A stretch of DNA of 64,000 bases. It comes from a virus. A program made the position numbers and the translations under genes. The notes beneath the pieces were generated by a model. It searched no databases, had not been told where the DNA came from, and saw only the letters and a list, made by a program, of their open reading frames with translations. The stretch spans positions 27,834 to 91,833 of the IMG/VR virus record IMGVR_UViG_3300005613_000024; one strand, written 5' to 3'. Shown here piece after piece: positions 1 to 64,000 of this stretch; the stretch's first letter is position 1; each line of letters opens with the position of its first letter.

Positions 1-462
1 AATTTGGTTTTTGTTTTTTCTACTCAAGAAGAAACAGGAAATTCAAAATTGTTTCCTGTTGTTAGAGAAATAAGACCCGATTTAGTTATTGAGGCAGATG
101 TGACATTTGCTACCGATTATGGAAATGTTGATGAAATTGAAAGAGAGGTTGGTAGATGTGAATTAGGTAAGGGAATTTCTTTATATAGAGGAGTAGATAT
201 TGACGAAAAATGTTGGGAATTAGCTACTTCTATTGCAAAGAAAAGAAAGATTCCATATCAAGTTCAGACTTGTTCTGGAAGAATTGGATATACTTCTTTA
301 GAAGTTACTAGTGAAGGATATGGGATTAAAGCTCTTGTATGGGGTATACCATTAAGAAGTATGCACGCTCCAACCGAAACTATTCATCTTAACGATTTAT
401 ATACTGGTACAAAATTGCTAACATATTTTTTGCAAAGTAAAAAGTTAAAAGAGATAATCTAA
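1..462 (+). CDS. M42-family (TET/FrvX-like) metallo-aminopeptidase, C-terminal part (5' truncated by window)
   Basis: Motifs FSTQEETG (catalytic EE), ADVTFA and IPLRSMHAPTE match the M42 peptidase metal ligands. Confidence 0.8.
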   Translation, partial: NLVFVFSTQEETGNSKLFPVVREIRPDLVIEADVTFATDYGNVDEIEREVGRCELGKGISLYRGVDIDEKCWELATSIAKKRKIPYQVQTCSGRIGYTSLEVTSEGYGIKALVWGIPLRSMHAPTETIHLNDLYTGTKLLTYFLQSKKLKEII

Positions 463-635
463 TGCATAAACATAAACTAAAATTTTTAAGACAATCGGGT
501 ATTTTACATGAAGGTAAATATAAGACAATTGATATTTATCAATGTATAGATTGTAATAAATATTGTATAATAGATACAAAAACAGATAAACGAATTTCTT
601 TAAACGGTGATATTGGAGAAGAGATAGATGACTAA
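462..635 (+). CDS. small hypothetical protein (57 aa, CxxC), absent from ORF track
   Basis: ATG overlaps upstream stop (TAATG); hand translation MHKHKLKFLRQ...YQCIDCNKYC... Confidence 0.5.
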   Translation: MHKHKLKFLRQSGILHEGKYKTIDIYQCIDCNKYCIIDTKTDKRISLNGDIGEEIDD

Positions 636-774
636 TTATTGTCATCACTGTAGAAAACTTGTAAATGTAAAAAAAGAAATTGATGATTATTCTAGTTTTT
701 ATAATTTGATTATCGTCAGTTGCGAAAATTGCAGAACATTTCTTTATCAATATCTACAAAAGAAAGATATTTAA
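628..774 (+). CDS. small zinc-ribbon protein (48 aa), absent from ORF track
   Basis: GGAG upstream; MTNYCHHCRK...SCENCRTF; its stop overlaps the next ATG (TAATG). Confidence 0.6.
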   Translation: MTNYCHHCRKLVNVKKEIDDYSSFYNLIIVSCENCRTFLYQYLQKKDI

Positions 775-2423
775 TGATTGGCGACCCCTTAATTTTATCA
801 CAAAAAGACTATGATAGAGCCAATGAAGTTATAAAGAATTTGAAAGATGAAAAAATTATTTTGATAGGTGGGACTTCGGGCAGTCATAAATGCTTTGGTA
901 AAGGTACTAAAATTTTGATGTATGATACATCATTAAAAAACGTAGAAGATATTAAAGTTGGAGATGAATTATTAGGCCCAGATGGAACAAAAAGAACTGT
1001 CAAAAAAATTCATTCTGGAATGGACAATCTATACAAAGTTAAACAAAAAAGAGGAATTTCATACATTGTAAACTCGAATCATTTATTATGCTTAAAATAT
1101 TATAGATTTAATACAAGAGCTAAAAAAAGAGCAAAAGACGGATATATAAATATTGATGTGAAGAGTTGGAATAATTTATCGAATTATCATAAATTAATTT
1201 ATAAAGGATATAAATCAGAAGGATTTGATTTGCCACATAAAAAACTTGCTTTAGAGCCTTATTTTTTAGGTTTATGGTTAGGTGATGGAAGAAATAGCAG
1301 TCAAGAAATATGTAGCAAGGATTTTGAAATTAGAGATTATTTACAAGATTATGCAAATAGACTTGACATGAAATTAAGTGTATATTGTGATAATTCAAAA
1401 AAAAGATGTAATTCTTATTCTATATGTAGAAAAAATCAGAAAAAACTCTCAAAAGTGTTGTACTGGTTAAGAGATTTAAAGATTTTGAATAATAAGCATA
1501 TTCCTTATATTTATAAATGGAACACTAAACAAGTAAGATTAGAATTATTAGCAGGATTGTTAGATACAGATGGATGTTATACAAAAAATAATGAATTTAC
1601 AATTAGCACAAAATATTTAAAACTTGCAAATGATATTTGTTGGCTATGTAGCAGTTTAGGGTTTTATTGTTCTTGTACAAAATTTAAAGTTAAAAATTAT
1701 CCAGATAATAATTATTATAGAATTAACATTGACGGATTTCTAAATACTATACCTACTCGAATTTTGAGAAAAAAAGCAAAACCCAGAAAACAGGTAAAAA
1801 ATCATTTGATTTCTGGTATAGATATAAATTATATAGAATTCGGTTATTATTATGGATTCGAAGTAGATAAAGACCATTTATTTCTGTTAGAAGATTTTAC
1901 TGTGGTGCATAATTCAGAGTTATCTTATTGTATTCAAAAACTTCTTTCCGATAAACGAAAATCAAGTCTTGTTATTTCTTTGGATGATTATTACAGTATT
2001 ATCCCTTCTCTTAGAGCTATTAATCGTAAAAAAATGGGATTAGATTCAGTAGGGTTAAGTGAAATTGATTGGGAGAATTTACAACGAATCTACGAGGATT
2101 TTAATAATAAAAGAGAAATTCATTTTAAAAGACTACATAGATTTTTAGATACAGTTGAACATAATGCTATTACAAATAGCGAAGACATAAATTATGTTCT
2201 TTTTGAAGGTCTTTATGCTAATTATCTTAGAAAATTTTACAATGATAACTTTTCTGTATTTCTTGAAGGAAGCCCCACGCAGACTTTAGAATTTAGAAAA
2301 TTAAGAGGTAAAGAAGACGAGAACGATACTTTTCGTAAGCAAGTTGTTGAGAAAGAGTATAGAGTAGTATCACAGCTTCGCCGTTATGCTGATATGTTTT
2401 TATCTCACGAAAGTAAATCATGA
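774..2423 (+). CDS. uridine/nucleoside-kinase-like P-loop NTPase interrupted by an intein
   Basis: Joined exteins read IILIGGTSGSHK/SELS...VISLDDYY...VLFEGLYA, typical of the NK/uridine kinase fold; ATG 774 is preferred over TTG 720 because of TAATG coupling. Confidence 0.7.
   Translation: MIGDPLILSQKDYDRANEVIKNLKDEKIILIGGTSGSHKCFGKGTKILMYDTSLKNVEDIKVGDELLGPDGTKRTVKKIHSGMDNLYKVKQKRGISYIVNSNHLLCLKYYRFNTRAKKRAKDGYINIDVKSWNNLSNYHKLIYKGYKSEGFDLPHKKLALEPYFLGLWLGDGRNSSQEICSKDFEIRDYLQDYANRLDMKLSVYCDNSKKRCNSYSICRKNQKKLSKVLYWLRDLKILNNKHIPYIYKWNTKQVRLELLAGLLDTDGCYTKNNEFTISTKYLKLANDICWLCSSLGFYCSCTKFKVKNYPDNNYYRINIDGFLNTIPTRILRKKAKPRKQVKNHLISGIDINYIEFGYYYGFEVDKDHLFLLEDFTVVHNSELSYCIQKLLSDKRKSSLVISLDDYYSIIPSLRAINRKKMGLDSVGLSEIDWENLQRIYEDFNNKREIHFKRLHRFLDTVEHNAITNSEDINYVLFEGLYANYLRKFYNDNFSVFLEGSPTQTLEFRKLRGKEDENDTFRKQVVEKEYRVVSQLRRYADMFLSHESKS
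891..1913 (+). mobile_element. intein (341 aa) with LAGLIDADG homing endonuclease, inserted in the kinase P-loop
   Basis: N-terminal CFGKGTKILMYD; LGLWLGDG and LAGLLDTDG motifs; C-terminal TVVHN followed by Ser. Confidence 0.95.
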
Positions 2424-2545
2424 AAAAGAAAAAATGTATGAACTGTAATGAGAAGAATTTAATAACCGTTTGTAGTGCGTGTAATTTTAAAGCAAATGGA
2501 AATCGTGATTATTGGTTTGCTTTTTACAAATACATAAGGAATTAA
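2420..2545 (+). pseudogene. probable HNH endonuclease remnant (41 aa)
   Basis: KNLITVCSACNFKANGNRDYWFAFYKYI resembles the C-terminus of the HNH protein at 49974-50684 (NNLITLCKVCHLKLNLDIDYWYAYCKYI). Confidence 0.5.
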
Positions 2546-2546
2546 A

Positions 2547-2765
2547 ATGAAGCTGAATTTAACAAAATTAATCAGAAATGATAGAATTTATGATATATCA
2601 AAAGTGTTGCAATTTGCTTATCCTAATGTATCAACAAAAAGAATCTGTCAATTAATTTTAAATAGAGATTCTGTTGACCAAGCAATTATTATATTACAGG
2701 GAGCAAAAGAAATGAAAATGAATATTGATGAATTTGTTAAACTATATTTAAGTCATAAAAAATAA
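2547..2765 (+). CDS. hypothetical protein
   Basis: ORF with AAGGA upstream, in gene-dense context. Confidence 0.6.
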   Translation: MKLNLTKLIRNDRIYDISKVLQFAYPNVSTKRICQLILNRDSVDQAIIILQGAKEMKMNIDEFVKLYLSHKK

Positions 2766-2773
2766 GGATTATA

Positions 2774-3394
2774 ATGCAGACATATTTTACTGGATGTGAA
2801 CACTATTCACATAAAAATATAATAAAATATTGTAATAGACCGTTTTCTTCTTATGAAGAAATGAATATTAAATTAATAAAAAAACATAATGAAAGAGTTA
2901 AAAAAGATGATGTGGTTTATCATCTTGGTGATTTCATATTATACGGAAAAACTAAAACAGGTAACGGAGAAGAAACTAAATCAGATAACATTCTTTCTCA
3001 ATTAAACGGGACTCACATATTTTTAGAAGGGAATCATGATAGAGGGAATAGAAATACTTTAAAAACAAAAAATCAAGAAATTATTTTAAATCAAAACGGA
3101 TTAAGAATTCAGCTTTTACATGACCCAATTTATGCACGAATTGATTATGATTTAATTCTTTGTAGTCATGTACATCGAGCTTGGAAGGTAAAAGAAATTT
3201 ATTATTTAGGGCAAATAAGGCTTTGTATTAATGTAGGTGTAGATGTAAATAACTACATGCCTATTCGTTTAGATGAAATATTATCTATTTATTATCGTTG
3301 GAAAAAAGAAAGAAGTAAAATAAAAAGATGGGAACAGCCTGGGACATTAAAAGAATTAAACAAAGGAACACTGATAGATGAAACTTCTAACTGA
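2774..3394 (+). CDS. calcineurin-like metallophosphoesterase (phage type)
   Basis: YFTGCEH, YHLGDF, GNHD, SHVH, INVGVD motifs. Confidence 0.9.
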   Translation: MQTYFTGCEHYSHKNIIKYCNRPFSSYEEMNIKLIKKHNERVKKDDVVYHLGDFILYGKTKTGNGEETKSDNILSQLNGTHIFLEGNHDRGNRNTLKTKNQEIILNQNGLRIQLLHDPIYARIDYDLILCSHVHRAWKVKEIYYLGQIRLCINVGVDVNNYMPIRLDEILSIYYRWKKERSKIKRWEQPGTLKELNKGTLIDETSN

Positions 3395-3764
3395 ATTGCC
3401 AGAAAATGTTAAACTTAGTCAACACCTTCGAAATGAAGCCGAGGGTTATATAGATGTAATGTTTTTTGGCATTACTTATTATATCCCCGTAACTGCTAGT
3501 TTCAAAAAAGCTTTTAAAGCAAAACGAGTTAAGAATAAATTAATTTTTAATACTTTTAAACAGGACAATGCTATTAAATTTTTTTTAAGAGATTTGATAA
3601 GTTCTATTTATTTACAAATAAGAGATACGATAGGCGAAGAGATTCATAGAAAGTTATCAGACGAGATTAACGAAGGATTATGTGAATTATTTACAAAGCG
3701 ATTAGAAAACAGAATTAATAAAGAATTTAATCAAAAGCAATTGGAATATAAAGATGAAAATTAA
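3378..3764 (+). CDS. hypothetical protein
   Basis: ORF overlapping both neighbours. Confidence 0.6.
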   Translation: MKLLTELPENVKLSQHLRNEAEGYIDVMFFGITYYIPVTASFKKAFKAKRVKNKLIFNTFKQDNAIKFFLRDLISSIYLQIRDTIGEEIHRKLSDEINEGLCELFTKRLENRINKEFNQKQLEYKDEN

Positions 3765-4239
3765 AGTATTTGGTGAATTAGAAATTCAAAGATTTAAAAC
3801 AAACGAAGAACATATTGTAATAAGTGTTCAAGACCCTAATTATGATTTTGTTAAATTACCAGAACAAAAATCAAGATTAGGATGGATAGGTTTAAAACTT
3901 CATGATTCAGATACTAATATTTGTCCAGAAACTTCAAAAGAAAATACAAATATAGTTCTATTTAACAAACTTCATGCTCAGTCTATTTTAAATTTTTTAA
4001 ACGAATGGAAAAATGGAGTAAACTTGATTTGTATAAATTGTGGTGTAGGAATTTCAAGAAGTGCTGGTATTGCAGGTGCATTGAGTAAGATTTTAAATGG
4101 AGATGATGATTATTATTTTAAGAATTATTGCCCTAATATGCTGGTTTATCGTACTATTTTAAATGAGTATTATGGTGACAATTTTCATGATTTTAATAAA
4201 AAAGAAATAAAGAGTAATTCAGATATTAAATTTATTTAA
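3754..4239 (+). CDS. predicted protein-tyrosine/dual-specificity phosphatase-like protein
   Basis: CX5R loop NCGVGISRSAG, ISVQDP and C-terminal PNMLVY motifs. Confidence 0.8.
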   Translation: MKIKVFGELEIQRFKTNEEHIVISVQDPNYDFVKLPEQKSRLGWIGLKLHDSDTNICPETSKENTNIVLFNKLHAQSILNFLNEWKNGVNLICINCGVGISRSAGIAGALSKILNGDDDYYFKNYCPNMLVYRTILNEYYGDNFHDFNKKEIKSNSDIKFI

Positions 4240-4251
4240 TTAAGGAAATCT

Positions 4252-6183
4252 ATGAAGAATAAGAAATTAATAAAATCCTTTTTATTGGATTATTTAAAAA
4301 AGAAAGTACCAGGTTTTAAGAAGAAAGGAAAGATGTTGTTCTGTCCCAAATGTCAAGATGAAAAATTAACGGCTAATATTTTTCCAAAAAATAGTAATGA
4401 ACTTTTTTGTTTTTCTCCTGATTGTCAAAAAATAGGAGACATTTTTAAAATATGTAGAGATTTAGAATTTGAAGGAAATCAAGATGTGTCAGACGAATAT
4501 ATTGCTAAACATTTAATTAAGATGTTTTCAATAAAAACAGATGATTATATTAATCAATTATTAGAAAAGTTTGCATCTTGGGAATGGGATTTAGTACCAA
4601 TTAAAAATGATGATAAAATTCCTATCGAGAAAAATTGGACTAATAAAAGTCATAAAGATATTAGAGAATGGCAAGAATGGCTAAAGAATAAAAGTGGCTT
4701 AGGAATGAAAACAGGAGCAATATCTAAAACTACTGGAATAGATGCAGACCTAATTACTAAAGAAGAATCAGAAATTTGGCAAAAAGGAACAGCTAAGAAG
4801 AAAATAGAAGAGATTATAAAAAAGAAAGAGGAGAAATTACAAAAATTAAAATCATTAGAAATGTTTAATGATACTGTTATACAAGACTCTGGATGGAAAG
4901 GTGTTCACTTTTTCTATAAATATGAAGCAGATATTCCTAAATGTTCATTTGATTATGAAGGAATTCATTTTGATATTGAAAATGATGGCGGTTATATCTT
5001 AATAGAACCTTCTACTTTTGCAGGAAAAACAAGAAAAATAGAAGGAGAAATTATAGAAAAAATGAGTTCTGAATTAAAAGATTTAATTCTTTCGAATATT
5101 GGTAAAAAGTCAGAAGAAAAAATAGATGACAAAGAAACAAAACTAGAAAATAATGATAGTGAGTTGATTAAAGGGTTGGACGGAAAATGTAATTCTACTT
5201 TTGTTCAAGTTGGTGGGATGTTTCGTAAATTTATGAATGTAAGGCAAACAGAACAAGCACTTTTTCTCGTAAACAAACACATGCTAGATGACCCAATGGA
5301 TTACAAATCTGTTAAATCTATGTGTCAACAAATAGAAAAGTATCATCAAGTTGACTTAGAAACAATAAGCAAAGAAATTATGAATCATATGCATATTGTC
5401 AAGGATGCTCATGTAAGAGATTTAAAAGAATGTTTGGGTTATGATAGAAAAGATTTAGAGCAAGCTGTTAAATATCTATGCGACCACAAAAAATTATATA
5501 AAATTAAGAAAGATTTATATAGACTAATAGAAGATATAGAATGGCAAGAAGATTTTATGAATTTAATAAAACCAATAAATTTTGATGTACCTTATTTTAA
5601 CGAATACGCTTGTTTTAATCAGGGTTCGATGATTGTGATTGGAGCAAAAAGTGGATATGGGAAAACGCATATAAACATGAATATTATTAAAAAGCTTATA
5701 GAGGATGGTCATTATCCTTATTTATTGTCTACCGAAGGTGGTGGTGGATTTGCAAAAGTAGCTCAAACATTAGGAGTGAAAGAAGGGGATTTTGCCTATA
5801 AAGTTTTAAGAGACCCTTCAATTGCAACTTTAAAACCAAATGCTATAACTATAATTGATTGGCTCAAAGCTCCCGATGGCGAACATGCTAAAACGGATGT
5901 TATGTACGAAAAGATTAATGACCAGTTAATAGAGAAAGGTGGATTAACTATTATTTTTGCTCAATTAAAGAAAGAAAATGGAGGTTTTTATGCAGAAAAC
6001 ATGGTAGAGCAATATGCCTCTCTTGTTGCTAAATTTTATTACCCTTCTATAAACGGAGTTTCAGATAATTTGCACCCTTATTTTAAAACTAATAAAATTC
6101 GGGATTCTAAAGTTGGAAGACAATTTATAGAAATTCCGCTAGTATTTAATCCAGATACAAAAATTTTGGAGTTGAAAAAATGA
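4252..6183 (+). CDS. primase-polymerase (AEP Prim-Pol) with N-terminal Zn finger fused to RecA-like helicase/ATPase
   Basis: CPKC...CFSPDC; GMKTG...GIDAD, KGVHFFY, GGYILIEPS (Prim-Pol); Walker A GAKSGYGKT, Walker B TIIDW. Confidence 0.85.
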   Translation: MKNKKLIKSFLLDYLKKKVPGFKKKGKMLFCPKCQDEKLTANIFPKNSNELFCFSPDCQKIGDIFKICRDLEFEGNQDVSDEYIAKHLIKMFSIKTDDYINQLLEKFASWEWDLVPIKNDDKIPIEKNWTNKSHKDIREWQEWLKNKSGLGMKTGAISKTTGIDADLITKEESEIWQKGTAKKKIEEIIKKKEEKLQKLKSLEMFNDTVIQDSGWKGVHFFYKYEADIPKCSFDYEGIHFDIENDGGYILIEPSTFAGKTRKIEGEIIEKMSSELKDLILSNIGKKSEEKIDDKETKLENNDSELIKGLDGKCNSTFVQVGGMFRKFMNVRQTEQALFLVNKHMLDDPMDYKSVKSMCQQIEKYHQVDLETISKEIMNHMHIVKDAHVRDLKECLGYDRKDLEQAVKYLCDHKKLYKIKKDLYRLIEDIEWQEDFMNLIKPINFDVPYFNEYACFNQGSMIVIGAKSGYGKTHINMNIIKKLIEDGHYPYLLSTEGGGGFAKVAQTLGVKEGDFAYKVLRDPSIATLKPNAITIIDWLKAPDGEHAKTDVMYEKINDQLIEKGGLTIIFAQLKKENGGFYAENMVEQYASLVAKFYYPSINGVSDNLHPYFKTNKIRDSKVGRQFIEIPLVFNPDTKILELKK

Positions 6184-6758
6184 AAATAAAAATTATAGAC
6201 TTAGAAAAAAAGTTAAATAAAAAGATAAAAAGAAATTTTAAGTCAATAGGATTAGATACAGCACAAAAATCAGGAATTGTTTTTTTGAAAACTGATAAAA
6301 CTTATCTCTATATTGACGGTTTAGTTTTAGGATTTAATACTAAAGATAGAAAAGAGATATATGCCACTATGGTTAAAACATTTGAAAAATTAATTCAAGA
6401 AGAAGATATTGCAGTTATTGAAGATGTTTTTATTGGATTTAATCGAAAAGGTTCACTTGAATTAGTTCGTTACGGGGCATACGCTATCGCAGAATGTATC
6501 AAAAAAAGTATAGACTATGAAATTATTTTAGCTCAAACAGCAAGAGCAAAATTTAAAATAGATACTAGAAGTGAAGGAAAAGGAAGAAGCAAAATTGCTG
6601 TAGGTAAATGGGTCTATAGTTTAGGAATAGATTTAAAAGATAATAATTTAGTAGATGGATTTATTTTGGCTTTATTAGGAATTTGTAAAGATATAGATTT
6701 TAAACCGAAAACCAAAAAGAAGAAAAAGAAAGTTAAAACAACGAGTAAAAGAAAATGA
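6180..6758 (+). CDS. RuvC-like Holliday junction resolvase
   Basis: SIGLDTAQKSG, AVIEDVF and NNLVDGF acidic catalytic motifs; lysine-rich C-terminal tail. Confidence 0.75.
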   Translation: MKIKIIDLEKKLNKKIKRNFKSIGLDTAQKSGIVFLKTDKTYLYIDGLVLGFNTKDRKEIYATMVKTFEKLIQEEDIAVIEDVFIGFNRKGSLELVRYGAYAIAECIKKSIDYEIILAQTARAKFKIDTRSEGKGRSKIAVGKWVYSLGIDLKDNNLVDGFILALLGICKDIDFKPKTKKKKKKVKTTSKRK

Positions 6759-6958
6759 AAAAATTTATAATGTCATATTATAATTGGAGATTACATGGTC
6801 TTGTAGAGGCTCAACAAGATTATTCTCGTTATTTATGTTTATATGGAGAAACTAATACAATAGAATGCATAGGTTTAGAATTTATGGTTAAGTGGCAAGA
6901 CTTTTTATTAGAAGTTACAAAATCTCTTATACCTAAACAATGGATAAAGAATTCATGA
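6755..6958 (+). CDS. hypothetical protein
   Basis: ATGA-coupled ORF. Confidence 0.55.
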   Translation: MKKFIMSYYNWRLHGLVEAQQDYSRYLCLYGETNTIECIGLEFMVKWQDFLLEVTKSLIPKQWIKNS

Positions 6959-7185
6959 AAAAGTGTAAATATTGTAATTCTATTTGGGTTTGTTGGAATT
7001 GGATTTATGTTCCAAAAGATAAATATAAAGAATTAAATCCTCATAAAAATATAAAGACAGATTTTTGGGGACATGAATGTTGGAAATGTGAAGGTTGTCA
7101 AGAAACTTCTTATCAAGTAAAAAATGGTATTCCTTATTTTATATTATATCATTTTTATGGTTTATTCAAAGGAATAATTAAGTGA
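6955..7185 (+). CDS. small zinc-finger protein
   Basis: CKYC...HECWKC; ATGA-coupled start MKKCKYC preferred over 6940. Confidence 0.6.
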   Translation: MKKCKYCNSIWVCWNWIYVPKDKYKELNPHKNIKTDFWGHECWKCEGCQETSYQVKNGIPYFILYHFYGLFKGIIK

Positions 7186-7376
7186 AAAAATTATTAGATT
7201 ATATTAAACATCAAATTTATAATTTTAAACATTTTTTAATTTATAAACGATTCGGATATATTATTTGGATAAAGTCCATTAAAAGATATATTTTATTTTG
7301 TTCTAAATGTGGAGAATATATTTGTTCTGATGGATTATGTTCTAATCCGTTTTGCCCTGAGAGAATAAATCAATGA
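7182..7376 (+). CDS. small Cys-rich protein
   Basis: CSKCG...CSNPFCP; coupled overlaps. Confidence 0.55.
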   Translation: MKKLLDYIKHQIYNFKHFLIYKRFGYIIWIKSIKRYILFCSKCGEYICSDGLCSNPFCPERINQ

Positions 7377-7696
7377 AAAAAGAATGGGAAAAACTTGAAG
7401 AATTTATTCTTGAACACATAAAAGAGATAGATTCTTATGCTAAGAAAAGTCCTGGTTCGGGTAACAAGGGAAGAAAGGGAGATTTAGTTACCAAGTGTGG
7501 CTTGAAAATAGAATGTAAAGATAATCAAAGTCTGAAAAATGCTTATAAAGAAGTAGATATGCAAAAAATTATAGAAGAAGTTCCATTACACTCACAAGAT
7601 ATACCTATTTTGATAACAAGAAATAAAGATAAAAAAATAAGAGTACATTTAGATTTTAAAGATTTTTGGGAAATTTATAAAGGGAGTATAAAATGA
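7373..7696 (+). CDS. PD-(D/E)xK nuclease, Hjc-like resolvase family
   Basis: E...PGSG...KGDL...KIECK motif spacing. Confidence 0.75.
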   Translation: MKKEWEKLEEFILEHIKEIDSYAKKSPGSGNKGRKGDLVTKCGLKIECKDNQSLKNAYKEVDMQKIIEEVPLHSQDIPILITRNKDKKIRVHLDFKDFWEIYKGSIK

Positions 7697-8118
7697 ATAA
7701 TTTAGAATATATACTTAAAAAATATAAAATTAAAATTAATAAGCCATCTATTAAAAATGATGTTATTAGATGGTATCAAAATGAATGTAGACTTTATATG
7801 GATGAATATGAAAAAATGAAAGAAAAGAGAAAAATATATCTATTTGAACATATTTTTAGTTTCGTTTCCAGAATTAATATACATCAATACGAATTTAAGA
7901 ATGAAAAATTAATTAAGACAGTATTATTCATAAAAGAGCTACCTAAGCTTTTTTGTAGATGCATGTTTAGACCTGAAACAGAAACTAAATTAAAAGAAGA
8001 AAATAGAGTATCTAAAAATGTTTTTGGAATTTCGCCAGCTTTGAAAGCATTAAAAGTCATCAAACAAAAAGAAAAAATAGATACTTATTTTTATAATCGC
8101 TGGCTGAGGAGAAATTAA
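7693..8118 (+). CDS. hypothetical protein
   Basis: Coupled ORF with GGGAG upstream. Confidence 0.6.
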   Translation: MNNLEYILKKYKIKINKPSIKNDVIRWYQNECRLYMDEYEKMKEKRKIYLFEHIFSFVSRINIHQYEFKNEKLIKTVLFIKELPKLFCRCMFRPETETKLKEENRVSKNVFGISPALKALKVIKQKEKIDTYFYNRWLRRN

Positions 8119-8772
8119 ATGAATATTTTCTGGTATATATTTTACATAGACGCTTGGCTTCTAGCAATATTGTATATTTGGGGCGAGATAGCAGTAAAGA
8201 TGGAATTTAAAGATACTTGGAAAGACGAGAAGACGATGGAAGTTAAAAAATCTCGCCGTCTTTCTAAAGCTTGGCTGAAAGTTCATCCTATTTTAGATTT
8301 TCTTCAAAATTGTCATTATGAAATTGGTTGGAAATTAAAAATCCCTGAAGAAATTTATGATGAAATTAAATGGTTTATTCAAAGAGGTAAGAGAGGTTAT
8401 TCTGATAGAGATGTTTGGGGATTTCATTATTATTTAGCAGATGTTATCTTTAATGGAATAAAAGATTTTAAAAAACAAGTTCATGGTGTTCCTTGCGATA
8501 TTCCTAAAAAGATAGGCGAAAAGCATTCTTCTAAATTAAGAAAATCAATAAAAGAGTGGAAAAGAATTTTAGGAGAAATTCAGTGGACATTTAAAACTGT
8601 TAAAAAAATAGATAACGGTAACTGGATTTTAGTAGAAAATGAAAAACAACGAAAGAGAATTAAAAGTTTGAAATTTCGTAAAAAATATCATATAATGACA
8701 AAAGAAGAATGTAAAAGGTATAACGAAGGTTGGAAACTTTTTAAAAAGTATTTTTACAATTTATGGGATTAA
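8119..8772 (+). CDS. conserved phage hypothetical protein with N-terminal hydrophobic segment
   Basis: WFIQRGKRGYSDRDVW and terminal FYNLWD motifs, seen in many phage hypothetical proteins. Confidence 0.65.
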   Translation: MNIFWYIFYIDAWLLAILYIWGEIAVKMEFKDTWKDEKTMEVKKSRRLSKAWLKVHPILDFLQNCHYEIGWKLKIPEEIYDEIKWFIQRGKRGYSDRDVWGFHYYLADVIFNGIKDFKKQVHGVPCDIPKKIGEKHSSKLRKSIKEWKRILGEIQWTFKTVKKIDNGNWILVENEKQRKRIKSLKFRKKYHIMTKEECKRYNEGWKLFKKYFYNLWD

Positions 8773-8781
8773 GGAGAATTT

Positions 8782-9945
8782 ATGAACGAACGTAAGAAAA
8801 GGCTATTAGAGACCATGAAATCTTTAAATAAAACTTTTAAAGAAGAGACTTTGTTCTTTGGTAATGAGATAGAAAATAAAGAAAAAATATCTACAGGTAT
8901 TAAGAAAATAGATAAATTTTTAGGCGGTGGTATTAAAAGAGGTACTCATACAATTTTTTGGGGTGGAATTGCAAATGGAAAGACCACTTTAGCTTTACAA
9001 ACAATAGCAAATGCTCAGAAACAGGGATATATTTGCGCCTATTTAAACACTGAAAAACCTATTGATAATGAAAGATTTGACATGCTAGGAGTAAATAGAA
9101 GAGAATTGATAAGAGCTAACTGTGCTAAGAATGCAGAACAAACCTTAACAATTGTAAAAAAATTATGCGATGCAAAAGTTGTGGATTTAGTTGTTGTCGA
9201 TTCTGTAAATGCATTAAGTCCAAAAGCCGAACAAGAAACTAAACAAGGAAAGGAAAGAGGGCTAGAAGAAAAGAATATTGCTGAATTAGCAAGATTATTA
9301 TCAGAATTTTGCAGAAAAGTAAATCCATCTGTTTATAACGCTAGTTGTGCAATGATTTGGATTGGGCAATTAAGAATTGGAGGTATAGGAACTTTTTATA
9401 CTAGAGCAACTTTGTCTTGTGGAGAAGCTTTAAAGTTTTATGCATATAATATTGTTTATTTAAGAAACGGTCAATCCTCTGATGCTCCTGTTAAAAAATT
9501 TAAGGAATTTTTTGTAGACCCTGACGGAAAAATTCGTTATGTTACTAAAAAAGAAAAGATAGGATTTGATTCAGTTTTTAGAATGGATAGAAGTAATTCT
9601 GGAGATTCTGTTAGAGAAGGAGAAGAAAGTCATTTTGCTTTTATTGGAGAGAAAGGTTTTGTTGATAAAATAGAAGATGTAGAGGATATTCCAATTAAAA
9701 TAGATGCAGAAAATGAAGAACAAAAAGATAAAATCATGAAGTATTTAGTTGATAAAGGAATTAAAAAAGCTTGCAAGAAATTAGTAAATGATGATAAAGC
9801 ATTGAAAAAACTAGCTGAAGATTATTTAGCAGAAGATGAGCCAAAGGCTATAATTCACGCAAATCCCAACGCAGTCGCTAAGTTTACAAGGTCAGAAGAA
9901 CCAAAAAAGAAAAAAAGAGGAAGACCTAGAAAGGAGAAAAAATAA
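8782..9945 (+). CDS. recA: RecA/UvsX-like recombinase with C-terminal AT-hook-like tail
   Basis: ISTG..ID..LGGGI, Walker A GGIANGKTT, VVVDSV, IGQLR, GEALKFYA. Confidence 0.95.
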   Translation: MNERKKRLLETMKSLNKTFKEETLFFGNEIENKEKISTGIKKIDKFLGGGIKRGTHTIFWGGIANGKTTLALQTIANAQKQGYICAYLNTEKPIDNERFDMLGVNRRELIRANCAKNAEQTLTIVKKLCDAKVVDLVVVDSVNALSPKAEQETKQGKERGLEEKNIAELARLLSEFCRKVNPSVYNASCAMIWIGQLRIGGIGTFYTRATLSCGEALKFYAYNIVYLRNGQSSDAPVKKFKEFFVDPDGKIRYVTKKEKIGFDSVFRMDRSNSGDSVREGEESHFAFIGEKGFVDKIEDVEDIPIKIDAENEEQKDKIMKYLVDKGIKKACKKLVNDDKALKKLAEDYLAEDEPKAIIHANPNAVAKFTRSEEPKKKKRGRPRKEKK

Positions 9946-10337
9946 TGCATTCCTGGGGAGATAAAAATGTCGATTGGCAAGGATTAAATGAATGTGTCAA
10001 TTACTTAGATAAAAATTTACGCAGATGGGGTAGGATAAATGTTAGACAAACAAAGGAGAAATTTGGAACTTTAAGATGTTATTGTTCTTTGGGATGGACT
10101 TGTCTTTTAAATATTACTCATCCAGGATATATTCACTATAGACCTTATCCAAAATGGTTAAGAACTTTTGATATTTTTGTTTTATCAAGAATTATTCCGT
10201 ATTTAAATTTTATTATTTTACCTTATCATAAATGGTTGTATCGAAAACTATATGCTGATATGGTTACTAAATATCCTCATTTAAAAGAAGAGATTTTATG
10301 TACACCCGATTTTCCTAAATTATTAATAGATTTATAA
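9945..10337 (+). CDS. conserved phage hypothetical protein
   Basis: QTKEKFGTLRCY motif common in phage hypothetical proteins. Confidence 0.65.
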   Translation: MHSWGDKNVDWQGLNECVNYLDKNLRRWGRINVRQTKEKFGTLRCYCSLGWTCLLNITHPGYIHYRPYPKWLRTFDIFVLSRIIPYLNFIILPYHKWLYRKLYADMVTKYPHLKEEILCTPDFPKLLIDL

Positions 10338-10339
10338 AC

Positions 10340-10367
10340 TTGACAACTGAAAAATATATGTTATACT
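10340..10367 (+). promoter_or_regulatory. sigma70-type promoter (TTGACA-16-TATACT, extended -10 TG)
   Basis: Intergenic acTTGACAactgaaaaatataTGtTATACTt; same motif recurs at 15267 and 16740. Confidence 0.8.
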
Positions 10368-10413
10368 TGTATAGAAAAAATTTTATTAAGAGGTTAAAAA
10401 AAAGGAGAGATGC

Positions 10414-10980
10414 ATGAATGGAAAGATGAATCATGTGATGTTAGATTTAGAAACCTTTGGAAATGATTTTAATTCTATTATTGTTCAAATAGGGGCATGG
10501 TATTTTAATGAACAGGGAAAATTAGGAAAGAAATTATGTATAAATGTTGATTCTGAAGATTGCGAAAAATATGGACTAAATTGTACAGCTTCTACAGTTA
10601 AATGGTGGTTACAACAAGACAACGAAACAATCAAAAAACTATTCGAAAATCCTAAACCACTAAAAGATTCTTTAATAATCTTATTAGATTTTTTAAAAGA
10701 TGCAGATTATATTTGGCAACATTCAAGCTTTGATGCTCCAATTTTAAACAATGCTATCAAAAAAGTGGGATTAGTTAATTCAATTCATTATAGAACTTGG
10801 AAAGATTTAAGGTCGGCAGAATATTGTTTGGGAATAGATAAAAGTAAATTTAGTTTCGTCGGCAAAGCACATTACAGTATTGATGATTGTCTTTTTCAAA
10901 TTAAATATCTGGTAAGCGGATTGAAAAGAAAGGTAAAATCTAATGACAAGCAAAGAAATAAAAAGAATTTACGAAAATAA
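10414..10980 (+). CDS. DEDD 3'-5' exo(ribo)nuclease (RNase AS/DUF5051-like)
   Basis: HVMLDLETFG, TVKWW, SFDAPIL, AHYSIDDC motifs. Confidence 0.85.
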   Translation: MNGKMNHVMLDLETFGNDFNSIIVQIGAWYFNEQGKLGKKLCINVDSEDCEKYGLNCTASTVKWWLQQDNETIKKLFENPKPLKDSLIILLDFLKDADYIWQHSSFDAPILNNAIKKVGLVNSIHYRTWKDLRSAEYCLGIDKSKFSFVGKAHYSIDDCLFQIKYLVSGLKRKVKSNDKQRNKKNLRK

Positions 10981-11428
10981 TGAAATAGATAAACTTTATA
11001 AAGATTACGAAAAATATTTTAATAAGATAGATGAATGGGCTGATAAATTTATTGACGGAGATTTATTAACAGAATACGAATTAAAACAAGCACAACAGAT
11101 TCTAAATGGGTGTCAGACTAAGTTAAATGCAATTGCAGGAGCTTTAGAAGCATTAGTAGTTGAATATGAAAATAATTATTTCTTAAAAGAAGAAAGTACA
11201 TTTAAAAATGTAAGAATGCAAGATAAAGACCACTGTAAAGCTCATGCAAGAAAAGAAGTATCTGATTTAAGACGATATGCTTCTGATTTTTCAAGATATG
11301 TTAATTCTGCTCAGAATGCAGTTGTTACTGTACAGTCTTTACTTAAAAGACAAACTATAGAAAAGGGTAATAAAGGAGTAGATTTTACGGGAGATAAATC
11401 TAACATGAAAGATGAAAGAACTTGGTAA
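10943..11428 (+). CDS. alpha-helical hypothetical protein, possibly a UvsY-like recombination mediator
   Basis: Helical/coiled-coil character and location near RecA and PolB; function is inference only. Confidence 0.4.
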   Translation: MTSKEIKRIYENNEIDKLYKDYEKYFNKIDEWADKFIDGDLLTEYELKQAQQILNGCQTKLNAIAGALEALVVEYENNYFLKEESTFKNVRMQDKDHCKAHARKEVSDLRRYASDFSRYVNSAQNAVVTVQSLLKRQTIEKGNKGVDFTGDKSNMKDERTW

Positions 11429-11429
11429 A

Positions 11430-11717
11430 ATGAAATTTTCTAAATCGTATTCAAAATTAAATTATCCTATATTTACTACGATTCGACAAGATAAAGGATA
11501 TTATAAAGTTGGACAGATAATAAATGTAAATACTCCCGAAACCTCTTTCGAGGCTGAAATTTTAGCTATTAGAGAATTATCAAATGCAGATATTACTGAA
11601 AATATGGCAAGAGTAGATGCTGACTGTTCTAAACAGAAATTACAAGGATTAATGAATCTATTTTATAGAGAAAAGGCAGAAGAATTAATTCTATTAACAT
11701 TAGCAAAAATATTATGA
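11430..11717 (+). CDS. ASCH/PUA-like domain protein
   Basis: MKFS...FTTIR...YKVGQII...ARVDA pattern of the ASCH family; start 11412 or 11430 uncertain. Confidence 0.6.
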   Translation: MKFSKSYSKLNYPIFTTIRQDKGYYKVGQIINVNTPETSFEAEILAIRELSNADITENMARVDADCSKQKLQGLMNLFYREKAEELILLTLAKIL

Positions 11718-14700
11718 AAATTCAAAATATTTCAAACAACGGAAAAGATATTTATCTTTTTATTCGTGAAGATGATGAAACTTTAACGATTAAAGAAGAC
11801 CATTCTTTTCTTCCCTACTATTTTGAGCCTACTACAGATAGACAATCCGACGCTGTATCTATTTACGGTCAACCCTTAAAAAAAATCTATTGTAATAATC
11901 CTGGACAAGTAAGAAAACAGAGAAGCGATAGAGCATTTGAAGCTGATATTATATATACTAAGCGTTATATCTTGGATAAAATTCCTATCTTTGAAAAATC
12001 TAAAACAAGAATTATCTATTTCGATATTGAAGTGAACGCAACAGAGCTTCCCCAACCAAAAGAAGAACAATGTGCAAATGACCCTATATCAGTTATAACA
12101 ATCTATGATAATTATACAAAAAAATATAAAACATTTTTCTTAAAGGATTATGAATCTGAATGGAAAATGTTAGATGAATTTTGTAAAACAATTAAAAAAT
12201 TACAACCAGACATTTTAACAGCATGGAATAGTTCATTTGACTATTATTATCTTTATTATCGTATTCAAGATTTTCCTAAAAAAATATCATCTATAGAACA
12301 ATCTCATTGGCGACGAGGATTTGAAATGCCCGCAGGAATATCAATCGTGGATATTATGGGTTTGTATGCAAAGTACACATTACATAAAAAAGACTCATAC
12401 GCTTTAATGAATGTTGCAAATGATGAATTAGATTATGAAATAGAAACAGATTTTGATTTTACAGATTTAGAAGAATCAAAGAGAAAAAATAAACTCGACG
12501 TAAAAAAGATGGTAGAGTTAAATGAAAAGTTGAATTTATTTGAATATTTTGATGAAATTCGTTTATTGACAAGAGCAGACTGGGAAGACCTTCCTAGTGA
12601 AATGAGAGCTTATCAATGGCAAAGTAATAATAGTAAAGTTATAGATATGTTAGCATTAGAAGAAGCTAAAAAATTAAACATTATATTGCCTAGTAAGAAT
12701 CATGAAGGGGAAAAAGGAAATGTTGAAGGAGCTTATCGAGATACATTTGGAACAGGTTTGTATAAAGACTTGGCTAAAGTAGATTTAAGTGGAGCTTATC
12801 CACAGGCTATTATAGACTTTTGTTTATCTCCAGAGAATTATCTTACTAATACAGAATCAAATAGTATTAAAATAGATGTGCTTTATAGAGAATCCAAAGA
12901 TTTTAAAGTCACATATCATCTTAGACAAGATTCAAATACAATTCTTCCAACACTTACATTGAGACTATTAAAGATGAAGAATGAATTAAAAGATACTTTA
13001 ATGAACATGAATTCTGATGACTCAAAATACAAGCAAACTCAAATTGCCTATGATTCTCGCAAAGCTTTAGTAAATTCTGCCTTTGGTGTATTCGGTATGC
13101 CTTATTTTAGATTATACAATTCTAAAGTGGCCGATACTATTACATTTCTTGTTCGAGATTTATTATATTATGTAGAAGCAAAGTTGAATAAAAATAATTA
13201 TAATATTAGATATATAGATACTGACTCTATTTTCTATCAAGGTAGACAAGACATTACAAATAAATTAAATCAATGGGCTATAGAATGGGGAATAGAGAAT
13301 TATGGTAATGAAGATATAAATATTCAGTTTGATTATGAAGGTTATTTTTCCAGTATTTTTATTCAGGCTATGTGTTTAGAAGGGTCTAGTCGTGTCTTAA
13401 CTAATAAAGGTTATATACCAATTAATAAAATTTATAAAAATCCCAATAATTATCAAATAGCATCAGTCGATGAGAATAACAAAGTTGTTTTTAGCTACGC
13501 TAAAAAAGTTTTTAAAGTTCCTCTTTTTAATAGAAAATTATATAAAATTCGTAACGTATCTGCTAATCAAAAACACAGTCAATGTATTTTGACACACGAC
13601 CATCCAATATTAACTCAAGATGGTTGGAAACAAGTGCAAGATTTAAAAGATGATGATAGAGTTCAAATAGATTATTTTCTTCCACATCATGAAATTCGAG
13701 AAGTTATTATCGGAACAATGCTTGGCGACAGCACTATTTATCAAAATTCGCTAAAAGTTACTCATGGCTCAAAACAGAAAGAATACGCTTATTATAAAGC
13801 AAAATTAATTACTGAAAATAATTATAGCGATTTATCTAATGTTGGGAAGGACGGTTATAAACGAATTAAATTATCTACCTTCGCAAATCCTTATTATAAA
13901 TTTTTAGATTGGCTATTTTATAAAGATAGAGATTTGCAAAATAAACATTACTATTTTAAAAGAAAAAAACGAATAACTTCAGAAATTTTAAATGATTTTT
14001 CGATAATTTCTTTAGCTTTCTTATTTATGGATGATGGATATATTAGAAAAACTCGTCAATATAATGGAAATATTGCAACCTGCTGTTTTACAAAAGAAGA
14101 AAATATTTTATTAAGCAATAAAATCAAAGAACTTGGAATAGATAATCAGGTTATCAAAACTGGAAAATATTATCGAATTAATTTTAATTCTAAGCAAATT
14201 AAAATATTGTCGGAAAAAATCGCTCCCTATATACCGAAATGCATGGAATATAAAATTTATCCAGAATATCGAGATATTCCAAAAAAAGAAATTTGTAAAA
14301 TTAGAGAATCAAAGAAAATCATGTATGTGCCATTTACAAAAACACTTTATAATCCTACTTATAAAAATATTCAAGAAGTTTATGATATTGAAATTGAACC
14401 TTATCATAATTTTATAACTCAAACATGTATCGCACATAATTGTAGATATAGAGGAAGATTAGAGCGACCTGAAAAGGGGCAAAAGATTGAAACTAAAGGT
14501 ATACAAATGAAGCGACGAGACTCTGGAAAATGGGTTAAATCTTGGCAAGAAAAGCTATATGATAAAATTTTAGATGGGCAATCTAAAGAAAACTTATTAA
14601 AGTTTATCAAAGAATCTATTGAAGATATGAAAAAAGCTGATATTAGAGAAATTGCATTACCTGTTAAGATTAATAAAAAATCAGAAGATTATAAAACAAC

Positions 14701-15358
14701 TCCTAAATGGTTAAAGCCTTTAGAAGAAGCAAAGAAATTAGTACCAGAATTTGACAAATCAATAGGAGATAGATTTTATATAATCTATTGTAAAAGTGTA
14801 GAAAAAATAGCTTTAGGTAATAAATATTATGAACATATAAAGCAAGAAGATATTGATTGGAAAACTATGATAGAAAAGAATATTTTTAATCTTCTTGTTC
14901 CAATTTTTAAAGGGTTAAACTTAGAAAGAGATTTATTAGATTTAGCAGAAAGTTATGAAACAATTTTGGGAAGTCAACATAGAAATAAACTATTAGAAGA
15001 GTTAGATAATTTTGAAGAATTAAAGAAATATTATTCTGCTAGAGAAGTTAAGAAAAGAATAAAAGAGAAAAATAAAGAATTTTGGGTTAAAAATACGGAA
15101 ACAAATGATGAATATTTAGTCACGAAAGATGCTTATGAAGCTAGTAAAGAAACTTTAGAAATTATCGAACCCAAGAAGAAAGTTCGCAAAAAGAAATCTT
15201 CTAAGTCATTGAAAACAAAGAAGATAATAAAAAATGAGAGTTCGCAAAATAAATTATCAAAAAAACTTGACAAAGTTAAGAACAATATGTTATACTTAGA
15301 TAAAGAATCTGAGTCTATCAAAAAAAGAACTAATGATAAAACTATTGACTGGGACTGA
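11714..15358 (+). CDS. polB: family B DNA polymerase with intein and long charged C-terminal tail
   Basis: Exonuclease motifs FDIE and AWNSSFD; polymerase motifs DLSGAYP, KALVNSAFG, YIDTDS; ETKG...RRD. Confidence 0.95.
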   Translation: MKIQNISNNGKDIYLFIREDDETLTIKEDHSFLPYYFEPTTDRQSDAVSIYGQPLKKIYCNNPGQVRKQRSDRAFEADIIYTKRYILDKIPIFEKSKTRIIYFDIEVNATELPQPKEEQCANDPISVITIYDNYTKKYKTFFLKDYESEWKMLDEFCKTIKKLQPDILTAWNSSFDYYYLYYRIQDFPKKISSIEQSHWRRGFEMPAGISIVDIMGLYAKYTLHKKDSYALMNVANDELDYEIETDFDFTDLEESKRKNKLDVKKMVELNEKLNLFEYFDEIRLLTRADWEDLPSEMRAYQWQSNNSKVIDMLALEEAKKLNIILPSKNHEGEKGNVEGAYRDTFGTGLYKDLAKVDLSGAYPQAIIDFCLSPENYLTNTESNSIKIDVLYRESKDFKVTYHLRQDSNTILPTLTLRLLKMKNELKDTLMNMNSDDSKYKQTQIAYDSRKALVNSAFGVFGMPYFRLYNSKVADTITFLVRDLLYYVEAKLNKNNYNIRYIDTDSIFYQGRQDITNKLNQWAIEWGIENYGNEDINIQFDYEGYFSSIFIQAMCLEGSSRVLTNKGYIPINKIYKNPNNYQIASVDENNKVVFSYAKKVFKVPLFNRKLYKIRNVSANQKHSQCILTHDHPILTQDGWKQVQDLKDDDRVQIDYFLPHHEIREVIIGTMLGDSTIYQNSLKVTHGSKQKEYAYYKAKLITENNYSDLSNVGKDGYKRIKLSTFANPYYKFLDWLFYKDRDLQNKHYYFKRKKRITSEILNDFSIISLAFLFMDDGYIRKTRQYNGNIATCCFTKEENILLSNKIKELGIDNQVIKTGKYYRINFNSKQIKILSEKIAPYIPKCMEYKIYPEYRDIPKKEICKIRESKKIMYVPFTKTLYNPTYKNIQEVYDIEIEPYHNFITQTCIAHNCRYRGRLERPEKGQKIETKGIQMKRRDSGKWVKSWQEKLYDKILDGQSKENLLKFIKESIEDMKKADIREIALPVKINKKSEDYKTTPKWLKPLEEAKKLVPEFDKSIGDRFYIIYCKSVEKIALGNKYYEHIKQEDIDWKTMIEKNIFNLLVPIFKGLNLERDLLDLAESYETILGSQHRNKLLEELDNFEELKKYYSAREVKKRIKEKNKEFWVKNTETNDEYLVTKDAYEASKETLEIIEPKKKVRKKKSSKSLKTKKIIKNESSQNKLSKKLDKVKNNMLYLDKESESIKKRTNDKTIDWD
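13373..14440 (+). mobile_element. intein (356 aa) with LAGLIDADG endonuclease in PolB
   Basis: CLEGSSRVLT...THDHPIL...GTMLGDS...FMDDG...IAHN followed by Cys. Confidence 0.95.
15267..15296 (+). promoter_or_regulatory. sigma70-type promoter embedded in the 3' end of polB (TTGACA-18-TATACT)
   Basis: acTTGACAaagttaagaacaataTGtTATACTt, ~60 nt upstream of the ABC-GNAT start. Confidence 0.7.
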
Positions 15359-16743
15359 TGAAAAAAATAAAAACAAAAGATTTCTGTATTTCTCACTCCT
15401 TTAAAACCAAAAGTGAAATTACAGATAGAACTATACTCGTTTCTGAGGCTTTTGGCTTAGGAATTGATGATGAAAAAGAATTCTGTATTTATGATAATTT
15501 TAAATTTCAACTTCGGTCAAATGATATTGTTTATGTAACAGGAAGTTCTGGTAGTGGAAAATCCTGGATTCTGAGAAATACTTTTTCTAAATTTAAAAAT
15601 AGTGTTTCGATAGACGAAATCAAAATTGATGACAATGAAATATTAATAGAGGGCGTTGGACAAGATTTGAATGATGCTTTAAAAAAGCTAAATTTAGCAG
15701 GTCTTGGAGACGCCTTTCTTTATTTAAGAAAATATTCACAGTTATCTGATGGGCAAAAATATCGTTATAAAATAGCAAAATTTATAGACCTAAATGCTGA
15801 TATTTGGATTATTGATGAAGCATGTGCTAAATTAGATAGAACAACTGCAAAAATAGTTTCTTATAATTTACAGAAAATTGCCAGAAGATTAAATAAATGC
15901 GTTATTTGTGCTACAACTCATGAAGATTTACATAATGCTTTAAAGCCTTCTCTTATTATTAAAAAAGGATTTGAATCTGATGTTTCTGTAGAGCGAAAAG
16001 AATTATCAGATTATTCAAAAAAAATAGATGAAATCTACGATACTGTTAAAGTTGATATTGGTACAAAAACAGATTATGAAAAATTAAAACGATTTCATTA
16101 TCGTCAAGCAAATCTTGGGGCGGTAAAAAATATTTATAAGATGACTTTAAATAATGAAATTATAGGAGTTATAGTTATTACTTATCCTCATTTAGCATTA
16201 AAGGGAAGAAATATTTATACAAAAAAGAAATATTCTAAAATGACAAAAGAAAATTGTAAAATGATTAATGAGAAATTCGAATGCATCGCTCGTATTATTT
16301 TACATCCTCAATATAGAGGGTTGGGATTGGCTTATCATTTTTTAAAAGAATATTTTAAATTAAGTGAATCTGATTATATAGAAACTGTTGCAGTTATGGC
16401 AAACTATACTCCATTTTTTGAGAAAGCTGGAATGAAAAAGATAAATACAAAACAAGATGAAAAGAGAACACAGATGATTGCAGAATTAGAAAATTATGGA
16501 TTTAATATAGCGTTATTATCAAGTGTAAGATATAATACAGACATTTTTAATAAATTATCTGAAAAAGAACAAATTGAAGTTAAAGGTATTGTGAAAAAGA
16601 TTTTAAATCGTTATAAGGGGCAAATAGTTAAATTATTTTCGAAAGATAAGTCATTAGATGAAATAATAGAAGAAGATTTATTTAAAGTTATGAAAGAAAT
16701 TCAAAGAGCAAATACTGTTTATTTAATTTTAGATAGGACTTGA
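15358..16743 (+). CDS. ABC-type ATPase fused to GNAT/Mom-like acetyltransferase (COG2401-like)
   Basis: Walker A GSSGSGKS, signature LSDGQ, Walker B IIDE, H-loop TTH; C-terminal LKRFHY and ARIILHPQYRGLGLA acetyl-CoA motif. Confidence 0.9.
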   Translation: MKKIKTKDFCISHSFKTKSEITDRTILVSEAFGLGIDDEKEFCIYDNFKFQLRSNDIVYVTGSSGSGKSWILRNTFSKFKNSVSIDEIKIDDNEILIEGVGQDLNDALKKLNLAGLGDAFLYLRKYSQLSDGQKYRYKIAKFIDLNADIWIIDEACAKLDRTTAKIVSYNLQKIARRLNKCVICATTHEDLHNALKPSLIIKKGFESDVSVERKELSDYSKKIDEIYDTVKVDIGTKTDYEKLKRFHYRQANLGAVKNIYKMTLNNEIIGVIVITYPHLALKGRNIYTKKKYSKMTKENCKMINEKFECIARIILHPQYRGLGLAYHFLKEYFKLSESDYIETVAVMANYTPFFEKAGMKKINTKQDEKRTQMIAELENYGFNIALLSSVRYNTDIFNKLSEKEQIEVKGIVKKILNRYKGQIVKLFSKDKSLDEIIEEDLFKVMKEIQRANTVYLILDRT

Positions 16744-16768
16744 CAAATAGCTATTTATATGTTATACT
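16740..16768 (+). promoter_or_regulatory. sigma70-type promoter (TTGACA-17-TATACT); the -35 box overlaps the upstream TGA stop
   Basis: acTTGACAaatagctatttataTGtTATACTt. Confidence 0.85.
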
Positions 16769-16827
16769 TAGAGCAAAGAGCTTGGGAAGTGAATATTCTA
16801 CTATAAATTCAAAAAGGAGAAAGTAAA

Positions 16828-17052
16828 ATGGAAGAGTATAAAAGAATCACTGATGAAGAAGTTTTTAAAGCAATTAAGGGCATTAAAAATGACGATGAAC
16901 AAGCTATGAAAAATGCTATAGAAACTTTACTTTTAGTTAGTTTAGATATAAGACAGTTTTTGAGAAAGGTTTATAAGAATATGCCAAAGAAGGTTAAGAC
17001 TTATAAAAGACCTACTGGAAGAAAAGAGGATGTTATTACAGGAGAGAAATAA
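16828..17052 (+). CDS. hypothetical protein
   Basis: AAGGAG RBS, first gene after the promoter. Confidence 0.7.
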   Translation: MEEYKRITDEEVFKAIKGIKNDDEQAMKNAIETLLLVSLDIRQFLRKVYKNMPKKVKTYKRPTGRKEDVITGEK

Positions 17053-17304
17053 ATGAATCTTGAATTTAATGTAAATTATTTTGAAGTGAACGAAAATGAT
17101 AGATGTCCCATGATAAATATAGACACTCCTAATGTTAAAAATAAAGATTCTTTCATATATTCGAATATTTTTGGGATGTATAAAACAGATTCTTCTCAGG
17201 GGCATGTACATCAAGTAAATGATAGAAAACTAGAAAAGCCACTTTTAAAAATGTGCGATAAGATTGCTCAGGCTGTTTACGACTTTCAAAAGGAGATTAA
17301 ATGA
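17053..17304 (+). CDS. hypothetical protein
   Basis: AGGAG RBS. Confidence 0.65.
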   Translation: MNLEFNVNYFEVNENDRCPMINIDTPNVKNKDSFIYSNIFGMYKTDSSQGHVHQVNDRKLEKPLLKMCDKIAQAVYDFQKEIK

Positions 17305-17876
17305 AAAAATTTATACAATATTTTGTATTGATATGTACAATTCTTTGTACGTTGTCATACAATGCTTTTGCAGAATCAAGATTTAAAACATCGAAAGAAT
17401 TACAGATTTATATGAGAAGAAACTTTTATTATACAGAAGATAAGATACCAAGAGACTATTTTGAATTTATTCAGTCTCCTGTTGCATTAGAATTGTCGAG
17501 AATGGGCGATTGTGATGACTTCGCAACTTATTCTTGGTATTATTTAAGACAAATGAATATAAAAGCACTTAGATATGCACTTTGGATGGAACAAGGAGGT
17601 CATGTTGTAACAGTTTTTTTAGATAATGATGGAACTTATTCTATTTTCAGTAATTATTTTCTAGCTAAAACTGACAAAACTACTGCAAAAGAAGCAATCA
17701 AAGATATATATCCTAAATGGCTTATTTTATGCGAATGGAATCCAACAAAATATGGACTTGTGACAAGAGAAGAATTTAGAGATACTTTATATAATCATGA
17801 ATTCGTGAATTTAGTAGCTAAATTAGTCTTTTTAAAAGTTTTCTATTTGAATGGAGTAGAAAATGTCAATTATTAA
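17301..17876 (+). CDS. secreted transglutaminase-like cysteine protease
   Basis: Signal-peptide-like N-terminus ending NAFA; GDCDDFA (Cys) and GHVV (His) motifs. Confidence 0.75.
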   Translation: MKKFIQYFVLICTILCTLSYNAFAESRFKTSKELQIYMRRNFYYTEDKIPRDYFEFIQSPVALELSRMGDCDDFATYSWYYLRQMNIKALRYALWMEQGGHVVTVFLDNDGTYSIFSNYFLAKTDKTTAKEAIKDIYPKWLILCEWNPTKYGLVTREEFRDTLYNHEFVNLVAKLVFLKVFYLNGVENVNY

Positions 17877-18024
17877 AAAAATAATTAAAAAACAAAAATG
17901 TAGATGCAATGGTAAGAAAAAAAATTGTAAATCGTGTAATAATACTGGTACTTTCAAAGACCATATTTATTATCATATAGATAAAAAGAATAAAGTTTGT
18001 TTTTCAGGAGATACTATAAAATAA
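17863..18024 (+). CDS. small DnaJ-type zinc-finger-like protein (53 aa), absent from ORF track
   Basis: GGAG RBS; CRCNG...CKSCNNTG; stop coupled to the mgtC ATG. Confidence 0.55.
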   Translation: MSIIKKIIKKQKCRCNGKKKNCKSCNNTGTFKDHIYYHIDKKNKVCFSGDTIK

Positions 18025-18422
18025 TGTTTAGATTAATTTTAGCAATAATTACTGGTTATTTATTAGGCTACGAAAGAAAGAAGAAAGATAAAAGTGGCGG
18101 AAGTAGAACAATGTCTCTTATATGTACAAGTGCTTGTTTAGTTGCTATTGTGAGTTTGGATATATCTTCTCGCCATACATTAAATTTATTTCGTTTAATG
18201 CAGGGCTTTATTCAAGGTGTAGGCTTTATTGGAATGGGATTAATTTTTAAAAATAAAGGTCATGTAGAAGGTTTAACCACAGCTTCTTGTTTATTAATGA
18301 ATGTTGTTATTGGATTTTTATATGGATTGGGGTATTTTCTGTATGCCATGACAAGTGCAGTATTCAGTCTAATAATCTTAGAATCGAAATACTGGAAATC
18401 AAGGAGAAGAAATAATGAGTAA
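18024..18422 (+). CDS. mgtC: MgtC/SapB family membrane protein
   Basis: RLILAII.G.LLGYER...GGSRT, GVGFIGMG, GLTTA motifs; start 18024 supported by AGGAG RBS and coupling. Confidence 0.85.
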   Translation: MFRLILAIITGYLLGYERKKKDKSGGSRTMSLICTSACLVAIVSLDISSRHTLNLFRLMQGFIQGVGFIGMGLIFKNKGHVEGLTTASCLLMNVVIGFLYGLGYFLYAMTSAVFSLIILESKYWKSRRRNNE

Positions 18423-19449
18423 ATTTTGGACAGATGATAAAATAAGCATTTTGATTACATATTTAAGAAATAATGTAAATAGAAAATTAATTGCAAGAAA
18501 AATGAATACAACAATAGATGCAATAAATCAAGCAGTCAGAAGATATGATTTATCTGAGCATGTATTGTCAAGAAAAGTTACAGAATCTTTTGTTAAAAAT
18601 ATTAATTTTGATGATTTACAAGATAAAAATTTTGACAAATTAAAGAAAGATGCAAAATTAAATTGGAAAATTCCTAAATCAAAAAGAAAGAAAAAGAAGA
18701 ACAAAGAATTCGAAATCGGTCTTCTTTTTCCCGACACTCATATCCCTCATCACAATGAGAAAGTTTGTAAAGCTATTCTAAAATTAATGAACAAAGTAAC
18801 TTTTGATAAATTTATAATTGCTGGAGATTTTATGGATTTAGGATGTATTTCTCATTGGAATAAAAATAGACATAAAACATTAGAATTACAAAGATTAAAA
18901 TCAGACTATATAATTGGTAATAGTCTATTAGATGAATTTGATAAAAGACTTCCTAAAGATTGCGATAAATATTATTTGGATGGAAATCATGAGAAATGGT
19001 CGTATGATTTAGTAGAAGAGATTCCTGCACTAGAAGGAATGGTTGAACCAACACCAATGCTCAAATTAGAAGAAAGAGGATATAAAGTTTTTGAATATAA
19101 TCAATTGTTAAAATTAGGAAGATTATATATTACTCATGGAATGTATGCAGGGGTTAATCCTATTAGAAAACATATAGACGACTTAAAGGTAAATATTGCT
19201 TTTGGGCATACTCATACGTTAGGAATGAGACTTGCTCCTTCTATGGCAAGAGAAATAGCATTTGCTGGTTATAATATTGGTTGTGTTTGCGATTTAGCTC
19301 CCGAATATTTGCAGAAAAAGGCAAATTCTTGGACTCATGGTTTTGCAGTAGCTTACTTTTATCCGAATGGATTTTTTGATGTTGAACTAATTAGAATAGT
19401 GAATAATAAATTTGTTTTTAATGGAAAACTTTATGACGGAAATAAATAA
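18415..19449 (+). CDS. N-terminal HTH + calcineurin-like metallophosphoesterase
   Basis: WTDDKI...IARKM (HTH); PDTHIP, AGDFMD, GNHE, THG, GHTH. Confidence 0.85.
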   Translation: MSKFWTDDKISILITYLRNNVNRKLIARKMNTTIDAINQAVRRYDLSEHVLSRKVTESFVKNINFDDLQDKNFDKLKKDAKLNWKIPKSKRKKKKNKEFEIGLLFPDTHIPHHNEKVCKAILKLMNKVTFDKFIIAGDFMDLGCISHWNKNRHKTLELQRLKSDYIIGNSLLDEFDKRLPKDCDKYYLDGNHEKWSYDLVEEIPALEGMVEPTPMLKLEERGYKVFEYNQLLKLGRLYITHGMYAGVNPIRKHIDDLKVNIAFGHTHTLGMRLAPSMAREIAFAGYNIGCVCDLAPEYLQKKANSWTHGFAVAYFYPNGFFDVELIRIVNNKFVFNGKLYDGNK

Positions 19450-19691
19450 TGTATGAAAACATAATAACTTGCTATATTTGTCACAAAAAGATAAAAGAAC
19501 ATGAACCGTCTTATTGTATAGGAAAGAATGAAAAAGGGAAAAAGTTACATAGACATAGGAAATGTAAACCAAAGGGCAAAGTTAAAATTCGAAAATCTTG
19601 GAGAAAAAATCCAGGTACAATAATACATAAAGATAAAAGAAATAAATCAAGACAGAAAATAAAAATTGATTTAAAGAAAGAGATAGAATGA
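19449..19691 (+). CDS. small basic Zn-binding protein
   Basis: CYIC...HRKC; very Lys/Arg-rich. Confidence 0.55.
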   Translation: MYENIITCYICHKKIKEHEPSYCIGKNEKGKKLHRHRKCKPKGKVKIRKSWRKNPGTIIHKDKRNKSRQKIKIDLKKEIE

Positions 19692-19891
19692 AAATTTACA
19701 TAGATAATGAATTACTAAATAAGAGAAGAGTGACATATGTACAATCAAATTGTTGCACTGATATAAATTGTACTTTAGATACTGTAATAAATGCTTTAAG
19801 AGGTTTGGGGTATGAAGATTTTGAGATTCAAGAAGGTTTTTTAGAACAGTGTCATCAATGGGGATATATAGAACCGAAGGAAAATGTATGA
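19688..19891 (+). CDS. hypothetical protein
   Basis: ATGA-coupled ORF. Confidence 0.55.
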   Translation: MKIYIDNELLNKRRVTYVQSNCCTDINCTLDTVINALRGLGYEDFEIQEGFLEQCHQWGYIEPKENV

Positions 19892-20103
19892 TAGAAGTAA
19901 AAATAAACGATAATTCCGATGAAGCATTTGAAAAGGGATTTAAAATTTTTAAAAAACTATGTAATAAAGACGGCTTTATGAAAGAAGTTCGAGACAGAAG
20001 ATATTTTAAAAAGCCAAGTGAAAAAAGAAGAGAACATTTGAAAGAAGTTGAAAGACAAAGAGAAATTGATAAAAAGAAAGCTCAGAGAAGAAAAAAAAGA
20101 TGA
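19888..20103 (+). CDS. rpsU: ribosomal protein bS21
   Basis: MIEVKIND...AFEKGFKIFKKLCNKDGFMKEVRDRRYFKKPSEKRR matches the bS21 signature; start ATG 19888. Confidence 0.9.
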   Translation: MIEVKINDNSDEAFEKGFKIFKKLCNKDGFMKEVRDRRYFKKPSEKRREHLKEVERQREIDKKKAQRRKKR

Positions 20104-20726
20104 AAACTAAAGTTTGTACAAAATGTCATAAAGAAAAATCAATTAAGAAATTTCGTAAAGATAGAACAAAAAAAGATGGGCTATATTCTAGCTGTAAGTT
20201 GTGTTATAAAAGAGATAACCCATATAATAGCATAGTCAGTAAAATTAAAAATAAGAATTATTACAAACAAAATAGAAAAAAATTATTAGAATATAGAAAA
20301 AATAGACACAAATATTATCCCTGGATTATAACTTACTATAATATAAATACTCGATGTAATTGTAAAAAACATCCTAATTGGAAAGATTATGGAGGTAGAG
20401 ATATAAAATGTTTGATAACTAAAGAAGAAATTAAGAAACTTTGGTTTAGAGATAAAGCATATCTGATGAAAAAACCTTCTATTGATAGGATTAATAATGA
20501 TGGTCATTATACTTATAAGAATTGTAGATTTATTGAATTAAGCGAAAATATTGCAAGGAAGCAAAGGAAGCCTATTTTGCAATATACATTAAATAAGAAT
20601 TTAATTAATATTTTTGAATCAATAGAAGATGCTTCTAAAATTTCAGGTATAAGTAGATGGCAAATTCAGAGAGATTGTGAAAATTTAAAAATTAACAAAA
20701 GAAAATTTATTTTTCGATATGCATAA
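20100..20726 (+). CDS. free-standing HNH-type homing endonuclease with N-terminal Zn finger and C-terminal NUMOD1-like domain
   Basis: CTKC...CKLC; YGGRDIK, SIDRINNDGHY...NCRF; FESIEDASK. Confidence 0.85.
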   Translation: MKTKVCTKCHKEKSIKKFRKDRTKKDGLYSSCKLCYKRDNPYNSIVSKIKNKNYYKQNRKKLLEYRKNRHKYYPWIITYYNINTRCNCKKHPNWKDYGGRDIKCLITKEEIKKLWFRDKAYLMKKPSIDRINNDGHYTYKNCRFIELSENIARKQRKPILQYTLNKNLINIFESIEDASKISGISRWQIQRDCENLKINKRKFIFRYA

Positions 20727-21834
20727 ATTATTAAAAATACACATAAAATGTTTTCAGAAACATAAAGATTTAACTCTAAATTTTTCTGAAAATATTAATG
20801 TTATCTCTGGACTTACAGATACAGGCAAAAGCTGTTGTTTTAGAGCAATTTCATGGCTTTATAATTGCTGTAATATGAGTGAATCTGATTACAGAACCGA
20901 AGGAACAAAAGAAACATCTGTGAAAGGATGGTTGAATAATGGCTTTCAAGTAGAAAGAATTCGCTCTAATTCAATAAATAGATATATTCTTTCAAAAGAA
21001 GGAACAGAAGATAAAGTATTTGATTCTTTTGGTAAAGTTGTTCCTGAAGAAATAGCTAAAGTATTTGAATTTTCTACTATTGATATAGATAATGAAAGCA
21101 TTAATTTAAATTTCGCTAATCAAGACCAATTAAATTTTATTTTAGATGAAAAATATTCTGATGGATTTAAGGCTAAATTATTTAATAAGCTCACTGGAAA
21201 TGAATTGCTTGATAAAATCTTTAAACAATTAAATAAAGAAAGTTTAAGATTTGTCAGAGAAATTAGAGATACTGAAGAAAATGTAAAAAAACAAGAAGAG
21301 CAACTAGCTGAATATTCTCAAAAGTACAAAGCATTAAAAAAGAAACTTAATTTAGTTAAAACTAAATACGAAGACATATTAGCTCAAAGAGAAATTTATG
21401 AACATTTAAAAGAGCTAAGTGATAAAATTACGAGTAATAAAGAAAATAAAAAAGCCCTTGATTCTAAAATAGCAAAAATCAAGATTGTTAGTGAAGAGAA
21501 AATAGAAGAGCTATCAGAAAAAGCCAAAGAACTAAAACAGATTCAAAATCTTGCTCATGATTTAGAGTCAACGAATAATGCTTTAGAATCAATTGAGAAA
21601 CAAAAAAACAATATAAAAATTGTAGAATTTAATGAAAAACAGCTTATAAGTTATAATGAAACGCTTCAAAAACTGAATCAATTAAATGAACAATTAGATT
21701 TAAATACAGAAAAAGACCAAACAATCGCAATAGATAAAAAAATGATTAAAGATAAATTAAAAGATTTAGAACAGGAATTAAAGAAAATTTGGGATGAACA
21801 GAGAGTTTGTCCGTTATGTGGTAAGGAGAAATAA
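20719..21834 (+). CDS. sbcC: SbcC/Rad50-like ATPase, N-terminal half (Walker A, Q-loop, coiled coil, Zn hook)
   Basis: FQKH...INVISGLTDTGKS, FANQDQ, long heptad region, ends RVCPLCGKEK. Confidence 0.85.
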   Translation: MHKLLKIHIKCFQKHKDLTLNFSENINVISGLTDTGKSCCFRAISWLYNCCNMSESDYRTEGTKETSVKGWLNNGFQVERIRSNSINRYILSKEGTEDKVFDSFGKVVPEEIAKVFEFSTIDIDNESINLNFANQDQLNFILDEKYSDGFKAKLFNKLTGNELLDKIFKQLNKESLRFVREIRDTEENVKKQEEQLAEYSQKYKALKKKLNLVKTKYEDILAQREIYEHLKELSDKITSNKENKKALDSKIAKIKIVSEEKIEELSEKAKELKQIQNLAHDLESTNNALESIEKQKNNIKIVEFNEKQLISYNETLQKLNQLNEQLDLNTEKDQTIAIDKKMIKDKLKDLEQELKKIWDEQRVCPLCGKEK

Positions 21835-22059
21835 ATGAAAATAATTTTTTCTAAAGAACATGAAGATTTAATGAATAAATTAGATGATATATCTTTAATG
21901 TATTATAATTTATTTCAAAACGATAAAATATCGCAATTAGAATATATGCATACAAAAGATAGCATTACAAATTTAAAAGTTCGATTAGCAGAAATAGCAA
22001 TTCCCGAAAGACTTATTTTAAATAATAATTCTACAATAGAAGGAAAAAATGAAATATAA
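21835..22059 (+). CDS. hypothetical protein
   Basis: AAGGAG RBS. Confidence 0.6.
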   Translation: MKIIFSKEHEDLMNKLDDISLMYYNLFQNDKISQLEYMHTKDSITNLKVRLAEIAIPERLILNNNSTIEGKNEI

Positions 22060-22240
22060 AATAACAATTGATAGATGGTCAGGAACAGAAGAGACTTCTA
22101 AAGAAAATTGGAAAGATTTAATCTCTGCTTTAGTTCTCTGTGGTTTTGAAGTGTATGGCGATGAAGGAAAAATTGTATTTGAAACTGGAGATGGAGAAAT
22201 AGTGGAGAAAATAAAAGATAATGATGGGAGTTTAGACTAA
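22049..22240 (+). CDS. hypothetical protein
   Basis: Coupled ORF. Confidence 0.55.
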   Translation: MKYKITIDRWSGTEETSKENWKDLISALVLCGFEVYGDEGKIVFETGDGEIVEKIKDNDGSLD

Positions 22241-23181
22241 TGCGTTTTATCTATTTTCAGGATTTTCACATTCAAGGAAAAAATAGTTGCAATCGCTTAG
22301 GCAATTATTTCGAAGATTGTTTAGCTAAATTTGATGAGATAATCTCTATTGCTCAAGAAAATGATTGTGATTTTATTATAGATGGCGGAGATTTATTTGA
22401 ATCGAATAAACCCTCTTATAGTGTATTAGATGCAATCGCAGATAGAATTGAAAAAGTTAAAATCGACCTTTATTCTTTATTTGGTAATCATGCTCTTTCT
22501 TATGGTCATATAGAAAATAAAGAAGGAACTGGATTAGCTCATTTACAAAAACGTAGTAATTATTTTAAATATTTAGATAGAAAAAAGTATTTAGGTAATC
22601 AGTTTAAAAAATATGATGTAAGAACAATAGAATATAGTTTTCAAATTGAAGAAGAATTAAAACAAAAAGAAATTATTTTCGAAGACAAAGATGCTTGGAA
22701 TATCTTGATAATTCATGCTCTTGTTACTCCAGATAAATTTTTTGATAACGCTTCTTATATTGAAGTTAAAGACTTAAAGACAAATGCTAATCTTGTACTT
22801 TTGGCTCACTATCATCATCCATTTAAAAAAGAAATAAATGATACTACATTGTTAAATATTGGTTGTGTTGGTAGAGCAAATATTAATGAAGCAAAAATAG
22901 AACCTTCAGTTTTAATTTTAGATACAGAGAAAAGAAGTTATGAAATCATTAAATTAAAGTCATCGAAAAGAGCGAATGAAATTTTTGACTTAACAAAATA
23001 CGAAGAATTGAAGGCAAATAAGAAAGATATAAAAGAATTTTTAAATAGTTTAAGAGATATAAATTTTCAATCTATGGACTTGAGTCAACAAATTGTTAAA
23101 ATAGGGAAAGAACAAAAAGTAGATGAAAAGATTACGAATTATATTTTAGAAATAGTGGAGAAAATAAAAGATGACAAATAA
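22240..23181 (+). CDS. sbcD: SbcD/Mre11-like nuclease
   Basis: QDFH, GGDLF, GNHA, AHYH, NIG motifs; flanked by the SbcC halves. Confidence 0.9.
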   Translation: MRFIYFQDFHIQGKNSCNRLGNYFEDCLAKFDEIISIAQENDCDFIIDGGDLFESNKPSYSVLDAIADRIEKVKIDLYSLFGNHALSYGHIENKEGTGLAHLQKRSNYFKYLDRKKYLGNQFKKYDVRTIEYSFQIEEELKQKEIIFEDKDAWNILIIHALVTPDKFFDNASYIEVKDLKTNANLVLLAHYHHPFKKEINDTTLLNIGCVGRANINEAKIEPSVLILDTEKRSYEIIKLKSSKRANEIFDLTKYEELKANKKDIKEFLNSLRDINFQSMDLSQQIVKIGKEQKVDEKITNYILEIVEKIKDDK

Positions 23182-23347
23182 TGTTAGAAAATGTCCTCAC
23201 TGCAATAAATGTTTCATAGATAATGATAATATAACGTGTCCTTTTTGTGAAAGAAGTTTAAATGAATTACCAGATATATTTAATCAAATATTTGGAGAAA
23301 ATATTAAAACGTTTAATCCAATGGATAACAATAATGAAAGATTATAA
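23171..23347 (+). CDS. small zinc-ribbon protein (58 aa), absent from ORF track
   Basis: GGAG upstream; CPHC...CPFC. Confidence 0.55.
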   Translation: MTNNVRKCPHCNKCFIDNDNITCPFCERSLNELPDIFNQIFGENIKTFNPMDNNNERL

Positions 23348-23657
23348 AGATTATGATAAATATTTTATCTGTGAATGTGATTATGAATTTTTAAGAGTTG
23401 AAAAATTTAAAGATGAACCTCAAATTTATTTCTCTAAATATAGAACAGATATATCAGAATTAAGTTTATGGGAAAGAATAAAATTAAGTATTAGTTTTAT
23501 TTTCAAACCAGAAAAATATGATATTCATGGTGGTATTATTCTTTCAATAGAAAATGCTATACGTTTAGCAAATTCTCTAAAAATTATGACTAAGGAGAAA
23601 ACTAATGAATTACGTTCAAAAAATACAAAGTCTAAAAGAAAAAATACAAGAAAATAA
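23334..23657 (+). CDS. phage hypothetical protein
   Basis: Likely start MKDYKD; FICEC...LWERIK motif; 5' extension of the ORF-track call doubtful. Confidence 0.55.
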   Translation: MKDYKDYDKYFICECDYEFLRVEKFKDEPQIYFSKYRTDISELSLWERIKLSISFIFKPEKYDIHGGIILSIENAIRLANSLKIMTKEKTNELRSKNTKSKRKNTRK

Positions 23658-23832
23658 AGAAGAGTTAATAAGACTAAATGAAAAAGCAAAAAATCTAAAA
23701 GAAGATAAAGAAAAAATTGTTGTAGAATTAAAAGAATTAAATGTTGCTGAAGAAGACTTAGAAGATAAGATTGAAGAAATGAATAAAGAATTAATAAATA
23801 AAATAGCAGAAATAGAGAAGGATTTGGAATGA
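23605..23832 (+). CDS. small coiled-coil protein
   Basis: AAGGAG RBS; continuous heptad pattern over 75 aa. Confidence 0.7.
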   Translation: MNYVQKIQSLKEKIQENKEELIRLNEKAKNLKEDKEKIVVELKELNVAEEDLEDKIEEMNKELINKIAEIEKDLE

Positions 23833-23976
23833 AAAGCAATGATAGAAAAATACATAAATTTATAGAAGTTGGTTATGGCTGGACTGCCGAAATTTATGCA
23901 TCTGTAAATGATTTTACTGGTGAAGTGAATTTTGAAGATGTAATTTTATCAAATCCAAAATTTCATAACAAAGAAA

Positions 23977-24693
23977 ATGAATCTAACTAATTTAGAAAAC
24001 TCAATTAAATCTTTAGAAGAAAAAGTAAATTCATTAAAGGGGAAAGTGTCTCTTTTAGAGGAACAATATCAACAATCAACAGAAAAGCTTTCTTCTTTAA
24101 AAGAGAATCAAATTATTAATACTAAAGCAATAGAATTGCTTAAATGTGTTCAAAAAGCAACAAAAGAATTGATTCAAGAAACATTTGAAGGGATAGCAAG
24201 CAAAGCATTGGAATATATTCATCAAAATAGCGATTATAAATTTGCTTTAGAATTTGATGAGCGAGGAAATAAACCCACTTTAAAATTTTTGATTAAGACT
24301 CCTGATATGCAAGAATCTCACGAAATTATCAATACAAGAGCAGGAGGGTCAAAGGATATTGTAGCATTGGCTTTAAGATTAATTCTATTAGAGGCGTCAT
24401 ATAATAAAGGATTTCTCTTTTTAGATGAACCATACAAGAGACTTGACAATGAAGAAACAATTACAAAAGCAATAGAATTTATTAAAGAAACACAAAAAGA
24501 TACAGGTCGTCAAATATTTATTATAACTCATAAAGATGAAGTAGTAAATAGTGTAGAGCAACCTATAATTTTATCTAATAAAATGTCCTATCAAAATAAA
24601 TGTACACAAAAAAAGGGACATTTAAAAACAGAGAACATTAAACCAAAAAAGAAAAGAGGAAGACCTAAAAAGGAGAAAAGAACAAATGTTTAA
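23977..24693 (+). CDS. sbcC: SbcC/Rad50-like ATPase, C-terminal half, with AT-hook-like tail
   Basis: N-terminal coiled coil; signature AGGSK...ALALR, Walker B/D-loop LFLDEPYKRLD, H-loop IITH. Confidence 0.85.
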   Translation: MNLTNLENSIKSLEEKVNSLKGKVSLLEEQYQQSTEKLSSLKENQIINTKAIELLKCVQKATKELIQETFEGIASKALEYIHQNSDYKFALEFDERGNKPTLKFLIKTPDMQESHEIINTRAGGSKDIVALALRLILLEASYNKGFLFLDEPYKRLDNEETITKAIEFIKETQKDTGRQIFIITHKDEVVNSVEQPIILSNKMSYQNKCTQKKGHLKTENIKPKKKRGRPKKEKRTNV

Positions 24694-25027
24694 AAAATTG
24701 AAAGCTAAAATTGCACAAAGAAATCAACTTAAAAAAATGCAGAAGTATTATAAGATTTTACAATCTGGAGCATTGTTTATTGATTTTATTCGTAAAGACC
24801 TGAAAGAAAAGAAAAATGCTATGAATCGCCATCAAAGACGAAGATTCGAAAAGACTCTTATGAAAGGCGATTTAACTCCAGAAATTATAAATCATTATTC
24901 TCATCGAGTTGATGCAATTTTAAAATCAATAAATGCTCAATTGAATCCTCCTAAAAAGAAAAAAGAAATAGATGGGAAAAAATTCTATGATACATTAAAG
25001 AAACAAGAAAAAAAGGAGAAAAAGTAA
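24686..25027 (+). CDS. basic hypothetical protein
   Basis: AAGGAG RBS; NRHQRRR motif. Confidence 0.65.
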   Translation: MFKKLKAKIAQRNQLKKMQKYYKILQSGALFIDFIRKDLKEKKNAMNRHQRRRFEKTLMKGDLTPEIINHYSHRVDAILKSINAQLNPPKKKKEIDGKKFYDTLKKQEKKEKK

Positions 25028-25347
25028 TGAATATAGATTTGAAATATAAAATTGGAGATGTTCTTTATCATGTTAGAGATGTGAATGTAGGTAAAATTGT
25101 AGTAGATTCTATTGTTATTAAAGATACAGGAAAAAAGAAAGAAGTAACATATAATGTATATGGTTACAGACATAAGAATGATGAAAGAAAAAAAATAGTT
25201 CCTGTAAATGTTTCTTGTTTAGTTAAAGATTTAACAACTGCTAAACAAAGTGCCTTATTGAATCTTGAAAATTTGGTAACTGAAGCAAGAAGAAATATTA
25301 AAAATATAACAGAAGAAACTTTTGAACCACCTAAAAATGATACCTAA
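25027..25347 (+). CDS. hypothetical protein (SH3-like N-terminus)
   Basis: KYKIGDVLY; coupled ORF. Confidence 0.6.
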   Translation: MNIDLKYKIGDVLYHVRDVNVGKIVVDSIVIKDTGKKKEVTYNVYGYRHKNDERKKIVPVNVSCLVKDLTTAKQSALLNLENLVTEARRNIKNITEETFEPPKNDT

Positions 25348-26179
25348 GCGAATTATAATTGTAGCCAGTGGTTATTCTATTAGAGAAAATTTATGGAATG
25401 TTTCTATAGATAAATTGCCTATTTGGAATGCTATCAAAGATGAATTTAAATTGGCATGTAATTGGTCTTACAAATGGGCTGATGCTGATATAATGACATA
25501 TTCAGATTATCAGATGTATGAAACTAAAAGAGAGAATCTGAAGAACTTGCCAATTATTGTTGGAGCAACAGATGGTCATTATTTTCGTAAAGAAACAAAA
25601 CCGATAGAAAATAATACATATTTATTTCCTGCTTGTAAAGGAATTAAACATTCTAAATATGGAACTGTTGGAGGATATTGGGATAAAGAAGGATGGTCAA
25701 AGGGATTATATACGAGACAATTAGTAGGTATTCAGGCAATCAGTCTTGCTATTCTTTTAGGATGTACTGAATTATTTCTGTTGGGCTATGACGCTTGCTG
25801 TGACGAACAAGGAAGAACTCATTTTTATCAAGATGATAAACAAACTGGAATTTATAAATGGAATAATCACGAACACAATGGTATGGGGAAAGATGAAAGA
25901 GGGAATTATCGTTCTGGTAATTATAACAAAATCGAAGAATTAAATAATTTTTGGTTTAAACCATTTGAAAAAGAATTACAAAACGGAATACAAATTTATA
26001 ACGTATCTCTTGATAGCAAAATAGATACATTTCCAAAAATAAGTTATAAAGAATTTTATAAGAGATTAAAGGATAATCTTATAGGAGTCAATCATGAAGA
26101 ATTGCAAAAAGAAATCAAAAAAACCTTTCGTATGCAAAAATTGTTTACGAGAAGTACCAAAAAAGAAAATGTTAATTAA
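25337..26179 (+). CDS. Maf/DUF115-like (sialyltransferase-like fold) putative glycosyltransferase
   Basis: IIIVASGYS, LACN, AISLAILLGCTELFLLGYD, HFY and IYNVS...SKIDTFPK motifs; start MIPK preferred over 25322. Confidence 0.7.
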   Translation: MIPKRIIIVASGYSIRENLWNVSIDKLPIWNAIKDEFKLACNWSYKWADADIMTYSDYQMYETKRENLKNLPIIVGATDGHYFRKETKPIENNTYLFPACKGIKHSKYGTVGGYWDKEGWSKGLYTRQLVGIQAISLAILLGCTELFLLGYDACCDEQGRTHFYQDDKQTGIYKWNNHEHNGMGKDERGNYRSGNYNKIEELNNFWFKPFEKELQNGIQIYNVSLDSKIDTFPKISYKEFYKRLKDNLIGVNHEELQKEIKKTFRMQKLFTRSTKKENVN

Positions 26180-26222
26180 AAATAAATGTGTTTGGTGTTC
26201 GGAAGAATATTATAGAAAATGA
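26094..26222 (+). CDS. overlapping small zinc-finger protein (42 aa), absent from ORF track
   Basis: AGGAG 6 nt before ATG; FVCKNC...KCVWC. Confidence 0.5.
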   Translation: MKNCKKKSKKPFVCKNCLREVPKKKMLIKNKCVWCSEEYYRK

Positions 26223-26315
26223 TTTTATTTTGTCAAATAGTTATTTTTAGTAGTATAGGTATGATACTTGGAGTATTATATAGTATTCATTTAATTTTTA
26301 AAAAGGTAAAAAGAA

Positions 26316-26705
26316 ATGATAAAGAGTAAAAAAGTTTGGGGAATATTAGACAATATCTTTTTTAATAGTAAATGCAAGGTTGATGTTCTTTATCTGGATA
26401 AAAATACAGGATGCAGTATTCATTTTCATGATAAAAAGGTCAATCGTTTTTATTTAATTAAAGGATTGGTTAAATTAAAGACTGATTTAGGAGAAAGAAT
26501 ATTAAAACCTTACGAAACCTTTGATATATATCCACCAATAACACATCAATTTATTGCCTTAGAGGATTCTATACTAATAGAAATTGCCTTTGTTGATAAG
26601 GGGAAGCTCAAAGAAGAAGATATTACTCGCAAGATTCAAGGTGGGAAATTTATAAAGGGAAAATTTTATACTTTAAACGAATTAAAAAACAATAATTGGA
26701 AATAA
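26316..26705 (+). CDS. cupin (sugar isomerase/epimerase-like)
   Basis: KVWG, CSIHFHDKK, HQF, IEI cupin motifs. Confidence 0.8.
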   Translation: MIKSKKVWGILDNIFFNSKCKVDVLYLDKNTGCSIHFHDKKVNRFYLIKGLVKLKTDLGERILKPYETFDIYPPITHQFIALEDSILIEIAFVDKGKLKEEDITRKIQGGKFIKGKFYTLNELKNNNWK

Positions 26706-26709
26706 AATC

Positions 26710-29049
26710 ATGAATAATACTATTTCTTTTATCAGTCCAGACGTTGAACATAGATATATTAGAAAATTAGGTGAAGAATTTTTAGATATAGAATTTACTA
26801 AAAATTACGAAACAATAAGAAATTCCTCTAAGCCCATGATTATTTGGAATCCTTATGGCTATCTTGCTCATAAAAAAGAAACATATCGAAAAAAATATGA
26901 ACTATATAAAGAAATGCTTGAAAAAAAGAAAGATGTATATATTGTCGAAAGAGGAGCTTTACCAAATACAATCTTTATTGAAAAAAATTATTTTAATGTT
27001 GAAAGTAATTCTTACAATGAAGAAAGATGGAATCACGAATTAACAGTAGAGCAAAATAATAAAGTAGAAAACTATATCAATTGGTTACGATATGAAGAGC
27101 ATACATTAGAACCTCAACAGTCCTCAAGAGTAAATAATTCTGAGGATTTTTTTAATGAATTAAATGTTGATAAAGAAAAATATGAACAAGTTGTTTTTGT
27201 TCCGCTTCAAATGCATAATGATACAGTTACTCTTTTATGGTGCGATTGGGTAGGTGACACTTCTCAATTTCAAAGATATATAGATTATCTTGCTAAATTA
27301 ACTCCCAAAGTATTATTTCTTATTAAAAATCATCCATGTGAAGAAGATAATTTTAAAACTATTAAAGAAACAACCAATTTAAAAATAGTAGATAGCTTTC
27401 ATTATAAGGATTGTATTGAGTTTTGCGATAAAGTTATAACAATTAATTCTGGAATAGGACTTCAGGCAATGTGTTGGAATAAACCTGTTGCAGTATGTGG
27501 AAAAGCTTTCTATCGATTCGAAGATATTAACTTAAAAATTGACAATTTCGCTGAGTTAGTGAAATTTGTTGAATTCAAATGGTCAATAAATTGCGAAAAA
27601 ATTAAACGATTTATTTATTATTTAATTAATGAATTTTATACTGAGTGTACAATGCAGAAAATTTCAAGAAATGCATCAGTTCCAACTTTAATTAAAACAG
27701 TTCGATTACCAAAAGAATGTTATATTGAACAAGAAAGAAAAAAAGAAAAAGTTAAGATTCTTTATTTATTTAACGAATATGGATGGGCATTTGAATTTGA
27801 AGCTAGAAATTATCAAAAACATAGTAAACACGAAATAGTTTCTTTTCACTACAATCCTCTCAACTTTGATTTACATAAAAATGATTTAAAAAGAATTTTA
27901 AGAGAAAAACCAGATATTGTAGTTATACCTTCTGCTTGGCATTATTACAAAATTGCCAGAAATTATATTGAAAATTTAGTTAATGAAGGAATTAAAATTG
28001 TTGTGCAAATAAATTCTCATTACGAGATAAAATATTTCTGCAAATATGCTAATTTAATAATGTGTAGTAGTCAAAAATTATATAATATATTAAAAGAAAA
28101 ATATAATTATGACAATATAATAAAGCAACATCATTTTGTAGATACTGAAAGATTTGTTAATTTAGGGATAAATAAAAATTATTTATTGGGTTGGGCTGGT
28201 CGATTTGATAATCCAGTTAAAAGAACAAATATTTTATTAAAATTAGGTTATCCTATTCTGATAAAAGGAAATTATCATTCTTTTTTAAATGCGAGTCGCT
28301 CTCATGACGAAATGTTAGATTTTTATAATAAAATTGATATTCTTTTAATAACTAGCGAACATGAAGGAAGTCCTTATCCATTATTAGAAGCCATGAGTTG
28401 TGGTAAAATTGTTTTAAGTACAGATGTTGGAATTGCTTCTGAAGTATTAGAAAAAGAATGCATCATCAAGACTACTAAAGAAGAAGACATTATAAAAGAA
28501 TTTCAGAAGAAAATTGAATGGCTGTATAGTAATTCTAATCTTATACAAGAAATGGGACAAAGAAATTGGCAATACATTCAAAAGAATTTGGCTTGGAATA
28601 ATCAATGCGAAAGATTGGATAAAATTTACAATGACTTATACTCGATAAAGAACAAACCAACGAACAAAATGATTTATGGAGATGCTACTTTTAGAGATTT
28701 ATTAATTTATTTATTAGACCAAAATATTGATTTTTGGTTGATTAATGATAGTTGTTTAGATGCTATCAGATTTTGCAATTTAAAATTGCAACCAAATACA
28801 TTACAATTAGCATCTACAAAAGATAAATTATTGATTATTAAACAATTATTACTTTCAAAAAACTGGAAAGAAGAAGGAAAAAATGTTTTATATAAATATA
28901 ATCAAAGAATAAAGCTTTATGAAGAAGAAAAAAGAAAAACTAAAATAATGACTCTCTTTGGATTAGACGTACAAGTTCCTTATCCAGTAATGGGATATTT
29001 AAGAGATATTTTTGGACAAGATTGGAGGAATTATGGAAACAGTAAATAA
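26710..29049 (+). CDS. multidomain glycosyltransferase: KpsS/KpsC-like Capsule_synth domain + GT4 domain + degenerate LicD-like domain
   Basis: FVPLQMHND, KNHP, TINSGIGLQA...KPV...GKAFY; TSEHEGSPYPLLEAMSCG...STDVG; FWLINDSCLDAIR...VPYP..YL...FGQDWR. Confidence 0.8.
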   Translation: MNNTISFISPDVEHRYIRKLGEEFLDIEFTKNYETIRNSSKPMIIWNPYGYLAHKKETYRKKYELYKEMLEKKKDVYIVERGALPNTIFIEKNYFNVESNSYNEERWNHELTVEQNNKVENYINWLRYEEHTLEPQQSSRVNNSEDFFNELNVDKEKYEQVVFVPLQMHNDTVTLLWCDWVGDTSQFQRYIDYLAKLTPKVLFLIKNHPCEEDNFKTIKETTNLKIVDSFHYKDCIEFCDKVITINSGIGLQAMCWNKPVAVCGKAFYRFEDINLKIDNFAELVKFVEFKWSINCEKIKRFIYYLINEFYTECTMQKISRNASVPTLIKTVRLPKECYIEQERKKEKVKILYLFNEYGWAFEFEARNYQKHSKHEIVSFHYNPLNFDLHKNDLKRILREKPDIVVIPSAWHYYKIARNYIENLVNEGIKIVVQINSHYEIKYFCKYANLIMCSSQKLYNILKEKYNYDNIIKQHHFVDTERFVNLGINKNYLLGWAGRFDNPVKRTNILLKLGYPILIKGNYHSFLNASRSHDEMLDFYNKIDILLITSEHEGSPYPLLEAMSCGKIVLSTDVGIASEVLEKECIIKTTKEEDIIKEFQKKIEWLYSNSNLIQEMGQRNWQYIQKNLAWNNQCERLDKIYNDLYSIKNKPTNKMIYGDATFRDLLIYLLDQNIDFWLINDSCLDAIRFCNLKLQPNTLQLASTKDKLLIIKQLLLSKNWKEEGKNVLYKYNQRIKLYEEEKRKTKIMTLFGLDVQVPYPVMGYLRDIFGQDWRNYGNSK

Positions 29050-29428
29050 GATGTGGGGTAAAGAAGAAATCATAGAGAATAACAAAAAATATTGTTTAAA
29101 ATTTCTTCTTTTTACTTGCAGATGGATGAATTCTTGGCATTTTCATTACGAAAAAGATGAAACATTCTACGTGCAAGAAGGAATATTTTATGTAAGAACA
29201 TTGAATAACGAAACATTAGAAGCAAAAGAAGGTTTGTTATATCCTGGAGATAGTATTCGAATCAAACCAAAAACATTTCATAGACTCTGTGGATTAAATT
29301 ATTATAATAAAATAATCGAAGTGTCTACTTCTTTTAAAAAAAATGATGTTAAAAGATTTGAAATGGGAAGAGAAGTGTATGGAGTTGAAGAATGTGAATT
29401 AAGAAAAAAGGAGAGATATTTAAAATGA
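29033..29428 (+). CDS. cupin (sugar isomerase-like)
   Basis: KMWGKEE, SWHFHYEKDETFYV, FHRL, IEVST; GGAGG RBS before ATG 29033. Confidence 0.8.
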   Translation: METVNKMWGKEEIIENNKKYCLKFLLFTCRWMNSWHFHYEKDETFYVQEGIFYVRTLNNETLEAKEGLLYPGDSIRIKPKTFHRLCGLNYYNKIIEVSTSFKKNDVKRFEMGREVYGVEECELRKKERYLK

Positions 29429-30411
29429 AAACAGCACTCGTTTGTGGAGCTACAGGCTTCATCGGAAATAATTTAGTTACTCGTTTAAAAAAAGAAGGAT
29501 ATTATATAATTGGTGCTGATATTCAACCAGAAAGATATAAAAAATTTGATGGAGATAGATTTATTCAATTAGATTTAAGAAAACAGTCTTCATGGGCTTT
29601 TTTGTTTGAGAGTTACAAATTTGACGAAATCTATCAACTTGCGGCAGATATGGGTGGGGCGGGATTTGTATTTACTGGTAATAATGATGCAGAGATTATG
29701 CACAATTCTGCCTTAATTAATTTAAATCTTTTAAGCTTTGTTGATTATTTAAAAGAAAATAAAACTAAAATATTTTATTCAAGTTCTGCATGTATGTATC
29801 CAGAATTTAATCAAACTGATTCAAATAATCCTAACTGTAAAGAAGATTCTGCTTATCCAGCACAACCTGATTCTGAATATGGATGGGAAAAGTTATTTAG
29901 TGAAAGACTATATTTAGCATTTAAGAGAAATTATAAGTTAGATATTAGAATTGCTCGTTTTCATAATATTTTTGGGATGTTTGGTTCGTGGAAAGATGGT
30001 AGAGAAAAAGCTCCTGCGGCATTTTGTAGAAAAATAGCAGAAGCTAAAATGAAAAATTCTCAAGAAATAGAATGTTGGGGAGACGGGAATCAAACTCGTT
30101 CATTTCTCTATATAGATGAATGTTTAGAAGGAATTAGAAGATTAATGAACTCTGATTTTTCAGAGCCAGTTAATATTGGTTCTGAAGAAATGGTAACAAT
30201 TAATGAAATGATTGAAATGATACAAATGATTGCAGATTATAAAATTAAAGTAAAACATATTTCTGGGCCTTTAGGTGTTAGAGGAAGAAATTCAGATAAT
30301 ACATTAATTCAAGAAGAATTAAATTGGCAACCAAATTATTCATTATATAAAGGATTATCAAAAACATATAATTGGATAGAACAACAGATTAAAAAGGATT
30401 TAAATAAATGA
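29425..30411 (+). CDS. NAD-dependent epimerase, GDP-mannose 3',5'-epimerase-like
   Basis: GATGFIG, QLAADMGGAGF, YSSSACMYP, AYPAQPDSEYGWEK, RFHNIFG, REKAPAAFCRK, GVRGRNSDN. Confidence 0.9.
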   Translation: MKTALVCGATGFIGNNLVTRLKKEGYYIIGADIQPERYKKFDGDRFIQLDLRKQSSWAFLFESYKFDEIYQLAADMGGAGFVFTGNNDAEIMHNSALINLNLLSFVDYLKENKTKIFYSSSACMYPEFNQTDSNNPNCKEDSAYPAQPDSEYGWEKLFSERLYLAFKRNYKLDIRIARFHNIFGMFGSWKDGREKAPAAFCRKIAEAKMKNSQEIECWGDGNQTRSFLYIDECLEGIRRLMNSDFSEPVNIGSEEMVTINEMIEMIQMIADYKIKVKHISGPLGVRGRNSDNTLIQEELNWQPNYSLYKGLSKTYNWIEQQIKKDLNK

Positions 30412-31121
30412 GAAGTCTATTAAAATATGCCATCAATTATTATTCTCAAGCAGGAGAGGATGGGATTCTTGAAGAGATTTTTAAAAGATTAAAAATTGAT
30501 AAGAATTTCTATGTTGATGTTGGTTCTCATAACGGAACTTTTATGAGCAATACTCAATATCTAAGAGAGAAAAATTGGGATGGTCTATGTCTTGAATATT
30601 CTATGAATCATTTTTCTGAATTACAGAAAGTATGTAAAAAATACAATACAAATGAACAAAAAACTTATTGTGAGCGAATAAAAATAACAGAAACTAATCT
30701 TGAAGAAATTTTAGATAGATACGAAGTATCAAAAGAGTTTTGTTATTTAGATATAGATATAGATAGCTATAATTATTATGTATGGAAAAATTTAAAGAAA
30801 TATAGACCTAAAGTAGTTCAAATGGAGATAAGAGAATCTATTCCGTTAGGAGTAGAACAAATCAATGATAAAGACCATTGGCTTACAAGTTTTACGAGCA
30901 TGTTGAAAATGGGAATAGAAAAAAACTATACTCTTGTTGCGTACACTGGTTTAAATATGATTTTTGTCAGAAACGATTTAAATTACATTGTTCCAAAAGA
31001 AGAAAGAGAAAATCCTAATGTCGAACTCTACTTTCATAATAAAAAATTAAGAGAATACAGACAACTGGTAAATGAAAAATCAGAAATTCAAAAACAACTA
31101 GAAAGAACTCTTTATGCTTAA
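30408..31121 (+). CDS. FkbM-like SAM-dependent methyltransferase
   Basis: YSQAGEDGIL, VDVGS, LDIDIDS, PKVVQME, NMIFVR. Confidence 0.8.
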   Translation: MRSLLKYAINYYSQAGEDGILEEIFKRLKIDKNFYVDVGSHNGTFMSNTQYLREKNWDGLCLEYSMNHFSELQKVCKKYNTNEQKTYCERIKITETNLEEILDRYEVSKEFCYLDIDIDSYNYYVWKNLKKYRPKVVQMEIRESIPLGVEQINDKDHWLTSFTSMLKMGIEKNYTLVAYTGLNMIFVRNDLNYIVPKEERENPNVELYFHNKKLREYRQLVNEKSEIQKQLERTLYA

Positions 31122-32019
31122 AATTAAATTTATATCAGATACTCCCAAAAACGAAAAAAGACCTGGTGGCTGGACTTGGTATAAACTCTGGAGAAGAATG
31201 GCACAAGATTATGAGAAATATACTTGGAATGATATTCAAGTTGTCACACCAGAAGAGAAAGCTGACATAAACATAATAATCAATCATCCGAAATTTCATG
31301 TCGGAGAAGATTTTGATAGAAAAAATACTATCACTTATCAGTTAGAACCAAAAGTTGTAAGACAGAAACATTGGTGGGAATATAATAATCCTTCTACAGA
31401 AAGTGGTTTTTTGTATTGTCATAATATAGACTCTAATCATATGGCAATTGATTGGAATGTTGAATATACTTACGAACAATTACAGACGATGAAGATTGAG
31501 AAAACTAAAATCTTATCGACAGTTCAAACATGGAAAGATTACTATCCTGGTCACAAATTAAGAAAATTCTTCTTACAAAATTATCTTGATAATTTAGATT
31601 ACATAGATATTTATGGTCATTTAAAACAAGGAGAAGACTGGACTTATAAGCAATTTAAGGGAGAACTTCCTGTACGAAAAAAAGAATCAGCTTTAGCTCC
31701 TTATAAATACACATTTTGCTGTGAGAATAGTATTGAAGAGAATTATTGGACTGAAAAAATAATAGATGCTATTATTTGCGAATGCCTGCCTTTTTATTGG
31801 GGCTGTAAAAATTTAAAAGATTTTTTACCTGAAGGTTGTTTTATTTGGCTTCCTTTAGATGACCCCGAATTAAGTTTAGAAATAATAGAAAAGTCTATCA
31901 GAGACAATGAATGGGAAAAAAGGATAAATACTATAAAAATTGCTAAAAAACTTATTATGGAAAAATGGCAATTTTTTCCAGACTTGAAATATCATTTAAA
32001 ACGATTAGGAGTTCTATAA
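31114..32019 (+). CDS. GT10 (alpha-1,3/4-fucosyltransferase-family) glycosyltransferase
   Basis: YKYTFCCENS...YWTEKI.DA....LPFYWG matches the GT10 signature. Confidence 0.85.
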   Translation: MLKIKFISDTPKNEKRPGGWTWYKLWRRMAQDYEKYTWNDIQVVTPEEKADINIIINHPKFHVGEDFDRKNTITYQLEPKVVRQKHWWEYNNPSTESGFLYCHNIDSNHMAIDWNVEYTYEQLQTMKIEKTKILSTVQTWKDYYPGHKLRKFFLQNYLDNLDYIDIYGHLKQGEDWTYKQFKGELPVRKKESALAPYKYTFCCENSIEENYWTEKIIDAIICECLPFYWGCKNLKDFLPEGCFIWLPLDDPELSLEIIEKSIRDNEWEKRINTIKIAKKLIMEKWQFFPDLKYHLKRLGVL

Positions 32020-32588
32020 TGAAACTTCAACAAAAATTACTAGAGAAATTTACAAAAGAAGAACTTTGGTTAGAGTTAAGTGCTATAGCAGAAAATGAAG
32101 AAAATAAAATGAGAAAAGCTATTGAAAGATGTTTAGAATTATATCCAATTAAAGGTAAAAAGATAGCAATTGAAAGTGGAACATTTCATGGTGTAAGTGC
32201 CGCTTTACTGACAGACTATTTTGATGAAGTGCATACTTTTGAAATTGAAAAAGGTTATGTAAAAGATAAAACTTTACATAACAAAGTGTGGGAGCATTTA
32301 GGTGTTTCTGATAGAATTTATTTTCATCTAATCAAAAATGATAAAGAAAAAGAAGAAATATTAAAAACTTTAAATTGGGATTTTGGATTCGTAGACGGGA
32401 ATCATACTGTTGGCACTAAGATAGATTTTAATTTGTTGAATAAATGTGGTCGAATTTTATTTCATGATTATAATACAAAAAAAGCAGAAAAAAAAGGATT
32501 ATGGAAAGCTGTTTATGATTTCATCAATACATTAAAGAATAATATTGTCTATATAGATGAACCTTTTGTTGTTTGGATTAATAAATAA
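32019..32588 (+). CDS. class I SAM methyltransferase (Methyltransf_24-like)
   Basis: IESGTFHGVS, FVDGNH, ILFHDY; TAATG-coupled start 32019. Confidence 0.8.
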   Translation: MKLQQKLLEKFTKEELWLELSAIAENEENKMRKAIERCLELYPIKGKKIAIESGTFHGVSAALLTDYFDEVHTFEIEKGYVKDKTLHNKVWEHLGVSDRIYFHLIKNDKEKEEILKTLNWDFGFVDGNHTVGTKIDFNLLNKCGRILFHDYNTKKAEKKGLWKAVYDFINTLKNNIVYIDEPFVVWINK

Positions 32589-33193
32589 TGCCATATTCAA
32601 TTAAGAAAAAATTTATTTTCTTTCATGTACCTAAAAATGCAGGATGTACTATAAATCGTGTTTTGGATCATGCGTGTAAACAGCATATAATATTTCCTAA
32701 ACTTGTTTATGATATGCAAAATAATTATATTTTAGATGGATGTGCAGAAAGATTTATAAAACAAGTGAAAATAAAAAACCCTTCTGATTTTTTTAAATTT
32801 GCATTTGTAAGAAACCCGTATGACAAACTTGTTTCAGGATGGCAATATGCGATGAAGATTACTAAAATTGATATATCTTTTGAATCTTTTGTAAAAAATT
32901 TGGATAAATATAGAAGATATGACACTATTTTATGGCACAGTATTATAAGTCAAACTACTCATTTATCAGATAAAAATAATAATTTATTAATTGATTGGTA
33001 TGGCAAAGTCGAGAATATTCAAAAAGATATAAAGATAGTATTAGATAAATTAAATTTGTCAATGCAAAAAATTGACAGATTAAATGCTATCAAGCACAAA
33101 CACTGGACAAAATATTATACACCAAAATTAAAAGATTTAGTTTATAAACGATTTCAAAAAGATTTTGAGAATTTCAATTATGATTATAACTGA
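32588..33193 (+). CDS. carbohydrate sulfotransferase (Sulfotransfer_2 family)
   Basis: 5'-PSB FFHVPKNAG, 3'-PB FVRNPYDKLVS, C-terminal DFENFNY. Confidence 0.9.
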   Translation: MPYSIKKKFIFFHVPKNAGCTINRVLDHACKQHIIFPKLVYDMQNNYILDGCAERFIKQVKIKNPSDFFKFAFVRNPYDKLVSGWQYAMKITKIDISFESFVKNLDKYRRYDTILWHSIISQTTHLSDKNNNLLIDWYGKVENIQKDIKIVLDKLNLSMQKIDRLNAIKHKHWTKYYTPKLKDLVYKRFQKDFENFNYDYN

Positions 33194-34022
33194 TAAAACA
33201 TATTTTAAAAATAATGTTAAATTAGTAGAGATAGAAACATTCTCTTATTGTAACAGACAATGCTGGCATTGCCCGAATTCTATTATAGATAGACATTCTG
33301 GTAATACATATATGTCAGATTTCGTTTATAATAAGATTTTGAAAAATTTAAAACAAATTAAATACGATAAAATAGTATCCTTCGGAAGATATAATGAGCC
33401 TTTAGCTGACAGCATTATTTATAAAAGAATACAAGAAGCGAAAAAAGCCTTGCCAAACGCTATTCTTCATTTCAATACAAATGGAGATTTTTTAAATACA
33501 GAATCTTTAGAAAAGATTTACAATGCTGGATTGAAAAGTTTAGCCATTCAGGTTTATTTACAAGATAACAAAAATATAAAACAGAAGATAGAAAAAAAGA
33601 TGACAAGTTTAAATTTAATGACATATACAGAATTAAGAGAAACAGAAACAAAAATAGAATACATTACTACTTATAAAGACATGAATGTTTCAATTTATTG
33701 GAGAGATTTTAAAAAAACTGGAATTAATCGTGGTGGTATTATCGAAAAACTAAATCGGAAACCAGAAAGAATTGTCCCATGTCTTATGCCTAGTTCTTGG
33801 GTCTGCATTGATTATAATGGCTCTGTTATGCCCTGTTGTAATTTAAGAAGTGATTGGGAAGACCATAAAAAATTTATTTTGGGAAATCTAAACGATAAAA
33901 ATAGAAATTTATTTAATATATTTAATTCAAAAGAAGCTGTCAAATTTCGACAGTTACTTGCAAGCAATGAACTAAAGCCTTATCCATGTAACACTTGTCA
34001 CTTTTCGGAGAGAAGAATATGA
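33180..34022 (+). CDS. radical SAM protein with SPASM/twitch domain
   Basis: CNRQCWHC, NEPL, TNG, NRGG, C...IDYNGSVMPCC...CNTC. Confidence 0.9.
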   Translation: MIITDKTYFKNNVKLVEIETFSYCNRQCWHCPNSIIDRHSGNTYMSDFVYNKILKNLKQIKYDKIVSFGRYNEPLADSIIYKRIQEAKKALPNAILHFNTNGDFLNTESLEKIYNAGLKSLAIQVYLQDNKNIKQKIEKKMTSLNLMTYTELRETETKIEYITTYKDMNVSIYWRDFKKTGINRGGIIEKLNRKPERIVPCLMPSSWVCIDYNGSVMPCCNLRSDWEDHKKFILGNLNDKNRNLFNIFNSKEAVKFRQLLASNELKPYPCNTCHFSERRI

Positions 34023-34807
34023 ATAAAATAGCGATTATTATTACTGCATTTTGTAGAGATGAATTATTGTATAAGTCCGTACAATCTACTGTAGATAATT
34101 GTACAAACAATTGTATAAATAATTTTGAAATTATTGTTATTGACCAGGGTTATACTTCTATTCACAAAAGAGATTGGCTTCAAGAAAGAAATGTTCATTA
34201 TTGTCCTGTTTCTTTTGATAGTGGATTAAGTTTTTGTAGAAATTTTGGAGTTAAAAAAGCTAAAGAGTTAGAATGTAATTATGTCGTAATAGGAAGTGAT
34301 AGTTTTCTATTTAATGAATCTTTGAAAAAATTAAATAAAATGATAGATATTATACAAAATACTAAATATAGCTTAATAGGCTTCGAGTTAAAGAATTGTA
34401 CTTGTGGATGGGAAGCTTCATTGAATTTGATAGAAAGAAAATGTTTTGAATTAGATTTTATTGACAAAGATGGAAAACCTGCATTAGTAAGAGATGTAAC
34501 TCCTTTTTGGAAAGTAGATATATGTCGTAATTTTTTCTTGGCAACTGTAGGGTCGCTTCTCTTAACAGAATGGGATGAAAAATTAAAGCTTGCAGAACAT
34601 GAAGACTTCTTTTGGAGATTTAAGCAAAATGGCTTTAAATGTTTATGGACTAATGCAATTGATGGAGAAAAAATAAACGATAGACCTGCGAAATATGCTA
34701 ATTATAGAAGAATTAATTTTAATGAAGGTCTTGCTTATTTAAGAACAAAGTGGGGATTATCAGGTTGGGTTGAATACAAAAATCTGGAAAGGGCTAAACA
34801 TCAATGA
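34019..34807 (+). CDS. GT2-family (GT-A) glycosyltransferase
   Basis: IIITAFCR, IIVIDQG, GLSFCRN, GSDS in place of DxD, EHEDFF. Confidence 0.8.
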   Translation: MNKIAIIITAFCRDELLYKSVQSTVDNCTNNCINNFEIIVIDQGYTSIHKRDWLQERNVHYCPVSFDSGLSFCRNFGVKKAKELECNYVVIGSDSFLFNESLKKLNKMIDIIQNTKYSLIGFELKNCTCGWEASLNLIERKCFELDFIDKDGKPALVRDVTPFWKVDICRNFFLATVGSLLLTEWDEKLKLAEHEDFFWRFKQNGFKCLWTNAIDGEKINDRPAKYANYRRINFNEGLAYLRTKWGLSGWVEYKNLERAKHQ

Positions 34808-34986
34808 AAAATTATGACAGAGAAGAAATTATCAATCGCTTAATAAAAAGTGGTCTTAAACCAGTACACAGTAAAAAGACTAGAAAATTAATGTATTTCA
34901 AAAAACCTAAAAGAGTGACTCTCGGAATAAAACTTCGGGGATATATAGATTTTCTAAAAGTCAATGTAGTAGAAGGAAAAAAGTGA
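34804..34986 (+). CDS. small basic hypothetical protein
   Basis: Coupled ORF. Confidence 0.55.
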   Translation: MKNYDREEIINRLIKSGLKPVHSKKTRKLMYFKKPKRVTLGIKLRGYIDFLKVNVVEGKK

Positions 34987-35165
34987 AAAATCTTTTATTA
35001 AGACAACGTATAGTGCGATTAATTTCAATGAGCTATGCTTTAAGCGAAGATTATCTGTGGAAATGTTACGAAAAGATAGAAAATATCGAAAAATTACTTA
35101 ACTTACTGGAAGATAATAGGTTACAAGAAATTAACGACATATTGAGTAAAGATAGTCATAGCTGA
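34983..35165 (+). CDS. hypothetical protein
   Basis: GTGA-coupled ORF. Confidence 0.5.
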   Translation: MKNLLLRQRIVRLISMSYALSEDYLWKCYEKIENIEKLLNLLEDNRLQEINDILSKDSHS

Positions 35166-35263
35166 CCATTAAAAAATTACAATCGTTTAAAAGAAAACGA
35201 TTTCTGCTCTATAAAGTAGTGCTTTAAAAGAGTATTTCTAATAAATGTTCAAGGGAAATTAAA

Positions 35264-35479
35264 ATGATAGAACAAATACTGGGTTGGATTGGTACAATAT
35301 TATTTTTTTATGGTGTCTATGCATTATCATTGAAAAGTATCAAAGGTTTCTACGCTAATGCTATTGCGAACATTCTTTATATTATTCAATCTATTTTAAT
35401 GTCAAATTGGCCTCTTTTAGCATGTTCTGTTGGATTATTTGTAATTAATATTTACGGGATAAAGAAATGGTCAAAATAA
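35264..35479 (+). CDS. small 3-TM membrane protein (PnuC/SemiSWEET-half-like)
   Basis: LGWIG..., three hydrophobic segments, ends INIYGIKKW. Confidence 0.65.
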   Translation: MIEQILGWIGTILFFYGVYALSLKSIKGFYANAIANILYIIQSILMSNWPLLACSVGLFVINIYGIKKWSK

Positions 35480-35601
35480 TATTTTTAATTTTAGTCTTGA
35501 TAATTGTAGGGTTTATAATTGAAATGTGGCGAAGAATTAATATTTGGATTTTGATTACATTATTAACAATTTTTAGTTTAATTATATGGGGAACACTTTA
35601 A
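35467..35601 (+). CDS. small 2-TM membrane protein (44 aa), absent from ORF track
   Basis: MVKIIFLILVLIIVGFIIEMWRRINIWILITLLTIFSLIIWGTL fills the gap between genes. Confidence 0.45.
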   Translation: MVKIIFLILVLIIVGFIIEMWRRINIWILITLLTIFSLIIWGTL

Positions 35602-35602
35602 A

Positions 35603-36019
35603 ATGTGGATACTACAATTAACAAATAAAAAATATTTTGATTCACAAAGAATACAATGGATAAATTTACCTATTTTTCCTATTTCACATATTATAATTCC
35701 TGTCAAAAATAAGCATGTATTCTTACAGGGATTTGATTCTTATCTTTATTTAGAAGAATATTATCAATTTGTGAATAGAAAAGGTAAAGTTCTTGATACT
35801 ATTAATGTTTTAGCTAAATATAAACAAGAAGTTCTTCAGATAAGTTATAATGTTCGAAAAGGTCACTTATTTCAAACAAAAAATAAATGGGGAAATGAAT
35901 TTACACCTTTGATTTGGAATGAAAAGACGCAGAAGTGGGATAAAGGAAAAGCTAGACCTACCAACAAGAATCTATGGCATCTTGGTGTTATAGATTCTCC
36001 TATCGCAAAAATTATTTAA
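35603..36019 (+). CDS. hypothetical protein (last gene of the + block)
   Basis: Stop overlaps the convergent stop of the 36016 gene. Confidence 0.6.
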   Translation: MWILQLTNKKYFDSQRIQWINLPIFPISHIIIPVKNKHVFLQGFDSYLYLEEYYQFVNRKGKVLDTINVLAKYKQEVLQISYNVRKGHLFQTKNKWGNEFTPLIWNEKTQKWDKGKARPTNKNLWHLGVIDSPIAKII

Positions 36020-36525
36020 ATAAAATCATAGGGATTGTTAATTTGAATAAGAAGTTTTGCATCTAAGGGCGGATTAACATAATCAAGCGTTCTGGTTTCA
36101 TCAAAATGTAATCCTGCATGAAGAGTAACTTTCTTTTTATTAGAATTTTTAATGTCTTCAATTTCGTAAAATACGCTTTTATTTGGAGAAGAGAAAATTA
36201 TTTCATCTTCTAAAACTGCATTTCGATATAATGGTTCTACATCAAACGGAATCCATTTTTCTGCAATACCTTCAAATTCAATATCCCAGGTTTTAAAATA
36301 ATTAGGATTTGTTCTTAAATCAGAAACGTGATTAGAGGGAACTTCCATTTCTTCCCAATCTATACTAAAGTCTCGACCTTTTTTGAAAAGCTGTAAAGAA
36401 GATTGAGTTTTATCAAATTCACTTTCATTTGAATTATGAATAGTTTCTTGAACATCTACATCATAATCTAATTTATTAGAATTCTGTTTTATGTGATTAA
36501 GTTTTTTTCTTTGACTGTTAAACAT
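36016..36525 (-). CDS. putative tail/baseplate protein
   Basis: End of structural block; N-terminus (QRKKLN) resembles that of 37971-38462. Confidence 0.5.
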   Translation of the reverse strand: MFNSQRKKLNHIKQNSNKLDYDVDVQETIHNSNESEFDKTQSSLQLFKKGRDFSIDWEEMEVPSNHVSDLRTNPNYFKTWDIEFEGIAEKWIPFDVEPLYRNAVLEDEIIFSSPNKSVFYEIEDIKNSNKKKVTLHAGLHFDETRTLDYVNPPLDAKLLIQINNPYDFI

Positions 36526-37996
36526 CTTCTTTTTCTACCTTATACCTAGTTAAATTGTCTGTTGGTAATTTTAAAGTAACAAGTAATTTCATTTCTATAC
36601 TATAATATTCTGGAATCCAAACTGATTTAGTTTGTCCTGGTCTATTTTCTGCAACTCTAGCATAAGTGCTTCCAGATTGAGTATAATCTTCATCAATATA
36701 TTCTACATCCTGTTCATCTTCTTGAATTGCAGGAGCAACATAAACAAGATTACCCGTAACGAATAATCTATATGTATCTATTTTTGTTCCTTCATAGATT
36801 CTTGCAAATGTATTTTGTATAGCTCCCGATTCTTCAAAAACTGTAGTCTCGTCAACTGGATATTCATCTAAAGGATTAATTATCGTTGTTATAGTAGTAT
36901 ATGGCAATGTTCCTGTTGGTAAATTAATAGGTTGTATTGTACTAACATTAAAATCAAACCTAGTTGCTCTTGTACTACTATAAAATAATTTATATCTATC
37001 TATATCGTCATAATCTATGGAAGAAATTTGTTTTCCAAAGTCTGTGTCTATAACATCTCCATCATTATAAATATCATAAGATGCTTTAACTTGTTGAAAT
37101 ACTCCATTTTTCCATAATTGACCAAACAAAACTGTAAACTTCATATAATCTGCAAACAAGGTAGCAGTTGTTGTAACATTTTTTGTGGTAACTGTAGTTG
37201 TTTGTGGATTCCCTTCACCATCTTCATATGCAGTAACTTGAACTAAAGTACCCGTACCTGTAACAGTAGAAGAAGTAATTGAATCTATTGCAGATGTTGT
37301 AAATTGTTTATAAGTGTAATATCCTGGATGACCAGCCAGGGGAGTAACATCATAAATAGTAACTATGGTATTAATATATCCATTTCTTAATTCGTAAGTA
37401 TCGGGTGTACAAGTAAAATTTATATCTCCATATAGCCATTTACTTGTATTCGCTTCTAAGATATTACCATTAGTAATATCAGTTTCGAGAAACATTTTTG
37501 TAGTAGGATAATAACCTTGATAAATTACAGAACCATCCCCAGTTATACGATAATAATTTGAAGTGTCCCACACATAACCATCTGTCATAGCTAAAGCTTT
37601 AAACGAGAGATTAGGATGATGTTTAACAAGAATATTAACATCTACATAAGGAAGGAATTCTTCTGGAATTTCTAAAGTTTGACGAAAGCCAAAATTAATA
37701 GGGATAGGATAATCAACAGTTTTTCTTGAACTTCTGCTAGAAACGGTAGGAGCGTTAGAGTTTACATAAGCATATTGGTCTAAATCTATAAAATCTTCTA
37801 CTAAATTACCAGAAATAGGATTTGAAATTACACTTGAAAACCAATCGCTATCATACAACACTAAAGGAGCTTTCCATAATTGACTAGCTTTTTGTAAAGC
37901 CTTTTCAGTGGTCTTTTTTATATTTAAATTATTAATATTTTTTTGAAATTCATCAAAAAGAACATTAATTTTATGTCTTGTTGTTTGATATTTCAT
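36518..37996 (-). CDS. putative tail/receptor-binding protein
   Basis: Thr/Tyr-rich beta-type composition in the distal tail region. Confidence 0.55.
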   Translation of the reverse strand: MKYQTTRHKINVLFDEFQKNINNLNIKKTTEKALQKASQLWKAPLVLYDSDWFSSVISNPISGNLVEDFIDLDQYAYVNSNAPTVSSRSSRKTVDYPIPINFGFRQTLEIPEEFLPYVDVNILVKHHPNLSFKALAMTDGYVWDTSNYYRITGDGSVIYQGYYPTTKMFLETDITNGNILEANTSKWLYGDINFTCTPDTYELRNGYINTIVTIYDVTPLAGHPGYYTYKQFTTSAIDSITSSTVTGTGTLVQVTAYEDGEGNPQTTTVTTKNVTTTATLFADYMKFTVLFGQLWKNGVFQQVKASYDIYNDGDVIDTDFGKQISSIDYDDIDRYKLFYSSTRATRFDFNVSTIQPINLPTGTLPYTTITTIINPLDEYPVDETTVFEESGAIQNTFARIYEGTKIDTYRLFVTGNLVYVAPAIQEDEQDVEYIDEDYTQSGSTYARVAENRPGQTKSVWIPEYYSIEMKLLVTLKLPTDNLTRYKVEKEDV

Positions 37997-38444
37997 GCCA
38001 AACTCTGGGATTAATTATTTTTAAAGATAAGTTTAAATAAGATTGAGCGAAGCTCGGAGTAAAAATAATTCCGTTGAAACGAAATTTAAATATGTAATTT
38101 TCTCCACTTTTTTTCCACAAATATGTATACGACGGAAAATATAAAAAATCTTCATCTTCAAAATTTGTTCCATCGGTACTATTAACAAAAAAAACTGGTC
38201 TAATAAAAGACAAGTGTTTTGAAGTTACATTTTCTATTGTTTGTTCTAATATATATATACCGCCAGTCCAATCAAAAACATCAAAATATTCGTTATTCAA
38301 TAATATAATAGCATTCTTCTTCTTGGCATAAATAACATCGCTATTTAGATAATGAACTTTTGGCAACTTAGAAATATTAATTTTATTTGAAGATACATTG
38401 TCATTTAATTTATTTAATTTTTTTCTTTGAATATCTCTAAGCAT
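37971..38444 (-). CDS. putative tail/baseplate protein
   Basis: Likely start MLRDIQRKKLN coupled to the upstream stop. Confidence 0.5.
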   Translation of the reverse strand: MLRDIQRKKLNKLNDNVSSNKINISKLPKVHYLNSDVIYAKKKNAIILLNNEYFDVFDWTGGIYILEQTIENVTSKHLSFIRPVFFVNSTDGTNFEDEDFLYFPSYTYLWKKSGENYIFKFRFNGIIFTPSFAQSYLNLSLKIINPRVWHEISNNKT

Positions 38445-41269
38445 TAGGCTGGATAACTCCACGTATTAGGGTCAAATTTACTAAATTGTTTAGTAGATTC
38501 TTCTTCTGTTGTATATTCATCGTCGTTTATATCAGGATAATTTTCTTGGTCTTCTTGTAATTCAGACAAAGATTTTTGATTATCGCAATTTAAAATAACT
38601 GACATATTTTCCGTATTGATTGTAATAGTCTTTACTCCTAATGGAAATCCATTATTTCCGTTATAGATATTAGCAGTTGTTGTATTCGTTATATTGATTC
38701 TTGATAATAAATTAACATTATAATAATAATAAGCGTCTAAAAATAATGTTATATTTGCAGAAGTAACTGGTAAAATATCACCATTTATATTTTTTAATTG
38801 TTCGTATTCTATATCAGCAACTTTTTTTGCATAATCTTCGTAATTGTATCCAGCATCTCTTGTCAAATATAATCCATCTTTTTTATCTTCATAATAATAT
38901 TTTGGAATTTTCTTACCATTTCTTACTGCTCTTAATTTATAGGGTTCAGAACCAATATAATAAAAGCCTAAATCTGTTTCTGTATCTTCTAACTGTTTTT
39001 GACGTTTATATGAACAGCCATCTAGTGTCCAAGAATCGCTGGCTAAACTACCCAATGTAGTGCCAAGATAAGACAAAGTTGCCTGAATTCTACCTGTAAT
39101 AAAATTTGTAAATTTAGCAAACCAAAAATAAGACCAGTTTTGTTTAGGATTAAAATTGCCATTTTCTATTCTTTCTGCTAATGTAGATTGAGTTCCTAGC
39201 CATTGAAGTCTTATAATGTTTTGTTCTATTTCTGTTCCTAAATTAACCTGAACTCCTTTAAAATATTCTGAATTTAAGGCGTGATTAATCGGATAAACTT
39301 CTTGAGAAGTATAATCACTGAAATTACTATCTATATAAGTTTGTGCTTCAGCGAAAGAATTAAATTCTTGAGCATCGACTATATCTCCACTCCAGTCACT
39401 TCCTGTCCAATATAAATCTTCTTCATTAGTAATAACAGCCTTTGTATCTAATAAAGCGTTTGGGTTGTCTATATTTATATCATTTATTAAACAATGATAA
39501 ACGTGCAAATTCTCGTCAACAGTAGCCAACGGAATTGAGATTCTATTTTTGATATAACTTGGAGTAGTGGCTTTAGCGGTTACTACTACCGATTCTGCTT
39601 CGCTATCTGCGGTCAAATTCGTAATATAACCAGAAAATTCTGTATGACCATCTATTTGAATTATAACAGCATTATTATTTGTAATTTGCGAACTACTACC
39701 TTGATTATCATAATCTAATTTATCATATCTTCTATGAAGTGTAAAACTAGCGATGCTTTGTTCTTCTATAGTATGCGTAATGACAATACTTTTTAAATTT
39801 ACATCATCTAAAGGACATAAATCAGTTCCGTTTATCTTAACAACTATATCATTAAAAGTTATAGGATTCTGAAAAATAGAAGAATAAGCATATTCTATCC
39901 ATCTCAAGTCTGTGTTAATAGATTTTGTAATTTGAGCTTTAAATCTCAAATCTGAATTAATTAATTTTCCTAAAATAGTGTCAAGTCTTGTCGATATTAT
40001 ATTTGTAATTTGTTGAATCCATCTTAAATCAGTGTTAATAGATTTTATAGTAGATTCATCAATCATAACTATTTCGCCAGACGAATCATCTGTTGTTGCA
40101 TAAGTAATAAAATGGTCTTCTAAAACTTCTGCAAGTTGAAAAGTATCAGATTCGCCAGTATTTATAATAGTTTGATTGTTTAGATTTGTCTTTTCTATTT
40201 TCGCAACTTTTCCTTCGTCACATATAACATAAAAATAATCACTTGTATCATTTAATACAACATCTTTAGCATTTTTACATCCAGTTATTTCATATATTGT
40301 CTGTACGGGAGTTGTAGGAGTAGAAATATCTATATGCACTATTTTAGCAGGGTCGGTATTAGTAACATAAATTAACGGATTGTAAGAAATAATCTTTGTA
40401 ATATAATCAGTCTGCTCATCTAAAGTTATATTCCACGAATCAGCAAGATTGACAGTATCATCTATTGATGCTTGTTCAGGATTAGTATTAATTGCCCATA
40501 ATTCAGCCAAGTTAATAGTTTCGCCAATACTTGCTTGTTCAGGATTAGTTTGAAGTTGCCAAGTCTCGTCTAAAGTAACAGTATCTTCAAGAGATACAGT
40601 TTCTTCTGAAGGAGCAGAATACGGAGATGTAGGAGGCGTAAAATTACTAGTCCATCTTGCAATACCTCTCGAAAATCTAAATTCATCTATATAACCATTC
40701 AGCCAATAATTAGCCAAAGGAAAAGCTCCAATATATAGATTAGTTGTTCTCGCTATAAAAGAACCAGTACAAGAAACATCTGCTCCTTGTTGTTCTCCAT
40801 TAACAAATAATTTTACAACATTTCCATAACGTAAAACGGCAATATGATACCATGTATCTATACTAAAACTATAACTTCTTGAAAAATTAACTGTATCTAT
40901 GATATAATCTCTAAATCTTATACTTCCAGATTCCAAAGCTAAATAAAAATAACTACTACCTCCGCTTTGTCTTGTAAAAAATCCTTGATTACCACTAGTA
41001 TTATTAAATCTTACCCAAAAATCAAAAGTAAAATCATCAGAAGCTAAATCTAATTCAGCAAAATCTGTAACGTCTAGATAATCGCTATTTCCGTCACAAG
41101 ATAAAATTCCATTATTTCCTCCAAAAGCATCAACCACATCTGTATCTACTTGTGCAGTTGCGACAGCACTTACACTTCTCCCGTTGCCTGACGAATCATC
41201 AAATGTTGTTGATGCATCTGTTCCGTCGCAATGCAATAGTAATTCTGTGTAACTATCAATACCTGGCAT
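38444..41269 (-). CDS. large tail protein with N-terminal LamG/ConA-like domain, internal repeats and hub-like region
   Basis: LLLHCDG...DDSSGNG, DFTFDFWV, WYHIAV, GYIDEFRFSRGIARWTSNFTPP (LamG-like). Confidence 0.8.
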   Translation of the reverse strand: MPGIDSYTELLLHCDGTDASTTFDDSSGNGRSVSAVATAQVDTDVVDAFGGNNGILSCDGNSDYLDVTDFAELDLASDDFTFDFWVRFNNTSGNQGFFTRQSGGSSYFYLALESGSIRFRDYIIDTVNFSRSYSFSIDTWYHIAVLRYGNVVKLFVNGEQQGADVSCTGSFIARTTNLYIGAFPLANYWLNGYIDEFRFSRGIARWTSNFTPPTSPYSAPSEETVSLEDTVTLDETWQLQTNPEQASIGETINLAELWAINTNPEQASIDDTVNLADSWNITLDEQTDYITKIISYNPLIYVTNTDPAKIVHIDISTPTTPVQTIYEITGCKNAKDVVLNDTSDYFYVICDEGKVAKIEKTNLNNQTIINTGESDTFQLAEVLEDHFITYATTDDSSGEIVMIDESTIKSINTDLRWIQQITNIISTRLDTILGKLINSDLRFKAQITKSINTDLRWIEYAYSSIFQNPITFNDIVVKINGTDLCPLDDVNLKSIVITHTIEEQSIASFTLHRRYDKLDYDNQGSSSQITNNNAVIIQIDGHTEFSGYITNLTADSEAESVVVTAKATTPSYIKNRISIPLATVDENLHVYHCLINDINIDNPNALLDTKAVITNEEDLYWTGSDWSGDIVDAQEFNSFAEAQTYIDSNFSDYTSQEVYPINHALNSEYFKGVQVNLGTEIEQNIIRLQWLGTQSTLAERIENGNFNPKQNWSYFWFAKFTNFITGRIQATLSYLGTTLGSLASDSWTLDGCSYKRQKQLEDTETDLGFYYIGSEPYKLRAVRNGKKIPKYYYEDKKDGLYLTRDAGYNYEDYAKKVADIEYEQLKNINGDILPVTSANITLFLDAYYYYNVNLLSRINITNTTTANIYNGNNGFPLGVKTITINTENMSVILNCDNQKSLSELQEDQENYPDINDDEYTTEEESTKQFSKFDPNTWSYPA
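40425..40605 (-). repeat. three ~21-aa tandem peptide repeats in the tail protein
   Basis: ETVSLEDTVTLDETWQLQTNP / EQASIGETINLAELWAINTNP / EQASIDDTVNLADSWNI. Confidence 0.8.
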
Positions 41270-41283
41270 GAAAGGCTCCTATA

Positions 41284-41740
41284 TTATACTCTTGATACAG
41301 TAATTGTTGCGGTTACTATTAAATCAATATCGACACTTATAGCTTTTGCACTAAAAGTCGTTCTGGCTAACATAGTAGAACCAGAAGCAGTGGCACTATC
41401 GAAAATGCCAGCTTCGGTAATATTTTCTGAGACACCAGAACCAAAATCAAAAGTTTTAGTAAATTTTGCCTTATAACTAGCTTCGTAACTTAACGTGGCT
41501 AAAGCACGAGTATATTCAGTTTCTAATGAAGTATCAGAAGTTGTTGCTCCTGTAGTTCCTGTACCAATAGCAATAGCTCTAAAATATGTAGCACTTACGC
41601 CATTAAGCAATTTCGCCACTCTTTCAAGACCATTATCTACAATAGTGTTACATTTCTCTTCAACATCAATTACTTCTCTGGTAAAACGATTAACTCTTTT
41701 TATTTCCCAATTCTCGACCAACTGAAAGGTTCCTGCTTTC
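41284..41740 (-). CDS. phage tail-fibre/baseplate-type structural protein
   Basis: NTIVDNG...IAIGTG...TSLETE...ITEAGIF...MLART pattern; likely start MKAG. Confidence 0.7.
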
Positions 41741-42416
41741 ATAGACGATTTTTTCTGCATTTCTTAGTCTCCTTTAAATATTTAATAGCGTTTTGTAAAA
41801 TATTTATATTATCTTTTGCTCTACCTAATAAATTATTACAATTATCGCATAGTAATCCTCTTATTTCTCCTGTTTTATGATTATGGTCAATACTTAATTT
41901 TTTAATTTTTCTATTACAATTTTTTGAAGTTTCTTTATTATTACAAATAGCACATTTGCCATTTTGATGTAATATCAACTGATTATACTGCTCTAACGTA
42001 ATACCATATGAGCATTTTAACTGTAATTCTCTTTGATATAATTTTCTCTTACGTCTATTTTTTATGTATCTTTTCTTTTCTTCTTCTTTATGATTTTTTC
42101 TATACTCTACTCTATATTTTTTATATCGAGAATTTTTACTATTTTTTCTTTGACAACTTTTACAATTATAATCTAATCCATCTTTAGATTCTGATGTTTT
42201 ATAAAAATCAGACAATATCTTAACTTTATGACATTGATAGCATTCTTTAAAACCACGTTTTAACAAATTTAACTTTTTTAAATATTTTTTTCGGGCAGTT
42301 ATTGTTTTTCTGCATAATTTACAATTATAATGATAACCATCTTTCATAGATTTATTTTTATGAAATTCAGATAATTTCTTTCTCTTTTTACATTTAGTAC
42401 AGATTTTAGTTTTCAT
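41739..42416 (-). CDS. endonuclease VII-type HNH homing endonuclease with two N-terminal Zn-finger repeats
   Basis: YGITLEQY...QNGKCAIC...LSIDHNHKTGEIRGLLCDNCNNLLG. Confidence 0.9.
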   Translation of the reverse strand: MKTKICTKCKKRKKLSEFHKNKSMKDGYHYNCKLCRKTITARKKYLKKLNLLKRGFKECYQCHKVKILSDFYKTSESKDGLDYNCKSCQRKNSKNSRYKKYRVEYRKNHKEEEKKRYIKNRRKRKLYQRELQLKCSYGITLEQYNQLILHQNGKCAICNNKETSKNCNRKIKKLSIDHNHKTGEIRGLLCDNCNNLLGRAKDNINILQNAIKYLKETKKCRKNRL

Positions 42417-42432
42417 AATATTTTACTTTCTT

Positions 42433-43002
42433 TTAATTTACAGTATAATGCCAAGTGCCATCATTATATACTCTAACATATGTTCCTGGAGAAGTAAAAG
42501 TTGTTACCCATATATCTCCTGTTACAGAGTCTTCAGTAAATGATTGAGCATTGGTTACTGTAGTTAAATCTATTGTCTCTATATAAGTTCCAGAAGTATT
42601 AAATTTTACAATTTTTGCATTTGTACCACTTGTACTTCCTGGAATTAAAAAATACACATATGTACTAACTAAAATATCTACTGGAGCTTCTGTAATTCCA
42701 GCAGGTATAGAAAAATCAGTAGGAGTTGTTATCGGAGTGCTTCGAGTATAACGCCTACCAATTAAAGATGAATCATCTAATGCTAAATAAATATATAATC
42801 CATCACAAACAGCTTTTTTAATTTCATCAACAGCAATGTCAATATCAAAATAAACTTGAAGCGGATTATTCCATGATACTTTCTGAAACGCACAGTTTCC
42901 ACTAGCATCTTGTTTGAAACCAAGCCAAAGATACAAATTCAAGGAATCCATTAATATCATGGAAATTTCTTTTTCACTGAAATTAAAATTTTTTATTAAC
43001 AT
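42433..43002 (-). CDS. putative beta-propeller-like virion protein
   Basis: Beta-rich; resembles the internal region of 38444-41269 (TDPAKIV / TNAKIV). Confidence 0.5.
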   Translation of the reverse strand: MLIKNFNFSEKEISMILMDSLNLYLWLGFKQDASGNCAFQKVSWNNPLQVYFDIDIAVDEIKKAVCDGLYIYLALDDSSLIGRRYTRSTPITTPTDFSIPAGITEAPVDILVSTYVYFLIPGSTSGTNAKIVKFNTSGTYIETIDLTTVTNAQSFTEDSVTGDIWVTTFTSPGTYVRVYNDGTWHYTVN

Positions 43003-43145
43003 AGTAAATCTATCTCTACAAAATGCATCTTGCTTTCTTTGGTTTTAATGACAAATGTTTGCCAAATCATATAAAATTTCATTCTTTTTTTATCATGCCA
43101 GTAGTCCCAAAGAAAGAAAAGCATTGATTGTATCCTTTTAAAAAA

Positions 43146-43778
43146 TTATGTTGTTGCGTATTTCACAGCAATAATAGGTTCTTCGGCTCCTGCGTCAGTT
43201 TGAGATGCAGAGATAACTATTTTTAATTGACAATACAATACATCTGCTCCAGATAATGCACCATTCTGATTATTGAGCCAGAGATAGTGACCATCTGAAC
43301 TTCCAGCAAGACGAGAACCTGTCCAGCCAGCACCAGGCAAAGCATCAGTAGTAGTAATTCCTCTATACCAAGAACTTGTTGCCGTTCCTGAACCTAAAGC
43401 TGTTAAAGCGATAGAATCCATATCAGAATCATCCCATACTTCTAAAATTGGCTCTGAAGCAGTTGCGGCATCAAATGAAAAACCTAAAACATATCGCTTG
43501 TTATCTGCACCCATATTATGAATTTCTTTCAAAATGCCAGCATCATTGTCATCTAAAAAATATCTATCGACAGTTTGTTCTATGCCAGTTAAAAGCATTC
43601 CCGCACTATTAAGTTGAGTATCTGAAGGACTGGGTTGACCATCATCTACAGCAGTAGAACCTGCGGAAAAGATTAATCTGTCATTGTCTACGTCAATTAA
43701 TTGCCAACTAGAACCACTGCTCCCAACTTCTGTGTCCTGAGTTCCTATATTGGCGTAAATCGTTAGTGTAGCACTCAT
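43146..43778 (-). CDS. putative tail structural protein
   Basis: AGGAG RBS; acidic Gly/Ser/Ala-rich; follows the Dit-position gene. Confidence 0.6.
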   Translation of the reverse strand: MSATLTIYANIGTQDTEVGSSGSSWQLIDVDNDRLIFSAGSTAVDDGQPSPSDTQLNSAGMLLTGIEQTVDRYFLDDNDAGILKEIHNMGADNKRYVLGFSFDAATASEPILEVWDDSDMDSIALTALGSGTATSSWYRGITTTDALPGAGWTGSRLAGSSDGHYLWLNNQNGALSGADVLYCQLKIVISASQTDAGAEEPIIAVKYATT

Positions 43779-43793
43779 ATAATTCTCCTTTTA

Positions 43794-44219
43794 TTAACTC
43801 CAGGAATTTGCCCTGAGCGTTAAAGTTCCATATAAAAATTTATGTAAATTTCCTCTTGAAGTATCAACAACAATTGGAGCTAAACGCATAACTTTTATAC
43901 TTTCTAAAGATTCGTCATTTACTAATGTTAAATCATATTTTAAATAAAAATGTGTATTTTTTACAATCGCTGTTTGCATTGCATATAAAGCTGTCATTAA
44001 ATTTGTATAATTAGAAGCTCCTAAACGAAAATAAATTGAAATGTCATAAGGGGCATCTCCGCCAGGAATTATTATTGAACCAGCACTTCGTTTATTAGTA
44101 TGTTCTACAAAATCAGGATTATCTATATCAAACGCAGGGTCTCTTCTAATTACATCTTCTATAGTATAAACTAAGCTAACGCCATCGTCAGCATAAATTT
44201 TATGTTTAGGAACTGCCAT
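43794..44219 (-). CDS. distal tail protein candidate
   Basis: Immediately downstream of the tape measure gene; size and composition typical. Confidence 0.55.
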   Translation of the reverse strand: MAVPKHKIYADDGVSLVYTIEDVIRRDPAFDIDNPDFVEHTNKRSAGSIIIPGGDAPYDISIYFRLGASNYTNLMTALYAMQTAIVKNTHFYLKYDLTLVNDESLESIKVMRLAPIVVDTSRGNLHKFLYGTLTLRANSWS

Positions 44220-44231
44220 AATAAAATCTCC

Positions 44232-47200
44232 TTAAAGTGTACTTCCTTGTTTACCTATTAAGCTATTCTTAATCTCTTCTTTTGTTTTATTTTTCATTTT
44301 TTCAAATTCATTATCTATTTTTTTATCTAATTCTTCGGCATTTTTAGCATTAATAGAAATGTTTATTCCCCCTCCAGAAAATTGAAAAGTCGAAACAGGA
44401 ACTTTTGTTGTCGGAACACTTGTCATGATTCCTGGGTCAAGAGGATTTCTTTTTATGAGTTCTGTTGTGAAATTCCCTCTTCCAGCAATTCTATTTTCAG
44501 CTAATGCTCTCTGTGCAGTAATTAAATTCTCTTCTCTTAATTTATTTATTTTTTCCTCTATTGCTAATCTTCTTTGAGCTAAACTAAGTTCAGCTTTAGA
44601 AAAAGTTTGTCGTTTTCTTAATGATTCTTCTTCTATAGATATTCTTGTACCTCCACGAAGACCAGTATCTCCAGGAACAATATCTCCTTTAAAAAAAGCT
44701 TCTGCTTGTTGTTGTTTAAAAATATCAGCAAATTTCTCTTCAAAAACATCTAATTCTTTTCCACCCTTACGAACAAAAGTAGAAAAATCAACATTACCTG
44801 CAAGAACATCACCAATTTTTCTAGCCACTTCAACTCCTTGCTCTTTAGCAATATCAAATAATTGTAAAGAAACATTTCCTAATCGTGACTGTAATTTTTT
44901 CTCATCTCCGATTGCTTGTTCTGTTTCTAATTGTCTTTGTAAAATAGTATATTTATCTTCTTCTATTCCAAGAGTTTTTCTTGCCGCAGATTCGTATTTT
45001 AATATTTCAGAAGTTAAAGCTCCTGCTGCTTTTAATTTATCTAAATCTATATTTAAAAGAATTTCTCCTATTTTTTTACGTTCTCTATCAGCTATTGCTT
45101 GATTCTTTAATTCTGTCTGTGTATTTTGAGCAGATTTTTCTATTTTTAATTGTTCTTGATATATTTCTTTTAATGAAGCTAAAGTTCTTTTAATTGTTGC
45201 ATCATCAGTAAATATATCTTTTCCAGTAATTTCTAAATCACTAATTACTTCAAAAAGTTCTCTAGCATTTAATTGTCTGCGAAGCCCTTTATTGATTCTT
45301 TTTCCAACATCTTCTCCTATATCATCAAATTTTTTATTTAATTCCTTAGCTTCTTTTTCTAATCTATTATATACATCTTTCAAGTTTAAAGTGGTAAAAA
45401 TCGCCGCACCTGTAAGAAAAGGTAAAGATGTTAATAAAGGAATTAGTTTTGTTCCTATCAAACTAACTAAACCAAGTAACTGAGTTCTAAAAGCTAATGC
45501 CGAAGCTACTCCCGTTGCAATTAAAGCATTTTTAATAGCACTTCCCATCTTTTCAGCACTTTTCTGAATATTTTCTTGTGCATTAACTATCTTCTTTAAT
45601 AAATCTACATAATCTTCCCCGCCCGTTAATCCAACAACAAAGGCTTTTCCGATTTCTTTATTTAAATTTTTATATCGTTCAACCAATCTATTAATTTGCT
45701 CTGATTGATTTTTAAATTCATCATTAAATTCTTTTACATTGGGAGTTAAGGCTAAGTTTTCCTTTAATGTTTTCCTTAATGCCACTAACGCCGCAATAGG
45801 TTCAGTTCCTCTAATTGCGAAAAATTCCTTAACAGTTTTAGTTAATTCTTCAGGAACTCCTTGAACAGTTTTTAACTTATCTAAATTATCAACTAATAAA
45901 GATAAAAATTCTATAGTTGATTGTTTTTTAGGGTCAAATCCCAAATTTAAACTTCTGTTAATTTCGTCTATTTGTGATAATGATTTAAGTAAAGTTGTTC
46001 TTAATAATCGACCTGCTCTACTGGCTAAACCGCCAGTGGATAAAGTGGCTAACAAAGCTAATGTATCATTAATAGAAAGATTAGCTATTTTAGCTGTTCC
46101 TGCAAACTTCTCTAAATTTCCAGAAAATTCTTTTACTTCAAAGGCGTTTGTTTTCCAGAGTTTATCAGTTAAAGCAATAGCTTCTGCGATAGCCTTTGAC
46201 TTTTCTTCAGTAGAATCCATATCTTCAGTTAAAACTCTTAAAGACCTGGCAAAGGCATTTGCGGTTTCTTCTGCATCACCAAATAAGGTGACAGATAATT
46301 TTGTAGCCGCTATACCACCCGCAAGAGATTCTTCAATTCCAAAACCAACAGTTGCAAATTTTTGAATAGCACTTGTTACTTCCTCAACTGCTACTCCTGA
46401 TTCTAAAGAGAAATTAAGAATAGCATCTTTGGCATTTTTAAAATCTGCATCAATATTAGTCGAAGTGGCAGATATATTTCTTTTTAATTTTTGCAAAGCT
46501 TTATCAAACTTCGCTATATCTTTTAGTCCATTTCTAAAAGTAGAAATAACACCTGTAACTGCTCCTCTTAATAATAGCCACACTGGAATTGTTAGTGCGG
46601 CTCGTTTAGCTAAACGAGCCAAATTTTGACCAAGAGAAAGTGTCTGTTTATCAGTTTTAACAAAATCTTTAGTAACATCTCTTACACTTCTACTAACTTT
46701 CTGAACTCCTGAAGGAGTTTTGTTAATAGTTTCTCTTAATTGTAAAAATCTACCATTTGAAGTCTGAACAATACTTCCTAATTTAGTTAAATTTCCAGAA
46801 AATTCTGGCAAATTTCTACTAACGATTTTGGTAACATTACCAACTCCTGTTAATTTATCTGCAAATTTAGCATTTATATCTGCAACATTATTTAAATTCG
46901 TTCCTAACTGACTTGATTTTCCTATCAAAAAAGATTGATTTTTAGAAAATTTGGATATTGATTCTGATGCATTATTTACAGAAATAGTAGTTCTCTCGAA
47001 GGGCTCTATAATACCTTTTTTATTTGCTTTACCAAAAATACTTACAGTTTTAGTTAATTTTAAAAAATCTCCATTAGTATCTTTAATTATTTGAGATGTT
47101 TGAGATGTAGTACCTATCAAATCTTTCATCTCGTTTGGAAGTTTTTTAATACTTGCTTTACCAAGTTTACCATATCCATCAGATACTTGCTTTAAATTTT

Positions 47201-47327
47201 TAGTAAAATCAGAACCTAATGATTTAGCGATTCTCTGATTAGCTTTTTCTAATTGTCCAAGTTTAGTAAATAAATCAGACATCTCTCCGACGTATTCTAT
47301 AATTTTTCTACTTTTAGTATCTGCCAT
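44232..47327 (-). CDS. tape measure protein
   Basis: 1031 aa, helical; TP901-like core (KFDKALQKLKR...FATVGFGIEE...ATKLS...AGRLLRT); follows the tail chaperones. Confidence 0.9.
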   Translation of the reverse strand: MADTKSRKIIEYVGEMSDLFTKLGQLEKANQRIAKSLGSDFTKNLKQVSDGYGKLGKASIKKLPNEMKDLIGTTSQTSQIIKDTNGDFLKLTKTVSIFGKANKKGIIEPFERTTISVNNASESISKFSKNQSFLIGKSSQLGTNLNNVADINAKFADKLTGVGNVTKIVSRNLPEFSGNLTKLGSIVQTSNGRFLQLRETINKTPSGVQKVSRSVRDVTKDFVKTDKQTLSLGQNLARLAKRAALTIPVWLLLRGAVTGVISTFRNGLKDIAKFDKALQKLKRNISATSTNIDADFKNAKDAILNFSLESGVAVEEVTSAIQKFATVGFGIEESLAGGIAATKLSVTLFGDAEETANAFARSLRVLTEDMDSTEEKSKAIAEAIALTDKLWKTNAFEVKEFSGNLEKFAGTAKIANLSINDTLALLATLSTGGLASRAGRLLRTTLLKSLSQIDEINRSLNLGFDPKKQSTIEFLSLLVDNLDKLKTVQGVPEELTKTVKEFFAIRGTEPIAALVALRKTLKENLALTPNVKEFNDEFKNQSEQINRLVERYKNLNKEIGKAFVVGLTGGEDYVDLLKKIVNAQENIQKSAEKMGSAIKNALIATGVASALAFRTQLLGLVSLIGTKLIPLLTSLPFLTGAAIFTTLNLKDVYNRLEKEAKELNKKFDDIGEDVGKRINKGLRRQLNARELFEVISDLEITGKDIFTDDATIKRTLASLKEIYQEQLKIEKSAQNTQTELKNQAIADRERKKIGEILLNIDLDKLKAAGALTSEILKYESAARKTLGIEEDKYTILQRQLETEQAIGDEKKLQSRLGNVSLQLFDIAKEQGVEVARKIGDVLAGNVDFSTFVRKGGKELDVFEEKFADIFKQQQAEAFFKGDIVPGDTGLRGGTRISIEEESLRKRQTFSKAELSLAQRRLAIEEKINKLREENLITAQRALAENRIAGRGNFTTELIKRNPLDPGIMTSVPTTKVPVSTFQFSGGGINISINAKNAEELDKKIDNEFEKMKNKTKEEIKNSLIGKQGSTL

Positions 47328-47328
47328 T

Positions 47329-47721
47329 TTATGATTCTCTCCTCAAATCAACATTTATAAAACTTTCCTTACCAGGATGTTTAAAATTCTTTTTTCTATT
47401 TGCTTTTATTTTTGCTTCTTCCTCTTCTTGTCTATGTTTTTTCCACAAAAATTCATGTTTCTTATTTCTATAAATCAAATAACAATCTGTTCGAAAATTA
47501 CTCTCTAAAACTTTTTCTGTCAAATGCTTATCTTCGTATGTACTCAATTCTTCGTATAGCATACTATAAATCTGAATCCAATATAAAAATTTTATTTGAA
47601 TACCACTAAAATTAGAAGTATTTTCAAATAAAGATATATTATTTTTTTTGGAGGCAGAGTATAAGCTCTGCCAATAATTTGAACGAGCAAGTGTTCTAAG
47701 ATGAGTATCTAAATCAGCCAT
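47329..47721 (-). CDS. tail assembly chaperone-like protein
   Basis: Directly upstream of the tape measure gene. Confidence 0.5.
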   Translation of the reverse strand: MADLDTHLRTLARSNYWQSLYSASKKNNISLFENTSNFSGIQIKFLYWIQIYSMLYEELSTYEDKHLTEKVLESNFRTDCYLIYRNKKHEFLWKKHRQEEEEAKIKANRKKNFKHPGKESFINVDLRRES

Positions 47722-48340
47722 TTTGAATCAACTCCGCAAAATGAGCTTCTGCAACATAAGGAAGTACAGAATCATCTTTTTGAAAATCTTCAAAATTCTT
47801 CCAGGTCTTTTCCCATTTTTCTTTCTTTTCGTCTACTGCTCTTTCAGTACAAAAGGATGTAAGTAATTTATACCAACCATCTTCAGCTTGATATTCTATA
47901 GCAGGAGAAAGTCTAGTAGCTTTCTCATTTACTAACTTTTTAATTTTATCTTCAATCTCTTTTGCTTGAATTTCTAATTTTTCTATATTTTTTTCTTGAC
48001 TATCTCGTTTCTTGGCAACAGATAGAGCTATTTGTATAAATTCTTTTTTTAAATCTTCAATATTTTTTTCTATTAATTCTATATCAATATCATTTTCTTT
48101 TAAAACTTTAATTAATTCTTTTTTAAGAAGATAACCTTCTTTTTTCCCTTTTTGCAGTAATTGAACTTGAATTTTATTTCTATATTGAGTAGCTTCAGCA
48201 TATTCTCTTTGATTAGGCATTCTTATTCTATACCATTTATCTTTATAAGAAAAATAAAACTTATTATCTTTTACTAATTCTGGATTTTTAGAATTTTGCT
48301 TTAATTCTTCTAAAATATCATCTATTTTTTGTTCTTCCAT
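47714..48340 (-). CDS. tail assembly chaperone-like protein
   Basis: Between tail tube and tape measure; YRIRMPN..EY..A motif and coiled coil. Confidence 0.55.
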   Translation of the reverse strand: MEEQKIDDILEELKQNSKNPELVKDNKFYFSYKDKWYRIRMPNQREYAEATQYRNKIQVQLLQKGKKEGYLLKKELIKVLKENDIDIELIEKNIEDLKKEFIQIALSVAKKRDSQEKNIEKLEIQAKEIEDKIKKLVNEKATRLSPAIEYQAEDGWYKLLTSFCTERAVDEKKEKWEKTWKNFEDFQKDDSVLPYVAEAHFAELIQNG

Positions 48341-48378
48341 ATTTACCTTACCTTTTTAAAATAGAAAAATCCTATCCC

Positions 48379-48630
48379 TTATTCAGAAATAGGTCTTTCA
48401 AGTTTAATATTAATTTTTGTACCATTACTAAAAGAAGAAATTTGTTCACGAACAGTTCTCATCGTGTTATAAACATTTTTACCCAAAATTTCTTTAATTA
48501 ACTTGCACATAACATCTTTTTCAATATCTTCTTGAAAAATTTTCTCAATCATTTCACAAGTTGGACCATATAAACAATCAAATCTTCTTTTTAAAATCTT
48601 GCTCAATACCTTTTCATCAATATTATACAT
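48379..48630 (-). CDS. hypothetical protein
   Basis: Start MYNIDEK after AAGGTGAGG; the longer ORF-track start lies upstream of a terminator-like hairpin. Confidence 0.6.
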   Translation of the reverse strand: MYNIDEKVLSKILKRRFDCLYGPTCEMIEKIFQEDIEKDVMCKLIKEILGKNVYNTMRTVREQISSFSNGTKINIKLERPISE

Positions 48631-48661
48631 TTTAAACCTCACCTTTTTTAAATTAAACCGA

Positions 48662-48686
48662 GGGAGCAGAATTTTTATCTGCTCCC
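48662..48686 (-). terminator. hairpin after the tail tube gene (putative intrinsic terminator or stabiliser)
   Basis: Perfect 9-bp stem GGGAGCAGA/TCTGCTCCC with 7-nt loop; U-tract imperfect. Confidence 0.6.
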
Positions 48687-48728
48687 ATATATTAAACAAT
48701 AGAATTAACTATTGACTAAACTTCAAAT

Positions 48729-49970
48729 TTAAACAGCTAAATCACCTTCTGTGGTCGAGATAGTAAGATTATCGGAATTTAAAGTAATCGTAGAATCTCC
48801 AAACTCGTTTGCACTAAAGTTTGCAGGAGCATCGTCGGAAAGCTCTAAACCTGTTATTTTATAACCAATTAAAAATGTAGATTTAGCAACTTCTTCATAT
48901 ACTTTAACAACTACTGCGACTTCATCCATAAGAGTATAATCTAGAAGTCCATGCGACTGTCCTGCCTGTAACATTAAAGCTTCTTGTATAGGATAATTTT
49001 TCACAAATCCTCCCAAAGAAACGCTAACATCATAATCTTCAACATCATTAAAAAGATTTTCACTTGTTCCTATAGCACCTTCTCCAATACGATTTAAAGT
49101 TGCATCTATAGAGAGAGAAGTTAATTTATCAAGCTCTACTGCCGTATGAGTTCCGTCATCTATAGTAACTGTGGCATAATCTGCTGGTAAATAATAATCG
49201 TCTACATCATTTAATGCTTGCGGGTCTCCAGCACTTCCGTAAGAAGCGGCTGTATACCATACTCTATAATTATCTGCGGCTAAACCTGAAATAATTGTTA
49301 TTTCTTTTGTACTATTATTATAAGTATAATCAGTTGTCAAATCTAATTCTGTCGCAACACCACTTCTAATACGATAAACTTTAAGAATATATACACCTGC
49401 ATTATTGGGGTCTACAACTGGTGCAGGGTCACTTACGTCTATAACATAATTTCCAGAAACTCCAGATGCGACTGTATCAGAAACAAAAATAACATATTTA
49501 TTTCCTTCTCTAGCAATTTTGCAATAATTTCCACTTAATTCAAAACTTCTTTCAATTCTTTCGTCAGAATTAATACCTATACTTAATGAATCCAAAGATA
49601 ATCTTTCTACCCATAAAGTTTGTTCAAGAGTTCCACCATATTCTGTTTTTCCAGGTGAAATAAAATCCGTTCTTGCAACATCAAAGTCTTCTATATCTAA
49701 ACCACCCGAAGGTAAAGCAGATAAGCCTGCTAACTGTAAGAAAGAATCCATTGTACCGTATTCATATTGAGTAATAGAAACAGATGCCTCTAATTTATCT
49801 TTATCTGTAGCCATTTTTGCAAGCCTGCCAAGTTCATATAATTTTTCTTGAGGTTGATTAATAGATACAGAAAAATTTTGAACTCTATCCCAATTATCTC
49901 TATCTATTGCGGCTCTTTCTGAAACAGAAATAGGTTTAAACGCACTCGAATGTCTAATTGTTACTGCCAT
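48729..49970 (-). CDS. major tail tube protein with inserted Ig/beta domain
   Basis: DRVQNFSVS...YELG pattern, position after the neck genes, followed by a hairpin. Confidence 0.75.
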   Translation of the reverse strand: MAVTIRHSSAFKPISVSERAAIDRDNWDRVQNFSVSINQPQEKLYELGRLAKMATDKDKLEASVSITQYEYGTMDSFLQLAGLSALPSGGLDIEDFDVARTDFISPGKTEYGGTLEQTLWVERLSLDSLSIGINSDERIERSFELSGNYCKIAREGNKYVIFVSDTVASGVSGNYVIDVSDPAPVVDPNNAGVYILKVYRIRSGVATELDLTTDYTYNNSTKEITIISGLAADNYRVWYTAASYGSAGDPQALNDVDDYYLPADYATVTIDDGTHTAVELDKLTSLSIDATLNRIGEGAIGTSENLFNDVEDYDVSVSLGGFVKNYPIQEALMLQAGQSHGLLDYTLMDEVAVVVKVYEEVAKSTFLIGYKITGLELSDDAPANFSANEFGDSTITLNSDNLTISTTEGDLAV

Positions 49971-49973
49971 GAT

Positions 49974-50684
49974 TTAATTCTCCTTTATATTGTTTAAAAT
50001 TTTATTTTTTACTATATATTTACAATATGCATACCAATAATCAATATCTAAATTTAACTTCAAATGACACACCTTACATAAAGTTATCAAATTATTAAAA
50101 TTATCATTAGATTTATCAAAATCTATATGATGTACTTCTAACCCTTTATTAAATGCTTCTTTATGATTCTCTTGAGAAAGGTCACATATTTGACATTTAT
50201 AATTATCCCTTTCCACAATCTTTTTTCTTATTCTTTTAAAATAAGAAGTATATAAACTTTTTCCTCCGTTTTTCCAATTCCAATGATTTTCTCCTATTAC
50301 AACTCCATATGCTTTTCTTGTTGATATATTAAATTTTTTTAAATGATAGCAAATTATTGAATGACTTGTGTTATGTTCTTTTGCCAAATCTGCAACTTTT
50401 CTAGCTTTATTAATATATTCTTCTTTCAAATAATCTTTTGTAAGAATTTTGAAGAATTTAGTATTTCTTAATTTTCCTTTTATTGATTCTGAAGATTTTC
50501 GAATAGAAATATCAAATTTTCTTAACCAATTCAAAATAGCATAATGAGAACAGTTGAATCTTTTCGCAATTTGCCTAGTAGATTCTTGACAATCAATATA
50601 ATAAAAAATTAATTTCTTTTTATTTAATTCTTTTGCTAGTCTTTTGTTTGTTTGATAATTAAATTTTGAAATCTTCGTATTCAT
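49974..50684 (-). CDS. HNH homing endonuclease with tandem HTH repeats
   Basis: IAKRFNCS / LAKEHNTS HTHs; GENHWNWKNG; RDNYKCQIC...VHHID...NLITLCKVCH. Confidence 0.9.
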   Translation of the reverse strand: MNTKISKFNYQTNKRLAKELNKKKLIFYYIDCQESTRQIAKRFNCSHYAILNWLRKFDISIRKSSESIKGKLRNTKFFKILTKDYLKEEYINKARKVADLAKEHNTSHSIICYHLKKFNISTRKAYGVVIGENHWNWKNGGKSLYTSYFKRIRKKIVERDNYKCQICDLSQENHKEAFNKGLEVHHIDFDKSNDNFNNLITLCKVCHLKLNLDIDYWYAYCKYIVKNKILNNIKEN

Positions 50685-50692
50685 AAATCTCT

Positions 50693-50917
50693 TTATTTTT
50701 CAAGTTTTCCTTCAATTTTTGAAACTCTATTATTTAATTTATTAACTGCTCTTTTTATACATTTTGTTTCTCTTATACTAGTTTCAATATCATCTTTTAA
50801 ATGTTTTAAGTGATTAGTAAAGAGCTTCCATCCACCAAACAAAATAACACCAAATTGAACAACGTTTAATCCTAAAACACCAAAATCTTTTAATAATTCG
50901 TAAGCTACTTTTAACAT
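50693..50917 (-). CDS. small membrane + coiled-coil protein (holin/XhlA-like candidate)
   Basis: One TM segment followed by a coiled coil ending RVSKIEG. Confidence 0.45.
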   Translation of the reverse strand: MLKVAYELLKDFGVLGLNVVQFGVILFGGWKLFTNHLKHLKDDIETSIRETKCIKRAVNKLNNRVSKIEGKLEK

Positions 50918-50928
50918 TTATATTCTCC

Positions 50929-51417
50929 TTAACTTCCGCCTATCCAGACATTAATAGAAATTCTATGTCTGTGTGCATCCCATATATCAACATTTTGTCC
51001 TAAAGCTACTTTTGTATTCTCTACAATATCTACACCAACCCATCCTCCTGCTACTTTTGTAGGAGATTCTGGGTTACTGACATTATATGAATAACTATAA
51101 TATCTCCAACCACTTTTTATAGTTTCTTTTAACCAACGAGCAATATCTTTTTGTTCTCTATCATTAGTAGCATAAATTTCGATGATTATTAAAAATCTAT
51201 CATCTGTGTTAGTAGAACCAATTTCAAATTTAGGGCTTGTTTCTGATTCCTGATATTCTGAAATACAAGGTAAAGTCCAATCATTTGATTCTTTTCTACC
51301 AATACGAACTGGAACATTTGTCCCGTCTTTATCTGTAACAGAATCAGTATTTATTTCTGTATCTAAAAAATCTTTTAGACTGTTCTCTAAATTTGTATAT
51401 TCTTGATAATTTAACAT
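50929..51417 (-). CDS. tail terminator/neck protein
   Basis: Position before the tail tube; LPCIS...IEIYA pattern. Confidence 0.6.
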   Translation of the reverse strand: MLNYQEYTNLENSLKDFLDTEINTDSVTDKDGTNVPVRIGRKESNDWTLPCISEYQESETSPKFEIGSTNTDDRFLIIIEIYATNDREQKDIARWLKETIKSGWRYYSYSYNVSNPESPTKVAGGWVGVDIVENTKVALGQNVDIWDAHRHRISINVWIGGS

Positions 51418-51419
51418 AA

Positions 51420-51884
51420 TTACTTTCTATTCAAAATTGTTTTTTCTATCACGGTCATTTTAGTGATAGTTTCAGCTATATAATTTAATGGACTTATGGG
51501 TGTCTGTGGTTGTATTCCAAAATAACCATCATCACTTTCAACCCATCTTCCATCTCGCCAAAAGCCTCTTGGTAAATAATGTTGCCAATTAGCTCCAATC
51601 CCTTCGCTTCCCTTATCTATATGATTCCAATAAGGTGTTTCTTTATCTAATCTGGCAATGTCGCCAACACCCCATCCATTAGGAATGGGTTCTGCTAACA
51701 TTTTGGATGCTAATGTTCCTGTCGGCATTCGAGATTTGCTCATAATAGTATCTTGAATAATTTTCTCGCATTCTTTGGCTAGACGTTCAGTATCTAATTG
51801 CGTCATGATTTTAATACGTCTTATTTCTTTACGAGTAAAATCACCACCAACTTTATCTCTAATATGGACAATTAATCTTGCCAT
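51420..51884 (-). CDS. HK97 gp10-like neck/tail-completion protein
   Basis: PTGTLAS...PYWNHIDKG...NYI pattern. Confidence 0.6.
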   Translation of the reverse strand: MARLIVHIRDKVGGDFTRKEIRRIKIMTQLDTERLAKECEKIIQDTIMSKSRMPTGTLASKMLAEPIPNGWGVGDIARLDKETPYWNHIDKGSEGIGANWQHYLPRGFWRDGRWVESDDGYFGIQPQTPISPLNYIAETITKMTVIEKTILNRK

Positions 51885-52289
51885 TTAATTTCCTCGTCGA
51901 AAAAGAATAATTCTTGAAAAATCAAAAGGACTTTTAAAAATCTGAATTCTATCACCTAAAGCTTTTATAAAAGGAGTGTATTCTTTATCATTATATTTAA
52001 CTTTTTGACAAATTCTAAATAAATTTTCATCAGAAGTCTTTATAACTATTTCTATTGCTCCAGACTGAATTAAACCAATTTCTCTAGCAACTAAACTATT
52101 TCCTCTTATTTGACGTACATAAGCCTTTACTGGTTCAGGAGATTGATTAGTTGTTGTATAACCAGTATTTCTGTAAGGGTCGTAGGCGCTAGATTTTATA
52201 TTACTAGCTTTTAAATAAACCCAAATAGTTTCAGTGTTATCTGAAAAAACAGTGTCTTTTAATTTTTTATGTATATTACGTCTATTCAT
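51885..52289 (-). CDS. head-closure protein candidate
   Basis: YDPY motif and neck-gene position. Confidence 0.55.
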   Translation of the reverse strand: MNRRNIHKKLKDTVFSDNTETIWVYLKASNIKSSAYDPYRNTGYTTTNQSPEPVKAYVRQIRGNSLVAREIGLIQSGAIEIVIKTSDENLFRICQKVKYNDKEYTPFIKALGDRIQIFKSPFDFSRIILFRRGN

Positions 52290-52344
52290 TATTTACCTTT
52301 GTAGCGATAAAATAAAACGAGTGCAAATAAAAAAGCCATTATAT

Positions 52345-54753
52345 TTATGATGTTGGAGAAGTCCATGTTAAATCTTCGTCTTCAAAGTAAAATTTTTCTT
52401 TAAATATTGTTCTTACTTGACCACTAGAATTTTCAATTTCTATTTCAATAGTTATATCATTTCCAAAACTATCAGTTAAATCTTTAGCACAAGTAATAAT
52501 AAATTCACCAGTAGAAGCGTTAAATATTTCTATTTGTGAATCTGAACCGCCACTGTTTGACGTTGCAAGTTGAATTGTGCTTCCGTCTTTATCATAAATT
52601 TGACATCGAATTTTATAGCTAGTTAAATTGGTATCTATTTTTCCGTCTAATGTAAAAGTGTCTCCTAAAATAAATTTTGAGGGAGCATCTATGTTGCAAA
52701 TTAATTCGTCTATTCTTGTTTCTCTGCTCATCGTAAAATCTATCTCTGTTGTAGAAATTGAGATTGTATTTAATTGTGTTAAAGAATCAAAATGTGTTTT
52801 GCTTACTGTTGAAGACCATACTCCTATATCATATGTAAAAGAAAATGGACTATTTTGAGTTGAAGATTCAAAGCTATCACCAGCATCAAATGTTACACCT
52901 GGCAAATGATTTCCTGAACTATCTTTAATATTAACTGTTACTGTGACCTGATTAACATTAACATTCATACTATCTTCAGTATAAGCGTCATAATCATCTG
53001 TTACTTTCAAATATAAAGTTTTACTACCAGAATGTGTTGGTGTATAACTAAATGCTTGAACAGCTTCTAAAAGAGTAGAATAAACTCCTTGAGAAATCTC
53101 TGTGTAAGTTCCACCATCTTCTTTCCATTCAACTTTATCTATATTTGTTTCTGCGTCTGAAAATGTTGTGTCTGAAAATGGTGTCATGGCAACATTGTAA
53201 ATAGCGTTTTTATTTGTTCCAGCATATAAGATTGGATTTGTATTAATAGCATATCCAACTTCATTTAAATCTAATTCTACTTGTTGTAACCCATTTGAAA
53301 TAAAAATGGCTTTAACATAAATTTTATCATCATCTGCTGGAAAATCACTGATATTATTATGAATTGTCGCAACAGAATTATAATCTGAATCTTCTGCTGT
53401 CACCCAAGCAGAACCATTCCAATATTTCCAAGTTACTCCATCTTCTGATAATTGATAAACAACAGACCCCTCATTATTTGCACCCAAAGTTTCCTCAAAA
53501 GAAATCCATTCCTCAATATTAGCAATTCCATCACCGTTTGTTTTATAAATAGCTGGTTTGGTTGCAAGATAACCAGTGTCCATATACCATTTTGATTCTA
53601 AATTTGAAACGTCACTTTGTGTATTAGAATCAGGAAAATGTATTTTTATTTGTCCGTATTTTTTATCAGTAACATATTGTGCTAATTCATCCCCATGTGT
53701 GTTAAATGTGTCTTGGTCACTTGCTTGTGCATAAGAACCATCGGAAGCCACCCAATCTGAACCATTCCAATATAAATAATCGCCACTTCTTCCAAATTGA
53801 ACTGTATATCTAGGCGAACCATTTTCAATAGTTGTAGATTCGTCATAAGAAGGGAAGCTACCAGATAAAGTATGTTGTTCCATTTCTGGAAGAATAACTG
53901 ATGTGTCTACATAATCATATTCTTTTATATTTGACCAATCTGGTGTATAATTTGATGTATGTTGAACTGTATCAAAAATTAAAATATCATTAAATTTAAC
54001 ATCTACACCATCAGAAAATATGGGTCTTCTACCAAATAAAATACTAGTAGATGTACCACGATTGCCTGTGGCTGTAATTGTTGACCCTGATTGAACTCCA
54101 TCAATAAATAAACGTGTTGCTCCAGAAATTAAATCAATATTAAGTTCAAATTCATATTCTTGACCTAAAACTGCGTTCCAAGTTCCTATTGTTTGATTAA
54201 CAATAAATCCACCAACATTACTTCTAATGACAAGAACTAAATTTCCCCCATTATTATGTCTAATAAATATCTCATTGGTTACTGCTGGACTTGTACCAAA
54301 AATATAAGAATTAACTGCTGGAGTTCCATTATAATTTGGAATTATTTTAAATCGAATACAACATTGATTGGTAAAATCTGCATTTCCTATACAATCATAA
54401 CTTATACCATCACTCGCAGAGGAAGTACAGTTTAATTGTCCACCAGAAACACTTGCACTTCCTAATAAAGTTCCTGTTAAATCTCCATCTCCCCAATCAC
54501 CATCTTTATCCTTATTAAATGAAGCATAAAAAATAGCGTCTGTTGGTCTTTGGTTTATTTGTTGAACTTTTCCACCAACAAATTCAGCTAAATCTGAATC
54601 ATAAGTAAAATCTGTATCATCTGCAAAATCTTCATTAAAAGTTACTAATTGATTCTGTAATTTTAATTTAGCCACATTATTTTCGACAGTTATTTTTGTG
54701 TCGTCATAAGTATAGTCTGCTGGTGTAGTATAAGGTATAATAAAATTTGCCAT
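52345..54753 (-). CDS. large acidic virion protein with LamG-like, Ig/PKD-like and BppU-like domains
   Basis: RLFIDG...FNDILIFD (LamG-like); YWNGSxW repeated twice; C-terminal GDTF-type domain. Confidence 0.65.
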   Translation of the reverse strand: MANFIIPYTTPADYTYDDTKITVENNVAKLKLQNQLVTFNEDFADDTDFTYDSDLAEFVGGKVQQINQRPTDAIFYASFNKDKDGDWGDGDLTGTLLGSASVSGGQLNCTSSASDGISYDCIGNADFTNQCCIRFKIIPNYNGTPAVNSYIFGTSPAVTNEIFIRHNNGGNLVLVIRSNVGGFIVNQTIGTWNAVLGQEYEFELNIDLISGATRLFIDGVQSGSTITATGNRGTSTSILFGRRPIFSDGVDVKFNDILIFDTVQHTSNYTPDWSNIKEYDYVDTSVILPEMEQHTLSGSFPSYDESTTIENGSPRYTVQFGRSGDYLYWNGSDWVASDGSYAQASDQDTFNTHGDELAQYVTDKKYGQIKIHFPDSNTQSDVSNLESKWYMDTGYLATKPAIYKTNGDGIANIEEWISFEETLGANNEGSVVYQLSEDGVTWKYWNGSAWVTAEDSDYNSVATIHNNISDFPADDDKIYVKAIFISNGLQQVELDLNEVGYAINTNPILYAGTNKNAIYNVAMTPFSDTTFSDAETNIDKVEWKEDGGTYTEISQGVYSTLLEAVQAFSYTPTHSGSKTLYLKVTDDYDAYTEDSMNVNVNQVTVTVNIKDSSGNHLPGVTFDAGDSFESSTQNSPFSFTYDIGVWSSTVSKTHFDSLTQLNTISISTTEIDFTMSRETRIDELICNIDAPSKFILGDTFTLDGKIDTNLTSYKIRCQIYDKDGSTIQLATSNSGGSDSQIEIFNASTGEFIITCAKDLTDSFGNDITIEIEIENSSGQVRTIFKEKFYFEDEDLTWTSPTS

Positions 54754-54754
54754 T

Positions 54755-55351
54755 TTAATCCTCTATCTCTAAAAAGTCTAAAGATATAAATCCTCTTGCA
54801 AAAGAATTAAAAGCATCTCTTATTAATTCACTCTTACCTTTATTTTCTGTTGCAGTGATTTGAAAATCTCTTGTTCTAATATCAATATTCTGAGGGTCAA
54901 TATCTATAGAAGTTATTAACGCTATTAAATCACCTTCACTTCTTGTCGGATTTACGCCATTGAGAGTAACTATCTCGTTAGAATCGTTCACATAAAAAGT
55001 TTTTTTGTATCTAAATTGAGTAAATCTAACTAAGTTTGACTTTATATAACTCGTTATCTCAGAATCAGAATATTTCTCATAAAAACTATAAGTAATTATT
55101 ACATCATCTTCAGCAGTAAGAGAAGAAGTGATTGTTACTTTATTTGTATCAGAATTATAAGTCCAATTAGAACTTGTTATATCTGTTCCGTTCACATAAA
55201 CAATTATAGTAGAAGCACTAACTCTCGATGAGCTTAGTTTAAAAGAAGCATCTGAATCGTATGTAAACCCATCCCTGCCAGACGAATTCAATAAATCTTT
55301 AATTAACCCTCTTATCAGTGTAATTATATCGCTTGTAACTACGCTTGCCAT
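54755..55351 (-). CDS. head-tail adaptor candidate with Ig-like insertion
   Basis: IITLIRGLIKD...YSDSEI; VYVNG...VIITY insertion. Confidence 0.6.
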   Translation of the reverse strand: MASVVTSDIITLIRGLIKDLLNSSGRDGFTYDSDASFKLSSSRVSASTIIVYVNGTDITSSNWTYNSDTNKVTITSSLTAEDDVIITYSFYEKYSDSEITSYIKSNLVRFTQFRYKKTFYVNDSNEIVTLNGVNPTRSEGDLIALITSIDIDPQNIDIRTRDFQITATENKGKSELIRDAFNSFARGFISLDFLEIED

Positions 55352-55733
55352 ATTTTTTGCCTTTTTCTACTGGATTATAGTGTAATAAAAATATTGACTC
55401 TGTTTTATTTATAATTCTAAAATGATTCTCTTTTAAAAGAAATCCAAGCTTATTTTTTTTCTCAATCTCTGCGTACATTTCTTTTCTATAATGCCAAAAT
55501 AAAATCTTTAAAAGATTATCTGCAATTTTCTTAGAATTAGTAATTATATGCAAATATTTATCATTGTCTTTCTTTTCAAGATACAACAAACCTTGAATTA
55601 TATCTTTTTCTACTGAAATAAACGCCAGTTGTTTTTGTTTTACAAACTCATTAAATAAATAAAAATTCAAATTATTTTTTTGAGAAAAATCAAAAAAATT
55701 TAATTTATCCTTTTTTTTAATAACTCTTAGCAT
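55299..55733 (-). CDS. hypothetical protein, possibly degenerate GNAT fold
   Basis: Likely start MLRVIKK downstream of the capsid terminator; the 5' extension overlaps the MCP gene and is rejected. Confidence 0.5.
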   Translation of the reverse strand: MLRVIKKKDKLNFFDFSQKNNLNFYLFNEFVKQKQLAFISVEKDIIQGLLYLEKKDNDKYLHIITNSKKIADNLLKILFWHYRKEMYAEIEKKNKLGFLLKENHFRIINKTESIFLLHYNPVEKGKKYGKRSYKRYNYTDKRVN

Positions 55734-55787
55734 ATATTTCCTTTTGTTATTGGGAGTAGAGAGAAAATTAATTCTCTCCACTCGTAT

Positions 55788-55810
55788 AAAAACTTCACAT
55801 AAATGTGAAG
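55788..55810 (-). terminator. intrinsic terminator after the major capsid gene
   Basis: On the - strand CTTCACAT-TT-ATGTGAAG followed by TTTTT; a second hairpin lies at 55754-55783. Confidence 0.7.
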
Positions 55811-55822
55811 AAAACTTTCGTA

Positions 55823-56794
55823 TTAAGCATATACGGATGCTTTTTTGTAGACCGCTACACAGTAAGGATTGGTAACAACAGTACCATACTGCTCCATTGC
55901 TGTAATAGCATACGCCCACTTAGGAGTCGCACCTATATTAATTCTAGGGCCAGCCGCAACAATTACTCTCTCTTTTTCAGGACTTCCAACACCATCAAGA
56001 CTATTTACTTTTCGTCTTACGAAATGAATAGGTCTATTACCTTCTGCGTCGCTTGTGGCAACCAAAAGAGCTTTATCAGTAGCAAACACCGTTTGAGATG
56101 TACTATGAGTATAAGAATAATTCTCAATCTTAACCCATTTAGCTATACCAGCTTTTGCAAGAGAAACTTCACGATTCTTGTCCTCTTCATAGTCCATCAA
56201 AATTACATCAGTTGTAACATCAGCGCCAGTGATAAGAACAAGTTTATTACCATATTTGGCAACGCTTCGAACCATATCAACAACTTTCTCAAAATCAATT
56301 ACGCTGTCGCCAGAATCATTAGCAAATGTATTTGATCGACCTTCAGCCGCCGCAATAAGCAAATCAAGAACGTCTTTGATTTCTTTGCGGTCTAAAGATT
56401 CCATAGCAGTCTTAGATTTAATAGCGATAGGGTCATACTTAGCTTCAAGTAATTTCTCAACGTATACATAATATTCGTCAGAGCTATAGCTATTAAAAGT
56501 CAAATCATTTTCAGAACCAGGTGTCACGTTAGTTTGATTTACAGAACCATTACTGATAGTGTAAACAACTTTCGTTTCAGGAGACTGAGTAAAATACTCA
56601 TAGTCTTCGCCCTTATTAACTCTACCTATCTGAGCTACTTCAGCAATAACTTCAGGAATAGGAAGTTCTGCGTCATAAGGCATATTAGCTAATTTAGCTA
56701 ATTCAAAGGCATTACCCGTAGGGCCCTGTACTGCAATTTCTTGTAATTTGGCTTTCAGTTCTTCCTGAGCCAGCATCAATTTTTTATTATCCAT
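55823..56794 (-). CDS. major capsid protein (HK97-fold candidate)
   Basis: 323 aa; strong AGGAGG RBS; follows protease/scaffold and is followed by a terminator; C-terminal YGTVVTNPYCVAVY. Confidence 0.75.
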   Translation of the reverse strand: MDNKKLMLAQEELKAKLQEIAVQGPTGNAFELAKLANMPYDAELPIPEVIAEVAQIGRVNKGEDYEYFTQSPETKVVYTISNGSVNQTNVTPGSENDLTFNSYSSDEYYVYVEKLLEAKYDPIAIKSKTAMESLDRKEIKDVLDLLIAAAEGRSNTFANDSGDSVIDFEKVVDMVRSVAKYGNKLVLITGADVTTDVILMDYEEDKNREVSLAKAGIAKWVKIENYSYTHSTSQTVFATDKALLVATSDAEGNRPIHFVRRKVNSLDGVGSPEKERVIVAAGPRINIGATPKWAYAITAMEQYGTVVTNPYCVAVYKKASVYA

Positions 56795-56830
56795 GTTTAA
56801 TTTCCTCCTATTGGATTAGTGAAAAATTAA

Positions 56831-58492
56831 TTATTTTCCATACTTATTTTTTAAATAATTTCCGATTCTATCATCGGCAGATTCTTCTTTTTCTTCTTTA
56901 TTTTCTGCATCATCTATTTTTAAGTTTTTATCATCATCTTCATCTTTATCTTCAGCAGTTTCTAATTCTTTCTTTTCGAGTTCATTAACTCTTTTCTTTA
57001 AACGAGCATTTTCCAGTTTATTTTCATCTAACAAATCTTCGTCTGATAAATCTTTAACGAAATCGCCAAGTTCTGCTCTAATTTCAACAACTTTCTTAGC
57101 ATTTTCTTTCAAAAAATCAATCTCTTTATCTTTTGATTTCAACTTTTCTTCATACTTTGCTTTCATATCTTCAACTTGAGCATAATTGTAAATTTGGTCT
57201 TCTTTGATTTTAGTGCGATAGACTTCTTTTCCGTCTCGCTTCACAATTCTTTCGCCATCACGAGAAATTGTTTCTATCTTAGTTTCGTCATCATAAGTTG
57301 TTTCGGTTTTCATCTTTTCTTCAGTAACGACTTTAGATTTTCCAGCTTTCTCTTCCTTTTTATCTTCTTTAGAATCTTCGTTGGATTTCTCTTCAGTTTC
57401 TTCGGCTTTATCATCTTCTTTAGAAATCTCTTTAGTTTCCTCTTTTTTCTTCTCTTCAGAAGATTCAACTTCTTTATCCTTAGACTCTTCGGCTTCGCTA
57501 TCAGAAGCTTCAGTAGTCTCGGATTCAGTCTTCTGTTCAGCAGAAGCTCTTTTTTCTAATTCAGCTTCCCACTGTTCGTCTGACCAGTCTTTGACAGCTT
57601 CTTCACCAAGTTCTTTAATAAGTTCTTCTTTAAACTTGGCTAACAAAGCATCACGAGTCTTTTTTTCCATTTCAATTTCTCCTTTTATTTTTTTGTAGTC
57701 TTTTAATATAGCATTATAGTTTTGTTTACTTGGTCTATCAAATCTTCGCATTTCACTACCGCATTTAGAACATTTTATATCTTTACAATGTTCTGTAGAA
57801 GATATTACATTACCACATTTAATACATTCACATTTATAACTTGCTTCTTCTAATTTTTTTTTCTTACTGAATTTTAATAAATATTCTTCTATTTTATCAA
57901 CAGCATCTTTCGCTGAAGCACATACTAAAGTTTTTTTATTATCAAAAACATTATTAATTATTGCATTTGCTGATTGTAAAACTTTAGCATCATCGTAGGC
58001 GGGCGAAACGCCAGGAAATAATAATCCCACTCCATCAAAAGAAACTCTTTTTAATTTTCGAACTCCATTAACCAAATTAATAATATCATCTTCTTTGACC
58101 ATCAATTCAAAACTAACAGACATTTCATCTTCTGCAATTGCATTTTCAACAATTTCCCATTCTTTAGGATATAAACTTTTAAAAAATGAAAATACTATTT
58201 CTATTTGGTCATTTTGATTAACCCAGGCATCTAATATAGTCCCTATAACATATCCTTGCCGTTTATGATTAATATTGGCTTGAGTAAAACATAATTGAGG
58301 AACATCTTTTTTTACAGTTTTAGCTAAAATTACACGATTTTTATTAGGAGTTTTCCCATCCACTTTAGCATAAACAGCATGTAAAAAACCTAAACTTTCA
58401 TTTGGATAATTTATTCCTAAATTTTTAATTACTTTTTCTATAGGAGATTTTGATTTTTTTGCTTTTGCTTCAAAATAAATTTTTTGTTTCAT
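56831..58492 (-). CDS. prohead protease fused to Zn ribbon and acidic scaffold
   Basis: NKN...NINH...VIG...MSVSFE...FDGVGLL...PA protease motifs; E/K-rich C-terminal half. Confidence 0.8.
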   Translation of the reverse strand: MKQKIYFEAKAKKSKSPIEKVIKNLGINYPNESLGFLHAVYAKVDGKTPNKNRVILAKTVKKDVPQLCFTQANINHKRQGYVIGTILDAWVNQNDQIEIVFSFFKSLYPKEWEIVENAIAEDEMSVSFELMVKEDDIINLVNGVRKLKRVSFDGVGLLFPGVSPAYDDAKVLQSANAIINNVFDNKKTLVCASAKDAVDKIEEYLLKFSKKKKLEEASYKCECIKCGNVISSTEHCKDIKCSKCGSEMRRFDRPSKQNYNAILKDYKKIKGEIEMEKKTRDALLAKFKEELIKELGEEAVKDWSDEQWEAELEKRASAEQKTESETTEASDSEAEESKDKEVESSEEKKKEETKEISKEDDKAEETEEKSNEDSKEDKKEEKAGKSKVVTEEKMKTETTYDDETKIETISRDGERIVKRDGKEVYRTKIKEDQIYNYAQVEDMKAKYEEKLKSKDKEIDFLKENAKKVVEIRAELGDFVKDLSDEDLLDENKLENARLKKRVNELEKKELETAEDKDEDDDKNLKIDDAENKEEKEESADDRIGNYLKNKYGK

Positions 58493-58584
58493 TCCTTTTT
58501 TACTCCTCTATATATCTATTTCAGAATGACATTATTTACATTTTATATATTTACCGATTTTTGTTCTCAAAATAAACTCACTAT

Positions 58585-60375
58585 TTATTTTTTAACCCAT
58601 TTTTCGTCATCGTTCTTTTTATATTGCTTTTTGACTTGACTCCATGCAACACGTCTTGCTTTATCTTCAGAACCTCCGTCAGCAACAACAGAATTAAAAG
58701 TTTTTCTAAATATAGTCTGAGCCGTAGAAGGTAAAACTTTTACATTCTTTGGTAAATCGTTATTTGTTTTATATGGTGCTTTAATATATTCTTTAACAAT
58801 TTTATAAGCGTATTCCATCGAAGCCTTAGCTCGCAAAAAATTATCATATTTTAATTCTGTGCATTTTGCGAAACAATCATTAAAAGCCTGTTTAAAAATT
58901 CTCTGTTCTTCTTTAGTCAATTCATCTCGAATCTCATCAGGAATACTTCGAATTGTTTTCATAGCTTCAGTAATACATTCAGTTTCTTCACAGGCATTAT
59001 TGTAATTTTTTGATTCAGGACTTCCAGGTTTTTTATCATCTGGAATTTCCTCATTATCAGGTGTCAAATCCGCAGGGTCTTTCTCTAAATTCTGAGTCAC
59101 TCTAGGATATAATTTTCTATCTAATTTATTTTTCTTCTCAAAATCTCTTTCTTTTATTTGTGTTTCGAAATCTAATCCCGTCGTATTTTCTAATCCACTC
59201 TTTTGCCCAACTATTCCTCTATCATACCAAGAACGAATAAGTGTTCTCATTTCATCGGTAACAAAAGTTTTAATAATTCCTGGCTGAACTTCTACTTTAT
59301 CATTAACAGTGTATTTTCCTTTATTTCTTTCTTTGATTTGGTTTGCAATTTCTTTTAAAAGTTCAACATAATCTTTAACCGCATCTTCAACTTCTTCGAC
59401 TAATACTTTGGGGTTTAAAATAGCTTCTTCTCTATTTGAAGAAAAGCCTTTAAATTCAATCATCCCTAAAGCATATAATATATTTTTATCTACAGGTTTC
59501 AAAATTGCTTCATCTAATGCTTTTTTGTAATCTGGAATAACTTCTTCTAAGCTCACATCACCAGCAAACGCATCTATTAATCCCTTGTCAAATGTGTGTT
59601 CATCAAAATTCTTCTTTTGTTTTTGAAACTTTGCTTTAATTTCGTTTAATTGGTCTTGCGATGGGCCATAACCCTTTTTAATTGCATCCAACGTACCTAC
59701 TTTAATTAAAAGTTGATAAGGGAATGCAGTTTGTACAATCTCTGCCATACGTTCTAAAACTTTTACTTTAAAAAGAGAATGATACAATGCTCCTTTTCTA
59801 ACCAAATAAGGAGTTGGGTATTGGTCATACCAATGATTATAGGGCTTACGAACTAAAATAGTCTGATTCTTAGTATTTCTTAATTGCTCCGAATCTTCTT
59901 TTTCTGGCTTTCCTAAATAATAAGCATTACCATTTAATAATCTTCTATCATTTTTAACATGAATACTTGCACCGTCCATTATATACATTCTTGTTGGAAG
60001 CCAAAAACCATTAACTTGATGCCATCTCAAGTTGGCAACGATAAAAGAACTTTTCCATCTTTCTCTAAAATATTGTTCGGTAAATCCTCTAAGCCCTCTA
60101 GGAATATCCAGATTTAAATCAGCATTAACATTATCTTTCCAATCTTTGAAAAGTTCAGTTAATTTAGAATTAGATGCATTAAAATTAATGTCAACTGTAC
60201 CTGCATGAACCATAAATTCTAAAAGTGTAGAAATTAAACCTGTTTTGTCATTTTCTAACAATTTATTAATTTGTCTCATTTGCCCATGAAAAGTGTCTTC
60301 TACTCTTATTTTACCTGATGGTGTGAGCATTAAATCAAAGAGCTTGGAATAATATTGTTCTATTACAGATGCCAT
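58585..60375 (-). CDS. portal protein with C-terminal ChaB-like domains
   Basis: Between terminase and protease; C-terminal PYKTNNDLP...LPSTAQTIFRKTFN...ARRVAWSQVKKQY is ChaB-like; start MASV after AAGGT. Confidence 0.75.
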   Translation of the reverse strand: MASVIEQYYSKLFDLMLTPSGKIRVEDTFHGQMRQINKLLENDKTGLISTLLEFMVHAGTVDINFNASNSKLTELFKDWKDNVNADLNLDIPRGLRGFTEQYFRERWKSSFIVANLRWHQVNGFWLPTRMYIMDGASIHVKNDRRLLNGNAYYLGKPEKEDSEQLRNTKNQTILVRKPYNHWYDQYPTPYLVRKGALYHSLFKVKVLERMAEIVQTAFPYQLLIKVGTLDAIKKGYGPSQDQLNEIKAKFQKQKKNFDEHTFDKGLIDAFAGDVSLEEVIPDYKKALDEAILKPVDKNILYALGMIEFKGFSSNREEAILNPKVLVEEVEDAVKDYVELLKEIANQIKERNKGKYTVNDKVEVQPGIIKTFVTDEMRTLIRSWYDRGIVGQKSGLENTTGLDFETQIKERDFEKKNKLDRKLYPRVTQNLEKDPADLTPDNEEIPDDKKPGSPESKNYNNACEETECITEAMKTIRSIPDEIRDELTKEEQRIFKQAFNDCFAKCTELKYDNFLRAKASMEYAYKIVKEYIKAPYKTNNDLPKNVKVLPSTAQTIFRKTFNSVVADGGSEDKARRVAWSQVKKQYKKNDDEKWVKK

Positions 60376-60389
60376 TATTTTTACCTTTT

Positions 60390-62003
60390 TTAAGATGAAC
60401 AAAAACCTCTTTTTGGTTTTTTATGTTCTTGTTTTAAAATATTAAATTTATTAAAAAATCTACAAATTGCAAATACCTGAAAAGCCTGAACTAAGTGATT
60501 TGCACCTTTTGAATCAAATAAAATTTTCATTTTACTTCGTTTACAAATTATATCAGTTAATTGAGTTTCTAGTTTTGGGTCTGGAGAAGTTTCAAACTCT
60601 CCACCATACAATAATTTCTCTAATTCTGAAAAAGACCAATGTTCGGTATTAGCTTGTTTCATTATAGGTTCATTATTTGAATCCATTAAAACCTTTTCAT
60701 CTTTGTCTCTTTCAAAATCAACATCTATATTTGCTGTAAAAATTACTTTTAACAAATTATCAGAAGGAACGCCTTTTGATTTTAATTTATCAATTATGAC
60801 ACCCTGGTCATGAGTGGCATCAATGGCGACAAAGGCTCCTCCTAATTTCTCATACAACCAATAAAAAATTTCTGATTGTTCTTCTTGTAACAATCTATAA
60901 ACTATAATATTATATTCGTACTTAAATTTTTTTCCATCATAAAAAATAATAACAATTTCTGTTGGAGCAGAACCAGCCCCAATATCTGCACAAATATAGG
61001 TTTGAGTTGCTCCCGCTAACTTTTCAATATGAAGACGATTCTCGAAACCTTCATAACTTTCTTGACCTATTTCAAAAGTTTTAACTCTTCCGCTTTTTCT
61101 GAAACTTGCTTCTTTAGCTCTAGCAATATTAAAATATCCGTAGGCTCCTTGAAGTTCTTTAGCTTCAACATTTAATAAATAGCCAGCAGATTTTTTTCCG
61201 TTGTAAAAATCTTCTTTCTTTTGCTCTACTTCTTTTGTCCAGTCTTCTCTAACATATTGAGGGTATCTACATATCCAATTTTTTAATTTCTTATCTTTTA
61301 TTATTTTTCCTAATGGAGAATCTATACTTAAATCTGGAATACCTGAAGGTCTTTCAATATGACCATAAGACATTTCAGAATCTTCAGCTTTTTCTTGTCC
61401 CACTTTACTGCTATATGAATATTCTTCTGACCATCTTATATCATAATGTTTATTATGAAACTGCGTTCCTGGATTATCACTATCCACCTTTTCATTAACA
61501 GGTAAGACTACTGCACCATGTTCTGTATTAACAGTCAAAGGGTCACGTTTAACAGTTTTACTTCGTGTTGTTTCTTGTTTCAAATGAAAAATCTTTAAAA
61601 ATTTATGACTTTCTACAAATTTACAAATAGGTTCTGCGACTTTTTTTAATTTTTCCGCAGTAACCGAAGTAACGCATCCTTCTTTACATTTATGAATAAT
61701 CGCCTGAAGAACATCAATAATTAAAAGAAAAGTTTTTCCAACATTTCTTGCTGAAATATTATAACAGTCACCTACTAACTTCTTCAAAGTCATAATTTCT
61801 TGTTTATCTAATTCAGGGTCATCTGCAATTAAATAAGAATAATTTTGCATTGGAAATTGATAATCACGCAACGTAATTGTCTGTCCTATAGGCCATGTTT
61901 GAGGAGAATTAAAATTTTCTGGAATTAAATTCTCTGTCATTGCTGTCGGATTATAGAACATTTCCATTAGTTCTATTTCAGATTCTTTCAAAACTGATTG
62001 CAT
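60390..62003 (-). CDS. terL: terminase large subunit
   Basis: LRDYQ adenine-binding motif, Walker A SARNVGKT, nuclease ICADIG and AIDAT; position upstream of the portal. Confidence 0.8.
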   Translation of the reverse strand: MQSVLKESEIELMEMFYNPTAMTENLIPENFNSPQTWPIGQTITLRDYQFPMQNYSYLIADDPELDKQEIMTLKKLVGDCYNISARNVGKTFLLIIDVLQAIIHKCKEGCVTSVTAEKLKKVAEPICKFVESHKFLKIFHLKQETTRSKTVKRDPLTVNTEHGAVVLPVNEKVDSDNPGTQFHNKHYDIRWSEEYSYSSKVGQEKAEDSEMSYGHIERPSGIPDLSIDSPLGKIIKDKKLKNWICRYPQYVREDWTKEVEQKKEDFYNGKKSAGYLLNVEAKELQGAYGYFNIARAKEASFRKSGRVKTFEIGQESYEGFENRLHIEKLAGATQTYICADIGAGSAPTEIVIIFYDGKKFKYEYNIIVYRLLQEEQSEIFYWLYEKLGGAFVAIDATHDQGVIIDKLKSKGVPSDNLLKVIFTANIDVDFERDKDEKVLMDSNNEPIMKQANTEHWSFSELEKLLYGGEFETSPDPKLETQLTDIICKRSKMKILFDSKGANHLVQAFQVFAICRFFNKFNILKQEHKKPKRGFCSS

Positions 62004-62012
62004 AAATTATCC

Positions 62013-62237
62013 TTATGCTTTTACTGGAATTTTATAATCTTTAGAAGCTCTATTAGTCCAAGCAGTAGTATAATCGCTTGCGCCTCTCGCAAATCTATAT
62101 TCTGTTTGTGCAGTATTTTCTCTCATGATTATCCACTCTCCATTTTCACGAACATAACCATAATAATTGTAACCACCTTCTCCATTAGCTATATCTGCAA
62201 CTGACGCTCCATCTATAATTTTAGTATATTTTCCCAT
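62013..62237 (-). CDS. small virion-associated hypothetical protein
   Basis: YYGY...GEWIIMRE...YRFARG...WTNRAS..Y; start MGKY after GGAG. Confidence 0.6.
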   Translation of the reverse strand: MGKYTKIIDGASVADIANGEGGYNYYGYVRENGEWIIMRENTAQTEYRFARGASDYTTAWTNRASKDYKIPVKA

Positions 62238-62264
62238 TATTTTCTCCAAATTAAAAATTTATAT

Positions 62265-63056
62265 TTATTTAGTTACACCTAAAATTTTTGAAACTGCTGG
62301 AATTGCATCTTCTCTTCCATTTCCGTTATTGTAAAGAGCTTTGACTTGTGACAGAGACAGAGCAATATTCTGATAATATCTAAAATCATCTAGTTTGCCG
62401 TCTAAATAATAACCTGTGAAAAAATTTTCTACCACTACTGCCAATCTTCCATTATCCAATTCAGAAATAGATGAGAACCATGATGTTTTGGAACTTGTAT
62501 CAGAAAATTCTGTAATATCTTCTCCGTCCAGATATAATTTTGGTTCTACAGCATCTTGCACTATAACAATGTGATGCCAGGTATTCTTTGATATTGGCGC
62601 TGAAGTTGTTACTATGCTCCAATAAGTTGAATCTGGCGCCCGAAGAATTGCCTGAATATTGTCATTCGATAAATATCGTAACATAAAGTATGTATCGCTG
62701 TTAGTATCTCCAAGACTAAAAATCATACTGTTGAAGGCATCAGTATTAATGTATATCCATGCAGATATTGTACCCGTTGTATCAGATTCTATATCTTGTT
62801 GCAAAGCATCTATATCTATATATTCCGAGCTACCATTAAAATCAAACGCATCATTTATTTTTCCTGTAGCGGATAGATTATTTGTATTAGTTGAAGCTGT
62901 TCCGTTGTTACTCCCTGTACCATCGTCTGTAACAGTGGTATTTGCCGCATCATCATTGCATTTATAATGAGCATATTCCGTTGCTCCTGCAAGATTAACT
63001 GAAGCAAGGGATGAAACATTAGCAATTGAGGTTCCTAAAATTTTAGCTATCGACAT
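62265..63056 (-). CDS. LamG/ConA-like domain virion protein
   Basis: AHYKCND, GKINDAFDFNG, TISAWI, WHHIVIV, GKLDDFRYY. Confidence 0.85.
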   Translation of the reverse strand: MSIAKILGTSIANVSSLASVNLAGATEYAHYKCNDDAANTTVTDDGTGSNNGTASTNTNNLSATGKINDAFDFNGSSEYIDIDALQQDIESDTTGTISAWIYINTDAFNSMIFSLGDTNSDTYFMLRYLSNDNIQAILRAPDSTYWSIVTTSAPISKNTWHHIVIVQDAVEPKLYLDGEDITEFSDTSSKTSWFSSISELDNGRLAVVVENFFTGYYLDGKLDDFRYYQNIALSLSQVKALYNNGNGREDAIPAVSKILGVTK

Positions 63057-63058
63057 TA

Positions 63059-64000
63059 TTATGAAATCTCCACATAAGAGTTATCTACATCAAAATAAAG
63101 AACAGTTGTACTTAAAGCATAACCAATAATTCTTACTATATCTCCCGAACCGCTAGGAGCAGTATTGGTAATTGCTCCTGCTGTAGCAGAAAGATAATAA
63201 GTATCTCCTGCTGTCAAACCTGAAGTGGTATATTTTCCTATTCTAAGAAATGTTCCTGAATTATCTGCTGTGATAGTATCTAAAGCCATTAAAATTAAAC
63301 CTTTACTTGTAGCTTCTGCATCAGCATCAGTTTTCCACATCTTACCATCAGATTTTAAATAGCAAGTATCTCCTGAAGAAACATTTTCTCCAGCAGTCAT
63401 CTCTAAAGTTTCCGTATGGTCACTTAATTCTTTATTTGTTAAAGTTTGAGAATCTGAAGTTCCAACAATATCTCCAGAAGGAGCAGATTTGCTTGAATCT
63501 TTTGGTAATCCATTTGCATCAAAGGACACTAAATTATTTTCTGTTGCACCAGAAACTCCGTTATGGTCATTAGTATCATCTATATCGTGCAATCTAGTAT
63601 GTTTCTTTGAAATAGCATCTGAAGCATTTGCAACAGATAAACCGCTATCATCTGGTAAACCATTAGCATCTGCATCCATTAAATTATTTTCAGTAATTGT
63701 AGAAGTATGGTCGCTTCCAGAATCAATAGCGTGTTGTCTATCATGAGCTTTACTTACAGCACTTGTCGTATCTAAATCTGGAACATCTGTTAATCCAACT
63801 TGAGCTTTGGTTACTGCATGAGGATTATCACTTCTAACATCGTGGTCACCATCAGTAACTAAATCTAATTCAGATTTATTAGCGTGAGTATGGTCATCGT
63901 CAACTGCTGATTTTACTTCAGCCGCAGTAACTTCATTCGCTCCACCTTCGTCTAATTTCGTATCTGTATTTTGAGTATGTTTCTTAGAAACAGCATCATC
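63059..64000 (-). CDS. fibre/decoration-like virion protein with His-containing repeats (5' truncated by window)
   Basis: Frame is open to base 64000; DAVSKKH / SAVSKAH / DAISKKH repeats, NPHAVTKAQVGL, TENNL..DANGLP twice; C-terminal TAGENVSSGDTCY...YYLS..AG domain. Confidence 0.7.
   Translation of the reverse strand, partial: DDAVSKKHTQNTDTKLDEGGANEVTAAEVKSAVDDDHTHANKSELDLVTDGDHDVRSDNPHAVTKAQVGLTDVPDLDTTSAVSKAHDRQHAIDSGSDHTSTITENNLMDADANGLPDDSGLSVANASDAISKKHTRLHDIDDTNDHNGVSGATENNLVSFDANGLPKDSSKSAPSGDIVGTSDSQTLTNKELSDHTETLEMTAGENVSSGDTCYLKSDGKMWKTDADAEATSKGLILMALDTITADNSGTFLRIGKYTTSGLTAGDTYYLSATAGAITNTAPSGSGDIVRIIGYALSTTVLYFDVDNSYVEIS

What the first reader, a model, noticed from the sequence alone, without database searches (positions are those of the whole stretch)
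15267..16768. ABC-ATPase/GNAT (Mom-like) gene coupled to PolB and bracketed by two promoters
Seen: the ATG overlaps the polB stop; a consensus promoter is hidden in the last ~90 nt of polB; and the gene's TGA stop forms part of the next TTGACA box. There is no membrane partner, so it is not a transporter. Established: the soluble ABC-ATPase/acetyltransferase fusion (COG2401) is uncharacterised, and Mu Mom is a GNAT-fold DNA adenine-modifying enzyme. Inference: an ATP-driven, replication-linked DNA acylation (anti-restriction) system, or an acetylase of host proteins or tRNA.
Basis: partly seen in the sequence, partly recalled or inferred. Interest (0 to 1): 0.7.

Follow-up and report, generated by a model that had tools for sequence, protein, structure and literature searches.

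The report
Polymerase-coupled ATPase-acyltransferase, probable DNA-base acylase
This phage gene, read straight off the end of the DNA polymerase gene, encodes an ATP-driven acyltransferase that carries the active-site residues of the only enzymes known to acylate nucleic-acid bases, so it probably marks the phage's new DNA, though nobody has tested any member of this widespread family.

Summary
Window 15358-16743 (+) encodes a 461-aa soluble ABC-type ATPase fused to a GNAT domain. Its ATG overlaps the polB stop (TGATG). Two near-identical sigma70-type promoters flank it, and the second contains the gene's TGA. No permease gene lies nearby.

The family is large and has no experimental characterisation in the literature I searched. 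Iyer et al. predicted it to acylate a DNA nucleobase (2013, as cited in their 2021 paper). This scan has noted it on other DNA many times, including PolB fusions.

Findings here:
- Close relatives keep the module beside, or fused in one ORF with, PolB, PolA or DnaE.
- Distant relatives place it beside the terminase, often with ParB.
- The GNAT keeps an acyl-CoA-type loop.
- It has an invariant His-Tyr pair and a beta4 Arg that align with the His-Tyr pair and Arg of TmcA and Mom. The pair is catalytic in NAT10 and conserved in TmcA. In Mom, alanine at either residue drastically cuts activity.
- Mom is the top, but tied, structural match.

Best reading (about 0.5): ATP- and acyl-CoA-dependent acylation of a base amine in replicating phage DNA. 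It is not a member of the Mom or TmcA families. It is a new member of a known, predicted kind.

The parts
11714..15358 (+). polB (family B DNA polymerase with a LAGLIDADG intein), the upstream gene to which the ABC-GNAT gene is translationally coupled
   Evidence: ORF list. Pfam DNA_pol_B E 7e-22, LAGLIDADG_2 E 1.6e-22, Intein_splicing E 3.8e-8.
15267..15296 (+). Promoter-like site P1 inside the polB 3' end: TTGACA, 18-nt spacer, TG, TATACT
   Evidence: 11 of 12 consensus matches, TG present. Shares TATGTTATACTTAG exactly with P2.
15358..16743 (+). ABC-ATPase/GNAT gene, 461 aa (P0001)
   Evidence: Full-length model pLDDT 89, pTM 0.83.
15358..15996 (+). ABC-type ATPase domain (residues 1-213). 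Motifs: Walker A GSSGSGKS 15541-15564; signature LSDGQ 15742-15756; Walker B IWIIDE 15802-15819; H-loop His188 15919-15921. The helical subdomain is short and the Q-loop Gln is not conserved.
   Evidence: Pfam and NCBIfam ABC hits. Invariant columns G62, S64, G65, G67, K68, S130, G132, Q133, D153, E154 in A1; H188 and S69 are nearly invariant. Foldseek matches ABC nucleotide-binding domains only.
16045..16740 (+). GNAT domain (residues about 230-461). Features: His247-Tyr248 at 16096-16101; Arg312 in beta4 at 16291-16293; acyl-CoA-type loop RGLGLA at 16315-16332; helical insertion between beta6 and beta7 at about 16444-16713; invariant Tyr455 in beta7.
   Evidence: Models. Fold searches. Invariant columns. 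hhalign to Mom and TmcA.
16740..16768 (+). Promoter-like site P2. Its TTGACA contains the gene's TGA stop. It would drive the downstream cassette.
10340..10367 (+). Promoter-like site P0 of the same type, at the head of the exonuclease-to-polB block

Best explanation
The gene encodes a soluble two-domain enzyme. An ABC-type ATPase, presumably working as an ATP-sandwich dimer, drives or gates a GNAT acyltransferase. The GNAT uses an acyl-CoA, most simply acetyl-CoA, to acylate the exocyclic amine of a base in nucleic acid. The target is most likely the phage's own DNA as it is replicated. It works like TmcA/NAT10 (P-loop ATPase plus GNAT making N4-acetylcytidine) but on the kind of substrate Mom acts on (phage DNA). 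In this phage it is made together with PolB, through stop-start overlap and its own promoter. In close relatives it is part of the polymerase polypeptide. In other virus lineages the same module sits at the terminase genes, often with a ParB-type partner. The likely biological use is masking phage DNA from host nucleases. Shown here: domain architecture, intact motifs, gene fusions and neighbourhoods, and shared active-site residues by alignment. Inferred: the substrate (DNA), the donor (acyl-CoA), the role of ATP, and the anti-restriction purpose.
For: Architecture and motifs:
- The protein is an ABC ATPase plus a GNAT fold, with invariant Walker A and B, signature and acyl-CoA-type loop RGLGLA, and a nearly invariant H-loop His.

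Linkage to DNA enzymes:
- PolB-ABC-GNAT occurs in one ORF in L005-L007 and in at least 14 further protein clusters (P0122-P0130, P0132-P0135, P0139).
- ABC-GNAT-UDG-exo-PolA occurs in one ORF (L008 = P0131).
- ABC-GNAT is followed by UDG-PolA in L004 and L009, and by DnaE in L018/L019.
- In Enterococcus phage 9184 the order is DNA polymerase, ABC, GNAT.
- In a tree, PolB-fused, PolA-linked and free forms are interleaved within one clade, so the linkage outlived a change of polymerase family.
- TerL lies directly upstream in 74 of 145 archaeal viral and MAG loci.
- ParB_N, ABC, GNAT, terS/TerL is the order in Lactococcus phage P335 and in SSU5-like phages.
- ParB_N-ABC-GNAT single-chain forms of about 630 aa exist.

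Active site:
- FHY is present in 149 of 149 family members and the beta4 Arg motif in 145 of 149.
- hhalign puts H247/Y248 on E. coli TmcA H377/Y378 and ISRVVVHP on VSRIAVHP.
- hhalign puts H247/Y248 on Mom H58/Y59 and R312 on Mom R111 (profile against profile, probability 83%, E 9e-6).
- His548/Tyr549 are the catalytic pair of NAT10 and are conserved in TmcA (bioRxiv 10.1101/2024.03.27.587050).
- Alanine at H58 or Y59 and R111K drastically reduce Mom activity, and R111 is essential for catalysis (PMC13219725).
- RimI, a protein acetylase, aligns only over the CoA loop and lacks both features.

Structure:
- Mom (8bv8) is rank 1 in pdb_via (Z 13.7, rmsd 3.0, 141 aligned) and rank 2 in the wide search (Z 12.7), tied with generic GNATs.
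- TmcA, Mom and NAT10 are all among the Foldseek matches with E below 5e-4 (ranks 4, 6 and 21).
- Viral-library hits include named Mom proteins.
- The helical insertion lies between beta6 and beta7, the site of Mom's essential HTH-like insertion.

Literature:
- Iyer et al. [quoted passage not shown] They name Tenacibaculum phage pT24, which is a tblastn hit of this protein (E 8e-13).

Complex prediction:
- PolB 905-1214 with ABC-GNAT gave weak support only. The score was 0.32 against 0.00 for the best control. The mark was reached by 58 of 80 solved complexes and 2 of 110 mismatched pairs, but at 0.60 or under by only 7 of those 80 and by both mismatches. The runs agree in at least 27% of contacts and the partner's pLDDT is at least 75.
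Against: - No modification has been measured in any member of the family.
- Overall similarity to Mom and TmcA is no better than to generic GNATs. Single-sequence hhalign gives RimI E 5e-4, TmcA GNAT 3e-3 and Mom 7e-3. BLASTP against TmcA is not significant. The Pfam Mom model does not match and no other specialised GNAT model is listed. The structural Z scores are tied within 1.
- The alignments that show the His-Tyr pair and the Arg are driven partly by those same conserved columns.
- No recognisable DNA-binding domain was found.
- This phage has no ParB_N, ASCH, amidoligase or N6/N4 methylase.
- Simple N6-acyl-adenine is reported to be chemically unstable (abstract of PMC13219725), which narrows the plausible products.
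- Gene linkage to polymerases would also fit an enzyme that acetylates replisome proteins or nucleotides.
Confidence: 0.5

Rival explanations
1. It is an RNA cytidine (or other base) acetyltransferase, a phage analogue of TmcA/NAT10. It would act on host or phage tRNA, rRNA or RNA primers. Its position next to polymerase genes would reflect only co-expression with early or middle genes.
For: The closest motif-level match is to TmcA: HYR, SR(I/V)xVHP and a canonical CoA loop. The overall plan, a P-loop ATPase plus a GNAT, is the same as in TmcA/NAT10.
Against: No tRNA-binding or THUMP-like domain was found. The ATPase is of ABC type, not a RecD-like helicase. Covalent fusion to PolB or PolA, and linkage to DnaE, terminase and ParB in independent lineages, point to DNA.
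Confidence: 0.15
2. It is a protein acetyltransferase that modifies a replisome or packaging protein, or a host factor such as a defence protein or RNA polymerase. The ABC domain would act as an ATP-dependent clamp or specificity module.
For: Most GNATs acetylate proteins or small molecules. Structural neighbours within 1 Z unit include RimI, Ard1/Naa and HP0935. Phage GNATs that acetylate host proteins are known, for example Rac of phiKMV-like phages as cited in PMC7824862. Fusion to a polymerase would also bring such an enzyme to the replisome.
Against: The invariant His-Tyr pair and beta4 Arg are shared with the base-acylating GNATs and are absent from RimI. The module keeps its linkage while the polymerase family changes (PolB, PolA, DnaE) and also sits with terminase and ParB. 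A single conserved protein substrate is therefore unlikely.
Confidence: 0.15
3. It acts on free nucleotides or another small molecule, for example by acylating a dNTP or a precursor before incorporation, or it is the ATPase subunit of a transporter or resistance system.
For: The ABC domain scores best against transporter nucleotide-binding domains. Deposited records label the homologues 'ABC transporter'. Some neighbours are nucleotide-metabolism genes: a deoxyguanosine kinase in phage 9184 and an adenylosuccinate-synthetase-like gene in L016.
Against: No permease gene lies nearby. The helical subdomain that contacts permeases is shortened and the Q-loop Gln is not conserved. The only fusion partners identified by Pfam are polymerases, ParB_N domains and inteins, never a membrane domain. 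Mom and TmcA/NAT10 act on polymers.
Confidence: 0.07

Closest known systems
Phage and archaeal 'GNAT coupled with an ABC ATPase' module, predicted to acylate a DNA nucleobase (Iyer et al. NAR 2013, as cited in Iyer et al. Viruses 2021, PMC7824862). Also labelled COG2401 / MK0520-type 'ABC-type ATPase fused to a predicted acetyltransferase', and PHROGs 11143, 293 and 886.
   Same: It has the same two-domain protein. It is homologous to named members: Tenacibaculum phage pT24 (E 8e-13), the SSU5 and Cyrano 'MK0520 protein' pair, and PHROG hits at E 1e-28 to 4e-25. It shows the same association with DNA-handling genes.
   Different: Here the module is unfused to, but translationally coupled with, PolB, and it has its own promoter. 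This phage has no ParB partner. The family's activity remains only predicted.
TmcA / NAT10 / Kre33 RNA cytidine N4-acetyltransferases
   Same: Both have a P-loop ATPase N-terminal to a GNAT. Both have a canonical acetyl-CoA loop. The His-Tyr pair and the SR(I/V)xVHP beta4 motif align. The pair is catalytic in NAT10. TmcA and NAT10 appear among the Foldseek matches with E below 5e-4.
   Different: The ATPase is of ABC type, not a RecD-like helicase. There is no DUF1726 or tRNA-binding domain. No Pfam or BLASTP match was found. The genomic context points to DNA, not RNA.
Bacteriophage Mu Mom (Pfam PF25680), DNA adenine N6 hypermodification
   Same: Both are phage GNATs acting in a DNA context. 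Mom is the nominal best structural match (Z 13.7 and 12.7). The His-Tyr pair and beta4 Arg align. Both have an insertion between beta6 and beta7. Some Mom homologues also sit next to ParB-like genes, for example in phage MenE.
   Different: Mom uses Gly-tRNA(Gly) and has NSES where the CoA loop would be. Mom has no ATPase. The Mom HMM does not match this protein. The insertion here is about 90 aa of helices, against about 35 aa in Mom.
Terminase-linked ParB / ABC / GNAT cassettes of SSU5-like phage-plasmids, Lactococcus P335, Firmicutes prophages and Bathyarchaeia tailed viruses
   Same: They contain a homologous ABC-GNAT core at 33-45% identity.
   Different: Those cassettes sit at the packaging genes, often with ParB_N fused or adjacent, and are sometimes split into two genes. 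The window's clade sits at the polymerase gene.
ABC transporter nucleotide-binding subunits
   Same: Walker A, signature, Walker B, D-loop and H-loop are present. The best HMM and fold matches of the N-terminal half are these proteins.
   Different: There is no permease. The helical subdomain is shortened: 62 residues separate the Walker A Lys from the signature Ser. There is no conserved Q-loop Gln. The protein is fused to a GNAT.

Membership tests
ABC-ATPase/GNAT module (COG2401/MK0520 type; predicted DNA-base acylation system of Iyer et al.) | N-terminal ABC-type ATPase with intact nucleotide-binding motifs | tested here: met
   Pfam ABC_tran E 5e-12. Walker A and B and the signature are invariant, and the H-loop His is nearly invariant, in 34 homologues.
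ABC-ATPase/GNAT module (COG2401/MK0520 type; predicted DNA-base acylation system of Iyer et al.) | C-terminal GNAT-fold domain in the same protein or the next gene | tested here: met
   The model has pLDDT 90.9 and a GNAT fold at Z about 13. The RGLGLA loop is present.
ABC-ATPase/GNAT module (COG2401/MK0520 type; predicted DNA-base acylation system of Iyer et al.) | Sequence homology to named members (pT24, SSU5/Cyrano 'MK0520 protein', PHROGs 11143/293/886) | tested here: met
ABC-ATPase/GNAT module (COG2401/MK0520 type; predicted DNA-base acylation system of Iyer et al.) | Neighbourhood of DNA-handling genes (polymerase, terminase, ParB) | tested here: met
   PolB lies directly upstream here. 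Relatives are fused or adjacent to PolB, PolA, DnaE, TerL or ParB. ParB itself is absent from this genome.
ABC-ATPase/GNAT module (COG2401/MK0520 type; predicted DNA-base acylation system of Iyer et al.) | Acyl transfer to a DNA base | not testable with these tools
   No biochemical data exist for any member in the literature searched.
Mom (PF25680) | Match to the Mom family profile | tested here: not met
   PF25680 is not listed for the C-terminal half at E up to 10. It has no match in the whole phage genome. Profile-profile hhalign gives only probability 83%, E 9e-6.
Mom (PF25680) | Active-site H58/Y59 and R111 equivalents | tested here: met
   H247/Y248 and R312 align to them and are invariant in the family. 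This rests on alignment, not on superposed coordinates.
Mom (PF25680) | NSES (S124) segment in place of the CoA pyrophosphate loop, and a Gly-tRNA donor | tested here: not met
   The family has the canonical loop R-G-L-G-L-A. Donor use itself is not testable here.
Mom (PF25680) | Essential insertion between beta6 and beta7 | tested here: inconclusive
   An insertion is present at the same topological site (residues about 363-452). It is longer, and its homology to Mom's HTH-like insert is not shown.
TmcA/NAT10 | RecD-like helicase ATPase and DUF1726 N-terminal to the GNAT, and a tRNA-binding C-terminal domain | tested here: not met
   Pfam finds ABC_tran instead and no tRNA-binding domain.
TmcA/NAT10 | Catalytic His-Tyr pair and an acetyl-CoA loop in the GNAT | tested here: met
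   hhalign aligns FHYR with TmcA AHYR (H377/Y378), ISRVVVHP with VSRIAVHP, and the R-x-x-G-x-G loops.
TmcA/NAT10 | Significant overall sequence similarity to the family | tested here: not met
   BLASTP E 6. hhalign E 3e-3, no better than RimI. No Pfam hit was listed.
ABC transporter ATP-binding subunit | Cognate permease gene, and a full helical subdomain with Q-loop for coupling to it | tested here: not met
   No multi-pass membrane gene lies within about 5 kb. The helical subdomain is short and the Q-loop position is not conserved.

The most novel reading that the evidence does not exclude
The ABC-GNAT module writes an acyl mark not yet documented in any virus. The product would be N4-acetyl- or acyl-deoxycytidine, or a rearranged acyl-purine. 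The mark would be placed on phage DNA as it leaves the polymerase, or in other lineages as it enters the capsid. The ABC ATPase would play the role that the helicase plays in NAT10. This would make the family the DNA counterpart of the RNA ac4C writers and a relative of Mom that uses acyl-CoA.
Probability: 0.35. Interest if true: 0.85.

Novelty: new member of a known kind. Interest (0 to 1): 0.55.

Why it matters
This family is among the more widespread phage and archaeal-virus gene modules with no assigned biochemistry. It gave 289 confirmed viral loci in IMG/VR and 322 confirmed stretches in the one-genome-per-species collection. It is routinely mislabelled as an ABC transporter, and even as a DNA polymerase.

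If it acylates DNA bases, it would add a new class of DNA modification enzyme. It would also supply the DNA counterpart of the ac4C machinery and explain why the module travels with polymerases and terminases.

The shared His-Tyr pair and Arg give precise point mutants for a clean test. This particular copy adds little beyond other members. Its use is as a compact, unfused version with a defined promoter that would be easy to express.

Tried and rejected
- Transporter reading: rejected, because there is no permease and the coupling subdomain is shortened.
- PolB-ABC fusion by -1 slippage at the A7 run (15320-15326): rejected. The ABC frame has a TGA at 15346-15348, 12 nt upstream of the ATG (read), so the two proteins are separate here.
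- Partner genes seen with relatives: none was found in this 91.8-kb phage. The searches covered ParB_N, Amidoligase_2, N6_N4 methylase, ASCH and Mom.
- Nucleotide search of the region against GenBank phages: no match.
- Foldseek with the full-length model returned only ABC nucleotide-binding domains. The C-terminal half was therefore folded and searched on its own.
- Sequence search of the C-terminal-half profile against PDB: only weak generic GNAT hits, best 2gan at E 4.6e-4.
- PADLOC: only ABC-domain similarity to MADS components. I did not take this as a defence-system membership.
- BLASTP against E. coli TmcA: not significant.
- Literature searches for COG2401, MK0520, and SSU5 with acetyltransferase and ParB found nothing relevant. 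The 2013 paper by Iyer et al. is not held in the library, so it is cited only through the 2021 paper.
The genomic context of the closest stand-alone homologues (P0002-P0025) therefore could not be read.
- One pfam call failed on a wrong reading frame and was resent.
Full report
**What is there.** The window belongs to a complete 91,833-bp virus genome with direct terminal repeats. The DNA around the gene has 26.5% G+C. The ORF 15358-16743 (+) encodes 461 aa. The upstream gene (11714-15358) is a family B DNA polymerase interrupted by a LAGLIDADG intein. Its TGA ends at 15358, which is also the A of the next ATG (TGATG). The ABC reading frame carries a TGA at 15346-15348, so the two proteins are separate here and are probably made by termination-reinitiation.

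**Promoters.** TTGACA-N18-TATACT at 15267-15296 lies inside the polB 3' end. TTGACA-N17-TATACT at 16740-16768 contains the gene's stop codon. A third site lies at 10340-10367. All three share TG-extended -10 boxes within TATGTTATACT. The relaxed pattern occurs 4 times in the window against 0.48 expected, and 0 of 100 shuffles reach 4. The same motif flanks the ABC-GNAT + polymerase unit in the related contigs L004 and L009. It is therefore a genuine recurring signal of this phage group, although activity was not tested.

**The protein.**
- The N-terminal half (about residues 1-213) is an ABC-type ATPase with Walker A, LSDGQ signature, Walker B with the catalytic Glu, D-loop and H-loop. Walker A and B and the signature are invariant in 34 homologues, and the H-loop His is nearly invariant.
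- Only 62 residues separate the Walker A Lys from the signature Ser, and the Q-loop position is not conserved.
- No permease gene lies nearby.
- The only fusion partners that Pfam identifies in homologues are polymerases, ParB_N domains and inteins, never a membrane domain. It is not a transporter subunit.
- The C-terminal half is a GNAT fold (pLDDT 90.9; Z about 13 to many GNATs).
- It has a canonical acyl-CoA pyrophosphate loop (R320-G-L-G-L-A325).
- It has a helical insertion of about 90 residues between beta6 and beta7.

**Family and contexts.** The family is large. It gave 834 database hits in a capped search, 289 confirmed stretches in IMG/VR, and 322 confirmed stretches in the one-genome-per-species collection. 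Among the best 80 of the latter, most are Bathyarchaeia MAGs. Three kinds of context recur.

(a) The window's own clade, at 55-81% identity, is tied to replicative polymerases.
- PolB-ABC-GNAT occurs as one ORF in L005-L007 and in at least 14 more protein clusters.
- ABC-GNAT-UDG-exo-PolA occurs as one ORF (L008 = P0131).
- ABC-GNAT is followed by UDG-PolA in L004 and L009.
- A more distant member is followed by DnaE (L018/L019).
- In Enterococcus phage 9184 the order is DNA polymerase, ABC, GNAT. The GNAT there is mis-annotated as a DNA polymerase.
- In a FastTree of the ABC-GNAT part, PolB-fused, PolA-linked and free forms interleave within one clade. The linkage therefore survived a change of polymerase family.

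(b) In Bathyarchaeia viruses and proviruses the gene lies directly downstream of TerL. This holds in 74 of 145 loci. The gene ends a same-strand block, and the contig often stops just after it.

(c) In several bacterial phages the module sits next to the terminase genes.
- In SSU5-like phage-plasmids, two ParB-like genes precede the split ABC and GNAT genes, just upstream of the packaging genes.
- In Lactococcus P335 a ParB_N gene precedes ABC and GNAT, just upstream of terS/TerL.
- In Firmicutes prophages ABC-GNAT is followed by an Amidoligase_2 gene, TerL and the portal gene. No ParB was identified there.
- In Gordonia phages the homologue is gene 2, near the left end of the record. Its neighbours were not examined.
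- Many archaeal forms have ParB_N fused in front.

Every context is a DNA transaction.

**Comparison with characterised enzymes.** By fold, Mom of phage Mu is the nominal best PDB match: Z 13.7 with rmsd 3.0 over 141 residues in the second look, and Z 12.7 at rank 2 in the wide search. It is tied within 1 Z with ordinary GNATs. Foldseek places TmcA, Mom and NAT10 among its matches with E below 5e-4, at ranks 4, 6 and 21. The viral structure library returns named Mom proteins among its hits, at ranks 8 and 14.

The more telling result is at the residue level.
- The family has an invariant F-H-Y-R/K motif in the loop after helix alpha1. It is present in 149 of 149 members.
- It has an invariant Arg in beta4 (ISRVVVHP), present in 145 of 149.
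- hhalign places these on E. coli TmcA H377/Y378 and on VSRIAVHP.
- With a 10-sequence Mom profile, it places them on Mom H58/Y59 and R111 (probability 83%, E 9e-6).
- The NAT10 structure paper identifies His548/Tyr549 as the catalytic pair. The pair is conserved in TmcA and sits on a loop that touches the ATPase domain.
- The 2026 Mom paper reports that H58A, Y59A and R111K drastically reduce activity and that R111 is essential for catalysis.
- RimI, a protein acetylase, aligns only over the CoA loop and has neither feature.

**Limits of that comparison.** Single-sequence hhalign scores for TmcA and Mom are no better than for RimI. BLASTP against TmcA is not significant. The Mom Pfam model does not match. 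The protein is therefore not a member of either family. It shares their active-site pattern. Unlike Mom, which uses Gly-tRNA(Gly) and has NSES in place of the CoA loop, it keeps the acyl-CoA loop, as TmcA does.

**Most likely mechanism.** I rate this at about 0.5 confidence. It is an ATP-dependent, acyl-CoA-dependent acylation of a base's exocyclic amine in phage DNA.
- The ABC ATPase would play the part of the NAT10/TmcA helicase, engaging the substrate and positioning the loop that carries the His-Tyr pair.
- Coupling or fusion to the polymerase would deliver the enzyme to new DNA.
- The terminase- and ParB-linked versions would act before packaging.
- Protection from host nucleases is the obvious use, by analogy with Mom.
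- The Mom paper reports that simple N6-acyl-adenine is unstable, so N4-acyl-cytosine or a rearranged product is more plausible.

**Rivals.** These are an RNA acetyltransferase (0.15), a protein acetyltransferase of replisome or host proteins (0.15), and a nucleotide or small-molecule enzyme or transporter subunit (0.07).

**Complex prediction.** A prediction of the PolB C-terminal part with ABC-GNAT gave weak support only. The score was 0.32 against 0.00 for the best control. The mark was reached by 58 of 80 solved complexes and 2 of 110 mismatched pairs, but at 0.60 or under by only 7 of those 80 and by both mismatches. The runs agree in at least 27% of contacts and the partner's pLDDT is at least 75. 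The PolB fragment itself folded poorly (pLDDT 37-42).

**Prior knowledge and novelty.** I found no experimental work on the family. Iyer et al. [quoted passage not shown] That phage is a hit of this protein. The 2013 source paper is not held, so I could not read it.

Earlier notes of this scan describe the same module on other DNA. They include PolB fusions and the SSU5-type cassette. I reached the same contexts independently here. This copy is therefore a new member of a known, computationally predicted kind.

The session adds two things. First, the His-Tyr pair and Arg link the family to NAT10/TmcA and Mom. Second, the polymerase linkage persists across polymerase families. Both make the hypothesis directly testable with point mutants and nucleoside mass spectrometry.

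Noticed in passing
window 11714-15358: PolB is interrupted by an intein with a LAGLIDADG homing endonuclease (Pfam Intein_splicing residues 569-909, LAGLIDADG_2 residues 662-831).
   Followed up: partly
P0121, P0138, P0140 (homologues): Inteins (Intein_splicing in all three, LAGLIDADG_3 in two) are inserted inside the ABC-GNAT genes of relatives. Inteins are usually found in conserved replication genes.
   Followed up: no
L016:9500-10576: In one 96-kb viral contig the ABC-GNAT gene is followed, with overlap, by a short (358 aa) adenylosuccinate-synthetase-like gene. It could be a PurZ-type enzyme of 2-aminoadenine genomes.
   Followed up: no
L164 (Enterococcus phage 9184) 4663-5493: ORF024, deposited as 'DNA polymerase', is a GNAT domain (Acetyltransf_1 E 4e-6). 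The local order is DNA polymerase, ABC ATPase, GNAT, deoxyguanosine kinase.
   Followed up: partly
L173 (Microbacterium phage MenE) 969-2228: A ParB-like gene, a Mom-like acetyltransferase gene and a tRNA-Gly(CCC) gene lie side by side. This fits Mom's Gly-tRNA donor and parallels the pairing of ParB with ABC-GNAT.
   Followed up: no
L011-L083 (Bathyarchaeia-type viral contigs): The contig often ends in or just after the ABC-GNAT gene: 33 of 80 within 700 nt downstream, while the upstream flank is usually full length. This suggests a genome end or an assembly break next to the terminase block.
   Followed up: partly
L009:7989-9388: In one close relative the ABC-GNAT gene is broken into ORFs of 124 and 270 aa ahead of an intact UDG-PolA gene. 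The cause could be a frameshift, a sequencing error or decay.
   Followed up: no
L010, L054, L085, L087 (Firmicutes prophages): ABC-GNAT is followed by an Amidoligase_2 (PF12224) gene and then, in L085 where the downstream genes were scanned, TerL and the portal gene. The amidoligase could further process an acyl mark.
   Followed up: partly
window 17997-18422: A 141-aa ORF with three hydrophobic segments is the only membrane-like protein near the gene. It is too small to be an ABC permease.
   Followed up: partly
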